From Anaerolineae bacterium (lineage in GTDB: Bacteria; Chloroflexota; Anaerolineae; B4-G1; DUEL01): DNA of 64,000 bases. The DNA lies in NCBI GenBank assembly GCA_041082215.1, contig JBDOIF010000091.1, positions 9,841-73,840 of the forward strand. The letters are read 5' to 3'. The translations under genes were made by a program, and so were the position numbers. Shown in pieces: positions 1 to 64,000 of the stretch; position 1 is the first letter of the stretch; every line of letters starts with the position of its first letter. The notes under the pieces are model-generated. The model was not told the DNA's origin, ran no database searches, and worked only from the letters and a program-made list of their open reading frames with translations.

Positions 1-1210
1 GCTCCACCATACGGAAATAATACCACGATTGGTCCCGCTCCGCATCGGTGGCCCGCTTGAAAAACCAGAAATTGACCACGCCCACCCACGGCCATTCCTC
101 CATTGCCCGCTGATAGGCCAGGGGAGCGTAACGGGCCTGCTGCTGGAGCGTCACCTGTCCGTACCGGCCCAGGTCCCGGATGGAAGGGTCATTGGGGACG
201 GCGTTGGCGTTCATCTCGCTGATCCAGATCGGCTTGGCGCTGTCCCCATTGGCGACCATCATATCCCGCAGGTAGAGCGGGCGGGCGTAGTTGACGTAGG
301 TGAAGGGGCGGAGCCGGTGGTCGGTGGGGCCGGACCAGAGGAGGTAGGCGTTGACGGCCAGGATGTCGAAGCACTCTCCTGCGCCGGCGTCGTACATCCG
401 CTGGAGGAAGACCAGGTCGCTCATATCGCGGGTTCCCAACTGCTGAGTCTGGGCCAGCGCCCCGCTGATCACCACTGCCTCCGGGTCCGCCTCCTTAACT
501 CGCCGATAGGCCAGGCAGAGGAGACGGGTATAGGCCTCGGGGTCCACCGGTTGCTCCCCCCATTCGGGGTAGATGTTGGGCTCGTTCCAGATCTGGTAGT
601 AGCGGATACGGCCCCGGTAGCGGGAGACCACGGCATAGACGTAGTCGCCGAAGTCGGCAAAGTCGTCGGGGGGGGCATAGGGGCCGCGGACGTCCCCGTC
701 GGCACGGGACCAGGCGGGTGGGTTGCTCAGGCGGGCGATAACCTCCAGCCCGTACTGCTCCGCCAATTCCACGATCTGGTCGTACTTGGCCCAGGCGTCC
801 ACCGGGTCCGGCTGCCCGTCCCCATCCAGGTCGTTCCGCCGGTCCACGAAGTCCCCCCTGCCGTGGACCTCAATATCCTCCCAGGGGAACTCCTGCCGGA
901 TCCAGTGGAAGCCGGCCTGGGCGATCATCTGGATGGATCGTTCCCGCTTGGCCGGTTCCACCTCCTGCTCCAGAAAGACGTTAATGCCGAAGGGGTTGAC
1001 GCCAGCGTGGGCTACCGGTGCGTACCGGTCGGTGTAGGGGAGGGGGCGGAGAAGGTTGCCGGCCAGTTGGAGCGCACCACGGGCCTGCCCCAGCAGCTCC
1101 TCCTCGCCGGTCCAGGCAAAGAGGAGGTCCGAAAGGGAGGCGGCGCAGCCGAGGAGGGATAGCAGGGTCAGAAGGTAGAGGGGTATCCGCAGGGAGAAAG
1201 GGCGGCTCAT
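1..1210 (-). CDS. Clan GH-A glycoside hydrolase (GH5/GH39-like), probably membrane-anchored; 3' end runs off the window
   Basis: Hand-translated because it is absent from the ORF track: MSRPFSLRIPLYLLTLLSLLGC...FGINVFLEQE...WIRQEFPWEDIE...YYQIWNEPN (acid/base)...KPIWISEMN (nucleophile). The ATG overlaps the upstream stop (ATGA at 1207-1210). Confidence 0.8.
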   Translation of the reverse strand, partial: MSRPFSLRIPLYLLTLLSLLGCAASLSDLLFAWTGEEELLGQARGALQLAGNLLRPLPYTDRYAPVAHAGVNPFGINVFLEQEVEPAKRERSIQMIAQAGFHWIRQEFPWEDIEVHGRGDFVDRRNDLDGDGQPDPVDAWAKYDQIVELAEQYGLEVIARLSNPPAWSRADGDVRGPYAPPDDFADFGDYVYAVVSRYRGRIRYYQIWNEPNIYPEWGEQPVDPEAYTRLLCLAYRRVKEADPEAVVISGALAQTQQLGTRDMSDLVFLQRMYDAGAGECFDILAVNAYLLWSGPTDHRLRPFTYVNYARPLYLRDMMVANGDSAKPIWISEMNANAVPNDPSIRDLGRYGQVTLQQQARYAPLAYQRAMEEWPWVGVVNFWFFKRATDAERDQSWYYFRMVE

Positions 1211-1572
1211 TGGCCCGGCTCAAGTTCGACCAGGGCAGCCACGCCCGGAGGAAGGTCGCCATGCTCCAGATAGGCCCGCACCTCCTCGCGGGCTTCCTCG
1301 AAGAGGCGGATCATATCCGCATCCGAACCCTTGTATCCGGCGACGGTCCGTCGCGCGCAGGTACAGCAACCCAGGGAGGCCCGGTAGCTATCCAGGTCGC
1401 AGGTCAAACAACTGCCCAGCTTGATCATCATCAGGGAAAACCCCAGGATATCCTCGTGCCCGTCGGGCAGGCTGGACAGATGGTCAATTAATCTGGCCCA
1501 CTCCTCGCCGCGCAGGTTGCGCAACTGGGGGATGCAGCGGGGGGGGAACAGGATCTCGCTATCAGGGTACAT
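1207..1572 (-). CDS. Cys-rich hypothetical protein (CxxC...GCCxC), possibly metal-binding
   Basis: ORF 1207..1683 trimmed to the ATG at 1572 (MYPDSEILFP); motif CLTCDLDSYRASLGCCTC; translationally coupled to the GH gene. Confidence 0.7.
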   Translation of the reverse strand: MYPDSEILFPPRCIPQLRNLRGEEWARLIDHLSSLPDGHEDILGFSLMMIKLGSCLTCDLDSYRASLGCCTCARRTVAGYKGSDADMIRLFEEAREEVRAYLEHGDLPPGVAALVELEPGQ

Positions 1573-1686
1573 CGTGCCGTTTCTCCACAGGATATTCTTA
1601 CCACGGAGACACGGAGAACGCGGAGGTTCTCTGTGTTCCGAGGCCGCGGGCCTAATGATAACACAAAACGGGGTCAGTTTCAAGGG

Positions 1687-2934
1687 TTATCCCACCCGAA
1701 CCCGCCATCCTTCCTGCATGTAAAGCGCGTCGCGGGGGAGGTTTTGTTCGTCCCAGAGGTGGCCGTTCCATTCCCAGAACTGGGCGCGGGTGATGCCGTA
1801 CCGCTGACAGATGGACCAGATCGTATCATTGACGTTCACTATATGGTAGACCGGCGCGGGGCCGGTCGGCGCCTCTTTCACTTTAGCAGGGGGCGCTTCG
1901 GCTCTGGCGGGAGCGGGTTCCGGCGGGACGGGAGCAACCTCGGTGGGAGGTGCCGCCTCCACCTCGACAGGCATCGGGCGGGGAATGGGGGGTGGGGCTG
2001 GAGGCTCCCCCAGGGCGGCTAGGATGGGCCATAGCTCCTGGTCGGTAGAGCCGGCCCGGTAGATGCTGAAAAAGGGTGGTTCGTGAGCGGCCAGCGTCTC
2101 TGCCCACTCCAGGAACTCCTGCGGGGTCAACCGCTGGGTGGCATGTTCGTCCTTGTACGCTGCCAGAATGGGGTAGAGAGGGGGCATGTCCCCCCATTCC
2201 TGGGACCATCGGGCGTGCTCTTCATAGGCCCATTGATCTATGACGGTGGAGGGAGACTGTCGGAAGGTGGGGTAGCATTGGGGCATGAAGCCACCCCGGC
2301 AGAAGAGGTTCATCTGCCGATAAGGGATGTCCAGGTGCTGCCAGATGTTAGGGAAGGAGGTGTAGTAAAGCCTGGCCGGATCCACCCCTGCCCGAAGGAG
2401 ACGCTGTCCCAGCGTCGCTGCCGCCACCCGCTTCCCGGCCGCCTGGTCCTCGATGTCGAAGACCACCCCTTCGTATCCCACCTCCAGCGATTTGAGGGCT
2501 ACCTCCGCTTCGGCAAGGGGGTCGTCGCAGTAAATGAAGGTCCAGGCAAAGGGGATCAGCCCCGCCTCCCGTACCCGCTTCCACACCCGTCGGGCCGCAT
2601 CCACGAAGAACATCCCCCGGTCGCCGGTCTTGTAGAGGATATGGGTGGCGCCGATGGAAAAGGCCATTTCGATGGCCAGGTCTGTCTCTCCGGAATAGAG
2701 AAGCCAGACCCCCTTTCCCCGAAGCCTGGGCACCGGGCTGATGGGCCGTATCGCTCTGATCGTCTCCTCCAGCCGGGCTTCCTCTTCTGCTCTGGTAGGG
2801 CCAGCCTCTTCTCCCGGTTCCTCTTTCACCTGGGGGGGCGCTTCGGGCGCGGGCGGGGCAGGCTGGGTCTTTTCCAGTTCCATACCCTCGAACGGGTCCC
2901 GGCCCAGGCTTCTGCTACCCTTTGACTTTGTCAC
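1687..2934 (-). CDS. Putative glycoside hydrolase-like TIM barrel with C-terminal LysM domain and basic N-terminal peptide
   Basis: C-terminal YHIVNVNDTIWSICQRYGIT...WN is LysM-like; central GKGVWL...FDIE...MPQCY region has a DxE motif; Pro/Glu-rich linkers; no signal peptide. Confidence 0.7.
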   Translation of the reverse strand: MTKSKGSRSLGRDPFEGMELEKTQPAPPAPEAPPQVKEEPGEEAGPTRAEEEARLEETIRAIRPISPVPRLRGKGVWLLYSGETDLAIEMAFSIGATHILYKTGDRGMFFVDAARRVWKRVREAGLIPFAWTFIYCDDPLAEAEVALKSLEVGYEGVVFDIEDQAAGKRVAAATLGQRLLRAGVDPARLYYTSFPNIWQHLDIPYRQMNLFCRGGFMPQCYPTFRQSPSTVIDQWAYEEHARWSQEWGDMPPLYPILAAYKDEHATQRLTPQEFLEWAETLAAHEPPFFSIYRAGSTDQELWPILAALGEPPAPPPIPRPMPVEVEAAPPTEVAPVPPEPAPARAEAPPAKVKEAPTGPAPVYHIVNVNDTIWSICQRYGITRAQFWEWNGHLWDEQNLPRDALYMQEGWRVRVG

Positions 2935-3787
2935 CGCTTGCCACCCTTTCTACCAGTTGAGCATAATCGAAAGCTCCGGTGCTTTGGGGGGCATACTCGA
3001 AGATGGTCTTCCCGTGGCTTGTCGCCTCCGCCAGCTTCACGCTGGCGCGGATCGGATTGGCGACCCGGTCGCCGAAGTAGCGGGTCAGGAGCCCCAGCAC
3101 CTCCCGGTCCATTCGCTGTCGGTCGTTGTAGAAAGTGGGGACAACCAGGGTGAGGCGGATGGGATGATTGACTCTTGCACCGATCTCCTTGAGGGTCTCG
3201 ATCACCTGCCGGGTCCCTACCAGACCCAGGTATTCCATCGCCACCGGCACGATCACTTCCCGATTGTAGCGGAGGCCGCACTCGCCCACCAGGCTGATGG
3301 AAGGGGAGTAGTCCAGAATAATGTAGTCATACCCTTCCAGGCCCTTCATCCTCTCCACCAGCCGGTCCCTGGCCGAACTTCCGGCCCGCCAGAGCTCCCC
3401 TTCGGCCTGGAGGAGGGAGCGGTTGCTGGGGATGAGGTCGAGGTTTTCTCGCGCCCGGACGATGCACTCCGGCAGGTCTGCCCGTCCCAGCAGGAGGTCG
3501 GCGACGGTGTGGTTGAAAGGGGTGCGCAGGGAGGAGGCCAGGCCGCCCTGGGCATCCAGGTCAATGCAAAGGACCCGCGCCCCGCGCAGGGCCAGGCCGG
3601 CGGCCAGGTTGACCACGGTGGTGGTCTTTCCGGTCCCTCCCTTATAGTTCAGCACGCCGATAATCCGCCCCGGCGGCTTCCGTTCCTCCCCCATTCCTGT
3701 GGGGGTCCTGACTTCGGCGGCCTGACGGCGCGGCCCTTTCTCCCGCCGCCGGACCCGTTCCAGAACCTCTCGTAGCTGCCTGTTCAC
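2915..3787 (-). CDS. ParA/Soj family ATPase (orphan)
   Basis: Deviant Walker A KGGTGKTT, CIDLDAQG, YIILDYSP, IRASVKLAEA. The GTG start at 3787 overlaps the yggU stop (GTGA). Confidence 0.9.
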   Translation of the reverse strand: MNRQLREVLERVRRREKGPRRQAAEVRTPTGMGEERKPPGRIIGVLNYKGGTGKTTTVVNLAAGLALRGARVLCIDLDAQGGLASSLRTPFNHTVADLLLGRADLPECIVRARENLDLIPSNRSLLQAEGELWRAGSSARDRLVERMKGLEGYDYIILDYSPSISLVGECGLRYNREVIVPVAMEYLGLVGTRQVIETLKEIGARVNHPIRLTLVVPTFYNDRQRMDREVLGLLTRYFGDRVANPIRASVKLAEATSHGKTIFEYAPQSTGAFDYAQLVERVASGDKVKG

Positions 3788-4092
3788 TCGCTCTGTTCCT
3801 CTACGCTGAGTAATGCGTGTACCTGTTCTGCGCCCACCCCTGCCACGCGCACCAGCTTGTGGCGAGAGGTGTGGCCGGAGAGGACCTCCACTGCCTCCAT
3901 CGGCACTCCCAGCCGATCGGCCAGGAAGGCCCGCAGTGCCTGGTTGGCCTCTCCACCCACCGGTGCGGCCCTCAGACGGACCTTGAGGGCCTCCCCGTAA
4001 AGCCCCACCACTGTGTCCCGATGGCTTCGGGGGACGACATGTACCCCAAAGGTGCAGCCCTCTTTCCCCTGCGTGACCCGTAGCCCTTTCAT
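3784..4092 (-). CDS. yggU: DUF167/YggU (UPF0235) family protein
   Basis: VVPRS...ALKVRLRAAPVGGEAN...SGHTSRHK; ATG at 4092 coupled to the yggT stop. Confidence 0.85.
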   Translation of the reverse strand: MKGLRVTQGKEGCTFGVHVVPRSHRDTVVGLYGEALKVRLRAAPVGGEANQALRAFLADRLGVPMEAVEVLSGHTSRHKLVRVAGVGAEQVHALLSVEEQSE

Positions 4093-4346
4093 AGCAGCAC
4101 CCAGAGCAGGATCTGTTCCACCAGCCACAGGATGAGAATGAGCACCATCGGGCTGAAGTCAATCGGCCCCGTCGGCGGGAGCCGCCGGCGGATGGGGGCC
4201 AGCAGCGGCTCGGTAATGTTCCAGAGGAAGCGCATCACCGGATGGGCGTAGCTCATCCCCAAAAGCGGCAATACCGCCCGGGCGATAAGGGCCAGGGTGT
4301 AGAGGGTGAAGAGGGTGCGGATGAGACGGTAAAGAAAGTAGGTCAT
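4089..4346 (-). CDS. yggT: YggT family membrane protein
   Basis: ITEPLLAPIRRRLP...IDFSP motif; follows yggS. Confidence 0.9.
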   Translation of the reverse strand: MTYFLYRLIRTLFTLYTLALIARAVLPLLGMSYAHPVMRFLWNITEPLLAPIRRRLPPTGPIDFSPMVLILILWLVEQILLWVLL

Positions 4347-4361
4347 TCTGTGGGTCCTTTG

Positions 4362-4400
4362 TTGTTGGGTAGTTAGGTCACTGGGTTATTGGGTGATTGG
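4362..4400. repeat. Degenerate 8-nt periodic repeat overlapping the yggS 3' end
   Basis: ttgggtag ttaggtca ctgggtta ttgggtga ttgg. Confidence 0.55.
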
Positions 4401-5138
4401 AGGGCGGGGGCCGAAGATGGCGCGGCCGATACGGACGATCGTGGCTCCCTCCTCCACCGCTACCTCAAAGTCGTCGGTCATCCCCATCGAGAGATGCCTC
4501 CAGTCCACCTCCGGGAACCGTTCTCTCAGCGCGTCCCGCAATGCCCGCAGGGAGGCGAATACGGGGCGGACCGTTTCCGGGTCGTCGGCGATGGGGGCGA
4601 CGGTCATCAGCCCCTCGACCCGCAGCCCCGGCAGGGCCAGGACCCCGGCACAGGCGGCGAAGAAAAGCTCCCGCTGCTGTTCATCCTCCTGCCAGCGGTC
4701 CGCCGGGAAGCCGTACTTGGCCTCTTCTCCGCTGACATTGCACTCCAGGAAGACAGGCATCTCCCGCCCTGCCTCTATTGTGAACTGGCTCAGCCTGCGG
4801 GCGATCTTGAGCCGGTCCACCGAATGGACCACATCGAAATGGGCCACGGCAAGGGCGGCTTTCCGGCTCTGGACATGGCCCACCATGTGCCAGGTGGGGC
4901 GGGGGCCGGCGATCAGGGTATTGACCTGTGGGATTTTCTCCGCCCCCTCCTCCGGCCGGTTTTCCCCGAAGTGGCGGATGCCCGCCTGATAGCCTGCCAG
5001 GACCGTCTCCACCGGAAAGGTTTTGGTCACCGCTACGAGCGTCACCCCGGCGGGGTCCCGTCCGGCCCGCAGCGCTGCCTCTCCGATCCGCTCCTGCACC
5101 TGTTGCAGGTTCCGCCGAATCCGCTCTGCCCCGCCCAT
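4386..5138 (-). CDS. yggS: YggS/PLPBP pyridoxal phosphate homeostasis protein
   Basis: LVAVTKT, FGENR, WHMVGHVQS, LSMGMTDD, VRIGRAIFG; start trimmed to the ATG at 5138. Confidence 0.95.
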   Translation of the reverse strand: MGGAERIRRNLQQVQERIGEAALRAGRDPAGVTLVAVTKTFPVETVLAGYQAGIRHFGENRPEEGAEKIPQVNTLIAGPRPTWHMVGHVQSRKAALAVAHFDVVHSVDRLKIARRLSQFTIEAGREMPVFLECNVSGEEAKYGFPADRWQEDEQQRELFFAACAGVLALPGLRVEGLMTVAPIADDPETVRPVFASLRALRDALRERFPEVDWRHLSMGMTDDFEVAVEEGATIVRIGRAIFGPRPPITQ

Positions 5139-5146
5139 CCCATTCA

Positions 5147-5929
5147 CTATACTTGTTCCAGCATAACCAGTACACCGAACCGGCCGGTCCGCCCCCTCTC
5201 GGCCCGGTGGGAGAACCACTCGTCGGTGTGACAGGCGGTGCAGAGACCGGCGCGTTCCACCTGCTTTACCCCCGCTGCCGCAAGCTGGGCCTCCACCGCT
5301 CCGGGCAGGTCCAGGTAGAGGCTCCCATCCCGTCGTTCGATCACCTCCGCTCCCTCCGGGCAGACGGCGGTCACCGCCCCCGCTACCTCCGGCCCGACCT
5401 GGTAGCAGCAGGGGCCGATGGTCGGGCCGATGCCGGCCCATAGTTCCGCGGGAGAGCTGCCGGCGTGGCGGGCAAAGGCCGCCACCGCTGCCGGAACGAC
5501 CCCGTTGACCACCCCCCGCCAGCCAGCATGGACCAGCCCCACCGCCCGGTGGATCGGGTCGAAGAGGAGGAGCGGGACGCAGTCGGCGAAGCGGAAGAGG
5601 AGAGCGACGCCAGGGGTGGTGGTGAGCAGCCCATCGGTAGCCGGCTGGACTGTGCCAACGTGGGCCTCTCCGACCAGCCGCACGCTGGCACTGTGAACCT
5701 GGTAGGGGCTGACGACCTGGTCACGGTGGATGTTCAGGGCGGAGAAGACCCGGCGGTGGTTTTCCTCGACCGCAGCCAGATCATCCCCCACCGTGTGGCC
5801 CAGGTTCAGGGTGGCAAATGCCCCCCGGCTCACCCCCCCCTGGCGGGTGAGCACGGCTTGCATCACCCCCGCCCCCTCCAGCCCATCGAACCGGTAGAGA
5901 GCGATGCCGTCAACGACTTCCCGGCGCAT
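5147..5929 (-). CDS. pgeF: PgeF/YfiH purine nucleoside phosphorylase / peptidoglycan editing factor
   Basis: QVHS, ADCVP, HAGWRG, GPTIGPCCY, WFSHR motifs. Confidence 0.92.
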   Translation of the reverse strand: MRREVVDGIALYRFDGLEGAGVMQAVLTRQGGVSRGAFATLNLGHTVGDDLAAVEENHRRVFSALNIHRDQVVSPYQVHSASVRLVGEAHVGTVQPATDGLLTTTPGVALLFRFADCVPLLLFDPIHRAVGLVHAGWRGVVNGVVPAAVAAFARHAGSSPAELWAGIGPTIGPCCYQVGPEVAGAVTAVCPEGAEVIERRDGSLYLDLPGAVEAQLAAAGVKQVERAGLCTACHTDEWFSHRAERGRTGRFGVLVMLEQV

Positions 5930-5981
5930 CGGTCCTCAATTATGCCCCGAGAGGTCATTCTGCGCAAGTCCCCAGGGCCTG

Positions 5982-7070
5982 CTAAAGCGTAGGACAACTC
6001 CTGTGGAGTTGTCCTACGCTGCAAGCGATGCGCCGGTCGGTGACGGACATCGGCAGCCCGTCCAGCTCCTCCGGGGCCACCCAACGGACCTCGGCGCAGT
6101 CCAGGCAGTGCGGCTCCCCGGCCCGTAAACGGCAGAGAAACACATAGAGGGTGATGCGGAAGTGGGTGTAGGCATGCTCCAGCGTGAGGAGCGGTTCTCC
6201 CACCTCTACCTGAATCCCCAGCTCCTCCTGTAACTCCCGGGCCAGGCATTCCGGGAGGGTTTCCCCCGCCTCCCGTTTGCCGCCGGGGAACTCCCACAGG
6301 CCGCCCAGGAAATCGTCTGCGTTCCGGCGGGCTACCAGTACCCGCCCATCCTCCCGCAGGAGCACACCGGCAGTCACATCGTAGTGGGGGATGGACCGGC
6401 GTCGGGAGGGGGTGGGCAGCTCCCCCTGGCGTCCCTCTCGGCGGGCCTGGCAACCGTCGGACAGGGGGCAGCGGCCGCAATGGGGGGCGCGGGGCAGACA
6501 GACTGTAGCCCCCAGTTCCATCAGCGCCTCGTTGAACGCGCCGGGCCGGTCCGGGGGGAGGAGGGAGCGAGCCAGCTCTTCCAGCCTGCGGCGGGTGGGC
6601 CCACGGCGGATGTCCCCCTCCACGGCGAAGAGCCGGGACAACACGCGGCGGCTGTTGCCGTCCAGAGCGACGACGGGGCGGCCAAAGGCGATGGAGGCGA
6701 CCGCGCCGGCGGTGTAGGGGCCGAACCCCGGCAGGGCCAGCAGCCCCTCGCAGGTATCCGGCAGATGGCCCCCGTGCTCCGCCATTACCCGACGGGCGGC
6801 GGCGTGGAGATGACGGGCGCGGGTGTAATAGCCCAGCCCCTCCCAGACCCTCAACACTTCCTCCAGCGGAGCCTCCGCCAGGGCCTTCAGGGTGGGAAAA
6901 CGGGCCAGAAACCGCTCGTAGTACGGGATAACGGTCTCTACCCGGGTCTGCTGGAGCATCACCTCGGCCACCCAGACCCGATAGGGGGTCCGGTCCTGTC
7001 GCCAGGGGAGGCGACGGGCCTCGTGGGCAAACCAGTTCAGCAGCCGGTCGGTCAGGGGAAATGGTTTCAT
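5982..7070 (-). CDS. mutY: A/G-specific adenine glycosylase MutY with C-terminal NUDIX-like domain
   Basis: LPWR, VWVAEVMLQQT, WEGLGYY, HhH LPGFGPYTA, Fe-S motif CLPRAPHCGRCPLSDGC, LWEFPGGK. Confidence 0.95.
   Translation of the reverse strand: MKPFPLTDRLLNWFAHEARRLPWRQDRTPYRVWVAEVMLQQTRVETVIPYYERFLARFPTLKALAEAPLEEVLRVWEGLGYYTRARHLHAAARRVMAEHGGHLPDTCEGLLALPGFGPYTAGAVASIAFGRPVVALDGNSRRVLSRLFAVEGDIRRGPTRRRLEELARSLLPPDRPGAFNEALMELGATVCLPRAPHCGRCPLSDGCQARREGRQGELPTPSRRRSIPHYDVTAGVLLREDGRVLVARRNADDFLGGLWEFPGGKREAGETLPECLARELQEELGIQVEVGEPLLTLEHAYTHFRITLYVFLCRLRAGEPHCLDCAEVRWVAPEELDGLPMSVTDRRIACSVGQLHRSCPTL
5989..6017. repeat. GTAG-type REP palindrome inside the mutY 3' end
   Basis: GTAGGACAACTC-ctgtg-GAGTTGTCCTAC; near-identical copy at 20288-20315. 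Confidence 0.8.
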
Positions 7071-7098
7071 CAGTCAATGATACCACGAAAGCCTGGAT

Positions 7099-7127
7099 TT
7101 GCCTATTTTGGCCAGGTGTGGTAAAAT
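7099..7127 (+). promoter_or_regulatory. sigma70-type promoter of csp-RRM
   Basis: TTGCCT-17 nt-TAAAAT with an extended -10 TG. Confidence 0.7.
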
Positions 7128-7163
7128 ATTATTGCAGGACGAAGTAGGTTTGGTCGTATGTCG

Positions 7164-7203
7164 AAGACTGCCCAGACTTGCGGAGACTGGGCGGTCTTTT
7201 TTT
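7164..7203 (+). terminator. Intrinsic terminator-like hairpin within the csp 5' leader
   Basis: AGACTGCCCAG-loop-CTGGGCGGTCT followed by a T-run; lies between the promoter and the csp start. Confidence 0.65.
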
Positions 7204-7252
7204 CTGCCCGTACCGCTTCACCTGCAATCAAGAAAGTTAAGGAGCAAAGAAA

Positions 7253-7462
7253 GTGACCGAAAGAGAGACCGGAACCGTCAAGTGGTTCAACGACGCAAAG
7301 GGGTATGGCTTCATTTCCCGTGATGCTGGAGAGGACGTCTTCGTCCATTTCTCGGCGATCGCAGGGGATGGATTCCGCTCATTGCGCGAGAACCAGCGGG
7401 TTGAGTTTAGCGTCGAACGAGGGCCTAAGGGATTGCAGGCCGTCAACGTGCGGGCTCTGTAA
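7253..7462 (+). CDS. csp: Cold-shock protein
   Basis: [24 protein letters not shown]. Confidence 0.97.
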
Positions 7463-7507
7463 ATGGATGTGGCCCAGGGGCCGCATCTGAAAGGAACAGT
7501 TGGAAGA

Positions 7508-7795
7508 ATGCCGAAGAAATTGTACGTGGGCAATCTGAGTTATGGGACCACCAATGCCGATCTGTCCGAGCTTTTCGGGGAGGTTGGGGAGGTGCTGTCG
7601 GTGGACCTCGTCACGGATCGGATGACGGGCCGCTCCAAGGGCTTTGCCTTTGTCGAGATGGCGGAGCACGATGCGGCGATGAAGGCCATTGACCAGCTCA
7701 ACGGTCGGGATGTGGACGGGCGAGCCATCAAGGTGGCGGAGGCACGTCCCAAGCAGGACAACCGGGGCGGGGGCGGACGACGCAACCGCTGGTAG
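7508..7795 (+). CDS. RRM-domain RNA-binding protein
   Basis: KLYVGNL (RNP2), SKGFAFVEM (RNP1), Gly/Arg tail. Confidence 0.95.
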   Translation: MPKKLYVGNLSYGTTNADLSELFGEVGEVLSVDLVTDRMTGRSKGFAFVEMAEHDAAMKAIDQLNGRDVDGRAIKVAEARPKQDNRGGGGRRNRW

Positions 7796-7820
7796 AAGTG
7801 GCCTGACCGGATTGGAGCAG

Positions 7821-7862
7821 ACGGCCGCACGGTTTCTCCGCAGACCGTGCGGCCGTTTTTTT
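7821..7862 (+). terminator. Rho-independent terminator of csp-RRM
   Basis: ACGGCCGCACGGT-loop-ACCGTGCGGCCGT followed by a T-run. Confidence 0.85.
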
Positions 7863-7883
7863 CGTGCCGTTCGCCCTCATTCG

Positions 7884-8080
7884 TGAAGTGTATTTCAGTC
7901 TAGGGGCGGGATGTCCCTGGCCCGGGCCGGACCTGGGGAAACACGAATGGCGCGAATGGAAACGAATACCGCGAATGAAGCAGGTATCCCTACTGTTCGC
8001 TGTATTCGGGCCATTCGTGGGATTCGCGATCCACCGGCGAGCGGGAGGACCACTCGCCCCGAAATTGAAATACGCCCTCA
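7884..8080. mobile_element. MITE-like non-coding element with ~33-bp imperfect terminal inverted repeats
   Basis: Left end tgaagtgtatttcagtctaggggcgggatgtcc matches the reverse complement of the right end, tgagggcgtatttcaatttcggggcgagtggtcc; internal CGAAT and ATTCG periodic arms. Confidence 0.5.
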
Positions 8081-8094
8081 TTCGCGTACCTGGT

Positions 8095-8145
8095 TTGACG
8101 CCAGAGGCCATCCGTATTATAATTTTATAATGTCAACAGTTGACA
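8095..8145 (+). promoter_or_regulatory. sigma70 promoter plus palindromic GntR/FadR-type operator
   Basis: TTGACG(8095)-17 nt-TATAAT(8118); palindrome TGTCAACAGTTGACA at 8131-8145, at the predicted transcription start. Confidence 0.75.
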
Positions 8146-8178
8146 ATTCACCTCACAGCTATTGACCTTGCCGGTGCT

Positions 8179-8853
8179 ATGATCAAAGTGCCCCGTCTCA
8201 AACGGAGCAACCTGCGGGAAGAGATCGTCCGCCTCATCGAAAACGCCCTCCTGGCAGGAGAACTCCGCCCCGGCGACCGGCTGGTGGAATCCGCCCTGGC
8301 CGAGAAGGCCGGCATCAGCCGCGGACCGGTCCGGGAGGCGATCCTCCAACTGGTGGGCGAGGGGATTCTGGTCAATATCCCGTTTCGGGGGACCTTTGTC
8401 GCGCGCTGGGCGCCGCAGCAGGTGGAGGAAGCGTACACCCTCCGCGCCGTCCTCGAACGGCTTGCTGTTCAGGAGGCTATCAAGCACATCACTGCGGAAC
8501 ACATCGCTCAGCTTCAGGCGACGGTAGACGAGATGGACCGCTGTGCGCAGAAGGGGGCGGTGCGGGCGCTGGTCCGTCTGGATATCCAGTTTCACGAGCA
8601 GCTCTACGCCCTTTCCTGCCATTCTCTCCTTCAGGAAGTTCTGGCCCGCCTTCGCCGACGGTTATACTGCCTGATGGCCGTGGATGAAGGATACGATCTC
8701 CACCGGGATGAGATCGCCGCCGACCATCAGCGGATCGTGGATGCGTTGAAGACGGGAAACGCAGCGGTTGCTGCGGAGGCGATCACCGATCACGTCCTGG
8801 CCGTCGGTGCAGAGGTGGCCGAGCAGATGCGACGGGAGGAGGAAGGGGGATGA
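8179..8853 (+). CDS. GntR (FadR/FCD) family transcriptional regulator
   Basis: LRPGDRLVESALA...ISRGPVREA winged HTH; FCD domain DIQFH...DHQRIV. Confidence 0.92.
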   Translation: MIKVPRLKRSNLREEIVRLIENALLAGELRPGDRLVESALAEKAGISRGPVREAILQLVGEGILVNIPFRGTFVARWAPQQVEEAYTLRAVLERLAVQEAIKHITAEHIAQLQATVDEMDRCAQKGAVRALVRLDIQFHEQLYALSCHSLLQEVLARLRRRLYCLMAVDEGYDLHRDEIAADHQRIVDALKTGNAAVAAEAITDHVLAVGAEVAEQMRREEEGG

Positions 8854-10154
8854 GGACCGAACAGGAGGTCGAACTGCCCTACGGGGCCGGGGCGGTCCGG
8901 GTCCGCCTCCCCCGGGCCAACCTGCTTGGCGTCTATCTCCCCTCCCCTCCTCCGGCGTGCACCGACCCGGCGGCGGAGATCGCGCGCGCCCTTGCCCGGC
9001 CATTGGATACCCCTCCTCTTTCGGAGATCGTCCGCCCTCACGAAACTGTCATCGTCCTGGTTGACGACCACACACGGGCCACACCGGCAGCCCTCATCCT
9101 GCCCCAGGTCGTCGAGGAACTCCGCCGGGGCGGCGTGCGGGACCAGGACGTGACCATCCTGATCACCCACGGCACCCACCGGCTCAGCACCGGGGAGGAG
9201 GTGCGGCATAAAGTCGGCGAGGCGATCTACAACTCGTTTCGTATCCTCCAGCACGACTGCACCGACGAAAAGGCCCACGTCTATGTCGGCCTGACCAGCC
9301 GGGGTACGCCGGTCTGGGTCAACCGGCGGGTGGTTGAGGCAGACCGCCGCGTCGGCATCGGCCATATCGGCCCCAGCCCCTACGCAGGCTACTCCGGCGG
9401 GGGCAAGCTGATCCTTCCCGGCGTGGCCTCGCTGGATACCATCAACGCCAACCACAGCCTGGTCCCTCTGGGCTTCCGACAGGCTGGCCGCGTTGACCTG
9501 CCCTGCCGGCTGGACCTGGAGGAGGCAGCCCGGATGGTGGGAATGGATTTTGTGCTGGACGTGGTCCTCGGCCGGGAGGAACGGCTGGTGCGGGCCTTTG
9601 CCGGCAGCGCCGACCGGGTCTTCCGCGAGGGGGTGGAGCTGGCCCGTCGGGTCTATGAAGTCGCCTGTGAAGGGGAGGTGGATGTTGCCATCACCGCCGC
9701 TTACCCGTACGACCAGGACCTCTATCAGGCGGTGCGGGCTGTGGAATACGCCGATGGGATCGTGCGCCAGGGAGGGAGCATCCTGCTGGTGGCGGCCTGT
9801 CCGGATGGGGTGGGGGGGGATGACTTCTTCCGCCTGATGGCCGACGACACCAGGCCCCCCGACGCCTACCTGCGGGATATGGTCCGGCGGGATGGGTTGG
9901 TGACCTTTGCGGTACTTGGGTATAACCTGGCGCGGATCAAGGCGGAGAAGGAGCTGTATATCTTCACCGAGGGGATCCCCGCTCCGGCGCTGGAGGCGAT
10001 GGGCTTTCGCCCTTTGCCCTCTCTCCAGACCGGGGTGGAAAAGTTGCTGGGGGTTCACGGCGAAGGGGTGAGGATCGCTGTCTTTCCTGAGGGTTCGTCC
10101 ACCATCCCCGTCTGCCGTCCCCTGGCCTGCGGGAAGGGAGACTCCGTTCAGTAG
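8850..10154 (+). CDS. LarA-family nickel-pincer-dependent enzyme with an atypical active site
   Basis: DDHTR, GTHR, HDC, AGYSGGGKLILPG, NANHS and LYQAV motifs of the LarA superfamily. Confidence 0.88.
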   Translation: MRTEQEVELPYGAGAVRVRLPRANLLGVYLPSPPPACTDPAAEIARALARPLDTPPLSEIVRPHETVIVLVDDHTRATPAALILPQVVEELRRGGVRDQDVTILITHGTHRLSTGEEVRHKVGEAIYNSFRILQHDCTDEKAHVYVGLTSRGTPVWVNRRVVEADRRVGIGHIGPSPYAGYSGGGKLILPGVASLDTINANHSLVPLGFRQAGRVDLPCRLDLEEAARMVGMDFVLDVVLGREERLVRAFAGSADRVFREGVELARRVYEVACEGEVDVAITAAYPYDQDLYQAVRAVEYADGIVRQGGSILLVAACPDGVGGDDFFRLMADDTRPPDAYLRDMVRRDGLVTFAVLGYNLARIKAEKELYIFTEGIPAPALEAMGFRPLPSLQTGVEKLLGVHGEGVRIAVFPEGSSTIPVCRPLACGKGDSVQ

Positions 10155-10179
10155 AATACACAGGAAAGGAGGTACTGAG

Positions 10180-10962
10180 ATGGGAGAGAAGGTCAGCAAG
10201 GGCCCGCGGAGTCGGATCGGCGGGGCTTCGATCGCGTGGGTCACGCTCTACGGGGCCCTGTGCGGGGTGACAGGGCTGGTGCCCATCTTCCCCTACGTCG
10301 GCGGCGGCGGCTACGTCCCTCTGACCACACCGTTCTGCGCCATCGCCCCGCTGCTGCTGGGTCCGTGGGGGGGAGTGGTTGCCGCCATCGTCGGGGGGAT
10401 CATCGGCATGTTCATCGCCCCGGCGGCCTACCCCCTCCAGGTCGTGGACGTGTTCCTCAACGCAGTGCTCCCCGCCCTCTTTGTGACCCTGATGATTCGG
10501 GATGACCGCCTGTGGAAGGTCACCGTGCCCCTCTTTATCGTCATCGGGATCATCGGCTGGCTGGTGCCCTTCTACGTCCCGGGCGCGGCGGCGGGCTTTG
10601 GCAAGGTGCCGGAGCCGCTCTACTTTCTGATGGCCGCTCTCTACTGGGTTCCCTCGACGGTCATCGCTGCCACGCCGCTGGGCACCCGGCTCATCCCCCA
10701 GTGGGTGCGCAGCAAGAACCGCGGCCAGCGGTACGGCGGCGTCTTCCTGGCCATCCTGGCCGCCATGTTCGTCTGGTGGCTGCCCTGGACCCGACCTTAT
10801 TGGTATCTGTTCAACTTCTCCGCCGAGCTGGGCGTCGCCACCCACGTCGCCTACTCCTGGTGGGTCCCTGCGCTCTCGGCGATCACCGCCGTCATCACCA
10901 TCCCCATTGTCGAGGCGCTGGAGCGGAGCGGCCTGCCCAAGATTGAAGGGGCGATCTGGTAG
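10180..10962 (+). CDS. ECF transporter substrate-specific (S) component, substrate unknown
   Basis: Multi-TM protein with LLLGPWGG...GGIIG, directly upstream of the ECF A and T genes. Confidence 0.7.
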   Translation: MGEKVSKGPRSRIGGASIAWVTLYGALCGVTGLVPIFPYVGGGGYVPLTTPFCAIAPLLLGPWGGVVAAIVGGIIGMFIAPAAYPLQVVDVFLNAVLPALFVTLMIRDDRLWKVTVPLFIVIGIIGWLVPFYVPGAAAGFGKVPEPLYFLMAALYWVPSTVIAATPLGTRLIPQWVRSKNRGQRYGGVFLAILAAMFVWWLPWTRPYWYLFNFSAELGVATHVAYSWWVPALSAITAVITIPIVEALERSGLPKIEGAIW

Positions 10963-11024
10963 CCTTTGTGAGCGGGGCTTTCCCTTCCCGCGGATCCCCA
11001 ATTACAGGACACGGTGAAAGATCA

Positions 11025-12800
11025 ATGGCAGATGAGCCGTTGATTCGACTGGAGAACGTGACCTTTACCTACGAGGGAGATGTCGTCGCCCTGCGCAACC
11101 TGAACCTCACCGCGCGCCGGGGGGAGTTCGTGGTTGTGCTGGGGGCCAACGGGGCAGGCAAGTCCACCCTGTGCTATCTGATCAGCGGCATCGTCCCCCA
11201 CATCTACGGCGGCCGACGGCGCGGCGAGGTGCGCGTGGCCGGGCTGGACCCGTGGGATGAGCCGCTGTATGTGACCGCTCAGCACTGCGGGGTGTTGATG
11301 CAGGACCCCGAGGTCCAGTTGTTCATGCCCACCCTCCGGGCAGAGCTGGCCTTCGGCCCGGCCAACCTCGGCGTGGCCCGCGAGGAGATCCTCCGCCGCT
11401 CGCGGGAAGTGCTGACCCTGGTCCGGCTGGAGGGGCTGGAGGAGCACAACCCCCGCGACCTCTCCGGCGGGCAGAAACAGCGGGCCGCCCTGGCCTCCGT
11501 CCTGACCATGGAGCCTCAGGTCCTGATCCTGGATGAGCCGACCTCGCAGCTCGACCCGCTGGGCCGCTGGGAGGTCGGGGAGACGATCGAGCAGCTCAAG
11601 CGGCAGGGCGAGATCACGATCGTCATGACCACCCACGAGACGGAGGAGGTGCTGCATCTGGCGGACCAGGTGCTGGTGCTGGATCAGGGGGAGACGGTGC
11701 TCCAGGGGACGCCTGCCGAGGTCTTTTCCCGGCCGGACCGGCTGGAGCAGGTGGGGGTCAAGACCCCCGTCCTGATCGCCGTGCGGTCGAAGCTCCTGCC
11801 GGACGGGGGCCGGAGGGGTGATCGGCCCCCAAAGGGGCTGGCCGGCCTCACCCCGCCTGGAGTAGCGCGGGAGGTCCAGGAGGCGGTCGCTGCTGGCCGG
11901 CTGGCGGTGCGGCCCGGGGAGCTCCCCCAGCCTCAACCGGTCCCCGCCGATGCCCCTGTCGTCCTGGAGACCCGCGACCTGACGGTGGAGTATCCAGGCC
12001 CACCCCGGGTGGTCGCCCTCCGGGACGTGAATCTCCAGATCCGTCGTGGGGAGTTCGTCGGCGTGGTGGGGCAGAACGGATCGGGCAAGAGCACGCTGGT
12101 CAAGTGCTTCGTCGGCCTTCTTCGACCCAGGACGGGTAAGGTGCTTTTCCACGGCGAGGACATCCGCCGCCTCTCGGTGGGTGAGATCGCCCGCCGCATC
12201 GGGCTGGTCCTCCAGAACCCCGACTATCAGCTCTTCACCGCCTCCTGCCGCGATGAGATCCGGTTCGGCCTGCAAAACGTCGGCATCCCGCCGGACGAGA
12301 TCGAGGAACGGGTCGAAGAGGCGTTGCGCCTGGTGGGCCTCCAGGAGCAGGCGGATTTGTTCCCCTTCCGCCTCTCCTTTGGGGACCGGCGGAAGCTGGC
12401 CGTGGCGGCCACCATCGCTCTGGGGCCTGAGGTGCTTATTCTGGACGAACCGACGACGGCCCAGGACCATCGGGGGCGATACCAGTTGGCCGAGCTGGCC
12501 CGCCGCTTCCACAAGGAGCAGGAAGGCACAGTACTGATGATCACCCACGACGTGGACCTGATCGCCCGTTACGCCCATCGCCTGATCGTCCTCCACCAGG
12601 GCCGCGTCCTCCTCGACGGCCCTACGGCGGAGGTCTTCTCCCAGGTCGAGGAGCTGAAAAAGAGTTTCGTGGTCCCGCCGGTGGCCGCGCAACTGGCCTG
12701 GGAACTGGCCGGGTTGGGCATCCCCCCCTATGTGATGACCCTTGAGGAGCTCTGCCAGGTGCTTGTCCCAGCCGGGCAGGCCGGACAGGGGGTGGCCTGA
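11025..12800 (+). CDS. ECF transporter fused double ATPase (EcfAA')
   Basis: Two ABC domains (GANGAGKST, LSGGQKQR; GQNGSGKST, LSFGDRR) with QDPE/QNPD Q-loops typical of EcfA. Confidence 0.92.
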   Translation: MADEPLIRLENVTFTYEGDVVALRNLNLTARRGEFVVVLGANGAGKSTLCYLISGIVPHIYGGRRRGEVRVAGLDPWDEPLYVTAQHCGVLMQDPEVQLFMPTLRAELAFGPANLGVAREEILRRSREVLTLVRLEGLEEHNPRDLSGGQKQRAALASVLTMEPQVLILDEPTSQLDPLGRWEVGETIEQLKRQGEITIVMTTHETEEVLHLADQVLVLDQGETVLQGTPAEVFSRPDRLEQVGVKTPVLIAVRSKLLPDGGRRGDRPPKGLAGLTPPGVAREVQEAVAAGRLAVRPGELPQPQPVPADAPVVLETRDLTVEYPGPPRVVALRDVNLQIRRGEFVGVVGQNGSGKSTLVKCFVGLLRPRTGKVLFHGEDIRRLSVGEIARRIGLVLQNPDYQLFTASCRDEIRFGLQNVGIPPDEIEERVEEALRLVGLQEQADLFPFRLSFGDRRKLAVAATIALGPEVLILDEPTTAQDHRGRYQLAELARRFHKEQEGTVLMITHDVDLIARYAHRLIVLHQGRVLLDGPTAEVFSQVEELKKSFVVPPVAAQLAWELAGLGIPPYVMTLEELCQVLVPAGQAGQGVA

Positions 12801-13609
12801 TGCAACCTGTATTCCGGTACTTCCGCGCCGATACGCCCATCCACCGGTTGCACCCGCTGGTGAAGCTGGCCTACGTCCTGCTGACCCTCGTTCTGGTGAT
12901 GTACCCCATCCGGGAGACCGACATGCCGGTCCTTCTGATCTGGCTGGGGTTTTCGGCACTCCTCTGGGCGGTGGGCCGGATCGAGGTGCGCCGGTTCGCG
13001 ACGTTGCTGAAAATTCTGGTCGGCACGTTTATCTTCCTGATCCTGATTCAGGGGTTCACCTACCGCTTCGGGGAGACCCCCCTGATCGTCCTCGGCCACC
13101 TCCGTCTGTGGGAGGCGGACCTGGGGGTGATCACGAAGGAGGGGGTGTGGTTCGGGCTGGTGCTCAGCGTCCGCATCCTGGCAGCCACCTCGGCGTTGCC
13201 GCTGTTTGTGATGACGACGCCGACCTCGGCCATCATGACGGCGATGGGCCGGCTCCGGGTCCCCCGCACGCTGACGTTCATGTTCGTCAGCGCCCTCTCC
13301 TTCACCACTCTCCTGTTCGAGATGTGGGGTTCCATTGTGGATGCCCAGAAGCTGCGGGCCTTCGATATTGACCGGATGAACCTTTTCAAGCGGGCCTTCA
13401 GAGCCTACATCCCGATCATCACCCCGCTCATTCTCCTCCTGTTCCGCAAAGCGAACGACTTTCAGATCGCGATGGAGACCAAGGGCTTCGGCGCGCCGGT
13501 CGAGCCGACGGAGATCGAGGTGCTGACCGCCCGCCCGGCCGACTACCTCTGGCTGGCCCTCATCGTGGCGGTCTTCGCCGGATGCACGTTTTTGAAGTTC
13601 GCCGCTTAG
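12800..13609 (+). CDS. ecfT: ECF transporter transmembrane T component
   Basis: TPIHRLHPLVKL, AQKLRA and AMETKGF coupling motifs. Confidence 0.9.
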   Translation: MQPVFRYFRADTPIHRLHPLVKLAYVLLTLVLVMYPIRETDMPVLLIWLGFSALLWAVGRIEVRRFATLLKILVGTFIFLILIQGFTYRFGETPLIVLGHLRLWEADLGVITKEGVWFGLVLSVRILAATSALPLFVMTTPTSAIMTAMGRLRVPRTLTFMFVSALSFTTLLFEMWGSIVDAQKLRAFDIDRMNLFKRAFRAYIPIITPLILLLFRKANDFQIAMETKGFGAPVEPTEIEVLTARPADYLWLALIVAVFAGCTFLKFAA

Positions 13610-13638
13610 CAGGGGTGTGTGTTTGCGACAAATGAAAA

Positions 13639-13705
13639 ACCGCAGAGGCACAGAGGGCACGGAGAAAGCCCCAGAAGCTCCACGAAACTCTATGCCCTCT
13701 GTGGT
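13639..13705. repeat. 9-nt periodic palindromic repeat (CACAGAG/CTCTGTG type)
   Basis: accgcagaggcacagagggcacggaga...ctctatgccctctgtggt; related copy at about 1600-1640. Confidence 0.6.
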
Positions 13706-13756
13706 CGGAGGCGACGAACTGTTAAGTCCCGATCATCAAGTTGAAGAGGAGCGCCA

Positions 13757-15073
13757 ATGGATGACCGACCCTTGTACAGCGAATTGATCGCTCGACTGTC
13801 CGATCTGCTGGCCCCGTGTCTGGCCCAGGACTGGCCCAACCTGCCGGTCGAACGGGCGGAGGGGGTGTACCTTTACGGCCCCGATGGTCGGCGGTATCTG
13901 GATTTCCTTTCCGGCTTCGGAGCCTGCAACGTGGGCCACAACCACCCGCGGGTGATGGAGGCAGCCCGCAGACAGATGGAGCGGATCGTCCATGCCCCCC
14001 TGGGGGTCCTTGCCCCGGAGACTACCCTCCGACTGGCCTGGGAACTGGGGAAGGTCACTCCTGAAGGGGCGGATATGTTCTTCTTCGGCAACAGCGGGGC
14101 GGAGGCAGTGGAGGGGGCGCTGAAACTGGCCCGGTATGTGACCGGCAGGCGGGGGGTGATCGCTTTCCTGGGCGGCTTCCACGGCCGGACAATGGGGGCC
14201 GCCTCCGTCACTTCCTCCAAAGTGAAGTACCGCAACGGCCACGGCCCTTTCCTCCCAGACATCTATTTTGCCCGTTTCCCATACCCTTACCGCTCTTCAA
14301 CACCCGATGCGGAAAGGTGCACTGCCGAGGCTCTGGAGGACATCGAGCGGCTTTTCGAATACGTCATCGCTCCCCAGGACGTGGCTGCCTTCCTCGTTGA
14401 GCCGGTGCAGGGGGAAGGGGGGTATGTTATCCCGCCGCGGGAGTGGCTCCTGGCCCTTCGCCGCATCGCCGACGAGCACGGCATCCTGCTCATCTTCGAC
14501 GAGGTTCAGACCGGCTTCGGCCGTACAGGCCAGTGGTTCGCCGCCCAGACCTTCGGCGTCGAACCCGACATCCTCTGCCTGGCCAAGGGGATCGCCAACG
14601 GCTTCCCGCTGGGAGCCACCGCAGCCCGGCGGGACCTGATGGGGAGGTGGGGAGCCGCCTCCCACGGCACGACCTACGGCGGCAGCCCTGTCTCCTGTGC
14701 TGCGGCGCTGGCGGTGCTGGAGGTCATCCGGGAGGAGGGGCTGCTGGAGAACGCGCGGGAGCAGGGAGCCTATATGCTCGGCGTCCTGCGGGACCTGCAG
14801 GCCCGCTCGCCCATTATGGGGGATGTGCGGGGCGTGGGGCTGATGATCGCTGTCGAGTTCATCCGTCCGGGGACGGATAAAGAACCGAATCCCGAGGCGG
14901 TCCGCCGCATCTTACAGCGGGCGCTGGAGGGGGGCCTCCTTCTGTACCCCTGCGGGCACTGGACACAGACCATACGTCTCATCCCGCCACTGACGGTGAC
15001 CCGGGAGCAGGTGGAGGAGGGGCTGGAGGTCTTCAGCCGGGCGGTGCTGGTCGAATCAGCAGGGCAGGCTTAA
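13757..15073 (+). CDS. Class III PLP aminotransferase (GabT-like)
   Basis: [40 protein letters not shown] (PLP Lys), HGTTYGG. Confidence 0.92.
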
Positions 15074-15126
15074 GCTCGCCCTACAGCCTGTCCTGTAGCT
15101 TGTGGGCAGGCTTAAGCTTGCCCTGC
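15059..15126. repeat. Pair of REP-like palindromes between convergent genes
   Basis: GCAGGGCAGGCTTAAGCTCGCCCTAC and GTGGGCAGGCTTAAGCTTGCCCTGC. Confidence 0.75.
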
Positions 15127-15528
15127 AGTGCTGCGCCGTGCCGGGGGGATGTTCAGCCCCCCCCAGACGGCCGCCAGAAAGAGAAAGGTGAGGAGCAGGT
15201 CGCGCGGGCGGGTCTGAAGGGCATAGTCAGAGGCGTCGAAGAGGAGGTGGTTGAGCCAGACGTGTAGCTGATAGAGGGTCGCCGCTGCGGGCACTGCCCA
15301 TCGGGCCCAGCGGCGTGGCCGCCAGAGGACCACCCCGCAGGCGGTGAGCACTACCCCCCAGAAGGCCCCTGTCGCTGTCAGATACCCCCACGAAACGGTC
15401 ATCGGCAGGTCCGGCAGAAGCGCGGCATAGTGGAGTGCCATACCGGCCTTGCCCAGGTTGCCCACGCCCAGGGCAAGAAAGAGAAAGGCTACGGCGCGGT
15501 CCCACCGCTTATGCCGATCTCTCGTCAT
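15112..15528 (-). CDS. Hypothetical membrane protein (about 4 TM helices)
   Basis: Hydrophobic ORF downstream of the dehydrogenase on the same strand. Confidence 0.7.
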   Translation of the reverse strand: MTRDRHKRWDRAVAFLFLALGVGNLGKAGMALHYAALLPDLPMTVSWGYLTATGAFWGVVLTACGVVLWRPRRWARWAVPAAATLYQLHVWLNHLLFDASDYALQTRPRDLLLTFLFLAAVWGGLNIPPARRSTAGQA

Positions 15529-15601
15529 TTGTTCTCATCCAAAGGGCCGTAAATTCGGGCGACTAACTCCGGTCCTGGGTATCCATTTCCGCATCCGTGC
15601 C

Positions 15602-16633
15602 CTACGGCATCAACACGATCTTGCCGAACTGCTCTCCTCGCTCCAGGATTTCGAACGCCCGCCTGCCCTCGGAAAGCGGAAGGACCTGGTCCACTACCGG
15701 CTTCAGCTTACCGGCCCAGATCAGGCCCATCACGTCCCTGAAGTCCTGATGGGAGCCCATCGTGGAGCCGATGAGGCTGATCTGCTTGGAGAAGATGAAG
15801 CGAATGTCAATCTCGGCCTGCGGTCCGGAGGTGTTGCCGACGATGACGATCCGCCCGCCGCGGGCCACGGCCCGCATAGACTGGGCCAGCGTTGCCCGGC
15901 CGACGTTATCCACCACCACATCCACGCCCCGCCGGTCGGTCATCTTGTAGAGCGTTTTGCTCCACTGGGGGTCCTCCCGGTAGTTGAGGACCACGTCGGC
16001 TCCCAGCTCTCTGGCCTTTTCCGCTTTCTCTTCGGTTGAGGTGAGGGCGTAGACGGTGGCGCCAGCCAGCTTGGCGATCTGGATCGCCATCGAGTTGACC
16101 CCGCCGCCGGCGCCGACGATGAGGACCGATTCGCCGGCCCGGAGTCTGGCCCGGTGGATGAGCATCCGCCAGGCGGTGAGGGAGACCAGGAGTGGGGCAG
16201 CCGCGTGGGGGAAATCCCACCCATCGGGGATGGCCATCAGGTTGGAGGCCGGCACCACCGCGTACTCGGCCTGACCGCCACGGATCTGTTCTCCCAGTAT
16301 GATGTAGCCGGGGCTGACCGAAGCCTCGCCCCGACGGGTGAATTCATCTTCGGCGGTGGAGATGCCGGGGTCCACCACCACCCGCTGGCCCACCTCCCAG
16401 CCGACGACCCCCTCGCCCAGGGCGGCCACCTCTCCGGCGATGTCGGCTCCGCACCAGTGGGGCATCTCCAGGTTCAGGCCCGGCCAGCCGCGACGGACCC
16501 AGACATCGAGGTGGTTGAGGGCGCAGGCCCGCACCCGCACCAGCGCCTGCCCCGGCCCCGGCTCGGGATCCGGCACATCGTCGTAACGCAGAACATCCAG
16601 TTCACCGTGCTCGTAGAAGCAGAGCGCCTTCAT
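15602..16633 (-). CDS. Zinc-binding MDR-family dehydrogenase / quinone oxidoreductase
   Basis: ALNHLDVW, GAGGGV, VVDNVG, FGKIVL. Confidence 0.9.
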   Translation of the reverse strand: MKALCFYEHGELDVLRYDDVPDPEPGPGQALVRVRACALNHLDVWVRRGWPGLNLEMPHWCGADIAGEVAALGEGVVGWEVGQRVVVDPGISTAEDEFTRRGEASVSPGYIILGEQIRGGQAEYAVVPASNLMAIPDGWDFPHAAAPLLVSLTAWRMLIHRARLRAGESVLIVGAGGGVNSMAIQIAKLAGATVYALTSTEEKAEKARELGADVVLNYREDPQWSKTLYKMTDRRGVDVVVDNVGRATLAQSMRAVARGGRIVIVGNTSGPQAEIDIRFIFSKQISLIGSTMGSHQDFRDVMGLIWAGKLKPVVDQVLPLSEGRRAFEILERGEQFGKIVLMP

Positions 16634-16646
16634 TTAAACACCTCCG

Positions 16647-16684
16647 TTCACCAGTCACCCAGTCACCGAGTCGCCCGATCACCG
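16647..16684. repeat. 8-nt periodic repeat at a gene junction
   Basis: tcaccagtcacccagtcaccgagtcgcccgatcaccg. Confidence 0.55.
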
Positions 16685-17848
16685 AAGCCCCGTCTCCAGC
16701 CGTGCGATCACCATCCGCTGGATCTCGCTGGTCCCCTCGTAGATCTCGGTCACCTTCGCGTCGCGGAAGTACCGCTCGACGGGCAGCTCCCTGCTGTAAC
16801 CCATCCCGCCGTGGATCTGGATGGCCTGGGTGGTGACCCACATCGCCGTCTCCGAGGCGAAGAGCTTGGCCATCGAGGATTCCAGCGTGTAACGGCGGCC
16901 GGTCTTTTTGAACTCCTCTTTGGCGAGGGCGGCCTGATAGATGAGGAGGCGGCTGGCCTCGATGCGGCATTTCATATCGGCGATCTTCTGCTGGATCATC
17001 TGGAACTGGCCGATCGGCTGGCCGAAGGCATACCGTTCCCGGGCGTACTGGACCGAAGCCTCGTAAGCCGCTTCGGCGATCCCCAGCGCCTGGGCGGCGA
17101 TGCCGATGCGGCCCGCATCCAGCACCGACATAGCGATCTTGAAGCCATCCCCCTCCTCGCCCAGCCGCCGCTCGACCGGGCACCTGTAGTCCTCGAAGTG
17201 GATCTCGCAGGTGGCGGAGGCGCGGATGCCCAGCTTCGGCTCCGTCTTGCCGCGGGAGAAACCGGGCTCATCGGTGTCAATAATGAAGGCAGAGACCCCC
17301 CGATGGCGCGGCTGGGCTTCGGGGTCGGTCTGGGCGAAGAGGACGATGTACTTGGCTACGGGGCCGCTGGTGATCCACGACTTGGTGCCGTTGATGATGT
17401 AGTGGGTGCCGTCGTCGGAGAGCCTGGCGGTGACGCGGATGTTGCCGGCGTCGGAGCCGGACTGAGGCTCGGTGAGGGCGTAGGCGCCGATCACCGCCCC
17501 GCTGGCGACGGCCCGGAGGTACGTCTGTTTCTGCTCCTCGGTGCCGTAGTGGAGGATGCCGTAGCAGTAGAGGGAGTTGCAGACGGACATAATCACTCCG
17601 TGGGAGGCGTCCACCTTAGAGATTTCCTCCAGCGCCAGCACATAAGCCAGCGTGTCCATCCCCACACCGCCATAGACTTCCGGCACCTCGATCCCCATAA
17701 AGCCCATCTCGCCCATCTTGCGGATGGTCTCGTGGGGAAACTCCCCCGTCTCATCGTACCGGGCCGCGATGGGGGCGATCTCCTTCTGGGCAAAGTCCCG
17801 GGCCATGTCGCGGATCATCCGATGCTCATCGCTGAGATGCAGGTCCAT
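16679..17848 (-). CDS. Acyl-CoA dehydrogenase
   Basis: ALTEPQSGSD, GTKSWIT, KLGIRAS, QIHGGMGY, IYEGTSEIQR. Confidence 0.95.
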   Translation of the reverse strand: MDLHLSDEHRMIRDMARDFAQKEIAPIAARYDETGEFPHETIRKMGEMGFMGIEVPEVYGGVGMDTLAYVLALEEISKVDASHGVIMSVCNSLYCYGILHYGTEEQKQTYLRAVASGAVIGAYALTEPQSGSDAGNIRVTARLSDDGTHYIINGTKSWITSGPVAKYIVLFAQTDPEAQPRHRGVSAFIIDTDEPGFSRGKTEPKLGIRASATCEIHFEDYRCPVERRLGEEGDGFKIAMSVLDAGRIGIAAQALGIAEAAYEASVQYARERYAFGQPIGQFQMIQQKIADMKCRIEASRLLIYQAALAKEEFKKTGRRYTLESSMAKLFASETAMWVTTQAIQIHGGMGYSRELPVERYFRDAKVTEIYEGTSEIQRMVIARLETGLR

Positions 17849-17939
17849 TTGAGAGTCCTCCTCTTGCTGTATGGTAAGATGGACGGAAGTCAGTCGAGCC
17901 CACCGGGCCTGCAGGCTTCTGCAGGGCCGCAGGTGTCAT

Positions 17940-18002
17940 ATCCCAAACGAGATTTGGGATAAATTTGGGAAAGAGTGTAGCAGGAACCGACTTTTGGCGC
18001 AA
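17940..18002 (-). promoter_or_regulatory. Promoter and candidate operator upstream of the acyl-CoA dehydrogenase
   Basis: Minus strand TTGCGC-17 nt-TACACT; palindrome ATCCCAAA-N5-TTTGGGAT at 17940-17960 plus a third TTTGGGA half-site. Confidence 0.5.
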
Positions 18003-18059
18003 ACGGCGCTACACCTCGTTCCGTGCCTTACTGCGAACGGTCGAGCGGAGGGGTCTGGT

Positions 18060-18515
18060 CTAATCCGACGGGGGGAGGGAGAGGACAATGATGGGATCGC
18101 CGACCGCCACCTCCCCTTCCTCCAGCACACGGACAAAGATCCCCTCCCTGGGCATCACGCAGTCTCCCACCTTCTGGAAGATCGCGCACCGGGTATGGCA
18201 GAGCTTGCCGATCTGGGTCACTTCCACCAGCGCCGATCCCAGCCGCATCCGTGTACCCACCGGGAGGGTGTGGAGCTCCAGGCCGCGGGTGGTGATATTC
18301 TCGGCAAAGCTCCCCTCCTGCACGTTCAGCCCCCGGGCCCGCATCTTTTCGATGGACTCCCAGGCCAGGAGGGAGACCTGCCGGTGCCAGGGGCCGGCGT
18401 GGGCGTCCCCTTCAATGCCCCATTCGACGCAGAGCTTTGCCCGTCCGATGTTCTTCTTGACCGTTCCCTTCCGCTTGCTGGTGCAGACGGCGACGACTTC
18501 GCCCTTTTTCTCCAT
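18060..18515 (-). CDS. MOSC domain protein
   Basis: [36 protein letters not shown]. Confidence 0.9.
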
Positions 18516-18999
18516 TGCTTCTCCTCTCCTCCGCCACCCATTCCCCGCTCTTCCCCCCGCTCTTGCGAAGCAGACGGATGTTCTGGAGCCGCATCCCCCG
18601 GTCCACTGCCTTGCACATATCGTAGATCGTCAGCCCGGCGATGGCCACTGCCGTCAGCGCCTCCATCTCCACGCCGGTGACGCCGGTGCAGCGGACCCGG
18701 GCCGCAATTTCTATCACCGACCGGGCCTCGTCGAACGAGAAATCCACTTCGACCGAGGTGATGGGCAGCGGGTGGCAGAGGGGGATCAGCTCCGGCGTCC
18801 GTTTGGCGGCCTGGATTCCGGCCACCCGGGCCACGGCGAGCACGTCCCCTTTGGGAATGCCCCCCTGCTGGATGAGGGCCAGCGTCTCCGGCCGCATCCA
18901 GACCTCGCCAGCGGCCACCGCCTCCCGCGCCGTGGCGGGCTTTCCAGACACGTCCACCATCCGGGCTGCCCCCTGCTCGTCCAGGTGGGTCAATCTCAT
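18412..18999 (-). CDS. moaC: Cyclic pyranopterin monophosphate synthase MoaC
   Basis: LTHLD...[34 protein letters not shown]; the C-terminus overlaps the MOSC gene. Confidence 0.93.
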
Positions 19000-19048
19000 A
19001 TCGCACCTCTTTGCAGGATTCCGCTCCCAGCGCCCCCGTGCTTCCCGA

Positions 19049-20035
19049 CTACCCTCCGATCTGCGACATCGTCCGGCAGCCTGGCACCAGGTTCTCCGCC
19101 AGGCGGTGCCCCCTCGGTTTGGCGACGATAGCCTGCTGGAGGATGGCCCGCAGCTCTTCATCGCTGGCCCCTGCCCGGAGAGGGGTGCGCAGGTCAATGG
19201 AGAGATCCGAGAGCAGGCAGGGAAGAAGCCGCCCATCGGAGGTGAGCCGCAGCCGGTTACAGCCCTGGCAGAAGTGTTCGGTGACCGGGCTGATGAAGCC
19301 CAGGGTTCCCTTTGCGCCGGAGAGCTGGTAGTAGCGGGCCGGCCCGGCTCCCGCCTCTCCCTGCACCGGTGTCAGCGGTCCCAGGGCGGCCTCTACCCGG
19401 GCACGGATCTCGGCCGAAGGGACCACCCCATCGCCCGACCAGTGGGTGCCCGCTCCCAGCGGCATCACTTCGATGAAGCGGATGTGCCAGTCCGGCTCCA
19501 GCGTCAGCCGGGCCAGGTCCACCACCTCATCGTCGTTCAGCCCCCGCACCACCACTGTGTTGACCTTTACCGGGGAGAGGCCGGCCTTCAGCGCTGCCCG
19601 TCGCCCTTCCAGCACGTCCTCCAACCGGCCCCAGCGGGTGATGCGCTGGAAACGCTCAGGCCGCAGCGTATCCAGGCTGATGTTGACCCGGCGGAGGCCA
19701 GCCCGGGCCAGCGGCTCGGCGTAGCGGGCCAGGAGCATCCCGTTGGTTGTCATCGAGAGATCGTCCAGCCCGGGGATGCTGGCCAGCGCCGCCACCAGGC
19801 CCACGATCCCCTTGCGCGCCAGCGGCTCCCCGCCGGTCAGGCGGACGTGGACGAAGCCCATCTCCACCGCCAGCCGCACGATGCGGGCGATTTCCTCGTA
19901 GCGGAGGATGTCGTCGTGGGTCAGTTGGGGGATCCCCTCTTCGGGCATGCAGTAGACACAACGGAGGTTGCAGCGGTCGGTCACCGAAACCCGAAGGTAC
20001 TGGATGGGGCGCTCGTAGGCATCTCGAAAAGGCAT
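19049..20035 (-). CDS. moaA: GTP 3',8-cyclase MoaA
   Basis: CNLRCVYC radical-SAM motif, [10 protein letters not shown]-terminal IGG. Confidence 0.96.
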
Positions 20036-20049
20036 AGCGGGCCTCCCGG

Positions 20050-20097
20050 CTCAGTGCTTTCAGTCCTTGCAGCGCCTTCAGTGCGCTCACTGCTCTC
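20050..20097. repeat. 9-nt periodic repeat in the moaA leader
   Basis: ctcagtgct ttcagtcct tgcagcgcc ttcagtgcg ctcactgct. Confidence 0.5.
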
Positions 20098-20237
20098 GGT
20101 GGGGTCAGTTTACCCCAATTCCCCGTTTCGGTCAAAAAAGGCAGCGGTTCGGCCTGATTGAAATCGCCCTCGCTGGGGCTTCGCGCCGGTTGGGGCGCTC
20201 CTGTGGAGCCGGAGGGACACGGCGACCTGTCCAGCCA

Positions 20238-20315
20238 GCAGGACGGCTAGCAAAGCCGCCCTGCAGGTCGGGTTTGCTACCAAAAAAGTAGGACAACTGC
20301 AAGCAGTTGTCCTAC
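20238..20315. repeat. Two REP palindromes downstream of rpsT
   Basis: GCAGGACGGCT-agcaa-AGCCGCCCTGC and GTAGGACAACTGC-aa-GCAGTTGTCCTAC. Confidence 0.75.
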
Positions 20316-20355
20316 CTGTAAGCAACGGTGTGTCTTCCGGTGGGTGGGGAGGCCG

Positions 20356-20628
20356 TTATTGCCCCCCAAAGGTCTGGTTGTAGAGCCGCATCAGCCGCGC
20401 CTTGCGTCGGGCGGCATTGTTCTTGTGGAGGATGCCTTTCTCCGCAGCCCTGTCCAGGGCGCTGTAGGCTGCCACGATGGCCTCGCGGGCCTCCTCCGCC
20501 TGGCCCGCCTGGATCATCTGGCGGGCCTTCTTGATCGCCGTCCGCGCCCGGCCGCGATGGACCCGGTTCCGCAGTCGCCGACGTTCGTTCTGTCGCATCC
20601 TTTTGATAGCCGATTTGGTGTTTGCCAA
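20356..20628 (-). CDS. rpsT: 30S ribosomal protein S20
   Basis: [10 protein letters not shown]...[16 protein letters not shown]; TTG start. Confidence 0.97.
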
Positions 20629-20743
20629 CGTTCCTTCCTCCCCATCGCTCCGACACGGGAGCTCCTACCTCTGGCAGCGGCGTTATTTTACCGCATTTTG
20701 TCCGATTTGTCCAGCCGCCCGGCTTGGATATAATTTTCAGGGA

Positions 20744-21166
20744 ATGGCATCGAAACGTCCTGCAGGTCTCTGGCGCTCTCTGCTTGCCCGGTTCTACCAT
20801 CTCCGGGGGATGGCTCATCGTCACCTGGGCCATCTTCAGGGGGACCGGGAAGAGTATCGGTGGGCAGTGGCCGATTTCACCCGGGCGCTCTGCTATGATC
20901 CCGACTTCGTGCAGGCTCTGTACGACCGGGCGCTCCTGCTCTGGCGGGAGCTGAACGACGGGGCAGGTGCGGAGCTGGACCTGACGCGGGTGCTGGAGCT
21001 TGAGCCGGAGCGGGCAGAGGCCTGGTTCAACCGCGCCTTTGCCCGCCGATCGGTCGGCGATACTCCCGGCGCCATCGCCGATTTCGAGCGGTACCTGGAA
21101 AGAGGGGACGATCCGGAATGGCGAGAGATCAGTCAACGGCAGATCCGCATCCTGCGGACGCTCTAG
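20744..21166 (+). CDS. Tetratricopeptide repeat protein
   Basis: AVADFTRAL, AEAWFNRA, AIADFERYL TPR consensus; start trimmed to the ATG at 20744. Confidence 0.8.
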   Translation: MASKRPAGLWRSLLARFYHLRGMAHRHLGHLQGDREEYRWAVADFTRALCYDPDFVQALYDRALLLWRELNDGAGAELDLTRVLELEPERAEAWFNRAFARRSVGDTPGAIADFERYLERGDDPEWREISQRQIRILRTL

Positions 21167-21540
21167 AAAGGGCGGCAACGGTCGGCCTGTGGCTTCACCA
21201 CCTGCTCGGCTTTCGGGCCGCCCTGGCCCCCTTCCAGGCCACCCTCCAGGCCCTGGGAGAGCGGGTCCAGGAGCCGGACGGACGCCGACAACTGCTGGTG
21301 CTCTGGCGTCCCTGCCAGGAGCAACTCGACCTCCTGCTGGACGGCGCACACCCTTCGATGGAATGGCCTGCCCGGATGGGCCTGTTCCGGCGGGAGATGG
21401 AGGATCATCTGCTGGATGAGCTTTACAGCCCGGTTGCGTTGCGGGAGCTGGTGGAGGACATCAACCAGATGTGCGAGGTCCTCCTCCTCCGGCTGGCTCA
21501 GGAGTTAACCGAGGTGACGGCAAAGGAGAGGGGCCGATGA
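21118..21540 (+). CDS. Hypothetical helical protein
   Basis: Fills the gap between the TPR gene and the next gene; its stop overlaps the next ATG; start uncertain. Confidence 0.55.
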   Translation: MARDQSTADPHPADALERAATVGLWLHHLLGFRAALAPFQATLQALGERVQEPDGRRQLLVLWRPCQEQLDLLLDGAHPSMEWPARMGLFRREMEDHLLDELYSPVALRELVEDINQMCEVLLLRLAQELTEVTAKERGR

Positions 21541-22406
21541 GCCAGGTGTTCGAAACGCTGCAGGACCGATACCGGGACCTGATGGCCGAAGGACCTGGAG
21601 GCCTCCGGGATGAGGCGTATCTGGAGCGCGTGCGGGTCCTCCTGCAAGAGATGCGGGAGGCCGGCGCGGTGGTGGGCGACCCGGACGAGCGAAGTCTGCT
21701 TCGGGCGTATATGCGGTTTCTGGCCGCTTTGCTCCTCCGGGCAGGGCAGGAGCTGCCAGAGATGGACCTGATGCCGCTGGACCGGGAGAGACGGCCTGTC
21801 CGGTTCCCGGCCGACCGCCCCCGTGTGCCCGCGTGGGTCTGGGGGCTTGTCGGCGCTGCGGCCATAGTTGTGGTCGCAGGACTGATCGGGATGGCGGGCC
21901 TTTCCTTTGGGGCCTTCAGCCCGGGGCCGGCTCCGACGCTGCCTCCCACTCCCTCGTCCCCGCCTCCTACCTCCACTCCCGCGCCCACCCCTACTCCCAC
22001 GCCCACGCCCTCCCCCACGCCGACCCCCCGCCCTTCGACGCCCGCTTTCAGCCCGATCACCATCGCCCTGGGGATGCTCAGCCCCACCGAGCCATTTCTG
22101 GTGGGGGATGAATTCGACTGGAACACCCGGGCGGTCTATGCCGTCTTCGACTACACCGGGATGCGGGACGGGCTGGCCTGGTCGGTGGTGTGGGTTCGGA
22201 ACGGGGAGGAGATCGCGCGGGAGAGCCATTTCTGGGACCTGGAACAGGACGGTGTTTCTGGCACCCTGTGGGTCGCCTACTTCAACCCGGATGGGACCGT
22301 GCTGCGGGGCGGCGATTATACGGTCTCTCTGTACATTGAAAACAGGCTTGCGGCGGAGGCTTCTTTCCGGATTCGCTACTATGTTCCTCCGACTCCACAG
22401 AGTTGA
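21537..22406 (+). CDS. Single-pass membrane protein with Pro/Thr linker and extracellular beta domain
   Basis: TM segment WVWGLVGAAAIVVVAGLIG, PTPTPT linker, W/Y-rich C-terminal domain. Confidence 0.7.
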   Translation: MSQVFETLQDRYRDLMAEGPGGLRDEAYLERVRVLLQEMREAGAVVGDPDERSLLRAYMRFLAALLLRAGQELPEMDLMPLDRERRPVRFPADRPRVPAWVWGLVGAAAIVVVAGLIGMAGLSFGAFSPGPAPTLPPTPSSPPPTSTPAPTPTPTPTPSPTPTPRPSTPAFSPITIALGMLSPTEPFLVGDEFDWNTRAVYAVFDYTGMRDGLAWSVVWVRNGEEIARESHFWDLEQDGVSGTLWVAYFNPDGTVLRGGDYTVSLYIENRLAAEASFRIRYYVPPTPQS

Positions 22407-22421
22407 GGGATTGATCCGACC

Positions 22422-23141
22422 ATGGCAGACGACAACGCAGCAATCCTTTACCATCCGACGATCAAGGAACTGCCGCTTCCGGAGCGGCCCCGGGAGCGGC
22501 TGGCGCGGCTGGGTCCCTCTGCCCTCTCCACGGCCGAGCTCCTGGCCATCATCCTCCGGACAGGTGTGGACGGGGAGAACGTGCTGGCTGTGGCAAGCCG
22601 GCTGCTGGTCCGCTATGGAGGGCTGGCGGGACTGGCCCGGGCCAGCCTCTCGGAGCTGATGGCGGAGCGGGGGATGGGGCTGGCGAAAGCGGCCCAGCTT
22701 CAGGCAGCGCTGGAACTGGGCCGCAGACTGATGCTCGTCGGTCCTGAGGAGCGCCCCCAGATCCGCACCCCGTCCGACGCTGCCACCCTCCTGATGGGCG
22801 AGATGGCCCACCTGGAGCAGGAGCATTTCTGGGTCCTCTTCCTGGATACCCGTAACCGGGTGCTGGGCAGTGAGTCGGTCTACAAGGGAAGCCTCAACCA
22901 ATCCCAGGTCCGGGTGGGGGAGGTCTTCCGGGAGGCGGTGCGGCGCAACTGTGCGGCCGTCATCGTCGCCCACAACCACCCCTCTGGCGATCCTTCCCCC
23001 AGCCCGGAGGATGTGGCGGTGACACGGGACCTGGTGGCAGCAGGAAAGCTCCTGGGGATCGAGGTGCTGGACCATCTGGTGATCGGCCAGGGGCGATGGG
23101 TGAGCCTCCGGGAGCGGGGGCTGGGGTTTGAGGCAAAGTAA
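22422..23141 (+). CDS. radC: RadC / UPF0758 JAB-domain protein
   Basis: PRERL...[10 protein letters not shown]; [14 protein letters not shown]; LDHLVIG. Confidence 0.95.
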
Positions 23142-23219
23142 AACCCCCCACTGGTGGAACCTCCCCGGCGGAAGCAACGTCTATATTTCAGGAGCGATAA
23201 AGCCGCACAGGAGGGAGAG

Positions 23220-24059
23220 ATGAAGAAACCGCAGGCGTTGCTTTTTGGCGCGGTTCTTCTCGGTTTGATGGCTGGGGCGGCAGCAGGTTGCGGCTCCTCC
23301 TACCAGGCTGTGCAGCCCGGCGACGACGAGCCCCCAGAAGTAACGCTACCCACCCCTACTGGCCTGGCATCCCCCACCCGGGGGCCACTGGAGTCGCCCT
23401 CTGCTGACAATCCCCAGGAGACGGAGGCGCCGGGACCTTCCCCCACCGACACGCGCCTGCCCTTCTCCCTTCCCATTCCGACGGAGGCCCCTCCGCTGGA
23501 CGTAACCCAACAGCCGGAGGTTGATCGGATGGACCAGGATGAGGCCGTTGCATTGGCAAAACAGGCTCTGGCCCAACGCCTGAGCATCGCAGTGGAGGAA
23601 ATCGAAACAACGTGGGTCGGACCTGCCACCTGGCCCGATACCAGCCTGGGGTGCCCCCAAAAGGGGGTGGTTTACCTCCCCGTCATCATCCAGGGGTATC
23701 GGGTTCTCCTCCATGCGGGGGGGCAGGATTACGAAGTACACGTGGGTAACGGCAAGGCGGTGATCTGTGCTGAAACCCACGTCCAGCTCCCGGCCCTGGA
23801 ACGGGCCTCCGACGTGGGGCGTGTGTATGAGATGGCCCGGCAGGACCTGGCGGGCCGACTGGGCGTGTCGGTGGAGGAGATCCAGGCCCGCCTCATCCGC
23901 CTGGCCACCTGGCCCGACGGGAGCCTCGGCTGCCCCACAGCAGGGGAAACCTATCCTCCGCAGGCCGTCGAAGGATACATTGTCGAACTGGAATTCGGGG
24001 GACGGATGTACGAGTACCACTCCGACGGAGAGCGGGTAGTGCTGTGTGAGGAGCCGTAA
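23220..24059 (+). CDS. Lipoprotein with two tandem WPDxSLGCP repeats
   Basis: Lipobox AAGC; repeats WPDTSLGCP...GY and WPDGSLGCP...GY. Confidence 0.8.
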   Translation: MKKPQALLFGAVLLGLMAGAAAGCGSSYQAVQPGDDEPPEVTLPTPTGLASPTRGPLESPSADNPQETEAPGPSPTDTRLPFSLPIPTEAPPLDVTQQPEVDRMDQDEAVALAKQALAQRLSIAVEEIETTWVGPATWPDTSLGCPQKGVVYLPVIIQGYRVLLHAGGQDYEVHVGNGKAVICAETHVQLPALERASDVGRVYEMARQDLAGRLGVSVEEIQARLIRLATWPDGSLGCPTAGETYPPQAVEGYIVELEFGGRMYEYHSDGERVVLCEEP

Positions 24060-24084
24060 ACCCACGCAGATGCTCTGGAATCGG

Positions 24085-24119
24085 AAAAAAAGTAGGGGAG
24101 AGCCAAACGGCTCTCCCCT
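24085..24119 (-). terminator. Intrinsic terminator of the S8 peptidase gene
   Basis: AGGGGAGAGCC-aaac-GGCTCTCCCCT with an A-run on the left (a T-run on the minus strand). Confidence 0.75.
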
Positions 24120-24139
24120 TGCTGTCCTTGCTGGGCGGG

Positions 24140-26422
24140 CTACTTTTTGAGGGTCAGGTACAGTCTGAACTGATCGGGTTTGTACATCTCGTATCCCTCG
24201 ATGTACACCCACCATGTGCCCGCCGCAGGCGCAGTGATCACCGCCCGCTCCGGCGCGTTGCCGGTAGCGCCATCCAGCGACGCCACGTTGAAGTCGGGAT
24301 CGAAGATCACCATGTCAATATCGCTGGTGGGGAACTTGCTCCAGTCCCGGAACCAGACCAGGTCGAAGGTGGCCGTGGTCACCCCTTCTGGAATCGTCAC
24401 CGGGACCCACACCACATCCCCCTGCTTGATGACGCTGCTGGCGATGGGGCGCCGGAGCGGCTGGCGGAAGTTCTCGCGGGTGATGCGCACGCGGAAGCTG
24501 ACAGGTGCCTCGTTGGAGAAATCGCCGATCAGGGAGAATTTCATCAGCCCCGGCTCCATCGGCTGATAGGTCCAGGGCATATCCGCGAAGGTCCACGGCC
24601 CGTCCTCAACGACGATGCTGAAGGAATCGCCATACCAGAAGGGATACCAGTACTCCTCGACCGGATGCGGGTAGGCGGTCCGTTTGGCGCTCTGGAGATG
24701 GACCTCGAGTGCGTTGGGCCAGTAGGCGTAATCGGAGTTATCCGGCGCGGTGATGTCGAAGACCTCGATGGTGACCTTGCTGGTGTAGTCGCTGATGGCG
24801 AAAACGGCGTCGAAGGACTCGCTGGGGTTGAGGGTGATCAGGCCGCTTTGCCATTTTTCCACCCGGTTCATCCGCGGCAGGAACAGGACATTGGGGTACA
24901 GCCCGCTGAAGCGCAGGAACGGCGCTCTACCCCAACCCTTATCTTTGAGGACCTGCAGGGACCCCAGTGTGTCCACAGTCCCCCAGCCCTGCTCGTTGAT
25001 GCCCTGCCACGGCTCTGCCACCACGTCGGGGTCCGCCCCCTTGAGCAGGGCGGCTCGCAACACCATTGGATTGGTCTCCTTACCCTCGACGTTCTCCCAG
25101 TAGGCGTTGAGCAGCGCCGCCACGCCTGCAACGGTGGGCGAGGAGAAGGAGGTGCCGCCGGCCCAGCGGAGTTCGTTCTGCGGCCCGGCATGGAAGTTCC
25201 ACAGGCCCAGCGCGCTGATATCCGGCCCGGCCCGTCCATCGCTCAGCGGCCCCCGGCTGGAGAAATTGGCCACCCGGGTCTCGTCGGTGGGACGCATCAC
25301 CATACCCTGCCCGGCCCCCAGCCCAGAGCGCAGTCCCAGGTACTCGTAGAGAACGCGGGAGGAGGGAGCGTAATCCAGCGCGCCGACGGAGATCGAATCC
25401 CAGGAGGTTGCCGGAGAGCCAACGGAGTTGGGGATCGGACCGTCGTTCCCGGCGGAGGCCACCACCAGGATGTTGGCCTTCGTCAGCTCCCGGATGAAGA
25501 GGTCGAAGGTATCCCGGCCGTCGTAGAGGGTGGGCCCGCCCAGGCTCATGTTGACGATGTCAATATCCAGCAGCCCCTCTTTCTTCAGCGTCAGGACATG
25601 GTCCAGCCCATCCAGAATGATGGAGGTGGGCACGCCCGCGCCAGAGGTGGGGAAGACCTTGACCGGGTAGAGCTTGGCCTCCGGGGCCTGTCCAAAGATC
25701 GGCACGAAATCAGGGCCCCAGCCCAGGTAGGTGTAGATCGCCTGGTAAAGGGGTACGTTCGGATTCGGGAAGGAAAGGGCGCACGAGGAAGCGATTATTC
25801 CACCCACGTGGGTGCCGTGCCAGTGGTTGCTGGGGCTGGTGGCGGGGACGCCATCTCCCGTTGCGTTGTAGCCGTCGGGGAAGCCGGGCGCGCCGATGAC
25901 AGCCTGGCTCAGGCAGACATTCGGCACCACCCCCGTATCCACCACCGCCACGATGGTGCCCTCACCATAGTTGGTATCCTCCCAGGCCCAGAGCGCTCCC
26001 GTGTAGAGGAAATTAGCATATCCCTCCGGCAGCGCTTCCAGGTCAACGGTGGTCGGGTCCACCGCCTCAAGGGACAGCTCCTCGGTTGCGTCCACCGTGT
26101 AGGAAAGCGGATGGACCTCATCTTCCAGGTCTTCGGGGAGGAAAACCATCCCGTCTTTCTCGATGAGGGCCACACCGGGGAAGCTCCCCAGCGCCTCCCG
26201 CTGGTCCACCGGAACGGTCACGGCCACCACCGGCACGTTCTCATACTGGAAGCGCACGGTGCCGCCGATGGACTCGATGAAACTCACCAGAGCGTCGGTT
26301 GAACCGTCAACCTGAATGAGAAGATTGACGGTCTCCCCGCCTCCCTGAGCCAGGGCCACCGATGGCACCCATACGCTGGTGGCAAGGACCACCAGTATCG
26401 CAACGAGCCTCAGCTTCTTCAT
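24140..26422 (-). CDS. Secreted S8 subtilisin-like serine peptidase with C-terminal PPC-like domain
   Basis: Signal peptide; triad VVDTG / HGTHVGG / GTSFSSP; oxyanion SAGNDG. Confidence 0.92.
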   Translation of the reverse strand: MKKLRLVAILVVLATSVWVPSVALAQGGGETVNLLIQVDGSTDALVSFIESIGGTVRFQYENVPVVAVTVPVDQREALGSFPGVALIEKDGMVFLPEDLEDEVHPLSYTVDATEELSLEAVDPTTVDLEALPEGYANFLYTGALWAWEDTNYGEGTIVAVVDTGVVPNVCLSQAVIGAPGFPDGYNATGDGVPATSPSNHWHGTHVGGIIASSCALSFPNPNVPLYQAIYTYLGWGPDFVPIFGQAPEAKLYPVKVFPTSGAGVPTSIILDGLDHVLTLKKEGLLDIDIVNMSLGGPTLYDGRDTFDLFIRELTKANILVVASAGNDGPIPNSVGSPATSWDSISVGALDYAPSSRVLYEYLGLRSGLGAGQGMVMRPTDETRVANFSSRGPLSDGRAGPDISALGLWNFHAGPQNELRWAGGTSFSSPTVAGVAALLNAYWENVEGKETNPMVLRAALLKGADPDVVAEPWQGINEQGWGTVDTLGSLQVLKDKGWGRAPFLRFSGLYPNVLFLPRMNRVEKWQSGLITLNPSESFDAVFAISDYTSKVTIEVFDITAPDNSDYAYWPNALEVHLQSAKRTAYPHPVEEYWYPFWYGDSFSIVVEDGPWTFADMPWTYQPMEPGLMKFSLIGDFSNEAPVSFRVRITRENFRQPLRRPIASSVIKQGDVVWVPVTIPEGVTTATFDLVWFRDWSKFPTSDIDMVIFDPDFNVASLDGATGNAPERAVITAPAAGTWWVYIEGYEMYKPDQFRLYLTLKK

Positions 26423-26734
26423 TGAAAATCCCTCCTGAAGTCTAAGTTATAGCCCTTTTTCATTTCAAGGAAGCGTCTCTGGAAAGGACCACTGACTCCC
26501 GCGTCTCACCTCCTTTCCATAAGTTGATTGACCATCTTTACACAGCGCAGATCGCCAGACGCAGGAACGTGTAATCGGGAGGGACAGGGAGAGTACCCGA
26601 ACAGGGAAACAACAGGAAGTGAAGGGCAGGGAGGTGACGAACCGATTCACCCCTCTCTTTCGCATGCATAGTATAACACAAAAAAACTCAAGTGTGCATT
26701 AAAACTTTCTTAAAATCAGCGTAGGGGGCCGGGG

Positions 26735-26763
26735 TTGCCCACTTCCTGCCCCGGTGCTACAAT
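26735..26763 (+). promoter_or_regulatory. sigma70 promoter of glyA-gcvT
   Basis: TTGCCC-17 nt-TACAAT with a TG extension. Confidence 0.6.
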
Positions 26764-26829
26764 ACACGATGCCCCTGACGCGATGGGTAGGAGTACGAAA
26801 CGAGCCACGACGAGAAGGAGGTGCTTTTT

Positions 26830-29800
26830 ATGTCCGGCGATTTTCTCTTCCGTTCAGACCTGGAACAACTGGACCCCTTCGTCGCCGACCTGATCCGCTG
26901 GGAGGCGGAGCGACAGGCGCGCAAGCTCATCCTCATTCCCTCCGAATCCTACGCCCCCAGGGCCGTCCGCCAGGCGCTGGGCTCCGTCTTCCAGAATGTC
27001 TATGCCGAAGGGTACCCCCCGCTGCGGATGACCCGCGACCCGGAGGAGCGGCTTCGCGATGTAGCCTGGCAACTGGCCTTCTACCGCCGCTACGCCGACC
27101 GGCGGTTCTACAAGGGGGTTGACTACGTCCATTTCGTCGAATGCCTGGCCCAGCGCCGATGCGCTGAGCTTTTCGCCCACGACGCCGTCCGCCCCGAACA
27201 TATCTACGTCAACGTCCAGGCCCTCTCCGGCGCGGCGGCCAACCTGGCCATCTACCAGGCCCTGATGGAGCCGGGGGACGTGCTGATGGGCATGCACCTT
27301 TACCAGGGCGGCCACCTGACCCACGGCTCCGAATTCAACCTCTCCGGCCAGCGATACCGGGTGGTCTCCTACGGGGTGGACCCCCGGACAGAGCGGCTGG
27401 ACTACGGCCAGATCCGGGAGCTGGCCCGGCAGCACCGGCCCAGGGTGATCGTCGCCGGGTACACCTCCTACCCCTGGGCGCCGGACTGGCACGCCTTCCG
27501 CGCCATCGCCGACGAGGTGGGGGCCTACCTGGTGGCCGATATCGCCCACACCGCCGGTATGGCCGCCGCCGGAGCCTACCCCAACCCGGTCGGCATAGCC
27601 CACGTCACCGTCTTTACCACCCACAAGACGATCTGCGGGCCGCGCGGTGCGGCTATCCTTACCACCGACGAAGAGCTGGCCCAGGCTATAGATATGGCTA
27701 TCTTCCCCGGCGAGCAGGGCGGCCCCCACGTCAATAAGTTCGCCGCGATGGCCGTCGCCTTCCACATCGCCCGGTCGGAAGAGTTCCGCCGTCTCCAGCA
27801 CCAGATCGCTGCTAACGCCCGCGCCCTGGCTGAGGGGCTCCAGAAGCGGGGTCTCCGGCTGGCCTACGGCGGCACCGACACGCACCTCCTGCTCATTGAC
27901 CTCAAGTCCATCCCCTCCGACACCGGCTTCCCCCTCTGGGGCGAGCCGGCCGTCCGCATCCTCGACCTGGCCGGGATCGTGGCCAACAAGAACACCATCC
28001 CCGGCGATACCGAGACGGCGCTCGCTACCGGCATCCGCATGGGCACCCCCTGGGTCACCCAGCGGGGGCTGAACGAGACGGATATGGACACCCTGGCCGG
28101 GCTGATCCACCGGCTCCTGACCCATATCCGCCCCTTCGCCTACAACGGCCTTATCGGCACCCTCCCCCGTGGTAAGGTGGAGCTGGACGTGCTGGAGGAA
28201 GTGCGGGCGGGGGTAGCGAAGCTGGCGGAGAAGGCGGGGATTGATTTTGAATATACCCCCACCGGCTACCCCCACTTCTACTCCTTCGGGCCCGACGGGA
28301 AGAACACCACCCTGCGCGTCACTGGCTGGCGGGCGCGGCAGTTCGTCCAGCAGGTCGTCACCGCCAATGTCGCGGAACTGGCTCCGGGTCAGGCCAAGGC
28401 CGCCCGCATGCTGGACCACCACGGCAACTCCATCGCCGAAGTCGTCGTCCAGCGGGAGGAGCCGGATCAATGGGGGCGCGACCGCTATCTCATCACCCCC
28501 GGGGCTAACGGAAGCCGCGTCGCCGCCTGGCTGCGCGCCCTATCCGACGGCTACGTCCTCTTTGACGAGGCCGATGTCTACCGCAAAGTGGAGGGACCTG
28601 TTGTGGTGGAGGAGGTCCCTCACCCCTCCCCCGCCGCCTTCGGCGGGGAGGGGGCCGGGGGGTGGGGTGAGGTAGACCTCACCAAGCCCTACTTCATTGG
28701 CCAATCCGCCCTCACGGAGCACGCAATACGCAATACGCAATATCCCGAATGGCGCTGGGAGGAGCGGGAAGCCCCCCTCAAACGCACCCCCCTCTACGAG
28801 ACCCATAAGCGGATGGGCGCCAAGATGGTCCCCTTCGCCGGATGGGAGATGCCGGTCTGGTACACCTCGGTGAGTGAGGAGCACCGGGCTGTGCGGGAGG
28901 CGGCGGGCCTCTTTGACGTGGCGCATATGGGCGTCTTTGAAATTGCCGGCCCCCACGCCACCACCTTCCTCGATACGGTCTGCTCCAACTACGTTGCCTG
29001 GCTGGAGGACGGCCAATCCCTCTACGGCTACCTGCTCGACCCCGACGGGAACGTGATAGACGACGTGATGATCTACCGCCGCCGGGCCGACCTGTACCTG
29101 ATGGTGGTCAACGCCGCCAATGAGGAGAAGGACTGGGACTGGCTCACCGCGGTCAACGAGCGGCGGGTGATCATTGACCGGGAGCGGCCCTGGGTGCAGG
29201 TAGAGGCCCAGGCGACGCTCCGCAACCTGAAGGACCCCGCCTCCGGGGAGCGGCAGAAGCGGGACCTGGCGCTTCAGGGTCCGGCCTCATTGCCCACGCT
29301 CCAGGCCCTCACCGACGACCCGGAGCTGAAGGCGGCGCTGGCGCGGGTGCGCCGCACCGACCTGATCGAGTGCGAGCTGGCCGGGATTCCGCTGGTCATC
29401 GCCCGCACCGGGTACACCGGGGAGGAATGGGGATACGAGCTCTTCGTCCACCCCGACGAGGCCGAGCGGCTGTGGGAGGCGATCCTGGAGGCTGGAAAGC
29501 CCTTCGGGGTGAAGCCGGCGGGGCTGGGAGCACGGGACTCGACGCGCACTGAGGCGGGGCTTCCGCTCTACGGCCACGAACTGGCCGGCCCGTTCGACAT
29601 CTCCCCCATCGAGGCTGGCTTCCCCGGCTACGTCAAGTACCACAAGCCCTTCTTTATTGGCCGCGATGCGCTCCTGGCCCGCGAGGAGGGCCGCTCCCGC
29701 GAGGTGATCCGCTTCCGGATCAATGAAAAGGGAGTGCGTATCCCCCATACCGGCGACCCGGTCGTCAACCGGAAGGGACAGCAGATCGGCCATGTGACCA

Positions 29801-30027
29801 GTTGCTCCATTGACCTGGAGGGGTACCTGGTCGGTCTGGCCATTGTGGAGAAGCGGTACAACGTGCCGGAGACGCCCGTCGCCATCTTCCCCCTGGGCGG
29901 CAAATCGCTGGACGAGGCGCTGCTTCAGGGCAGGCGGGTGACATTGCCGGTGGAGGCGACGGTGCTCACCCGGTTCCCGGAACGGGGGGGTAGGGGAGCA
30001 CGGAGGCGAGGGGAAGGGGAGGATTGA
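26830..30027 (+). CDS. glyA: Fused serine hydroxymethyltransferase / glycine cleavage aminomethyltransferase (GlyA-GcvT)
   Basis: SHMT motifs [30 protein letters not shown]; GcvT motifs [28 protein letters not shown]; one continuous ORF. Confidence 0.92.
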
Positions 30028-30030
30028 TCT

Positions 30031-30089
30031 GCAGGACAAGCTTCAGCTTGTCCTGCAGCGGGGTAGGGCGGCTCTGCCAGCCGCCCTAC
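30031..30089. repeat. Two REP palindromes between convergent genes
   Basis: GCAGGACAAGCT-tc-AGCTTGTCCTGC and GTAGGGCGGCT-ctgcc-AGCCGCCCTAC. Confidence 0.75.
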
Positions 30090-30097
30090 TCTCTCTA

Positions 30098-31408
30098 CTA
30101 CACAACCCCCATCTCCTGCTCCGCCCGCCTGCGCATCACGGCCCGCAGCCGACCCACGTCCTGCGGCACGCGGTAGGCTACGGCGCCGAAGAGGGCCGCA
30201 CAGACCAGCCAGGTGGAGACGCAAATGCTGACGATCGCCACGTGGAGGGAGGACTGCACCGCGATCAGGCCGGCCAGGAAGGGGGCCGTCGCCGAACCGA
30301 TGTTTTCGGCAAAGTAGGTCAGCGAGTGGGCTGTGCTCCGGGCCTCCGGCTCGATGATGTCGTGGATGATGGCCGGTACGTTCGGCGCAGCGATGGACAT
30401 GGTGATGCCGGTCAGGCAGAGGAAGATCAGGAACAGCCCCGTCTGCTCCACCGGCACGCTCATCGTCAAATAGAGCAGAACTGCGCCGGCCAGGACCCCT
30501 GTCCCGGAGACAAAGGCCCGGCCCCGCACCGTGCGCCGAAAGGCCAGGTCGCCCAGCGACCCGCCGACGAAGTATCCGGCGGAGAGGAAGAGGATGGCCA
30601 GAAGCATCGTCACCATCACCTGCTGCGACGTGTACCCCCGCTCCGTCTCCAGGTAGCGGAAGAACCAGAAGGTGATCACGTTCCAGGGGAAGACGCCGAA
30701 GAAGCCCTGGGCCATCAGCAGGAGAAGGGTCGGCCGGCGCAGCACCAGCCGTATCTTCTCCCGGTCAATGCGATACACGCCGATCTTCTCCAGCCCCTCC
30801 ATCTCCGGCTCGGACCTCCCCCGGGGCATCTCCCGAACTCCGAAGAAGACGAGAGCGGCGATCACGATCCCCACGCCGCCGGTGAGGAAGAAAAGCCGTC
30901 GCCAGCCCAGCGATGCCCCCAGCGTCAGGGCCAGCACTGTCCCCAGCATATACCCCATCGGCTGGGCGATCTCCAGCAGCCCGTAGACCTTGCCCCGCAT
31001 CCGGGGACCGAAATAGTCGGAAAGGAGGCTGAACAGGCCAGGGTAGCAGGAATCGTCTATGCCGGTCGTGGCGCGGGTTGCCAGAAAGGTGGGGTAGTTG
31101 GGGGCCAGGGCGTTCAGCCAGGTGGTGGACCCCCAGATCAGGGAGGCCAGGGCGATCAGCTTTGCCCGGGCGTACCGGTCGTACAGGTAGCCCCAGATGA
31201 GGTAGAGCACCGCCGCTACGGCGATGGCCAGGCTGGAGACCGCCCCCATCTGGGCCTCGTTGATGCCGAATTCCTCCATGATCGGTGTTGTCAGCGGGCC
31301 GATGAGGAGCTTGTCCGCCTGGTGGAGCAGCACGAACAGGAAGAAAATGGCCACGACAAACCAGCGGTAAGAAGACCGAGCGTGCATGGGACCTCTACCC
31401 TCCGGCAT
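30098..31408 (-). CDS. MFS transporter
   Basis: 12-TM pattern; motif A-like GYLYDRYAR; SDYFGPRMRG. Confidence 0.88.
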   Translation of the reverse strand: MPEGRGPMHARSSYRWFVVAIFFLFVLLHQADKLLIGPLTTPIMEEFGINEAQMGAVSSLAIAVAAVLYLIWGYLYDRYARAKLIALASLIWGSTTWLNALAPNYPTFLATRATTGIDDSCYPGLFSLLSDYFGPRMRGKVYGLLEIAQPMGYMLGTVLALTLGASLGWRRLFFLTGGVGIVIAALVFFGVREMPRGRSEPEMEGLEKIGVYRIDREKIRLVLRRPTLLLLMAQGFFGVFPWNVITFWFFRYLETERGYTSQQVMVTMLLAILFLSAGYFVGGSLGDLAFRRTVRGRAFVSGTGVLAGAVLLYLTMSVPVEQTGLFLIFLCLTGITMSIAAPNVPAIIHDIIEPEARSTAHSLTYFAENIGSATAPFLAGLIAVQSSLHVAIVSICVSTWLVCAALFGAVAYRVPQDVGRLRAVMRRRAEQEMGVV

Positions 31409-31466
31409 AGTGTGATGGATTGCGATCCAGTCCTTCCGACGGCTTTGAGGGGCAGGGGTGGGGAGG

Positions 31467-33155
31467 CTATTCCAGGCCCACCAGCCGTGCCCAGGGGCCG
31501 TGTATGCCGTCGTCGGTGACGCCGTAATAGATGCGGATTCTACCCTCGTCCCGCTGCGCCAGGTCGTAGCGGGCCTGTCCCCCCCGCTCCCGTTTGCGGA
31601 TCAGGGCGATGTCCCCCTCCCACTGGAGCTGGGTCGGGTCAACCGGGTGGTCCTCTTTCTGGGTGATTGCGTAGTGCCACAGCTTCCGGGCCGACTTGCG
31701 GGTAACGTTCTTGACCACGTTGCCGTTGCGCAGGTCCCGCATCGTGTGGTAGAGGATCCCCTGTCGCTCCTCGCTGTCCACGATCTCCACCCCGGTCCGT
31801 GGCGGCTCGACCCGGCCGCTGGGGGGCTCCTCTTTTTCTGGCGTCGGCAACAACACCCGTTGCACCAGATTGACGATCTCATCCCGTACCGCCAGCCCGG
31901 TCTCTGACTCGCTGCGGACGTAGATCTTGTTGTCGTCAATAGCGTAGGGAGGGTCTTCTCCCCGGGGGATCGCCACCCGCACGACCTTCTTCCCCTGCGT
32001 CTCCAGGACATCGGCGGCAATCTGGAGGGGGGGCGTGATGCGTCGGGCGACCTCCGCCCGGATGGCCTCGATTGCCTGGCGGGGGTTGCCGACCCCTGCT
32101 GGCGGCTCCTTCGGATCGTCGCTGACGCCGATATAGAGGGTGCCGCCGTTGGTGTTGGCAAAGGCGCAGATATCGCTCAGGATTTCATAGAGGTAACCGC
32201 CCCTTCGGCTGAACCGCTCGTGGAAATCCTGTACAATAGAAGGACCTTCTTCACGGGCAGCCTGCACATGGTCGAAGGGGGCCCTGGCCGCCGGGCGGTA
32301 AGGACGGGTGCGGGCGAAGTCCTCCCCCAGAAAGACCTCCCGCAGCGCTTCGAAGCTCACCTCCGGCAGCAAAACCTCTGTCACCCGGTCCCCTACCCCC
32401 AGGTGGCGGGGATCATCGGGGCTGCGGGTCAGCCGATGGGCGTCGGACCCCTGGATGCAGCGCATTCGGCGGGGATATTCCGGCTTGGAGCCGTCGAAGA
32501 AGCGGGCTGTGGCCTGCTGTCCTTTCTTCTCCAGGTCGGTCACCTCCAGGGCGTGGAGGTGGGGGTCCTGGGTGTAGGCGATCCGCGTCTGCCCGCCGAA
32601 ATCGAATCCCCGCATCGCCACGCCGTTGGAGGAGTTAGCGTGGGCTGCGATCACAATCCCGCCTGCCTCGGCGATCGCCCGATAGGCAGTGAGGACATCG
32701 GTCGTCGCGCCGACTTCCGCGCTGCCCTCATCCAGCTTTGTCAACGGGATGTTCAGGCGACGCAGCAGAAACTCCAGCTCCCGCACGTCGGCCTCCGGGC
32801 TGAAAATGCCCAGAATATGGAAGCCGAAAGTGGCGGTGAACTCAAAGCCGGGGAGGATCAGAATCTTCTCCCGCAGCCGCCGGTACTCCCGCAATCGCTC
32901 CTTCTCCTCCTTACGCGACCGACCCAGCTCCTCCAGCAGCTCCAGTTGCCGGATCTCTTCCTGCATTCTCCGGTAGCCCGCCAGTGTGTTATGGTCAGTG
33001 AAGGCGATAATATCCAGCCCCCGCTCCTCTGCCTGGCGCAATATGTCCAGGAAAGAGACACCCGGTTCCTGATAATCAGCAGAGGCGGGTGTATGGAGGT
33101 GCAGGTCCACCCGCCTCCACTGGGGCTTTGTCCGTTCCTTTTTCTTTTTTACCAT
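31467..33155 (-). CDS. PHP phosphoesterase fused to a Schlafen/AlbA_2 domain and an uncharacterised C-terminal domain
   Basis: PHP motifs DLHLHT, FTDHN, PGFE, AAHA, GSDAH; AlbA_2 motif [18 protein letters not shown]. Confidence 0.85.
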
Positions 33156-33170
33156 TCCTCTCTCGTTTTT

Positions 33171-33542
33171 CTATCTCGTGTGCGAGCTCTGATCCAGCAA
33201 TGCACCAATCTGTCGCACCAGATCGTCGGGGAGGAAGGGTTTGAGGATGAAGAGATCCGCCCCCGCCTCCTTGCACCGTCGCTGGAGGTCCATCCCGGAG
33301 GTCATCACGACAGGGAGAGTGCATAGCCCCTCATCCTGTCGCAACTGCTGGAGCAGGGGGATCGTCTCCTGGTTACGGATACGGACGTCCATCAGCAGAA
33401 TATCGGGTTGTACCTCTCGAAGGGTTGGCAGGATGTCGTTATACTGGGAGACAACGACGACCTTATAGCCCTCCAGCTCGAGGAGCGTGCTCAGAAGTCT
33501 CCCCATCTCCCGGTCGTCATCCACCACAACGATCGTGCTCAC
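33171..33542 (-). CDS. Single-domain response regulator (receiver)
   Basis: VVDDD, LMD (phosphoacceptor), MTSG, FILKPF. Confidence 0.92.
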
Positions 33543-36067
33543 GAATCCTTCTCCACCTCGTCTGTTGGCTCCGATGAGCGGCTGCGACGCTGTCTGCGCC
33601 GGTCCGGCTCCAGCGCAGCTTCGAACACCTCATCCACCCGTTCGACCAGCACGAACTTCATCGCCCGGCGGACCTCCTCTGGCACCTCCTCCAGGTCTTT
33701 CTCGTTCCATTTAGGGAGGATCACCTTTTTCAGCCCGGCTCGATGGGCAGCCAGGACCTTTTCCTTGATCCCGCCCACCGGCAGGACCTGGCCACGGAGG
33801 GTGATCTCGCCTGTCATCCCCACGTCGGGTCGGACCTTGCGGCCGGTGAGGAGGGAGACCAGGGCGGTGGCGATCGTCACGCCGGCCGATGGGCCGTCTT
33901 TGGGGATCGCGCCAGCGGGGACGTGGAGGTGGATGTCCACCTCATCGAAGAAGTTCTCCGGGATCCCCAGCTCCTTTGCTTTGGCCCGCACGTAGCTGAG
34001 GGCAGCCTGGGCCGATTCTTTCATCACCTCTCCCAACTGACCGGTGATCTGGAACCCTTTCTTTCCCGGCATCTGCGTCGCTTCGAAGAACATCACATCG
34101 CCGCCGGTGGGGGTCCACCCCAGTCCGGTCGCCACGCCGGGAAGCTCGGTGCGCAGGGCGGTCTCCGCAAAGAAGCGGGGGCGGCCCAGGTATTTGGGAA
34201 TATCCCTGGCCGTCACCCGGACCGGCGTCTTCCCATTCCCCTCGGCGATGGCGGTGGCCACCTTCCGGCAGATACGGCCGATCTCCCGCTCCAGGTTACG
34301 TACCCCCGCCTCGCGGGTATATTCACGAATGATGGAACGGATGGCGCCGTCGGTAAAGCTGATCTCATCCTGGCGCAGGCCGTTCTCCCGCCGTTGACGG
34401 GGGATCAGGTAGCCCTGAGCGATTTGCACCTTCTCCATTTCTGTGTAGCCGGAGAGCTGGAGGATCTCCATCCGGTCCCGCAGCGGAGCGGGGATGGGGT
34501 CGAGAAGGTTGGCGGTGGTGATGAACATCACCTGGGAGAGGTCGAAGGGGACATCCATGTAGTGGTCCCTAAACTCCCGGTTCTGCTCGGGGTCGAGGAC
34601 CTCCAGCAGGGCGGCGGCCGGATCGCCGCGGAAGTCCATCCCGATCTTATCCACCTCGTCCAACATGAAGACCGGATTCTTGGTGCCGGCGCGGCGGAGG
34701 GCCTGGATGATGCGGCCAGGCAGGGCGCCGATGTAGGTACGGCGATGGCCACGGATCTCCGCCTCGTCCCGCATCCCACCCAGCGATTGACGGATGAACT
34801 TCCGCCCGAGGGCGCGGGCGATGGACTGCCCCAGGCTGGTCTTGCCGGTGCCCGGCGGGCCGACAAAGCAGAGGATGACCCCCTCCCGTTCACGGCGGAT
34901 GGTATCGGTCACCTCCTCTTTCTCCCGCTCCTCCTTCCGCTCCTGCTTCAGCTTCCGCACCGCCAGGTATTCCAGAATTCGCTCTTTGATCTCCTCCAGG
35001 TCGTAGTGGTCCTCGTCCAGCACCTTCCGGGCGTGGGCGATATCCAGGTTGTCCTCCGTCTGCACATTCCACGGCAGGTTGACCAGCCAGTCCAGGTAGG
35101 TGCGGATGACGCCGTATTCGGCGGCGGCGGTGGGGAGCTTGCTCAGCCGGTCCAGCTCCCGGCGGGCCTCCTTTTCCGCCTCCTCCGGCATGCCCGCCTC
35201 TTCGATCTTGCGGCGGAACTCCTCCACCTCCATTTGCTGCTCGCTGGCCTCCCCCAGCTCCCGCTGGATCGCCTTGAGCTGCTCGCGGAGGAAGTACTCC
35301 CGCTGCGCCTTTTCCACCTCGGATTGGGCCTCGGATTGGATCTTGCGCCCCAGTTCGACCACTTCCAGCTCCTTGGTGAGCTGGGCGAGCATGAAGTGGA
35401 GCTTCTCGCGGGTGGAATCCAGCTCCAGGAGGCGCTGGGCGTCCTCCAGGCTGAGGCGGATGTGGGTGGCGATGGTGTAGACAAGCTGTAGGGGGTTTTC
35501 CACGTTGATCACCATCACCAGCAGCTCCTCGGGCACCGCGGGCAGCAGTTCGGTCAGGTGGCGGAAGGTGTCCACAACGGAACGCTGGAGGGCTTTGATC
35601 TCCAGGGTCTCTTCCACCGTCTCGGGGATCTCCCGGACCCGGGCCTTGAGGTAGGGCTCCGTAGCGGTGAACGCCTCGATGCGCACCCGGCGAAGCCCCT
35701 GCATAATGAGCGTGATAGTCTCATCCGGCGCTTTGAAGAGCCGGTGGACGGTCGCGACGGTCCCCACCCGGTACACGTCGTTGGGGCCTGGCTCCGGCAA
35801 CTCCGGGTCCTTGCTGGCGACAAGGCCGATCAGCCGCTGGCCGACCACCGCGTCGTCCACCAGCCGGATGGACCGGGGCTGGCCGACGCGGATGGGCACG
35901 GCCGTCATCGGATAGACCACCAAACCTCGAAGGGGAAGGATGGGCAGTTCTTCGGGAATTTCCAGCCCTTTCTGCTCCCCTTCCTCTTCCTGCTTTTCCA
36001 GCTGGGCTATAGCAGGGATGTTCAGTTGCTTGAAGAAGCTACCTGATACCATTTCGTCCTTATCCAT
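33539..36067 (-). CDS. lon: ATP-dependent protease La (Lon)
   Basis: [40 protein letters not shown]. Confidence 0.97.
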
Positions 36068-36082
36068 ACTTGTTTTCCGATC

Positions 36083-36508
36083 TCATTCTCCACAGGCATC
36101 AACCACCGGCACGCGGCGGGCTGGTGGGCGCGGAAGGAAAACCTTCAGGAAGCCCGCCTCATATACTGCCTGGACCCGGTCCGGGTCCACGGTCCAGGGG
36201 AGGTACACTTCGGCACGGAACTCTCCGTAGCGGATTTCCATCTGGTAATAAGCTCGCTTGGGTTCCGGGTCCTTCCGCACCCCTTCGATCACCAGCACTC
36301 GTTCGCCGAGGGTGATGGAGAAATCCTCCTCCCCCATCCCGGCGATCTCCACCTGCACGACCAGCCCTTCCTCGTTTTCATAGACGTCTGTGGGCGGTTC
36401 CCAGGCCCTTGTGTGACGAAAGACGACCCATCCCTCTCGCAGCAATCGTTGCACATCGGGCCCGAGCTGCAGCCAACTCGATTGCACGATCTGCCGCTTA
36501 ATCGTCAT
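36083..36508 (-). CDS. Hsp20/alpha-crystallin family protein
   Basis: PPTDVYE...IEGVR...YGEF...YEAGFLKVFLP. Confidence 0.9.
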   Translation of the reverse strand: MTIKRQIVQSSWLQLGPDVQRLLREGWVVFRHTRAWEPPTDVYENEEGLVVQVEIAGMGEEDFSITLGERVLVIEGVRKDPEPKRAYYQMEIRYGEFRAEVYLPWTVDPDRVQAVYEAGFLKVFLPRPPARRVPVVDACGE

Positions 36509-36543
36509 CTCTGCTCTCCCTAAAGAATTGCTTCCGATTTACT

Positions 36544-36626
36544 ATTTTACCACAGTTGCGCGGGGTGTTCAAACAGGAGGGAAGCGGCGATGTCCGTTTG
36601 ACAGAAAGCTCTCCCTCCGCTATAAT
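36544..36626. promoter_or_regulatory. Divergent sigma70 promoters for hsp20-lon (-) and secDF (+)
   Basis: Minus strand TTGAAC-17-TAAAAT (36572..36544); plus strand TTGACA-17-TATAAT (36598..36626). Confidence 0.75.
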
Positions 36627-36697
36627 CCGCTCCGTTTCCGGTTCACCAACCTGCCCGGTGTGGCGGACGGAAAATATATGGGGGGCACGGGGAGGAT

Positions 36698-38188
36698 ATG
36701 GATAGACGAAACATAGCGTTGCTCACCTTTATCCTGGTCCTGGCTGCGCTGGTTACCTATGTGGACCTGGACATAGGCCATCCGGCCTGGGTGGAGAGCC
36801 TCCTCTTCTGGCGGCCGGAGGGGGCGCGACAGATCGCCATCCGGTATGGATTGGATCTCCGGGGTGGGCTGAAGGTGCTCCTGGCAGCCGACGTCCCGGC
36901 GGGACAGGAGGTGGACACGGTGGCGATGGAGACCGCCCGCCAGATTGTCGAGAACCGGGTCAACGGCCTGGGCCTCACCGAGCCTCTGGTCCAGGCGCAG
37001 GGGGAGCGGCGGATCATCGTCGAGCTGCCCGGCATTGAGGACCCGGAGCTGGCGGTGGAGACGATCCGGGGGACGGCCCTTCTGGAGTTCGTGGACGCCG
37101 GCTACATGTGGCTGCCCGAAGGGGTGGTGATCGAGACGACGCTCGGCGGGCCGGGCGGCGGGGGTCCCACAGAGGAAATCACGCCGACGGTCGGGCTGAC
37201 GCCAACCGTCGAGCTCAGCCCAACCCTGGAGCTGACCGCTACCGCCCCCCTCACCGAAGCGGCCCCGATCAGCCCCACGGCGGAGATCACCCCCACCACA
37301 GGCCCGCACGTCTACGAGACGATACTCACCGGCGCGGGGTTGAAACAGGTGGGGCTGGATCGCTCCCAGACCAACGAGTATCAGATCCCCTTCGAGCTCT
37401 ATCCCGAAGCGGCTCAGACGTTCGCTGAGTACACCGCCTCCCACGTGGGGCAGTATCTCTGCATCGTGCTGGATAAACGGGTCATCTCCTGTCCGGTTAT
37501 CCGGGAGGCGATCCCGAACGGGCGGGGGACCATCTCGTTGGGGAATGCGACGTATCAGGAGGCGCGCAATCTGGCGGTCCAGCTTCATTACGGCGCGTTG
37601 CCGGTCCCGCTGCGGGTGGAGACGGTCAGCACCGTCGGCCCCACGCTGGGCGAGCTCTCCGTGGAGCGGTCCATCCGCGCCGGCATCATCGGCCTCTCAG
37701 TGGTGTTACTATTTATGCTGATCTACTACCGGCTCCCGGGGGCGCTCGCCGATCTGGCACTCCTGCTTTACGCGGGGCTGAACCTGGCCCTTTACAAGCT
37801 GGTTCCGGTCACCCTCACCCTGCCCGGCATCGCTGGCTTCCTCCTGTCGGCTGGGATGGCGGTGGACGCCAACATCCTGGTCTTTGAGCGGATGAAGGAG
37901 GAGCTGCGGACAGGGCGAAGCCTGCGGGCGGCCATCGAGTCGGGCTTCGAACGGGCGTGGACCTCGATCCGGGATTCGCAGATTTCCACGCTGATCGTCT
38001 GCGCCGTGCTCTACTTCTTCGGCACCAACTTCGGCGCCAGTATGGTCAAGGGCTTTGCCCTCACCCTGGCCATCGGTACGGTCATCAACCTGTTTACAGC
38101 CGTTGTGGCCACGCGCACCTTCATCCGCACGGTCTTCCACCTGGCGGGCGACTGGCTGCGCTCGCGCCGCTGGCTGCTGGGGGTATAA
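36698..38188 (+). CDS. secD: Protein translocase subunit SecD
   Basis: GLDLRGG, RVNGLGLTEP, GALPVPL, GMAVDANILVFER. Confidence 0.96.
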   Translation: MDRRNIALLTFILVLAALVTYVDLDIGHPAWVESLLFWRPEGARQIAIRYGLDLRGGLKVLLAADVPAGQEVDTVAMETARQIVENRVNGLGLTEPLVQAQGERRIIVELPGIEDPELAVETIRGTALLEFVDAGYMWLPEGVVIETTLGGPGGGGPTEEITPTVGLTPTVELSPTLELTATAPLTEAAPISPTAEITPTTGPHVYETILTGAGLKQVGLDRSQTNEYQIPFELYPEAAQTFAEYTASHVGQYLCIVLDKRVISCPVIREAIPNGRGTISLGNATYQEARNLAVQLHYGALPVPLRVETVSTVGPTLGELSVERSIRAGIIGLSVVLLFMLIYYRLPGALADLALLLYAGLNLALYKLVPVTLTLPGIAGFLLSAGMAVDANILVFERMKEELRTGRSLRAAIESGFERAWTSIRDSQISTLIVCAVLYFFGTNFGASMVKGFALTLAIGTVINLFTAVVATRTFIRTVFHLAGDWLRSRRWLLGV

Positions 38189-38203
38189 CGGGGGGACGGG
38201 GGA

Positions 38204-39136
38204 ATGTTTGATATTGTTGAAAAGCGACGCTGGTATTTCATCGGCTCGGGGATCGTCATCCTCCTGGGTATCGCAGCGATGCTCCTGAGTCTTGTCCGTT
38301 TCGGGACGCCGGTCCGGTTGAGCATAGACTTCACCGGCGGAAGCCTGTTCGTCTTCCACTTCAAGGGCCCGGCCAGTGAGACGGCCATCCAGGAGGTCTT
38401 TGCCGCCAGTGGGCTGGGGGAGGCCATCGTGCAGCGGCTGGGGCGACCGGAGGAGAACACCTGGCAGGTCCGCACCCGGGAGGCGGCCCCCGAACAGGTC
38501 CAGGCGATCCTGAACGGCCTGGAGGCGGAGGTGGCGCCGGTGGATCGGGACCTGCTGACCTATGAGACGGTCTCCCCGATCATCGGCGGGGAGGTCACCC
38601 GGGCGGCGGGGATCGCAGTGGCGGTGGCCTCGTTCATCATCCTGGCGTTCATCTGGTGGTCGTTCCGCAGGGTTCCCCACGCCTTCCGCTACGGTGCGGC
38701 GGCGATCATTGCCATGCTCCACGACCTGCTGGTCGCGCTGGGGTTCTACGCCCTGACGGGGGTCCTCCAGGGCTGGGAGGTGGACGCCCTCTTCCTCACT
38801 GCCATTCTCACCGTCAGCGGCTTCTCCGTCCAGGATACCATCGTCGTTTTCGACCGCATCCGGGAGAACCTGCCCCGCTATCGGGGGGAGCCTTTCGAGC
38901 GGGTGGTCAACCGTTCCATCCTGGAGACGATCCACCGTTCCCTGGCGACGCAGTTGAACGCCATTTTTGTGATGATCGCTATCATCCTCTTCGGCGGCGC
39001 CACGATCCGCCCCTTTATCTCCACGATGCTGGTGGGGATGCTGAGCGGCACCTATTCTTCGATCTTTATCGCGGTGCCGCTGGTGGTGGTGTGGGAGCTG
39101 GCGGCCGAGCGACGGGCAGCAATGGCGACCGGCTAG
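38204..39136 (+). CDS. secF: Protein translocase subunit SecF
   Basis: IDFTGG, LHD, DTIVVFDRIREN, GTYSSIFIA. Confidence 0.96.
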   Translation: MFDIVEKRRWYFIGSGIVILLGIAAMLLSLVRFGTPVRLSIDFTGGSLFVFHFKGPASETAIQEVFAASGLGEAIVQRLGRPEENTWQVRTREAAPEQVQAILNGLEAEVAPVDRDLLTYETVSPIIGGEVTRAAGIAVAVASFIILAFIWWSFRRVPHAFRYGAAAIIAMLHDLLVALGFYALTGVLQGWEVDALFLTAILTVSGFSVQDTIVVFDRIRENLPRYRGEPFERVVNRSILETIHRSLATQLNAIFVMIAIILFGGATIRPFISTMLVGMLSGTYSSIFIAVPLVVVWELAAERRAAMATG

Positions 39137-39151
39137 AAAGGAGTTATCCCA

Positions 39152-39988
39152 ATGGTCAGGATCGTGACCGACACAACCTCCGGCCTGCCTCTGCATATCG
39201 CCGAGGCGAACGACATCCCGGTGTTGCCTCAGATCGTCATCTTCGGCGAGGAGACATACCGGGACGACACGGAGCTGGATACGGAGGCCTTCCTGCAGAA
39301 GCTGCGGACCTCACCGAACCTGCCCAAAACAGCGGCCCCGCCTCCGGCTCTGTTTACCCCTATCTTCGAGCGGCTGGTGGCAGAGGGGCACACCGTCATC
39401 TGCCTCCACCCTTCCACTGAGCTGAGCGGCACCGTCCGTTCCGCCACCGTCGCTGCACAGGACTTCCCGGAGGCGGACATCCGGGTGGTGGACACCCGCA
39501 CCATCGCCGGCCCTCTGGCGACGATGGTGCTCCTGGCCGCTCAGTGGGCCCGCGACGGGATGGACGCTGATGTCATCGTGGAACGGGTGCGCGATCTGAT
39601 GGCCCGCCAGCGGGTCTTCTTTGTGGTGGATACGCTGGAATATCTGCACAAGGGAGGGCGGATCGGCGGGGCCCAGGCTCTGCTGGGAGGACTCCTTCAG
39701 GTCAAGCCGATCCTCACTCTGAAGGACGGGCGGGTGGAGCCGCTGGAGCAGCAGCGGACCAAGCGGCGGGCGCTGGCGCGGCTGCGGGAGCTGGTGCTGG
39801 CGGAGTGTCCGCCCAGCCCGGAAGCTCACCTCTGTGTGATGCACGCCGCTGCTGAGGAGGAGGCGCAGGCCCTGGCCGCCGATTTCGCCAGCGCGCTGAA
39901 CCTGCCCGGGGTCCCCATCTACCTCCTGCCTCCCGCTATCGTCGTGCACGCAGGGCCGGGGGTGCTGGCGGCTGCATTTTTCGTGTAG
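39152..39988 (+). CDS. DegV family (FakB) fatty-acid-binding protein
   Basis: IVTDTT, PKTA, LSGT, LHKGGRIG, HAGPG. Confidence 0.93.
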   Translation: MVRIVTDTTSGLPLHIAEANDIPVLPQIVIFGEETYRDDTELDTEAFLQKLRTSPNLPKTAAPPPALFTPIFERLVAEGHTVICLHPSTELSGTVRSATVAAQDFPEADIRVVDTRTIAGPLATMVLLAAQWARDGMDADVIVERVRDLMARQRVFFVVDTLEYLHKGGRIGGAQALLGGLLQVKPILTLKDGRVEPLEQQRTKRRALARLRELVLAECPPSPEAHLCVMHAAAEEEAQALAADFASALNLPGVPIYLLPPAIVVHAGPGVLAAAFFV

Positions 39989-40035
39989 TATTACAACGGA
40001 ACAGCCCTCGCTCATATCAGGTGGGAGGTTGTCGG

Positions 40036-41154
40036 ATGGTCATCCACAAGGTGGATACGAGTGACCCCCGCGACGTGGAGCGCTTTGTTCAATTCCCCTT
40101 TCACCTTTATCGGAATTGTCCCCAATGGGTGCCCCCTGTGGTCTCCAGCGCCCGCAAGCAGTTGGACCGGAACCGTCATCCCTTTTACCACCATTCGGAT
40201 GCCGACTTCTTCCTGGCGCTTCGGGGGGATGAGGTGGTGGGACGGATCGCCGTGCTGGAGCCGCGGAAGCGAAACGCCTACCGGGGTCGCCGGGGGGCCT
40301 TTTTCTGCCTTTTTGAGGTGGTGGAGGACATCGAGGTTGCCCGTGGACTCTTTGCCGCCGCTTTCGATTGGGCGCGGGAGCGGGGGCTGGAGGAGATCAG
40401 CGGCCCGGAGGGGTTCCTGCCGGGCGACGCGCTGGGGGTGTTGATCAAGGGGTTCGAGCACCGCCCGGCGATGGGTATCACTTATAACTACGCTTATTAC
40501 GACGCCTTTATTCAGGATTCTGGCTTCCGCAAGCAGACCGACTACCACTCATGCTATCTGCCAGGGGATATTGAGCTTCCAGAGCGGGTCATCCGCATCG
40601 CGGAGAAGGTGAAACAGCGGCGCGGCTTCGAGGTCCTTCGCTTCCGCAGCAAAAAGGAACTGTGGGCGATCGCCCCCCGGGTGGTGGATGCCTATAATGC
40701 TGCGTTTTCCGAAAATCGGGAGTTCGTGCCCATCACAGGGGAGGACGCGCAGAAGATCGCCGAGCGGCTCATCGAACTGACCCAGCCGGACCTGGTGAAG
40801 GTGGTGGTGAAGGGGGACGAGATCGTCGGCTTTCTGCTGGGCTTCCCTGATGTCACAGCGGCACTTCAGCGGTGCAAGGGCAGGATTTACCCCTTCGGCT
40901 GGGCCATGCTGCTGTGGGAGTTCCGCCGCACCCGCTGGATCAATTTCAACGGGGCGGGGATCCTCCCCCAGTACCAGGGGCTGGGGGCAAACGCCGTCCT
41001 CTATTATGAGATGTACAAAACCTTTAAAGAGCGAGGGTTCCGCCACGCCGACCTGGTCCAGGTCAATGAGCAGAATACGAAAATGATGGCGGAACTGGAA
41101 GAGCTGGGGGCGGATTTCTACAAGGCGCACCGCATTTACGAACGGGAACTGTAG
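40036..41154 (+). CDS. YghO-like tandem GNAT-fold protein
   Basis: WVPP, HPFY, VVGRIA, YNYAYY, FLLGFPD; family recalled from memory. Confidence 0.7.
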   Translation: MVIHKVDTSDPRDVERFVQFPFHLYRNCPQWVPPVVSSARKQLDRNRHPFYHHSDADFFLALRGDEVVGRIAVLEPRKRNAYRGRRGAFFCLFEVVEDIEVARGLFAAAFDWARERGLEEISGPEGFLPGDALGVLIKGFEHRPAMGITYNYAYYDAFIQDSGFRKQTDYHSCYLPGDIELPERVIRIAEKVKQRRGFEVLRFRSKKELWAIAPRVVDAYNAAFSENREFVPITGEDAQKIAERLIELTQPDLVKVVVKGDEIVGFLLGFPDVTAALQRCKGRIYPFGWAMLLWEFRRTRWINFNGAGILPQYQGLGANAVLYYEMYKTFKERGFRHADLVQVNEQNTKMMAELEELGADFYKAHRIYEREL

Positions 41155-41200
41155 GGGCGCGGTGGGGGCGCAGTAGGAACGCAGTGCACTGCGCCCCTAC
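41151..41200. repeat. GTAG REP element bridging convergent genes
   Basis: GTAGGGGCGC...GCGCCCCTAC; contains both stop codons. Confidence 0.8.
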
Positions 41201-42072
41201 CGGGCGGTGTCTGCCACCAGCTCCGCTACCTGTTCGGGGTGGGCCGCCACGCGAACCCCTGCCGCCTCCAGCGCGGCGATCTTGGCGGCGGCGGTCCCCT
41301 CCCCTCCCTCGATGATCGCCCCGGCATGGCCCATCCGCTTGCCCGGCGGGGCCGTCTGCCCGGCGATGAAGGCGACCACCGGCTTGGTCATCCGCTCCCT
41401 GACGAACCGGGCGGCGATCTCCTCGTCGTTGCCGCCGATCTCACCGATGAGCACCACCTGCTCCGTCTTCGGGTCCGCCTCAAACATCTCCAGAACGTCC
41501 ACGAAGCGGGTGCCGATGATCGGGTCGCCCCCGATCCCCACACAGGTGGTCTGCCCGATCCCCCGCATCGTCAGCGCGTAGACCACCTCGTAGGTGAGCG
41601 TGCCGGAGCGGGAGACGACGCCGACCGGGCCGGGAGTGGCGATGTGGCCCGGCATGATGCCCACCTTTGCCTCGCCGGGGGTCAGGAGGCCCGGGCAGTT
41701 CGGCCCCACCAGCCGCGTCCCTTTCTGATCCAGATAGGCCTTCACGCGGATCATGTCGTTGACCGGGATCCCCTCGGTGATGCAGACCACCAGCCCGATC
41801 CCGGCGTCGGCGGCCTCCAGAATGGCATCCACCGCGAAGCGGGCCGGGACATAGATGACGGAGGTGTTGGCTCCGGTGGCCTCCACGGCCTCCCGCACCG
41901 TGTCGAAGACCGGCACCCGGCCGTCACAGGCACTCTGTCCACCTTTTCCGGGGGTCACCCCTGCCACAACCCGGGTCCCGTACTCCAGCATCTGCCGCGA
42001 ATGGAACTCACCCTCCCGGCCGGTGATGCCCTGCACCACCAGGCGGGTGTTTTTGTCTACCAGGATTGCCAT
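41197..42072 (-). CDS. sucD: Succinyl-CoA synthetase alpha subunit
   Basis: [28 protein letters not shown]. Confidence 0.97.
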
Positions 42073-42086
42073 TGATCCCTCCACTT

Positions 42087-42147
42087 ACGTATCACGGAAC
42101 ACGAAGTACGGAATACATATTCCGTATTGCGTATTACGGGTTTCGTG
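42087..42147. repeat. 7-nt periodic palindromic repeat at the sucC/sucD junction
   Basis: acgtatc acggaac acgaagt acggaat ... attccgt attgcgt attacgg. Confidence 0.65.
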
Positions 42148-43276
42148 CAGCCGCCACTGCCTTCTGGGCTGCCTCGGCCAGGGTGGTGGCGGTGATCATC
42201 CGGTAATCCGATCCCTCCAGGAGCCGTCGCCCCTCTTCTTCGTTGGTGCCTACCAGCCGGACGACCATCGGCACCCGGGGCCTGACCTCCTCCAGGGCGT
42301 CAAGGATCCCTCTCGCCACCTCATCGCAGCGGGTGATGCCGCCGAAGATGTTGAAGAGAACCGCCTTGACGTTGGGATCGGCCAGGATGAGCCGCAGGGC
42401 GGCCGCCACCCGGTCCGCCTTCGCCCCGCCGCCGATGTCGAGGAAGTTGGCCGGTGCGCCGCCGAAGTGTTTGGTGATGTCCATCGTCGCCATCGCCAGC
42501 CCGGCCCCGTTTACCATGCAGCCGATCTCGCCATCGAGCTGGACGTAGGAAAGGCCGGCTTCGCGGGCCTCCCGCTCTGTGGGCGTCTCCTCGTCCACAT
42601 CCCGCATCCCGGCCAGGTCCGGGTGGCGGAAGAGGCCGTTGTCATCCAGCACCATCTTGCCGTCCACCGCCAGCAGGGTCCCTTCGCCGGTCACCACCAG
42701 CGGGTTGATTTCCGCCAGCGATGCATCCGATTCGACGAAGGCCCGGTACAGCCCCTGGGCGATCTGGTCGAAAGAGCGGTGGAAGGCCGGGTCCAGCCCG
42801 ATCCCTTTGGCCAGCGAGAGGGTCTGGTAGCTCCGCAGGCCGATGAAGGGGTCAATATGGACCTTTTTGATGGCCTCCGGGTTGGTGCGGGCGACCTCCT
42901 CGATCTCGACGCCGCCTTCGGAGGAGGCGATCATCACCGGTCGGGCTGCCGCCCGGTCCACCACGATGCCCAGGTAAATCTCCTGGCGGATGTCGGCTGC
43001 CCGGTCCACCAGCACTTTGCGCACGGGCAGCCCTTTGATCTGGAGGGAGAGGATCTGAGCGGCCAGCTTCTCCGCCTCTTCAGGGGTGTGGGCGAGCTTG
43101 ATGCCGCCCGCCTTGCCCCGACCGCCGACCAGGACCTGGGATTTGATGACCACCGGCCCGCCGAGCCGCTCGGCGATGGCGCGGGCCTCCCCGGGTGTCG
43201 TCGCCACGTCCCCATCGGGGATGGGGATGCCGTACTGCGCGAAGATGCGCTTGGATTGATACTCGTGGAGTTTCAC
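42134..43276 (-). CDS. sucC: Succinyl-CoA synthetase beta subunit
   Basis: [39 protein letters not shown]. Confidence 0.97.
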
Positions 43277-43505
43277 AGGTGTGCCTCCTATCTCAGAGCA
43301 TTGCAGCCTGAAGCGGGGTGATTATACCATACCCGGGCGGGTTGTAAAACCGATTGACGGAGCACTGAAAACGCTGAGGGGACATAACCGCTTACGGAAG
43401 GGGCAGGGGAAGGGGTGAGGGCCGGGCGGAGCGATCGGCCTCCGGCGTAGGCAGTTACAAGGGTGCTAAGAATTCTCTGCAGTTCTTCTCCTGAGAGGAA
43501 TAAGA

Positions 43506-43539
43506 TCGAGGTGCGGCGCACGGGCGCACCGCACCTCGA
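43506..43539. other. Strong hairpin downstream of the DUF4190-like gene (terminator or stabiliser)
   Basis: TCGAGGTGCGG...CCGCACCTCGA. Confidence 0.45.
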
Positions 43540-43590
43540 ACGGAGTGCCCTCGGGAACAGGCAGGTGGATGGAAGCCCTCAGCTTATGGG

Positions 43591-43938
43591 TCAGGGCTGA
43601 AACCGGCGCAGCAGCTCCTCCCAGTTGATCTGCCCTGTCATCCCCAGGTAGGCTCCGATGATGGAGTTGGCGCAGCTAATGAGGAGCGTCAGCGCGCCCA
43701 GTGCAGTCGCGACGATGCCCAGAATCCTTGCTGTCTGTGGGTTTTCGTCTTCTTTCCCCTTCATCAGCCCGATGATGCCCAGGACCAGTGCCGCAATGGC
43801 GAAGACATAGCCCAGCCCGGCGCAGGCGACGCCGGCACACAGACCCAGCCCTCCGATGACTGTACCGATGATGCCCAGGGTCTTCCCGGTATTCCCCTTA
43901 CCTTTCGGTGGGACCTCGATATACGGTGCTTCTGCCAT
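43591..43938 (-). CDS. Small membrane protein (DUF4190-like)
   Basis: LGIIG...ALVLGIIGL...LGIVATALG pattern; RBS AAAGGAGG. Confidence 0.65.
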   Translation of the reverse strand: MAEAPYIEVPPKGKGNTGKTLGIIGTVIGGLGLCAGVACAGLGYVFAIAALVLGIIGLMKGKEDENPQTARILGIVATALGALTLLISCANSIIGAYLGMTGQINWEELLRRFQP

Positions 43939-43964
43939 TACACGACCTCCTTTCAAAAATGGGG

Positions 43965-45107
43965 TTAATCTCGGAGGATGTGCCGCGCGATCACCAGCCG
44001 CTGAATTTCATTGGTCCCTTCGCCGATGGCACAGAGCCGCTGATCCCGGTACATCCGCTCCACCTCATATTCCCGCATGTAACCGTAACCGCCGTGAATC
44101 TGGATGGCCCGCCGACAGACCCGCTCTGAGATTTCGGTGGTGAACAGTTTGGCCATCGAGGCCTCCTGGGTGAAACGGTCCCCCTTCTCCCGCAGCCAGG
44201 CGGCCCGGTAGACCAGGAGCCTGGCGGCTTCGATCTCTGTGATCGAATCGGCCAGCATCCACTGGATCGCCTGGAAGTTGGCGATGGGTTGCCCGAACTG
44301 GACCCGCTCCTTGGCGTAGGCGAGGGCCCGCTCGTAGGCCCCCTGGGCCAGCCCCAGGGCCATCGCGGCGATCGCCACCCGTCCCGCGTCCAGTGTGCGG
44401 AGGAACTGCTTGAACCCCTCATTCTCCTTGCCGAGCAGGTTCTCCGCCGGGATGCGGCAGTCCTCGAAGAACAGCTCCGATGTGACGGAGCCTTTCAGCC
44501 CCATCTTCTTCTCGTCCCGCCCGGGGCGGAACCCGGGGGTCCCTTTCTCTATAATGAAGGCAGAAATGCCCCGGGTGCCAGCTTCGGGGTCGGTTTTGGC
44601 GGTGATGACCACCACGTCGGCGATGGAGCCGTTGGTGATGAAGCACTTCTGACCGTTGATGACCCAGTGGTCGCCGTCGCGGACGGCGCGGGTGCGGGTG
44701 GCGCCGGCATCGGAACCGGCCTGGGGCTCGGTAAGGCCAAAAGCGCCGATCTTCTCCCCCCGCGCCAGCGGGACCAGGTATTTTCGCTTCTGTTCCTCGG
44801 TGCCGAAAAGGTAGATCGGCTCGCAGCAGAGGGAAGTGTGGGCGTCCAGCGTGATGGCCATCGAGCCGGAGACGCGGGCGATCTCTTCCAGGGCGATGAC
44901 CAGGCTCATGTAGTCGCCGCCAGAGCCCCCGTACTCCTCCGGAAATGGAAGCCCCAGGATACCCAGCTCTCCCATCCGGCGAAAGAGGTCCTCAGGGAAG
45001 ACGTCGGTGGCATCAATCTCCTCAGCGCGGGGGGCGATCTCCTTCTCGGCGAACTCCCGTACCATGCGGCGGATCATCCGGTATTCCTCGCTCAGCTCGA
45101 AGTCCAT
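43965..45107 (-). CDS. Acyl-CoA dehydrogenase
   Basis: FGLTEPQAGSD, KMGLKGS, IHGGYGY, IGEGTNEIQR. Confidence 0.95.
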   Translation of the reverse strand: MDFELSEEYRMIRRMVREFAEKEIAPRAEEIDATDVFPEDLFRRMGELGILGLPFPEEYGGSGGDYMSLVIALEEIARVSGSMAITLDAHTSLCCEPIYLFGTEEQKRKYLVPLARGEKIGAFGLTEPQAGSDAGATRTRAVRDGDHWVINGQKCFITNGSIADVVVITAKTDPEAGTRGISAFIIEKGTPGFRPGRDEKKMGLKGSVTSELFFEDCRIPAENLLGKENEGFKQFLRTLDAGRVAIAAMALGLAQGAYERALAYAKERVQFGQPIANFQAIQWMLADSITEIEAARLLVYRAAWLREKGDRFTQEASMAKLFTTEISERVCRRAIQIHGGYGYMREYEVERMYRDQRLCAIGEGTNEIQRLVIARHILRD

Positions 45108-45156
45108 ACCTTCCTCCTCTTCAGTTGGTCTCTTGTCTGTGTTGAGATGAGGGCTA

Positions 45157-45735
45157 TTACCAGTGCAGCAACTGGAGGAGCGTCTCCATCCCGTAATATC
45201 CGGCCAGCGCGAAGGCGATGTTCTTGAGCACCTTGCCAGCAGCGCAGCTTACCAGGAACCTCCACACCGGAAAGCGGAGTGCTCCGGCAGCGATGCCCCC
45301 CACATCGAAGGCGGGGTTGGGGACCAGCGCCAGGAGGAAGATGGTGAGGGATCCGTGGCGCTGCATCCAGGCGACGATGCGGTCGTAGGTGGAGCCCCGA
45401 TCCACCAGCCCCTGCCCGCTGTAGCCGACCATGTAGCCGGAAAGCTCCCCCAGCGCCTGCCCGACCCCCCCCACCAGCCCTACCAGCCAGGGGTTAAAGA
45501 CCCCCCCCATCAGGGAACTGACCGCCAGACCGGGGATGGGGAGGATGATGGTGGCGTTGCTGACCAGGCCGACGAGGAAGACCGCTGCGTAGCCGTACCC
45601 CGCCAGCTCCTGAAGATGGTCCCGGAAGTAGATCGCCGCAGCCGATGCGCCAATGACCACGATCACCGTAAGCGCCTGGATCAGCCGCAGCCGCCAGCGG
45701 ACGGGCCGGGAAGGGGGAAGGCGGCGTTCAGCCAT
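45157..45735 (-). CDS. VTT/DedA (SNARE-associated) membrane protein
   Basis: ATIILPIPG, GELSGYMVG, VPNPAFDVGG; start trimmed to 45735. Confidence 0.8.
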   Translation of the reverse strand: MAERRLPPSRPVRWRLRLIQALTVIVVIGASAAAIYFRDHLQELAGYGYAAVFLVGLVSNATIILPIPGLAVSSLMGGVFNPWLVGLVGGVGQALGELSGYMVGYSGQGLVDRGSTYDRIVAWMQRHGSLTIFLLALVPNPAFDVGGIAAGALRFPVWRFLVSCAAGKVLKNIAFALAGYYGMETLLQLLHW

Positions 45736-47086
45736 CCTGCGTTTTCCTCTGGAAGGGAGCGCCCAGGCGGATGACCTGATCGGGTGCGCCGGCAACCCCC
45801 TTCGTCGCGTTGCAGCAATCCACCACCAGACGGGCTTTCTCCACCACCCGCCTGTAGTCCAGGCGACGGTGCCCGGTGACGATGACCACACAGTCGGCTT
45901 TGGCCAGCTCCGCATCGGTGAGGGGGACCGATTCCAGAGTGGCGTTGGGCTGGCAGAACACGTTCCCCCCAATGCGGAAGCGAGGCACGTAGGGGTCGTG
46001 GTAGTGGACCTGCGCCCCCTGTGTCAGAAGCAGCTCGATCACCCGCTCGGCAGGAGAGTTGCGGGAGTCCTCCACCTCCGGCTTGAAAGCCACCCCCAGC
46101 ACCAATACCCGGGCGCCGTTCAGGGGCCGGCCCTGTCGGGAGAGGGCCTTCGCCACCAGGTCCACCACGTGGTAGGGCATCGCCTGGTTGACCTCGGCGG
46201 CCAGCTCGATGAACTTGGTGTAGAAATCGTACTCGCGGGCTTTCCAGCTCAGGTAGTAGGGGTCCACGGGTATGCAGTGTCCCCCCACCCCCGCCCCCGG
46301 GTAGAAGGGCATGAAGCCGAAGGGCTTGGTGCGGGCTGCCTCGATCACTTCCCAGAAATCAATCCCCATCCTCTCCGCCAGCAGCGCCAGCTCGTTCACC
46401 AGGGCGATGTTGACGGAGCGGAAGATGTTCTCCAGGAGCTTGGTCATCTCGGCGGCCCGGGGGGAGGAGACGGGGTGAACAGGGGCGCCCATCTGGCTTA
46501 AGAGCTCGCAGGCCAGTCGGGTGCACTCGGGGGTGAGGCCGCCGACCACCTTGGGCGTATTGTAAGCCGACCACTGCCGGTTGCCGGGGTCAATCCGCTC
46601 AGGGGAGAAGGCCAGGTAGAAGTCCTTCCCCGCCTTGAGGCCGCTCTGTTCCAGGATGGGCTGGACTACCTCCTCGGTGGTGCCGGGGTAGGTGGTGGAT
46701 TGGAGGATGACGAGCTGGCCGGGCCGCAGTCGGGAGCGGATCCCCTCGGCGGCGGCGCGGATGAAGGAGAGGTCGGGGGCGCGCTGAGCGTCGTAGGGGG
46801 TGGGGACGCAGATGAAGATGGCATCTGCCTGGTGCAGTGCATCGTAGCTGGTGGTGGCCTGAAGAAGGCCGGACTCCACGCAGGGGGCCAGCTCCGCATC
46901 CGATACATCGCCAATGTAGCTGTGGCCGGCGTTGAGGGCGGTCACCTTTTTTTCGTCCACATCCAGACCGGTTACGCGGAACCCGGCGCGGGCAAAACTC
47001 AGCGCCAGCGGCAGCCCCACGTACCCCAGCCCGATCACAGCAATGTGGGCGGAACGGTTGGCGATTTTGTTCTGGAGGGTGTTCAT
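45728..47086 (-). CDS. Nucleotide sugar dehydrogenase (UDP-GlcNAc 6-dehydrogenase-like)
   Basis: GLGYVGLP, CVPTP, STTYPGTT, SPERIDPG, GGHCIPVDP. Confidence 0.92.
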   Translation of the reverse strand: MNTLQNKIANRSAHIAVIGLGYVGLPLALSFARAGFRVTGLDVDEKKVTALNAGHSYIGDVSDAELAPCVESGLLQATTSYDALHQADAIFICVPTPYDAQRAPDLSFIRAAAEGIRSRLRPGQLVILQSTTYPGTTEEVVQPILEQSGLKAGKDFYLAFSPERIDPGNRQWSAYNTPKVVGGLTPECTRLACELLSQMGAPVHPVSSPRAAEMTKLLENIFRSVNIALVNELALLAERMGIDFWEVIEAARTKPFGFMPFYPGAGVGGHCIPVDPYYLSWKAREYDFYTKFIELAAEVNQAMPYHVVDLVAKALSRQGRPLNGARVLVLGVAFKPEVEDSRNSPAERVIELLLTQGAQVHYHDPYVPRFRIGGNVFCQPNATLESVPLTDAELAKADCVVIVTGHRRLDYRRVVEKARLVVDCCNATKGVAGAPDQVIRLGAPFQRKTQDG

Positions 47087-47152
47087 AGCTGGTTGCTGGT
47101 TACTGGTTACTGGTAGCTGGTTGCTCGTGACCCGTTGCTCGTTGCTGGTGGT
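47087..47152. repeat. 7-nt tandem repeat forming the end of the WecA-like gene
   Basis: ggttgct ggttact ggttact ggtagct ggttgct cgtgacc cgttgct cgttgct. Confidence 0.7.
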
Positions 47153-48149
47153 TCCAGAAGGGTGGGCGTTCGAGCCGCCAGAGGCCGTAAAGGCCGGCAA
47201 GGAAGGCCAGCCCGCCCACGGTGTACCCCTCCGCCACAGAGGCCTGCGTGACGAAGGTGGCCAGCATCCCCAGGACGAAGGCCACGACGTACAGGGTGAG
47301 GACGGCCTCCCGCTGGGTCATCCCGGCGGCCACCAGCCGGTGGGAGACGTGGTCCTTCCCCGGGTGGGTCAGCGGATTCAGTCCCCGGCGGAGGCGGGAG
47401 AGGGTGACCAGCGTGGTGTCGAAGATCGGCAGCCCCATCACCAGCACCGGCACCATCCAGGTGACAAAGGTGACGTTTTCGGGAAAGCGGAGTTTGATAC
47501 CGATGGCAGCCAGAGTGAACCCCAGAAAGAGGGCGCCGGAATCTCCCATAAAGATGCTGGCCGGGTTCAGGTTGTAGAACAGGAAGCCCAGGCAGGCTCC
47601 CAGTACGGCGATGGAGAGGGCCCCCACCAGGTACTGGCCGCTGAAGGCGCACATCAGGGCGAAGTAGGCGGCGGCGATGGCGGATACCCCTCCTGCCAGC
47701 CCGTCCATATTGTCCAGCAGGTTGATGCCGTTGGTGATGTAGATCACCCACAGCAGCGTGACGGGCAGGTCAAGGATGGGGGTGTGGAAGGTGCCGACGC
47801 GGACGCCGGTGGCCCAGAGGAGGAGGGCGGCCAGGACCTGCCCGGCCAGCTTGACCATAGGGCGAAGCCCCCAGCGGTCGTCTACCAGCCCCATAAAGGA
47901 AACGCCGGTGGCCCCGACGACAATGGAGCCGAACTGGGCGAAGTTGTACCGTTCCCCCACGACAACGGCGGCGGCAAGCACTGCCAGGTAGATCGCCACC
48001 CCTCCCAAACGGGGAACAGGGCGGGCATGGACCTTTCGGGCCGATGGCCGGTCCATCATCCCCAGCCGGGGGGCCAGGTAGCGGGCCAGGGGCGTCCCGG
48101 CCACCGCCAGCACCAGCGCGCCGGCGAAGACAAGGATGTAGATGGTCAC
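47100..48149 (-). CDS. WecA/TagO-type polyprenyl-phosphate GlcNAc-1-phosphate transferase
   Basis: PRLGG, GLVDD, NLLDNMDGL, FMGDSG, PIFDT, DHVSHRL. Confidence 0.92.
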   Translation of the reverse strand: MTIYILVFAGALVLAVAGTPLARYLAPRLGMMDRPSARKVHARPVPRLGGVAIYLAVLAAAVVVGERYNFAQFGSIVVGATGVSFMGLVDDRWGLRPMVKLAGQVLAALLLWATGVRVGTFHTPILDLPVTLLWVIYITNGINLLDNMDGLAGGVSAIAAAYFALMCAFSGQYLVGALSIAVLGACLGFLFYNLNPASIFMGDSGALFLGFTLAAIGIKLRFPENVTFVTWMVPVLVMGLPIFDTTLVTLSRLRRGLNPLTHPGKDHVSHRLVAAGMTQREAVLTLYVVAFVLGMLATFVTQASVAEGYTVGGLAFLAGLYGLWRLERPPFWNHQQRATGHEQPATSNQ

Positions 48150-51100
48150 GGGCCTTCTCCCTCCTGTGGAGAGGGTTGAAGCTGCTGCACCAGGCTTTCC
48201 ACCAGCGACCGCTGATCCTCGGGGGCCATCTGGAGGGCGATCTGGGCCTCCATCAGCGCCTGATCGGGGAGGCCGAGCTGGTAGTAGGCAATAGCCAGCA
48301 GCCGGTGGACGTCCCAGGCCTCAGAGCTGTAGGGGTCCTGCTCCAGCGCCTGGACGAGTGCTTCCGCCGCTTCGGCGCTCCTGCCTAGCTGGAGATAGAC
48401 CCGTCCCAGGGCGTTCCACACCCTGGGCTGGGTCGGCAAAATCTCCAGCGCCCTGCTGTAAGCCTCGGCGGCCCCTTCCAGGTCCCCTGCCTCCACCCGC
48501 GAATCGCCGACCACCAGCCACGTCTGCTCAAACTCGGGGTCCAGCTCCAGCGAGTGGGCGATGGTCCGCTGGAACGCCTCCTCATCCCGCAGTTCGTAGT
48601 GGTAGAGCGTGGCCCATTCATTCCAGAGGATGGCGTTGTTGGGGCTGAGGCTGGTGGCGATTTCGTAGTAGCGGGAGGAGAGCTGGGCCAGCGTCTGGGC
48701 CTGTTGCTGACCCGCTGGCAGGCTGGCCCAACGGCGGTACATCCGGGCCAGATTGGCGCTGTGGTCGGTGTTGAGGGGGTTGAGGGCCTGGGCTTTCAGC
48801 AACACCCGCTCCGTCTCCCGCATCACCAGGTCCTGCTGGACCGGGTCTTCCAGTGAGGAGGCGTATTCGAGATAGGCCCGTCCCATGTACAGGTAGTAGA
48901 AATCCTCACGGGGGGCCAGCTCGGCCGACCGCTGGTAATGGCGAACCGCCACAGCCCACTGTCCCTGCCGTTCCCAGGGGTCGGCCTGCTTGTAGATGAT
49001 GTCGGCCTGGATGGGGCGGAGGTTCAGCCCATAAGCGGCCACCGAGGCGAGAAGGAGGAAGACGAAGGCAGCGGACACGCCTGGCAGGGAGCCCCATTTC
49101 GCGGGGAAGGGACGCTCACCCGCCAGCGCCAGCCCACCGGCGAGGATGACGACGAACAGGAAGAGATAGTAGGCATTGATCTGCCCGGCCACGTATTCGG
49201 CCAGCGCCAGGGCGTCGGTAATGGTCTGGATCTGTGTCTGGGCGATGTGGGCGTGCCTTCCGGCCAGCCCAAGGCCGAAGAGGACCCCGGCCAGCAGGGA
49301 GATGCTGAGGGTGACCAGCCCCGCGCCCCACTTTTCTTCGCTTCGCTGGAGGATTCCCTGCCGTATCATCTGGGATGTCATCAGCAGGCCGATAGAAAGC
49401 CAGCTCATCCCCAGCACCATCAGGATGCCCAGGGAGACACGGGGGCGGTCGGCCGGAATGGCGATCACCGTCAGGGAACGCCAGAAGATTTGAAGGGGGT
49501 CCTGGAGCCGTTCTACGTTGTTCGTGAAGTCGTAGATGAGGGTGCCCAGGATCAGGGCGCCCACCAGGGCAGCGCCGAGGCTGGGCCAAAACCATACGGG
49601 GACCCGACGGGAGGGGGGAGGAAGCGGGCGGTCGGGGGCCGTCCGGCGGCGTTTTTTCTTTCGTCGGCTCTGAACGGCAGGGGGAAGCTGGGACGGTGCA
49701 GGGGAGGGCTGTTTCCCCTCCTCCCCGATCCATTGCATCCCGACGAGCACAAACACCCCCGCCAGGGCCCAGAATGTGGTCCGGGTGGAGGCGATGGCGA
49801 TGCCGAAGTTGATCTCAACAAGATGGGCCACGAACGCCCCCAGAAGGCCCGCCAGCAGGATGGCGTCGGAGGGAGGGCGGGGCGCATCTCCCGCAGCCCA
49901 GTAGAGGGAGAAGCTGTAGGCGAGGAGATAGAGCAGGAGGCCGCCGACCATCCCGATGGGAAGCGCCAGCCCGAAGAAATGGGGACCAACGGTAGAGATG
50001 ACAACAGCGACGGCGGCGATGGCTCCGAGCGGCAGCAGGATGAAGAAGAGGGTACGTCGCCAGTCGGCAGGCAGGAATCCCAGCCAGCGGAGGCCGAAAT
50101 AGAATAAGGAGCCGAAAAGCCAGAAGTATGCGGCAAAACCGGCCAGACCGGTGTTCACCAGAGAGTCGAGCGTCTCATTATGGGAGCGGTCCGGCGAAGC
50201 GGTGCGGGATTCGTAGTGACCCAGGAGGGGAGGATAGAACCGGTTGTAGGCCACGTACATGGACTCCGGGCCATAGCCCACCAGGGGGCGGAGCAGGTTG
50301 AACGGGTCGGGATGTCCCTCAGGGTCCGTCGCCGTCGGAGGGAACTGCAGGGGTTCGTGGGGCAGGATCAGTTGCAGCGCCCCCTCCCAGATCAGGGCGC
50401 GGACCTTGCCGGTGCCGCTTTCGGCCTGGAGCACGTCGTCCAGCCGGCCCAGCCAGGGCTGTTGCTGGCTCCAGGCATGGACCGGCTCGACCAGGTTGAT
50501 CACCAGGAAGCCAGCGGCGAAGAGGACCGCGATCATCAACGCGCTGATCCAGAGCCATCGCCACCCTCGCTGATTGACAATCGAACTCATCCAGACCCCC
50601 AGCAGGACCAGCAGGGCAGCGAACGCTGCGGCCCACTGCGGCAGAGAGCTGCCCGGAGGGGCAAAGGTCCTGCCGGCAAGGTAGAGGAGTCCGGCCACCG
50701 CTCCCCCTGCGCCGACGGTCCCCGCCCCGAAGGCCACCCCTCTGGTCAGATCGGCCTGTAGCTCGGAAGGGACGAAGGGGGATCCTTTGCGGGATGTCTG
50801 CTGAAGGATCATCAGCCCCAGAAATCCCCATACCGCCAGCCCTGCCAGAAGGCCCATCAGCGGCCCCCGGCTCTGGGTGTACCAGATGGCGATGACCTGG
50901 ACCAGGAAGATAAAGATATAGGTCGAGGCACGGAGTATGTCGGCAAAGCCCGATGTCTCTTCGGTGAGGATGGAGCGGAAGGACCCAACGACGCGGGCCA
51001 GGGTGGGAAAAGCGGCCATGATGAGGTAGGCAGCGACGAAGATGGGGTTGCCCATATTGGAGGCAATCCGGCTCGTCACATCCCCGCCCCAGGGCAGGGG

Positions 51101-51598
51101 GTCCCGCTGGGAGTGCTGGACGAAGCCGTAGAGGGCAATGGGCAGGCTGTTGAGGATCAGCGTGGTGATAAACCGGTCCACCTGTGCCCGCGTCCGCATC
51201 CGATCCAGGATGATCAGAAAGATGACGATGTAGGAGAAGGTCGTGAAAGTGCCCTGAAGCCGCTGGTAGGAGCCGAAAAAGCTGACGTAGGGGGTGATGG
51301 AGAAGAGGGTGCTGAGCAGATAGACCGCGGCGGTGAGGAGGGTAGGGGCCATCAGAGGGGTGCGCCAGGAGAGCCGTTGCTGCTCCCTTTCTGCCTTCCC
51401 TTCCAGCCGTTCCTCAACCCATCGGGCCAGCCAGGCGGCGGCCATCATCAGGGCGATAGAGCGGAGGGTGGTCAGTTTGTCCGGCTCAAAGACCCGGCTG
51501 GAGTAGATGTTGAAGAAGAGCGGGGTGACGACAATGGCGGAGAGCCAGCCGGCCTCCAGAATCCCGTCCAGAAAGGCGCTCAGTCGTGTTGAGGACAT
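48146..51598 (-). CDS. Large O-antigen-ligase/oligosaccharyltransferase-like (Wzy_C) membrane protein with C-terminal TPRs
   Basis: Many TM helices; TQSRG, RALIW, GYGP and DRSHNE Wzy_C-like motifs; TPR tail. Confidence 0.75.
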   Translation of the reverse strand: MSSTRLSAFLDGILEAGWLSAIVVTPLFFNIYSSRVFEPDKLTTLRSIALMMAAAWLARWVEERLEGKAEREQQRLSWRTPLMAPTLLTAAVYLLSTLFSITPYVSFFGSYQRLQGTFTTFSYIVIFLIILDRMRTRAQVDRFITTLILNSLPIALYGFVQHSQRDPLPWGGDVTSRIASNMGNPIFVAAYLIMAAFPTLARVVGSFRSILTEETSGFADILRASTYIFIFLVQVIAIWYTQSRGPLMGLLAGLAVWGFLGLMILQQTSRKGSPFVPSELQADLTRGVAFGAGTVGAGGAVAGLLYLAGRTFAPPGSSLPQWAAAFAALLVLLGVWMSSIVNQRGWRWLWISALMIAVLFAAGFLVINLVEPVHAWSQQQPWLGRLDDVLQAESGTGKVRALIWEGALQLILPHEPLQFPPTATDPEGHPDPFNLLRPLVGYGPESMYVAYNRFYPPLLGHYESRTASPDRSHNETLDSLVNTGLAGFAAYFWLFGSLFYFGLRWLGFLPADWRRTLFFILLPLGAIAAVAVVISTVGPHFFGLALPIGMVGGLLLYLLAYSFSLYWAAGDAPRPPSDAILLAGLLGAFVAHLVEINFGIAIASTRTTFWALAGVFVLVGMQWIGEEGKQPSPAPSQLPPAVQSRRKKKRRRTAPDRPLPPPSRRVPVWFWPSLGAALVGALILGTLIYDFTNNVERLQDPLQIFWRSLTVIAIPADRPRVSLGILMVLGMSWLSIGLLMTSQMIRQGILQRSEEKWGAGLVTLSISLLAGVLFGLGLAGRHAHIAQTQIQTITDALALAEYVAGQINAYYLFLFVVILAGGLALAGERPFPAKWGSLPGVSAAFVFLLLASVAAYGLNLRPIQADIIYKQADPWERQGQWAVAVRHYQRSAELAPREDFYYLYMGRAYLEYASSLEDPVQQDLVMRETERVLLKAQALNPLNTDHSANLARMYRRWASLPAGQQQAQTLAQLSSRYYEIATSLSPNNAILWNEWATLYHYELRDEEAFQRTIAHSLELDPEFEQTWLVVGDSRVEAGDLEGAAEAYSRALEILPTQPRVWNALGRVYLQLGRSAEAAEALVQALEQDPYSSEAWDVHRLLAIAYYQLGLPDQALMEAQIALQMAPEDQRSLVESLVQQLQPSPQEGEGP

Positions 51599-51613
51599 AA
51601 ACCGCTCCCCGCT

Positions 51614-52579
51614 TTATTTCAGTTTTTGAAACCACTCCAGGGTTCGCCGCAGCCCTTCCTCCAGCGGGGTCCGTGCCTCGAAGCCCAGCACCTCCCGCGC
51701 CCGGGTCCCATCCGGCACCCGGCGGCGGGTCTCTTCGAAGCAGGGGCCGTAGACGGAGGTTGAGGGGATGTGGACGATCTCAGAAGTGGAACCGGTCAGC
51801 TCCCGGATCATCCGGGCCAGTTCGTTGATGGAGGTCTCATAACTGGAGCCGATGTTGAAGACCTGGCCTGCCGCCTCACGGACCGTGCCGGCCAGGATGG
51901 TTCCCTCAACCGTGTCGGCCACATAGGTGAAACACCGGGTCTGTTCTCCGTCGTCGTAGATAGTGATCGGCTCGCCCCGCAGGGCCTGGATGAAGAACCG
52001 GGCGATCACACTGCCGTACCCCTGGGGGTCCAGCCTGGGTCCGTAGGCGTTGAAGTAACGGACCACCGTCACCGAAAGCCCCTTGTGGGCGTAGGCGAAG
52101 GCCAGGTATTCGTCTATCGCTTTAGCGTCCGCATAGGACCAGCGGGCGGCGCTGGTGGGCCCGAGAAGCCGGTCGCCGTCCTCCCGGAGGGGGATGTCGG
52201 TGGATTTGCCGCAGACCTCGGAGCTGGAGGCGATGACCGTCCTGATCCAGTACTTATAGGCCAGTTCCAGCACGTTTTCGGTGCCCCGCACATTCGTGAC
52301 GATGGTCGTCAGGGGGTCTTCTACCACATATTTGACCCCCACAACGGCGGCCAGATGGTAGATGAGGTCCACCTGACGGACCAGCCGCTCCAGGGTGGAG
52401 AGGTTGAGGATGGAGTCGTTGACGAAGTGGAAGCGGTCGCTTTCCAGGTGGTGGGCGATGTTTTCCACCTTACCTGTGGAGAGGTTATCCAGAACGGTGA
52501 CCTCGTGGCCCTGGCTCATCAGTGCGTCCACAAGGTGGGAGCCGATGAATCCCGCGCCGCCGGTGATCAGGATTCTCAT
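51614..52579 (-). CDS. NAD-dependent nucleotide sugar epimerase/dehydratase
   Basis: ITGGAGFIG, HLAA, SSSEV, YADAK (YxxxK), RYFNAYGP. Confidence 0.93.
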   Translation of the reverse strand: MRILITGGAGFIGSHLVDALMSQGHEVTVLDNLSTGKVENIAHHLESDRFHFVNDSILNLSTLERLVRQVDLIYHLAAVVGVKYVVEDPLTTIVTNVRGTENVLELAYKYWIRTVIASSSEVCGKSTDIPLREDGDRLLGPTSAARWSYADAKAIDEYLAFAYAHKGLSVTVVRYFNAYGPRLDPQGYGSVIARFFIQALRGEPITIYDDGEQTRCFTYVADTVEGTILAGTVREAAGQVFNIGSSYETSINELARMIRELTGSTSEIVHIPSTSVYGPCFEETRRRVPDGTRAREVLGFEARTPLEEGLRRTLEWFQKLK

Positions 52580-52815
52580 AGAGCTTTGCTTTCTGAACCT
52601 GGATGTTCACGTCCGGACGAAGCCGGGCGATCAGTACGTTGTGGGGAGGCCGTTTGGAATTAATCTTACCTGAAACGGGGGAAAAATCAAGCCAATGTTG
52701 TGGATTACGAATTCACGAATCCGGCAAACGACACGAATTGTGCGGGTGTAGCGGAGGCTGTTAGCCTGCGCTGCACACTGCTGCGGACATCCGGGAGAAA
52801 CAGGGGTGGGCCGGT

Positions 52816-52843
52816 TTGACATCGAACGCCCGTTGTCTACAAT
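52816..52843 (+). promoter_or_regulatory. sigma70 promoter of phnX
   Basis: TTGACA-16 nt-TACAAT. Confidence 0.6.
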
Positions 52844-52921
52844 GGCTACACATTCCCGGAAGCGCCCGAAAACCGGACGCTCTTGCCAGAAGGGGAGGAG
52901 GGAGTGAAATCCGCGCTGTCC

Positions 52922-52946
52922 GGGCAGGCTGGAAAGCCTGCCCCAC
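52922..52946. repeat. REP palindrome in the phnX leader
   Basis: GGGCAGGCT-ggaa-AGCCTGCCCCAC. Confidence 0.6.
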
Positions 52947-52979
52947 GACCTGTCGGGTTTTGTTGAAAGGAGGTTTACT

Positions 52980-53810
52980 GTGGAATTCGTCTATCGCCGA
53001 TCGTACCGGGGGCCGGTGAAGCTGGTCGTTCTGGACTGGGCCGGGACGACGATGGATTACGGCTGCTGCGCCCCGGCAAAGGTCTTCGTCGAGGTTTACC
53101 GGCGGCGCGGGGTGGAGATCACGATGGAACAGGCCCGTCGGCCGATGGGGCTGCATAAGCGGGACCATATCCGGGCCATCGGCCAGATCAAGGAGGTGGC
53201 CGAAGCCTGGAGGCGGGTCCACGGCCGGCCGGTCACCGAGGAGGACGTGGAGGAGATGTTTGCGGACTTTCGTCCGCTCCAGATGGCCTGCCTGGCCGAC
53301 TACGCCGATCTGATACCTGGCACGCTGGAGACGGTGAGCGGTCTCCGCAAGCAGGGGGTCCTCATCGGCTCGACCACCGGCTATTTCACTGAGGCGATGG
53401 AGTTGCTCAAGGTGGAGGCGGCCCGGCGGGGCTACGTGCCAGATAGCTCTGTCTGCGCCTCGCAGGTCCCCGCCGGCCGGCCCTATCCGTGGATGATCAT
53501 GCAGAACATGATGAACACGGGGGTCTATCCGCCCGAAGCGGTGGTGAAGGTAGGGGATACCCGGCCGGATATCGCCGAGGGGCTGAACGCCGGGGTATGG
53601 ACCGTCGGGCTGGCCAAGACGGGCAACGAGATGGGGTTGAGGCCGGAGGAGATCGAGGCGCTGGACCCGACGGAGCTGGAAGAGAGGCTGGCACGGGCGC
53701 GGGAGAGGCTGGCCCAGAGCGGCGCCCACTATGTGGTGGACTCCATCGCCGAGCTCCTTCCTGTCATTGACGACATCAATCAGCGCCTGGCTCGAGGGGA
53801 GAGGCCGTAG
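52980..53810 (+). CDS. phnX: Phosphonoacetaldehyde hydrolase (phosphonatase)
   Basis: DWAGTTMDYG, PMGLHKRDHI (Schiff-base Lys), GRPYPWM, KVGDT, EGLNAG. Confidence 0.93.
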   Translation: MEFVYRRSYRGPVKLVVLDWAGTTMDYGCCAPAKVFVEVYRRRGVEITMEQARRPMGLHKRDHIRAIGQIKEVAEAWRRVHGRPVTEEDVEEMFADFRPLQMACLADYADLIPGTLETVSGLRKQGVLIGSTTGYFTEAMELLKVEAARRGYVPDSSVCASQVPAGRPYPWMIMQNMMNTGVYPPEAVVKVGDTRPDIAEGLNAGVWTVGLAKTGNEMGLRPEEIEALDPTELEERLARARERLAQSGAHYVVDSIAELLPVIDDINQRLARGERP

Positions 53811-53835
53811 GGGACGCAGGACACGGGGAAGGGCT

Positions 53836-55038
53836 GTGCGCGTTCTGCTGGCGGTCGGTGCGGGGACGTTTCTCTCGCTCTTCGGGGACGCGGCGCTCTA
53901 CGCCGTCCTGCCCACCTATACGCTGGAGGCAGGGGTGTCGGTGGCGACCGTCGGGCTGCTGCTTTCCGCCAACCGGCTTATCCGCCTCCTGCTCAACGGC
54001 CCGGCAGGGGCGGCCTATGACCGGTGGCGTCACCGCTGGCTGTTCCTGATCTCCCTGTTTATCGGCGGCTGTTCCACTGCTATCTACGGCCTCACCCGGG
54101 GGTTCTGGCCCCTGCTGCTGGGGCGACTGCTGTGGGGCCTGGCGTGGTCCGGCATCTGGGTCGGTGGCAATGCGATCGTTCTCAGGGCCAGCCGGGAGGA
54201 GAACCGGGGGCGGTGGATCGGAGTGTATCAGGCCTGCTACTTCCTCGGCGAATCGGGCGGAGCGGTGGCGGGAGGACTGCTGGCCGACCATGTCGGCTAC
54301 CATCGGACGATGATGGTGGGAGCCGGATTGACCTTTCTGGGGGCCCTCGTCGCCCTTGTTCTACTGCCGGAGACGGGGGGACGGGTTGAGGGGAAAGGGG
54401 CATCCCGGCGGACCGACCCCTCTCCCCCACGCGCTCCGGGGGGGGCCGGGGATGGGGGGTTCGTTGTCGCCCTGGCGCTGTATGGGGTGAACCGGCTTGC
54501 CCTGTTCGGCTTCTTCCAGCCGACCTTCGGGCTGTTTCTGCAGGAGCGGATGGGGGAAGGGGGTGGGGTGAGCGGAGGGCTGTTGGGGGTAGCGGGCCTC
54601 ACGGGGTTGGGGCTGGGCGCTCTCCCCCTGATCTCCATGGTCTCTGCTCCCGTTCTGGGGGAGCTGTCGGACCGGGTGGGGGACCGGTGGAGGGTCGTGG
54701 CCGCCGGCCTGGTGCCCGGAGTGCTCGGCTTCGGCCTGGTGGCCCTCGGGTCGCCGCTGGCCCTTCTCCTGGGCATTCCCCTGGCCGCGATCTCGGGTGG
54801 CAGCAATCAGAGCCTGGCGACCGTTCTGGTTGGGGAGCTGGGGCGGGAGGAGCAGCGGAGTCGGCGGCTGGGTGCCCTGTTTACAGTGGGGGACCTGGCG
54901 AGCGCGGTGGGGCCGCCGCTGGCCTATGGGCTGATCCCGCTGCTGGGAATCCGGGGAGTGTACCTGCTGACTGCGGCTGTGCTTGCCCTGATGCTCCTGG
55001 TGGCCCTCCGTCAAAACTTGCAAATAGAACCAAGATAG
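53836..55038 (+). CDS. MFS transporter
   Basis: SLFGDAALYAVLP, LLSANRLIR, ELSDRVG; 12-TM pattern. Confidence 0.85.
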   Translation: MRVLLAVGAGTFLSLFGDAALYAVLPTYTLEAGVSVATVGLLLSANRLIRLLLNGPAGAAYDRWRHRWLFLISLFIGGCSTAIYGLTRGFWPLLLGRLLWGLAWSGIWVGGNAIVLRASREENRGRWIGVYQACYFLGESGGAVAGGLLADHVGYHRTMMVGAGLTFLGALVALVLLPETGGRVEGKGASRRTDPSPPRAPGGAGDGGFVVALALYGVNRLALFGFFQPTFGLFLQERMGEGGGVSGGLLGVAGLTGLGLGALPLISMVSAPVLGELSDRVGDRWRVVAAGLVPGVLGFGLVALGSPLALLLGIPLAAISGGSNQSLATVLVGELGREEQRSRRLGALFTVGDLASAVGPPLAYGLIPLLGIRGVYLLTAAVLALMLLVALRQNLQIEPR

Positions 55039-55046
55039 TGTATAAT
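55018..55046 (+). promoter_or_regulatory. sigma70 promoter of the ABC transporter operon
   Basis: TTGCAA-17 nt-TATAAT; a perfect palindrome CGGTCTGTACAGACCG lies in the leader at 55178-55193. Confidence 0.65.
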
Positions 55047-55301
55047 ATAAGTCATAAGTACTCAGTTTCTGTCAACTGCCCATATGCTGGCGTGTCCCGA
55101 TCATCTCCGTAAATCCATCTGCGATTTCTTCCAGGTGGCCGTCCTGCGGGATAGCCTTTCCTGATATTCGACCTCGACGGTCTGTACAGACCGCAGTCAT
55201 CCGATAAGGCCAGTGAAAGGAGGTGAAGCCGGGGGTAAAGTTTTCGGTCTTCTCAGCGGATTGGTCTCTCTTTGGCGTGCTTTAAGGAAAGGAGAAGTGA
55301 G

Positions 55302-56912
55302 ATGTCCCTCAAGAAAAGCTGGATCGCCTGGGGTGTGGTGATGGTGGTGGCCGTAGTGGTCGCAGCCTGTGCGCCGCGGACGGTCACCGTGGAGCGGACT
55401 GTGGAGGTTCCGGTTGAGCGAACCGTAGAGGTGCTGGTCACCCCCACGCCTGGAGGACCGAGTGGAACCCTGGTGCGGGCTATCACAACGGACCCCAACT
55501 CCCTCGACCTGCCCCAGTGTGCGGAGCGGCAGGCCTCCACAACGGCCTGGCAAATGTACGATTCGCTGGTCTGGCTTGATGACGAGGGCAACATTGCGCC
55601 TGCCCTGGCCGAAAGCTGGGAGGTCTCCGAGGACGGCACGGAGTACATTTTCCACCTGCGGCGGGGAGTGACCTTCCACAACGGCGAGCCGTTCAATGCC
55701 GATGCGGTGGTCTTCTCCTGGCAGCGGGCCAGCACCGGGGACTATACGTATAGCAACTACTGGCAGCGGGCCAGCTCCGTGGAGAAGATAGACGACTACA
55801 CTGTCCGCGTCACGACGGAGGAGCCGGATGCCCTCTTCCTGCGGCTGGTGGCCGACAACTGGGCGATCATCCCGCCGGGCTACTATAACGAGGTGGGTGA
55901 GCAGGGCTTCGTCGAGCACCCGATCGGCACTGGCCCCTTCATGCTCGTCGAGTGGGTGAAGGGAGATCACATCACGATGCGGGCCAACCCCAACTACTGG
56001 CGGGAGGGGGCGCCCCGCATCGCAGAGGTGGTCTTCCGCTCCATCCCCGAATCTGCCACCCGGGTGGCCGCCATTCAGACCGGGGAGATAGACATCGCCA
56101 CCCGCCTGACCGCGGAGGAGGCCAAGAGCCTGCTGGGCGCGCCTAATGTCCAGATCATCCGCTACATCAAGGACCGCGTCTACTACATCGCCTTCAACAA
56201 CCTGACCACCGGCGTGGGGACGCCCATCGAGGACCGTCGGGTCCGGCTGGCGATGAACTACGCCGTTGATGTGGACGCCATCATAGACGCGATCTTCGAG
56301 GGCTACGCCGTTCCGGCGACGGGCTTCGTGACGCCCGCCAACCTGGGCTACGATGAAACGCTCCAGCCCTTTGGCTACGATCCCGACAGGGCCCGCCAGC
56401 TTCTGGCCGAGGCGGGCTATCCGGACGGCTTCTCGATTGATATGGCCTGCCCGGCCGGCGCCTACGAGCACTTCGAAGAGGTGTGCGAGGCGATCGCCGG
56501 CTATCTGGGCGACGTCGGAATCGAGGTCAATCTGGAGATCATGGAGTCCGGTCACTACTGGGACCTGGAGGCCAACAAGGAGCTGCCTCCCCTCTTCGGC
56601 GATAGCTGGTCCTCGGCCGTCGGCGAAGCCTACCCGCGGCTGGAGGGAGCCCTGAAGGGGTGGGACGCCACCTACTCCTCCTGGTGGGACCCCGAGATCG
56701 GGCGCATGATTGACCAGATCAAGGTGACCGTGGACGATGAGGAGCGGGCCGAGATCTACCGGCAGCTCCAGAGGTATATGCAGGAAGATCCGCCGTTCAT
56801 CTACCTCTACATCCCCTACACCTTCGAGGCGATCAACACCCGCGTGCAGGATTACCATCCGCGGCCGGCTGAGACCTACTTCCTGTACTATACGTGGCTG
56901 CTGGAGGATTAG
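55302..56912 (+). CDS. ABC transporter substrate-binding lipoprotein (family 5, Opp/Dpp/Nik type)
   Basis: Lipobox AAC; PALAESW, FHNGEPF, PIGTGPF. Confidence 0.93.
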   Translation: MSLKKSWIAWGVVMVVAVVVAACAPRTVTVERTVEVPVERTVEVLVTPTPGGPSGTLVRAITTDPNSLDLPQCAERQASTTAWQMYDSLVWLDDEGNIAPALAESWEVSEDGTEYIFHLRRGVTFHNGEPFNADAVVFSWQRASTGDYTYSNYWQRASSVEKIDDYTVRVTTEEPDALFLRLVADNWAIIPPGYYNEVGEQGFVEHPIGTGPFMLVEWVKGDHITMRANPNYWREGAPRIAEVVFRSIPESATRVAAIQTGEIDIATRLTAEEAKSLLGAPNVQIIRYIKDRVYYIAFNNLTTGVGTPIEDRRVRLAMNYAVDVDAIIDAIFEGYAVPATGFVTPANLGYDETLQPFGYDPDRARQLLAEAGYPDGFSIDMACPAGAYEHFEEVCEAIAGYLGDVGIEVNLEIMESGHYWDLEANKELPPLFGDSWSSAVGEAYPRLEGALKGWDATYSSWWDPEIGRMIDQIKVTVDDEERAEIYRQLQRYMQEDPPFIYLYIPYTFEAINTRVQDYHPRPAETYFLYYTWLLED

Positions 56913-56948
56913 CCCCGCCTTGTCCGATGCCGGATAGGCCCCTGTAGA

Positions 56949-56985
56949 CCGGCAGGGAGGGCGTCTTTCAGGCCCTCCCTGCCGG
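56949..56985 (+). other. Intercistronic stem-loop after the SBP gene
   Basis: CCGGCAGGGAGGGC...GCCCTCCCTGCCGG with no T-run, typical of differential mRNA stabilisation. Confidence 0.55.
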
Positions 56986-57046
56986 AAGAGTTGTCTTCAT
57001 CTTCTCGGCTGTGGGGCATTCTGTGCCCCCGATGGAAGGGGGAGTG

Positions 57047-57967
57047 ATGCAACGGTATCTCCTCTCCCGATTGCTTCAGTCCCTGGCGGTCATCTTCGGT
57101 GTGTTTGTTCTGGTCTTCTTTATGGTTCGCCTGACCGGCGATCCGGCGAGCCTGATGATGCCGCGCGAGGCCTCGCCTGAGGAGGTCGAGGCCTTCCGCC
57201 ACGCGATGGGCTTTGACCGCCCGCTTATCGTCCAGTTCCTCGACTTCACCTCCCGGGCGATGGTGGGGGATTTTGGAAACTCCCTCCACTACCGGTTACC
57301 TGCCCTGCCCCTGATCCTGGAGCGGCTGCCGGCCACGGTCGAGCTGGCCTCCGTGGCGCTTCTGATCGCCATTGTTTTTGCTGTGCCCCTGGGCCTGATC
57401 GGAGGCTCCCGGCCGGGGAGTGTGTGGGATGCGGTGGCCCGGGCGGTGGGGCTTTTCGGTCAGAGCATCCCCAACTTCTGGCTGGCCCTCATCCTGATCC
57501 TTGTCTTCGCCGTGCGGCTGGGCTGGTTCCCCTCCTTCGGTCGAGGCGGGCCTGAGTCGGTCGTGCTGCCGGCCATCGCCCTGGGGGTCTTCACAATGGG
57601 GCAACTGGTTCGGCTGACCCGCTCGGCGGTGCTCGAGATCCGCAGCGAGGACTACATCCGCACGGCCTACAGCAAGGGGTTGCGGTCGCGGGTGATCTAT
57701 GTTCGCCACATCCTCCGCAACGCGGCCATCCCTCTGGTGAGCGTCATCGGCGTTCAGTTCGGCTATATGCTGGGCGGCTCCATCTACATCGAAACAATCT
57801 TCTCCTGGCCCGGTCTGGGCCGGTTGGCGGCCGACTCCATCGGTGTGCGGGACTTTCCAATGGTGCAGGCTATCGCCGTCTTCACCAGCTTTGTCGTCGT
57901 GGTGCTCAACCTGCTGACCGACCTGGCTTATGCGCTGATCGATCCGAGGATCCGTTATGGCGAGTAG
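57047..57967 (+). CDS. ABC permease (OppB/DppB type)
   Basis: GDPA, RLPATVEL, IPNFW, EDYIRTAYSKG. Confidence 0.93.
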   Translation: MQRYLLSRLLQSLAVIFGVFVLVFFMVRLTGDPASLMMPREASPEEVEAFRHAMGFDRPLIVQFLDFTSRAMVGDFGNSLHYRLPALPLILERLPATVELASVALLIAIVFAVPLGLIGGSRPGSVWDAVARAVGLFGQSIPNFWLALILILVFAVRLGWFPSFGRGGPESVVLPAIALGVFTMGQLVRLTRSAVLEIRSEDYIRTAYSKGLRSRVIYVRHILRNAAIPLVSVIGVQFGYMLGGSIYIETIFSWPGLGRLAADSIGVRDFPMVQAIAVFTSFVVVVLNLLTDLAYALIDPRIRYGE

Positions 57968-58868
57968 AGAGGCAGTCCTGGGCCTGGAGGCCCGGGGGAT
58001 ACGGTATCGCTCCGGCCGGCTGGCGCGGCTGCTCCTGCGTGATCGAGGCGGTGTTTTCGGCCTGGTGGTATTCATTCTGGTGGTGGTGGCGGCCCTTTTC
58101 TCCCCCTGGCTGGCCCCCCATGGCCCGCTGGAACAGCACCTTGCCTTCAGCAAACAACCCCCCGCCTGGTCGGCAGGGGGGAGCTGGGAGTACCCTCTGG
58201 GGACGGATAACCTGGGGCGGGACATCCTCAGCCGCGTCATCTACGGCAGCCGGGTCTCGCTGACGGTGGGCTTCTTCGGCGTGCTCATCGCCGGCACCAT
58301 TGGCCTGGTAGTCGGCCTGATCTCCGGTTACGTGGGCGGGCGGGTGGACGGAATCATTATGGGGATCGTCAATGTCGTGCTGGCCCTTCCCTACCTCCTA
58401 TTCGTCGTCTTCATCGCCGCCATCCTGGGGCGGAGCCTCCTCAACGTGATCCTTATCTTCGGCATCACCGACTCCCCCATCTTTGTCCGCGTCACCCGGG
58501 GCGAGGTCCTCCGCATCCGCCAGTCCGGCTACGTCGAGGCGGCCATCAGTCTGGGGGCTTCCCGATGGCGCATCATTTTCGACCATATCCTCCCCAACCT
58601 GATCGGCCCCCTGATCACCCTAGCCACCTTCGAGATGTCCGGCATGATTTTCTACGAGGCCGGGTTGGGCTTTCTCGGCCTGAGCGTCCCCCCCAGCGTG
58701 CCCAGTTGGGGGAACATGCTCTCCAACGGCCGGAAGTACCTGGTCAACGCGCCCTGGATCGCTACTTTCCCCGGCCTGGCGATCCTCTTCACCTCGCTGG
58801 GGATGAACCTTCTGGGCGACTGGCTGCGCGATGTGCTCGACCCCCGCCTGCGGCGGGCGAAGAAGTGA
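57957..58868 (+). CDS. ABC permease (OppC/DppC type)
   Basis: LGTDNLGRD, YVEAA, HILPN, PSWG. Confidence 0.93.
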   Translation: MASREAVLGLEARGIRYRSGRLARLLLRDRGGVFGLVVFILVVVAALFSPWLAPHGPLEQHLAFSKQPPAWSAGGSWEYPLGTDNLGRDILSRVIYGSRVSLTVGFFGVLIAGTIGLVVGLISGYVGGRVDGIIMGIVNVVLALPYLLFVVFIAAILGRSLLNVILIFGITDSPIFVRVTRGEVLRIRQSGYVEAAISLGASRWRIIFDHILPNLIGPLITLATFEMSGMIFYEAGLGFLGLSVPPSVPSWGNMLSNGRKYLVNAPWIATFPGLAILFTSLGMNLLGDWLRDVLDPRLRRAKK

Positions 58869-58879
58869 GGGGGCTCCCG

Positions 58880-59887
58880 ATGGCGCCGATCCTTAAGGTC
58901 CGCAACCTCGTCACCCGCTTCCATACTGTGGACGGTGTCATCCATGCTGTCAACGGCGTTTCCTTCGACCTGGAGGAGGGAGAGACCCTGGCATTTGTGG
59001 GGGAGAGCGGTTGCGGGAAGACGGTGACAGCCCTCTCGATTGTGGGGCTGATCCCCCGTCCGCCGGGACGGGTCGAGGAAGGAGAGGTGATCCTGTTCGA
59101 CGGGGAACGGGAGCGGGACCTGCTCAGGCTCTCCGAACCGGAGCTGCGCCACATCCGCGGCGGCCAGATCGGGTTTATCTTCCAGGACCCGATGACGTCG
59201 CTGAATCCGGTGCTTTCCATTGGCCAGCAGATCGCCGAGTCCCTCCAGGAGCATCTGGGGATGGGTGCCGCCGAGGCACGCCGGAGAGCGGTCGAGCTGC
59301 TCGACCGGGTGGGAATCCCCGATCCCCAGAGGCGATATAATAGCTATCCCCATCAGTTTTCCGGCGGCATGCGACAGCGGGCGATGATTGCCATCGCCAT
59401 CGCCTGCCGGCCCCGCATCCTGATCGCCGACGAACCGACCACCGCGCTGGACGTCACCGTGCAGGCGCAGATTGTGGAGCTGGTGCAGGAGCTGCGCTCC
59501 GAACTGGGGATGGCGGTGATCTGGATCACCCACGATCTGGGTATAGTGGCCGGCCTGGCCGACCGGGTGCAGGTGATGTACGGAGGGCTGGTCGTCGAGC
59601 GGGCCCCGGTGGACGCGCTCTACGAGACCCCCCTCCATCCTTACACGATCGGGCTGCTGGGCGCCCTTCCCCGGCTGGACCAGGCGGGAGCGGGGCGGCT
59701 GGCGAATATCGAGGGCACGCCGCCGGACCTGTTTGCGCCGCCCCGTTGCTGTCCGTTTGCCCCCCGCTGTGCCTGCGCCTTCGACCGGTGCTGGCAGGAG
59801 GTTCCTCCTCTCGTGGAGATCGTCCCCCGGCATGAGGTGGCCTGCTTCTTCGATGTTGTGACAGGGAGGGCCCGGAACGATGGATGA
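58880..59887 (+). CDS. ABC ATPase (OppD type)
   Basis: [29 protein letters not shown]. Confidence 0.93.
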
Positions 59888-60863
59888 GCGCAGGGTTCTG
59901 GTGCAGGTCGAGGGGCTGAAGGTGCATTTCCCCATCACCCGCGGGGTGGTCTTCAGCCGCCGGGTCGGTGCGGTCCGGGCAGTGGATGGGGTTTCCTTCG
60001 ACATCCGGGAGGGGGAGACGCTGGGGCTGGTGGGGGAGAGCGGTTGCGGTAAGTCCACTACCGGACGGGCCATCCTCCGCCTGATCCGGCCCACCTCCGG
60101 TCGGGTTTTCTTCGACGGGATCGAACTGACCGGGCTGAGCGAGAAGGATATCCGCGCTCTGCGGCCCCGGATGCAGATGATCTTTCAGGATTCCTACTCC
60201 GCCCTCAACCCGCGCCACTCCGTCGGCAAGATCGTGGCTGAGCCGCTGGTGATCCATCGCGCCGCCCGCGGCCAGGAGCTGAGGGATCGGGTGGCCGAGC
60301 TTCTGGAACTGGTGGGCCTCAACCCCGCCTGTATGGACCGATACCCCCACGAGTTCTCCGGCGGCCAGCGGCAGCGGGTTGGGATCGCCCGGGCGCTGGC
60401 CCTCCATCCCGATTTCATCGTCTGCGACGAGCCGATCTCCGCCCTCGACGTCTCCATCCAGGCCCAGGTGGTCAACCTGCTTCAGGAGCTGCAGGAGCGG
60501 CTGGGGTTGACCTACCTCTTCATCGCCCACGACCTGAGCATGGTCCGGCATATCTCCAGCCGGGTCGCGGTCATGTATCTGGGCAAGATCATGGAACTGA
60601 CCGACAGGGACGAGCTGTTCGAGAACCCCCTTCACCCCTACACCGAGTCCCTGATCTCGGCGGTGCCGGTGCCCGATCCCAGGGTAGAAAAAAAGCGGCG
60701 GCGCATCATTCTGAAAGGAGAGGTGCCGAACCCGGCCTCCCCTCCCGAGGGGTGTGTCTTCAGTACCCGTTGCCCCCGGGCAGTGGAGGAGTGCCGGAGG
60801 GTGGAACCGGCCTTCCGTCAGGCCCGGCCTGGCCATTTCGTGAGCTGCCATCTGGTCCGATGA
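59880..60863 (+). CDS. ABC ATPase (OppF type)
   Basis: [26 protein letters not shown]-terminal Cys motif. Confidence 0.93.
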
Positions 60864-60874
60864 GGGGGCGGGGG

Positions 60875-61795
60875 ATGAGGATCAAGAGCCGATTGCGTGG
60901 CTGGTTGTCTCGTCTGGTTGTGGGAAGGGTGGGGCAGGATTATCTGTTGCTGACCGTGGGCAGCCTTTTGATGGCGGCCAACCTCCGCCTGTTTCTGGCC
61001 CCGTCCAGCATCGCCCCCGGCGGTGTCTCCGGCCTGGCCATCATCCTCAACGCCCTGACCGGCTGGCCTATTGGAGTGACGATGCTGGTCCTGAACATCC
61101 CTCTGGTAGCGATGGGGTTCTGGCAGTTGGGCCGCTTCCGCTTCCTGGCCCGTACCGCTTATGTGGTGCTGCTCTATAACCTGGGGGTGGACATCATGGC
61201 CCGCTGGATTCCCCCCACCGGCGTCACCGAAGACCTCCTGCTCAACGCCCTGTACGGCGGGGTGGTGGGCGGGATCGGAATGGGCCTGGTCTATCGCGGG
61301 GGCGGCACCAGCGCCGGGACCGGCATCCTGAGCCGGGTGTTGCAGCTCCGGACCGGGGTCCCTGTCAGCCAGATCTACCTGGTGACCGACGGCGGCGTCA
61401 TCCTGGCGGCAGGGCTGGTCTTCGGCTGGGAGCGGGGGCTGTATGCGTTGCTGACCCTTTTTGTGTGGGGGATGGTGGCGGATTACGTGCTGGAAGGCCC
61501 CAGCGTGGTGCGCACCGCCTTTATCGTCACCGACCGGCCCCAGGAGGTGGCCCAGGTTCTGCTCAGCGAACTGCGGCTGGGCGTCACCGCCTGGCCAGCC
61601 TGGGGGATGTTCACCGAGAGGGAGCGCACCGTCCTCTTCTGCACCGTCAGCCGCCCTATGGAGGGGGAGCTGCGGTCGCTGGTGGCGAAAGTGGACCCGG
61701 AGGGGTTCGTCGCTATCGTCCACGGCCATCAGGCGCGGGGCGGCACCTTTGGCCCGCCTCCGTCCCGGCGGGATCGTAAGGAGGGAGATGGCTGA
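60875..61795 (+). CDS. YitT (UPF0750) family membrane protein
   Basis: IAPGGVSG, LNIPL, GGTSAG, DPEGF. Confidence 0.88.
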   Translation: MRIKSRLRGWLSRLVVGRVGQDYLLLTVGSLLMAANLRLFLAPSSIAPGGVSGLAIILNALTGWPIGVTMLVLNIPLVAMGFWQLGRFRFLARTAYVVLLYNLGVDIMARWIPPTGVTEDLLLNALYGGVVGGIGMGLVYRGGGTSAGTGILSRVLQLRTGVPVSQIYLVTDGGVILAAGLVFGWERGLYALLTLFVWGMVADYVLEGPSVVRTAFIVTDRPQEVAQVLLSELRLGVTAWPAWGMFTERERTVLFCTVSRPMEGELRSLVAKVDPEGFVAIVHGHQARGGTFGPPPSRRDRKEGDG

Positions 61796-62894
61796 GAGCT
61801 TCCGTTTTCTCCCGTTCCTCGACCTGAAGAGGATCCTCTCCCACCATTACAGCCTGGGAGAGCTGGTCGAGGCCCGCCCGATCCCCCGCGGCTACGTCAA
61901 CGTCAGCTACGCCCTTGAGTTCCAGACCGACGGGGGGCGGAGCCGGTACTGCTTTCGGGCCTACCGGCAGGGTATCCGAGAAGAGGAAATCCGTTTCGAG
62001 CACTCGGTGATCTCTCACCTGACGGAGAGGGGGTTTCGGCTCACAGCCCGGCTGGTCCGGGCGCGGGATGGGCGGACGTATGTTTTCGACGAAAGGGAAG
62101 GGAGGTTCTACGCCCTGTTCGAATTCCTGCCGGGGGAGGATCGGTATACCTGGGATGCCCCTTCGTGCAGCGATCGGGAACTGTGCAATGCGGCGACGGC
62201 CTTTGCCCGGTTCCATCAGGCCGTGGCTGGCTTTGTCCCCGAGGGGAGGCGGGAGGAGCCAGGGATCCAGGAACTTCTGCCCCGGATCGCCCAGAGCCTG
62301 AAGCGGCGCGCCGGTCAGGCGGGAGGGACGGCCTTCGACCGGTATTTTCTCCAGAACCTGGCAGCCATCTGCACAGCTCTGGAGCAGACAGTCAGTGAGC
62401 TGGATAGACGGGGCTGCGGGCGAGGGGTCCGCCAGGTGATCCATTGTGATTACCACCCCGGAAACCTGAAGTTCGAGAACGACGAGGTGACGGGCCTGTT
62501 CGACTTCGACTGGTCGAAGATAGACCTGCGGGCGTTCGACGTGGCCCTGGCCCTCGTCTATTTCTGTGCGGAGTGGGAGGGGGAATCGGACGGGGAGGTC
62601 CGGCTGGATAAGGTCAGGGCCTTCCTGAAGAGGTATCAGGAGGTGTTGGGGGCCGGGGCCGGGGGGAATCTGGCTCCCGGTCCGTTGAGTGAGCTGGAAC
62701 TTGAGTGCCTTCCGGCCCTGATGGCTGCCGCCAACCTCTATGTTTTGAACTGGGCGGTGGAGGATTTCTACAGCCAGGGGACAGACCCCGGGGAGTACCT
62801 CCGGTATCTCCAGCATTCGGTCCGGCTGATGCGCTGGCTCGAAGACGCGGAGAACCAGAAGCGGCTGAAAGAGACGGTGTGGAGGGCAGGGTAG
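61788..62894 (+). CDS. APH / choline kinase / type II homoserine kinase-like phosphotransferase
   Basis: IPRGYVN, IHCDYHPGN (Brenner motif), FDFD. Confidence 0.85.
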   Translation: MAESFRFLPFLDLKRILSHHYSLGELVEARPIPRGYVNVSYALEFQTDGGRSRYCFRAYRQGIREEEIRFEHSVISHLTERGFRLTARLVRARDGRTYVFDEREGRFYALFEFLPGEDRYTWDAPSCSDRELCNAATAFARFHQAVAGFVPEGRREEPGIQELLPRIAQSLKRRAGQAGGTAFDRYFLQNLAAICTALEQTVSELDRRGCGRGVRQVIHCDYHPGNLKFENDEVTGLFDFDWSKIDLRAFDVALALVYFCAEWEGESDGEVRLDKVRAFLKRYQEVLGAGAGGNLAPGPLSELELECLPALMAAANLYVLNWAVEDFYSQGTDPGEYLRYLQHSVRLMRWLEDAENQKRLKETVWRAG

Positions 62895-62904
62895 AGGGGA
62901 GGTG

Positions 62905-63128
62905 GCCCTCACCCCACCGGGAGGGGTGGGGGGAGGGGTGAGGGGGTGAAGTCCGCCAGACGAGGTGCTATTGCCGGATTAACTTGTTGATCTGCAAAAT
63001 CTCACCCTGGGGCTCAGGGGGTGTTGGCCTTCACCCCACCCCTTTATCCCCTCCCCTCGCCCGCCGCGCGGGAGAGGGGAGGGGGTAGGGGGGGAGGGGT
63101 GAGGGAGATGAAATCCGCCAGGCAAGGT
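62905..63128. repeat. CCCTCACCCC/GGGGTGAGG G-rich palindromic repeats with a duplicated ~40-bp unit
   Basis: ggggggaggggtgagggggtgaagtccgccagacgaggt versus ggggggaggggtgagggagatgaaatccgccaggcaaggt. Confidence 0.6.
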
Positions 63129-63169
63129 TCGTCTTGCCTGTACCCTAAAATTGATAACAGGAGGCTGCT

Positions 63170-64000
63170 ATGAGTGAGAAAACCCAGAAACCCCTTATCC
63201 GGTATCTCTCCGACGCCCAGGTCGAGGAGATCCACGAACGATCGCTCCGCCTTCTGGAGACCACCGGCGTCGAGGTGGGGCATGAGGAAGGGCTGAAGCT
63301 CCTGGAAAAGGCGGGAGCGAAGGTGGACCGCGACACCCGGCGGGTCCGCATCCCCCGCGAGCTGGTGGCCCGGGCGCTGGAAACGGCTCCGGCGGGTTTT
63401 ACCCTCGCCGCCCGCAACCCCAGGAAGGACTGCCCTCTGGTGCGCGGCAGCCGTCCCTACTCCCGCAACGGCGGCGGGGCGGACTACATCATTGACCTGG
63501 AGTCCGGTGAGTTCAGGCCCCTCCTGCTGGCGGACGTGCGGGACTGCTACCGGCTGATGGATGCGCTGGATGGTATTGACTTCATCGCCCCCGTCTTCGG
63601 CCACGATATGCCGGTGGTGGGGCGGGACGTCCTGATGCTGCGGGAGGCGTTCAATCACACCGACAAGCATATTCACCTGCGCACGTTCGGCGGCAGGAAC
63701 CTGCGCTATATGTTCGAGATGGCGGCGATCGTCGCTGGCGGGAAGGAGGAGCTGAAGAAGCGGCCCGTCGTCAGCCTGCTGGAGGCCCCCATCAGCCCCC
63801 TCAAGTACCTCGATGTGACGGTGGACGCCCTCCTGCTGTGTGGCGAGTACGGAATCCCCCTCGACATCTGCGTGATGCCGATCGCTGGCGGCACCGGCCC
63901 GGTGACGATGGCGGGCAACATCCTCCTGTTCAACACCGAGTTCCTGGCCGGCCTGACCATCTCCCAACTGGCCCACCCCGGCGCCCCCATCCAGTACGCT
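63170..64000 (+). CDS. MttB (trimethylamine:corrinoid methyltransferase) superfamily protein; 3' end beyond the window
   Basis: Hand-translated: LSDAQVEEIHERSLRLLETTGV...VRIPRELV...APAGFTL...NHTDKH...ISPL...AGGTGPVTMAG...EFLAGLTISQLAHPGAP. Confidence 0.88.
   Translation, partial: MSEKTQKPLIRYLSDAQVEEIHERSLRLLETTGVEVGHEEGLKLLEKAGAKVDRDTRRVRIPRELVARALETAPAGFTLAARNPRKDCPLVRGSRPYSRNGGGADYIIDLESGEFRPLLLADVRDCYRLMDALDGIDFIAPVFGHDMPVVGRDVLMLREAFNHTDKHIHLRTFGGRNLRYMFEMAAIVAGGKEELKKRPVVSLLEAPISPLKYLDVTVDALLLCGEYGIPLDICVMPIAGGTGPVTMAGNILLFNTEFLAGLTISQLAHPGAPIQYA

Follow-up and report, generated by a model that had tools for sequence, protein, structure and literature searches.

A serine-type LarA homologue encoded with an ECF importer and a class III aminotransferase in Chloroflexota

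What does a LarA-superfamily enzyme do when serine stands in place of its second catalytic histidine? The question is raised by a six-gene operon, with its promoter and palindromic operator, at positions 8095-15073 of a 64,000-nucleotide stretch of DNA (the window) from a hot-spring Chloroflexi bacterium. The genes encode, in order, a GntR-family regulator, the LarA homologue, the S, fused AA' and T components of an ECF importer and a class III aminotransferase (Table 1). Open reading frames, profile matches and a promoter matching at 11 of 12 positions confirm the layout given in a preliminary description of the sequence. Our best overall explanation, which we put forward tentatively, is that this is a substrate-inducible salvage operon of thermophilic Anaerolineae (Chloroflexota) that would produce an amino acid from a 2-hydroxy acid, with the LarA homologue acting as a D-biased or unidirectional racemase/epimerase.

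Table 1. Features of the operon, in positions of the window
Feature	Position	Strand	Evidence
Sigma-70-type promoter	8095..8123	+	TTGACG (8095-8100), 17 nt, TATAAT (8118-8123)
Operator palindrome TGTCAACAGTTGACA (7-1-7)	8129..8143	.	just 3' of the -10 box
gntR, GntR-family regulator with FCD effector domain (FadR-type)	8179..8853	+	Pfam GntR 58 bits, FCD 81 bits
LarA-superfamily (nickel-pincer nucleotide) enzyme, Ser176 clade	8850..10154	+	Lar_N 218 bits, LarA_C 64 bits
ECF S (substrate-capture) component, 260-aa membrane protein	10180..10962	+	structural matches
Fused ECF ATPase, A and A' in one chain	11025..12800	+	TIGR04520 and TIGR04521, two ABC_tran domains
ECF T (transmembrane scaffold) component	12800..13609	+	CbiQ PF02361, 93 bits
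Class III PLP enzyme, GABA-aminotransferase / archaeal amino-acid racemase subgroup	13757..15073	+	Aminotran_3 435.8 bits

Orthologous upstream regions carry a -35/-10 pair at the equivalent place. Within 250 nt upstream of gntR, the palindrome recurs with at most two mismatches in 26 of 32 related loci, and exactly in 11; it is presumed to be the binding site of the GntR/FCD repressor, which reached the cut-off of none of the NCBIfam equivalog models searched. We place the start of gntR at the ATG at 8179 because its orthologues open with M-[IK]-K-V-P, and its stop codon overlaps the start of the LarA homologue in an ATGA (8850-8853). The reading frames are undamaged, and translation is coupled along the operon. 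In addition, short contigs from one RNA library map to each of the six genes, which hints weakly at transcription.

The LarA homologue retains the cofactor residues D73, R76, K186 and H202 and the first catalytic histidine, H110, which are the equivalents of Asp72, Arg75, Lys184, His200 and His108 of lactate racemase that the preliminary description had assigned, together with Y292 and Q293. The two substitutions reported there, H174S and K298R, were also recovered. In a HMMER alignment to solved LarA enzymes, GIGHIGPSPYAGYSGGGK of the query lies opposite ...ELHYKAGYSGGHK of Mar2 and ...EPHLMAGYSGGRK of LarA_Ip, and YQAVR lies opposite YQAQK and YQAVK; since the alignment is gap-free in this region, Ser176 (codon 9375-9377) occupies the His174 position and Arg296 the Lys298 position. 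The lysine change is not unusual: of 145 other LarA homologues, 12 also have arginine here, and one of these is a two-His paralogue encoded in the same genome. A GlcD-like oxidase gene follows the LarA paralogue on contig C16.

According to a preprint on LarA_Ip, the 2-OH group of D-lactate bonds with His107 and Tyr294, and its carboxylate with an arginine, Gln295, Lys298 and both histidines (bioRxiv 10.1101/2024.11.28.625916). All of these residues are kept in the LarA homologue save the second histidine, with arginine for lysine, and its pocket places Pro177, Tyr178, Val355 and Leu356 opposite Leu174, Met175, Trp356 and Gln357 of LarA_Ip. The predicted model superimposes on LarA_Ip (9EID) with TM scores of 0.89/0.91 and an rmsd of 2.5 A, and on an Asn-type single-His enzyme (9Q3K) with TM scores of 0.81/0.74.

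Across 120 related protein clusters (at least 62% identity), Ser176, Arg296 and the cofactor and substrate-clamp residues are invariant. Three further histidines are specific to the clade, namely H74 (120/120), H107 (118/120) and H172 (108/120, the other 12 having Tyr), and in the model they end the same three strands as D73/R76, H110 and S176, so that a substitute base is possible. The Ser176 clade was found only in Chloroflexota and is monophyletic (support 1.0, stem 0.56); its deep placement received supports of 0.25-0.66, and the tree does not establish descent from a module-associated two-His ancestor. Of the genes in the operon, the LarA homologue has the lowest identity among orthologues (65-82%; S has 83-93%). 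With dN/dS values of 0.16 to 0.24, it is under purifying selection and not decaying.

The operon enzyme shares its two-domain fold (TM 0.88-0.91), cofactor residues, first catalytic histidine and the Tyr-Gln of helix alpha11 with LarA of L. plantarum (5HUQ), the broad-spectrum LarA_Ip of Isosphaera pallida (9EIA/9EID) and the malate racemase Mar2 (6D6Z), at 31-36% identity. In contrast to these canonical enzymes, which have the second histidine and Lys298, the Ser176 clade has serine, arginine and the three extra histidines, and its operon adds the importer and the aminotransferase. Nor does the LarA homologue reach the cut-off of any NCBIfam equivalog model: it scores 354 bits with LarAH6 Mar (cut-off 500), 313 with LarA (460), 300 with LarAH5 (462) and 282 with LarAH10 (540).

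Single-His LarA homologues, and with them the idea of single-His chemistry that the preliminary description had raised, are already in print. They include groups 14 and 15, in which His174 is missing, group 17, and LarA_Bw and LarA_Sp, in which the histidine is replaced by asparagine (cryo-EM structures 9Q2U, 9Q3J and 9Q3K; Gatreddi et al. 2025, PMC12611868); two cryo-EM structures of LarA homologues lacking the second histidine date from 2025. Gatreddi et al. propose a D-only, unidirectional conversion for such enzymes (PMC12611868), and Desguin et al. 2020 raise the possibility of hydride transfer to an adjacent site (PMC7583248). Like the Ser176 clade, these homologues have kept the cofactor residues and first histidine without the L-face histidine, but the published enzymes are distant from ours (88-92 bits, in alignments confined to the N-terminal half; TM 0.74-0.81; 83 bits with the LarAH14/15/16 model, against a cut-off of 740). 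Their active site is remodelled, and they are about 500 residues long, form octamers and occur in a carbohydrate context, whereas the Ser176 clade has the canonical carboxylate clamp, serine rather than asparagine, and importer and aminotransferase neighbours. Our literature search found no paper on an operon in which a Ser-type LarA homologue and an aminotransferase are combined with a dedicated ECF importer.

The S component matched nothing in Pfam or NCBIfam, and its homologues are all labelled 'hypothetical'. Its AF2 model (pLDDT 93.3) nevertheless had ECF S or related vitamin/metal uptake proteins as all of its top 15 structural matches (Z 7.6-11.3), with the next unrelated match at Z 6.1 and with FolT, BioY, RibU, ThiT, PanT and CbiM at Z 8-11; it belongs to an undescribed family. 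The joint encoding of S, A/A' and T is as in dedicated (group I) ECF transporters (BioMNY, CbiMNQO and those with folate, riboflavin or thiamine S components). Unlike these comparators, the S component lies outside the Pfam and NCBIfam families, is longer (about 260 residues, where the matched chains have about 160-210) and is encoded with fused ATPases. The fused chain scored 476.8 bits with TIGR04520 (cut-off 315) and 456.8 bits with TIGR04521 (cut-off 330), and has another possible start, a GTG at 10968.

The only NCBIfam model whose cut-off the aminotransferase passed is that of a broad subfamily, NF005993 (584 bits, cut-off 574); it remained below the equivalog cut-offs for GabT (TIGR00700, 392 bits against 507) and for Leu/Met racemase (308 against 800). 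Its closest solved chains are an Ala/Ser racemase (9WQZ, 326 bits), PuuE (6WJ8, 324) and GabT (1SF2, 302), and broad-specificity racemase 9WRF and isoleucine 2-epimerase 5WYA, which with 9WQZ represent the archaeal/lactobacillal class III amino-acid racemases, fall within the same 302-326 bits. The HGRT arginine, QGEGG, the PLP lysine of AK(G) and the C-terminal arginine line up with GabT, and the PLP lysine and Arg/Glu substrate-switch residues are common to both enzymes. Judged by its sequence, the enzyme could be a transaminase or a racemase and could act on alpha- or omega-amines; an omega-amine substrate is equally compatible because the closest relatives include omega-aminotransferases (GabT, PuuE).

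Among the loci retrieved with the LarA homologue, the S gene lies immediately 3' of it in 25 of 29 testable cases, the aminotransferase is nearby in 10 of 14 and gntR in 13 of 26. Elsewhere, S homologues (36-62% identity) are found with aminotransferases of this family (56-58% identity) and with other LarA clades, in which both histidines are kept. Three unrelated kinds of 2-hydroxy-acid oxidising enzyme accompany these sister modules: GlcD-like proteins (L111, L112; fused to FeS in L109), an NAD D-2-HADH (L123) and a LutB/C-like system (L134). The combination of two-His LarA enzymes and, often, a 2-hydroxy-acid dehydrogenase makes the role of LarA in the module look like ordinary racemisation, and points to salvage of 2-hydroxy acids into amino acids.

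On this evidence, the GntR/FCD repressor would sit on the palindrome behind the -10 box, and the induced operon would make the dedicated importer, the GABA-AT-like PLP enzyme and the LarA-superfamily enzyme. The module would scavenge a small 2-hydroxy carboxylic acid whose side chain is probably neutral or hydrophobic, converting it through the 2-oxo acid into an amino acid. In the LarA homologue, Lys186, His202, Asp73 and Arg76 would hold a nickel-pincer nucleotide, while Arg76, His110, Tyr292, Gln293 and Arg296 would clamp the carboxylate and 2-OH group as in canonical racemases, and hydride would be abstracted from the D face with His110. On the L face, Ser176, conjecturally backed by His172 in a relay, would replace the base His174, so that proton-coupled hydride transfer would persist, but the proton relay of the L face would be changed and weakened, and the enzyme would not be freely reversible. 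Several points count against this reading: serine is a poor general base, the oxidation step has no assigned gene in the Ser-clade operons, none of which contains a dehydrogenase, an omega-amine would suit the aminotransferase equally well, and larB, larC and larE, which would supply the cofactor, were not found in this genome.

The Ser enzyme could be a one-sided or relay-assisted epimerase, or it could perform new hydride chemistry. In the second case, which is close to the inference of the preliminary description and which we consider unlikely, only the D-face base would act: a D-2-hydroxy acid would be oxidised and its hydride passed to a neighbouring carbonyl of the same molecule (a redox isomerase), or to a second 2-oxo acid, for instance 2-oxoglutarate set free by the aminotransferase (a 2-hydroxyacid:2-oxoacid transhydrogenase). 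As a transhydrogenase, the LarA homologue could make amino acid from hydroxy acid together with the aminotransferase, needing no separate dehydrogenase, but the net product would be 2-hydroxyglutarate, with no obvious benefit. The invariant serine and long stem branch suggest a change of function, one base suffices for a one-face mechanism, hydride transfer to an adjacent site was raised for single-His homologues by Desguin et al. 2020 (PMC7583248), and the aminotransferase retains the GabT-like Glu/2-oxoglutarate residues. Moreover, the sister modules L109, L111, L112, L123 and L134 have a dehydrogenase, whereas Ser-clade operons comprise only LarA homologue, importer and aminotransferase. 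Against this, the full canonical substrate clamp is retained, no NPN enzyme is known to release its oxo intermediate, the new histidines close to the site could take over from the lost base, and a dehydrogenase could be encoded elsewhere, for example by the oxidase gene on contig C16. The proposal of the preliminary description, a distinct enzyme in an undescribed pathway, therefore stands in part: the gene is conserved under purifying selection with an invariant serine, in an importer/aminotransferase operon for which we found no published description, but the inference of chemistry other than racemisation or epimerisation is weakened by the two-His sister modules, the added histidines and the prior publications.

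Somewhat less probable still is catabolism of an omega-amino-2-hydroxy acid (such as isoserine or a 2-hydroxy analogue of GABA or of ornithine), in which the class III enzyme would take off the distal amine and the LarA homologue would set or use the C2 configuration. The nearness of the aminotransferase to GabT and PuuE, with both arginines kept, would suit such a role, as would arginine/ornithine-type genes with more distant S modules (an ADI-like protein, OTCase and a saccharopine-dehydrogenase-like protein in L137 and L139; an ornithine cyclodeaminase family gene in L111) and a YheO-type regulator in L055 and L088. However, the LarA-homologue pocket is hydrophobic, with no acidic residue for an amine, and the closest solved chain to the aminotransferase is an alpha-amino-acid racemase. 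In L111, L119 and L121, the class III enzyme is replaced by class I/II aminotransferases, whose substrates are alpha-amino and 2-oxo acids.

None of larB, larC and larE was found in the window, as previously stated, in the rest of the assembly (96% complete) or in G001 (100% complete), the closest relative, which also has the operon. An ECF system importing nickel, the nickel-pincer cofactor or a precursor would explain LarA homologues in genomes without larBCE, and ECF systems usually import cofactors and Ni/Co; the L. plantarum lar cluster reportedly includes a nickel ECF-type transporter, and CbiM/NikM-type chains occur among the S-model matches (4m5c, Z 9.7; 5x3x, Z 8.1). Yet this reading is improbable: the S component has no match to the CbiM or NikM family in Pfam or NCBIfam, four of six transporter genomes (G015, G017, G018 and G023) have larC and larE, and an S homologue occurs in only 1 of 300 other genomes of a phylum-wide sample, while about half of the class genomes are without LarC. 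In addition, S and the aminotransferase occur without any LarA homologue in L114, L115, L139 and L140, and in L055 the place of the ECF importer beside the Ser-clade gene and aminotransferase is taken by an amino-acid ABC system of the Liv type.

Finally, the preliminary description had regarded loss of larBCE together with decay of the gene as speaking against its proposal, and a decaying, inactive relic in a lineage that lost cofactor synthesis might fit the missing larBCE, the low conservation of the gene and the G011 copy, which lost the transporter and has altered otherwise invariant motifs (DNHTR, IAHGTHR, GPSDY, YQGTR), but it is very improbable given a dN/dS of 0.16 between this genome and G001, the invariant residues, intact frames and translational coupling, and the presence of larC and larE in five of seven genomes carrying an orthologue.

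The operon comprises six ORFs, all co-directional, and its upstream boundary is the strong terminator at 7819-7858. Coupling between genes is tight at two points, where the stop codon of gntR overlaps the start of the LarA homologue in an ATGA and the ATPase stop likewise overlaps the start of the T-component gene. The palindrome TGTCAACAGTTGACA that follows the promoter recurs with at most two mismatches in 26 of 32 related loci (11 of them exact); there it is no more than 250 nt from gntR on the upstream side and again lies immediately 3' of the -10 box. With this conserved, putative operator, an N-terminal winged helix and a C-terminal FCD domain, the regulator belongs to the FadR/FCD subfamily of GntR proteins. 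The last gene encodes a class III aminotransferase (PF00202), in which the PLP lysine of the CLAKG motif aligns with the lysine of GabT FAKS; its score of 392 bits against the GabT equivalog TIGR00700 is below the cut-off of 506.65. A phosphonate-gene identity was dropped, the matches to the NCBIfam models phnR_burk (124 bits versus 271) and PbfA (290 versus 525) being far under cut-off.

Features of the operon and its upstream boundary (window positions), followed by genes at loci carrying homologues of the S component
Feature	Position	Strand	Evidence or description
RRM-type RNA-binding protein gene	7463-7795		small
Terminator	7819-7858		strong, 17-bp stem; ends RRM-type gene upstream of the operon
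Promoter	8095-8123	+	TTGACG-17-TATAAT; 11/12 positions match
Operator palindrome	8129-8143	.	TGTCAACAGTTGACA, perfect 7-1-7; sequence; just after promoter
gntR	8179-8853	+	Pfam GntR and FCD
LarA homologue	8850-10154	+	Pfam Lar_N 218 bits, LarA_C 64 bits
ECF S candidate	10180-10962	+	260-aa membrane protein; no family match
Fused double ABC ATPase (ECF AA')	11025-12800	+	ECF_ATPase_1 (TIGR04520) 477 bits, ECF_ATPase_2 (TIGR04521) 457 bits, both above cut-off
ECF T component, CbiQ-type	12800-13609	+	CbiQ domain
Class III aminotransferase	13757-15073	+	Aminotran_3 435.8 bits; NF005993 584 bits, cut-off 574
Locus L109			GlcD-FeS-CCG fusion beside LarA-aminotransferase-S
Loci L111, L112			GlcD-like oxidases, class I/II aminotransferase, ornithine-cyclodeaminase-family gene
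Locus L123			NAD-dependent D-2-hydroxy-acid dehydrogenase
Locus L134			LutB/C-like proteins
Loci L119, L121			class I/II aminotransferases
Locus L122	L122:11376-14960		S-AA'-T and two-His LarA homologue, then IF-2B-family (MtnA-like) and RuBisCO-like genes; low-GC metagenome contig
Locus L121	L121:11380-15403		S-AA'-T and two-His LarA homologue beside class I/II aminotransferase, class II aldolase (MtnB-like); low-GC metagenome contig
Loci L137, L139	L139:3894-15064		remoter S homologue (35-36% identity) with saccharopine-dehydrogenase-like, OTCase, CoA-ligase, SDR and ADI-like genes

DNA of the operon is present in hot-spring metagenomes, and one DNA run (X2) contained a near-identical strain with two extra G after the -10 box and before the operator (window positions 8123-8124). 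In an RNA library (X8), short low-depth contigs touched all six genes and covered 17 of 30 bins, with DNA carry-over possible; they give a weak hint of expression and are compatible with separate transcripts.

The preliminary description had reported this gene order and a LarA homologue with Ser in place of the second catalytic histidine (His174, L. plantarum numbering) and Arg in place of Lys298, and both observations were borne out. HMMER alignments to solved LarA enzymes, gap-free across the active-site segments, matched Ser176 with His174 and Arg296 with Lys298; the Ser codon had been located correctly at 9375-9377. Asp73, Arg76, His110, Lys186, His202, Tyr292 and Gln293 are kept in the same alignments, and of these D73, R76, K186 and H202 correspond to the cofactor residues Asp72, Arg75, the tethering Lys184 and the Ni-ligand His200. 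The pair of catalytic histidines used by PCHT racemases and epimerases (His108 and His174) is therefore incomplete, H110 being present and S176 occupying the second site.

The protein nevertheless has the architecture and predicted fold of the LarA superfamily, with Lar_N and LarA_C domains and an AF2 model of pLDDT 96.4. This model superposed on the Isosphaera pallida enzyme LarA_Ip (9EID) at TM 0.89/0.91 and an rmsd of 2.5 Å, and on L. plantarum LarA at TM 0.88, whereas the fit to an Asn-type single-His enzyme was worse (TM 0.81/0.74). LarA_Bw and LarA_Sp, published enzymes of that type, have an invariant Asn where the present homologue has Ser, and their matches of 88-92 bits cover the N-terminal half only, which sets it outside their subfamily. 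It also fell below every NCBIfam LarA equivalog cut-off (score/cut-off: lactate racemase 313/460, malate racemases LarAH5 300/462 and LarAH6 354/500, LarAH10 282/540, LarAH14/15/16 83/740, LarAH18 27/500). The pocket positions are hydrophobic, namely Pro177, Tyr178, Val355 and Leu356, the last two aligned in a less certain region. Three clade-specific histidines, His74, His107 and His172, each end a strand of the model (67-72, 101-106 and 166-172); since AF2 secondary structure has the same strands deliver Asp73/Arg76, His110 and Ser176, these histidines probably line the same crevice as the active-site residues.

In a search over 5.8 billion proteins, the matches listed formed 120 clusters with 62-82% identity to the homologue, all from Anaerolineae or Chloroflexota where named. 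Ser176, Arg296 and His74 were present in all 120 clusters and His107 in 118, while His172 was found in 108 and replaced by Tyr in the remaining 12; the four cofactor residues were kept throughout, bar D73N in one cluster. In a comparison set of 145 other LarA homologues, His occupies position 174 in 135, and Arg is found at position 298 in 12. The Ser-bearing homologues, hereafter the Ser clade, were monophyletic in a FastTree phylogeny of 173 sequences (support 1.0, stem 0.56), a group that takes in three remoter members with 53-55% identity (L047, L048 and L055). Its deep placement is weakly supported (0.25-0.66), and nearby branches include other homologues that lack the second His. In a library of representatives at 50% identity, the clade had two full-length representatives, and the next identity was 38%. 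For the LarA homologue, dN/dS was 0.16, 0.24 and 0.18 against the relatives G001, G017 and G015, respectively, and the other five operon genes gave 0.07-0.16. Gene decay, which the preliminary description had allowed for, does not fit these ratios or the presence of Ser176 and Arg296 in every cluster; judged from sequence comparison, the single-His LarA homologue is a real, selected feature.

We retrieved 32 Ser-clade loci from species-representative genomes, using the LarA homologue itself as the query. Of 29 testable loci, 25 have the S gene directly downstream of the Ser-clade gene; the aminotransferase lies no more than 7.5 kb downstream in 10 of 14, and gntR upstream in 13 of 26. Four loci have no S gene (L024, L055, L047 and L048). 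In genome G011 (contig C175, loci L023/L024), the three transporter genes are gone save for a 48-residue T remnant, and otherwise invariant motifs of the LarA homologue are altered (DNHTR, IAHGTHR, GPSDY and YQGTR). At L055, a Liv-type amino-acid ABC system takes the place of S, and after it come the LarA homologue, the aminotransferase at 57% identity and a YheO-type regulator. At L047 and L048, the neighbourhood of the Ser-clade gene combines a class I/II aminotransferase and an MFS carrier with a GntR/FCD regulator, sugar-type oxidoreductases and amidohydrolases. Upstream genes at loci lacking gntR are mixed, with no general pattern; in one such locus (L040:5391-9914, genome G023), the genes immediately upstream, which share the strand, encode subunits of a class I fumarase and a 2-oxoacid:ferredoxin oxidoreductase.

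The membrane protein encoded after the LarA homologue had no Pfam or NCBIfam match at E 0.001, the named S families (BioY, ThiT, RibU, FolT, CbiM/NikM and others) included, and its named homologues are all labelled 'hypothetical'. Foldseek comparison of its model (pLDDT 93.3) with the PDB gave weak rows only, none at E ≤0.001. By VIA-align, the top 15 chains were FolT, BioY, RibU, ThiT, PanT, CbiM/NikM and BtuM at Z 7.6-11.3, with the next unrelated chain at 6.1, although the arrangement alone can give helical models such Z values. The gene adjoins those for the ECF A (TIGR04520/04521) and T (CbiQ) components. Because the block of S components stands apart in Z and the gene lies beside A and T genes, we accept the 260-aa protein as a predicted ECF S component of an unnamed family.

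When metagenomes were scanned with aligned S homologues of 50-62% identity, 80 loci were returned. Where S was at least 70% identical, a Ser-clade gene stood alongside in 45 of 51 loci. At 50-69% identity (23 loci), seven carried LarA homologues of other clades, 29-36% identical to that of the window and all keeping the second His, and four had the same aminotransferase family (57-58% identity). Below 50% (six loci), that aminotransferase family was found in three and a two-His LarA homologue in one. The neighbours at L121 and L122 hint at a link to methionine salvage. Those at L137 and L139 are reminiscent of arginine/ornithine or polyamine metabolism, and the aminotransferase of L139 is of the same class III family (56% identity). 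Hydroxy-acid oxidising systems of three unrelated kinds and aminotransferases of two unrelated classes turn up repeatedly near one importer family; this genomic context suggests that the module is a pathway from a 2-hydroxy acid through a 2-oxo acid to an amino acid, in which the LarA homologue would supply the right enantiomer.

The active site can be compared with that of LarA_Ip (9EIA/9EID), for which a preprint describes the 2-OH of D-substrates as held by His107 and Tyr294, and the carboxylate by Arg, Gln295, Lys298 and both His (bioRxiv 10.1101/2024.11.28.625916). According to section 2.5 of Gatreddi et al. 2025 (PMC12611868), the second His serves L-substrates, and single-His enzymes may process D-substrates only. 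The D-side residues and the carboxylate clamp of LarA_Ip are kept in the Ser clade, bar the second His and with Arg in place of Lys298. Tentatively, we favour a Ser enzyme that still acts on a 2-hydroxy acid by proton-coupled hydride transfer, has a changed relay on the L-face (Ser176, perhaps with His172) and is D-biased or unidirectional. The main rival is that the enzyme has acquired new chemistry, such as that of an isomerase or transhydrogenase; this seems unlikely, but in its favour the Ser-clade operons are without any dehydrogenase gene, while the sister modules, in which homologous S and aminotransferase genes accompany a two-His LarA homologue, have one. More doubtful again is a specific form of such chemistry, in which the clade would no longer racemise and would shuttle hydride stereospecifically (as a D-2-hydroxyacid:2-oxoacid transhydrogenase or as an internal redox isomerase), so that with the aminotransferase it would convert scavenged 2-hydroxy acids to amino acids without a dehydrogenase, on a community-derived nickel-pincer cofactor that the genome of the window (G000) cannot make. 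The preliminary interpretation is supported in part; its proposal of a different reaction or substrate, for example one-sided hydride transfer or an isomerisation giving a carbonyl for the aminotransferase, is close to the main rival.

To our knowledge, every characterised nickel-pincer enzyme is a racemase or epimerase that works reversibly with two histidines. Single-His LarA homologues as a general phenomenon are already known, and are an acknowledged open question: section 2.1 of PMC12611868 names groups 14 and 15 as lacking the second His and group 17 as having Asn, these being the only groups without it. The same source presents none of groups 14, 15 and 17 as characterised, and gives structures of two Asn-type enzymes from a carbohydrate context. 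The term 'aminotransferase' occurs in PMC7583248 in a supplementary neighbourhood table only, for group 9, and passages of the main text of PMC11770544 mention no serine, aminotransferase or ECF. A phrase search of Dataset S2 (Desguin 2020, 354 sequences) for Ser at the His174 column gave no match, which is compatible with a few Ser-type members, and a full-text literature search found no paper in which LarA is connected to both an aminotransferase and an ECF transporter. A Ser clade with a canonical clamp, its importer, aminotransferase and GntR context, and the S family therefore appear to be undescribed. Because the canonical substrate clamp is kept, the known LarA substrate panel and assays apply directly, making the Ser clade an experimentally tractable single-His LarA that offers a cleaner test than the Asn-type enzymes in print. 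Its substrate can be approached by three independent routes, through the importer, the aminotransferase and the repressor, whose operator is defined, and the unnamed S-component family is tied to hydroxy-acid and amino-acid metabolism.

Since its cofactor residues are invariant, the Ser enzyme very probably depends on the nickel-pincer nucleotide. The preliminary description had noted that larB, larC and larE are absent from the window, and the same holds for the G000 assembly as a whole (174 contigs, 96.1% complete, three LarA homologues): searches found no LarC (PF01969), LarB (NF033503) or AIRC domain, the best LarE match reached 32.8 bits against a cut-off of 150, and tblastn with LarB, LarC and LarE from two relatives of the same family gave no real match. 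Among 31 related genomes, larB, larC and larE are clustered in 14 (LarC in 14, LarE in 14, the AIRC domain in 13). LarA homologues occur in 26 of the 31, and 12 of these 26 are without LarC, including G001, which is 100% complete; in genomes with a Ser-clade gene, LarC and LarE are present in five of seven. Three of the AIRC (PurE/LarB) matches in the 13 genomes of this set (G000-G030) are PurE-like (134-142 bits) and the others lie beside larC; most of the lineage seems to lack classical PurE.

Across a class-wide sample of 201 genomes, Lar_N was found in 151 and LarC in 109. Hand comparison of the two tables gave 52 of the 151 with Lar_N and no LarC, of which four are single-contig and 37 match Lar_N with an E value of at most 1e-49. 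Many Anaerolineae thus have LarA homologues but lack the cofactor pathway, and the cofactor may be shared in communities; the converse case, larBCE without larA, is given for ~15% of genomes in PMC11796402. Import of nickel or of the cofactor itself by the ECF system is an unlikely answer, as the S family also occurs with the aminotransferase but no LarA homologue, an amino-acid ABC system can stand in for S, and four genomes able to make the cofactor carry S as well. In addition, a phylum-wide sample has an S homologue in one of 300 other genomes (33% identity), and S therefore cannot serve most LarC-less genomes. A paralogue elsewhere in G000 (contig C16:15434-18195; L143:6435-9196) scores 487 bits against the lactate-racemase cut-off of 460, and a gene for a GlcD-like FAD oxidase comes directly after it; in this genome, which has none of the cofactor synthesis genes, the two together look like a route that takes L-lactate to pyruvate by way of D-lactate.
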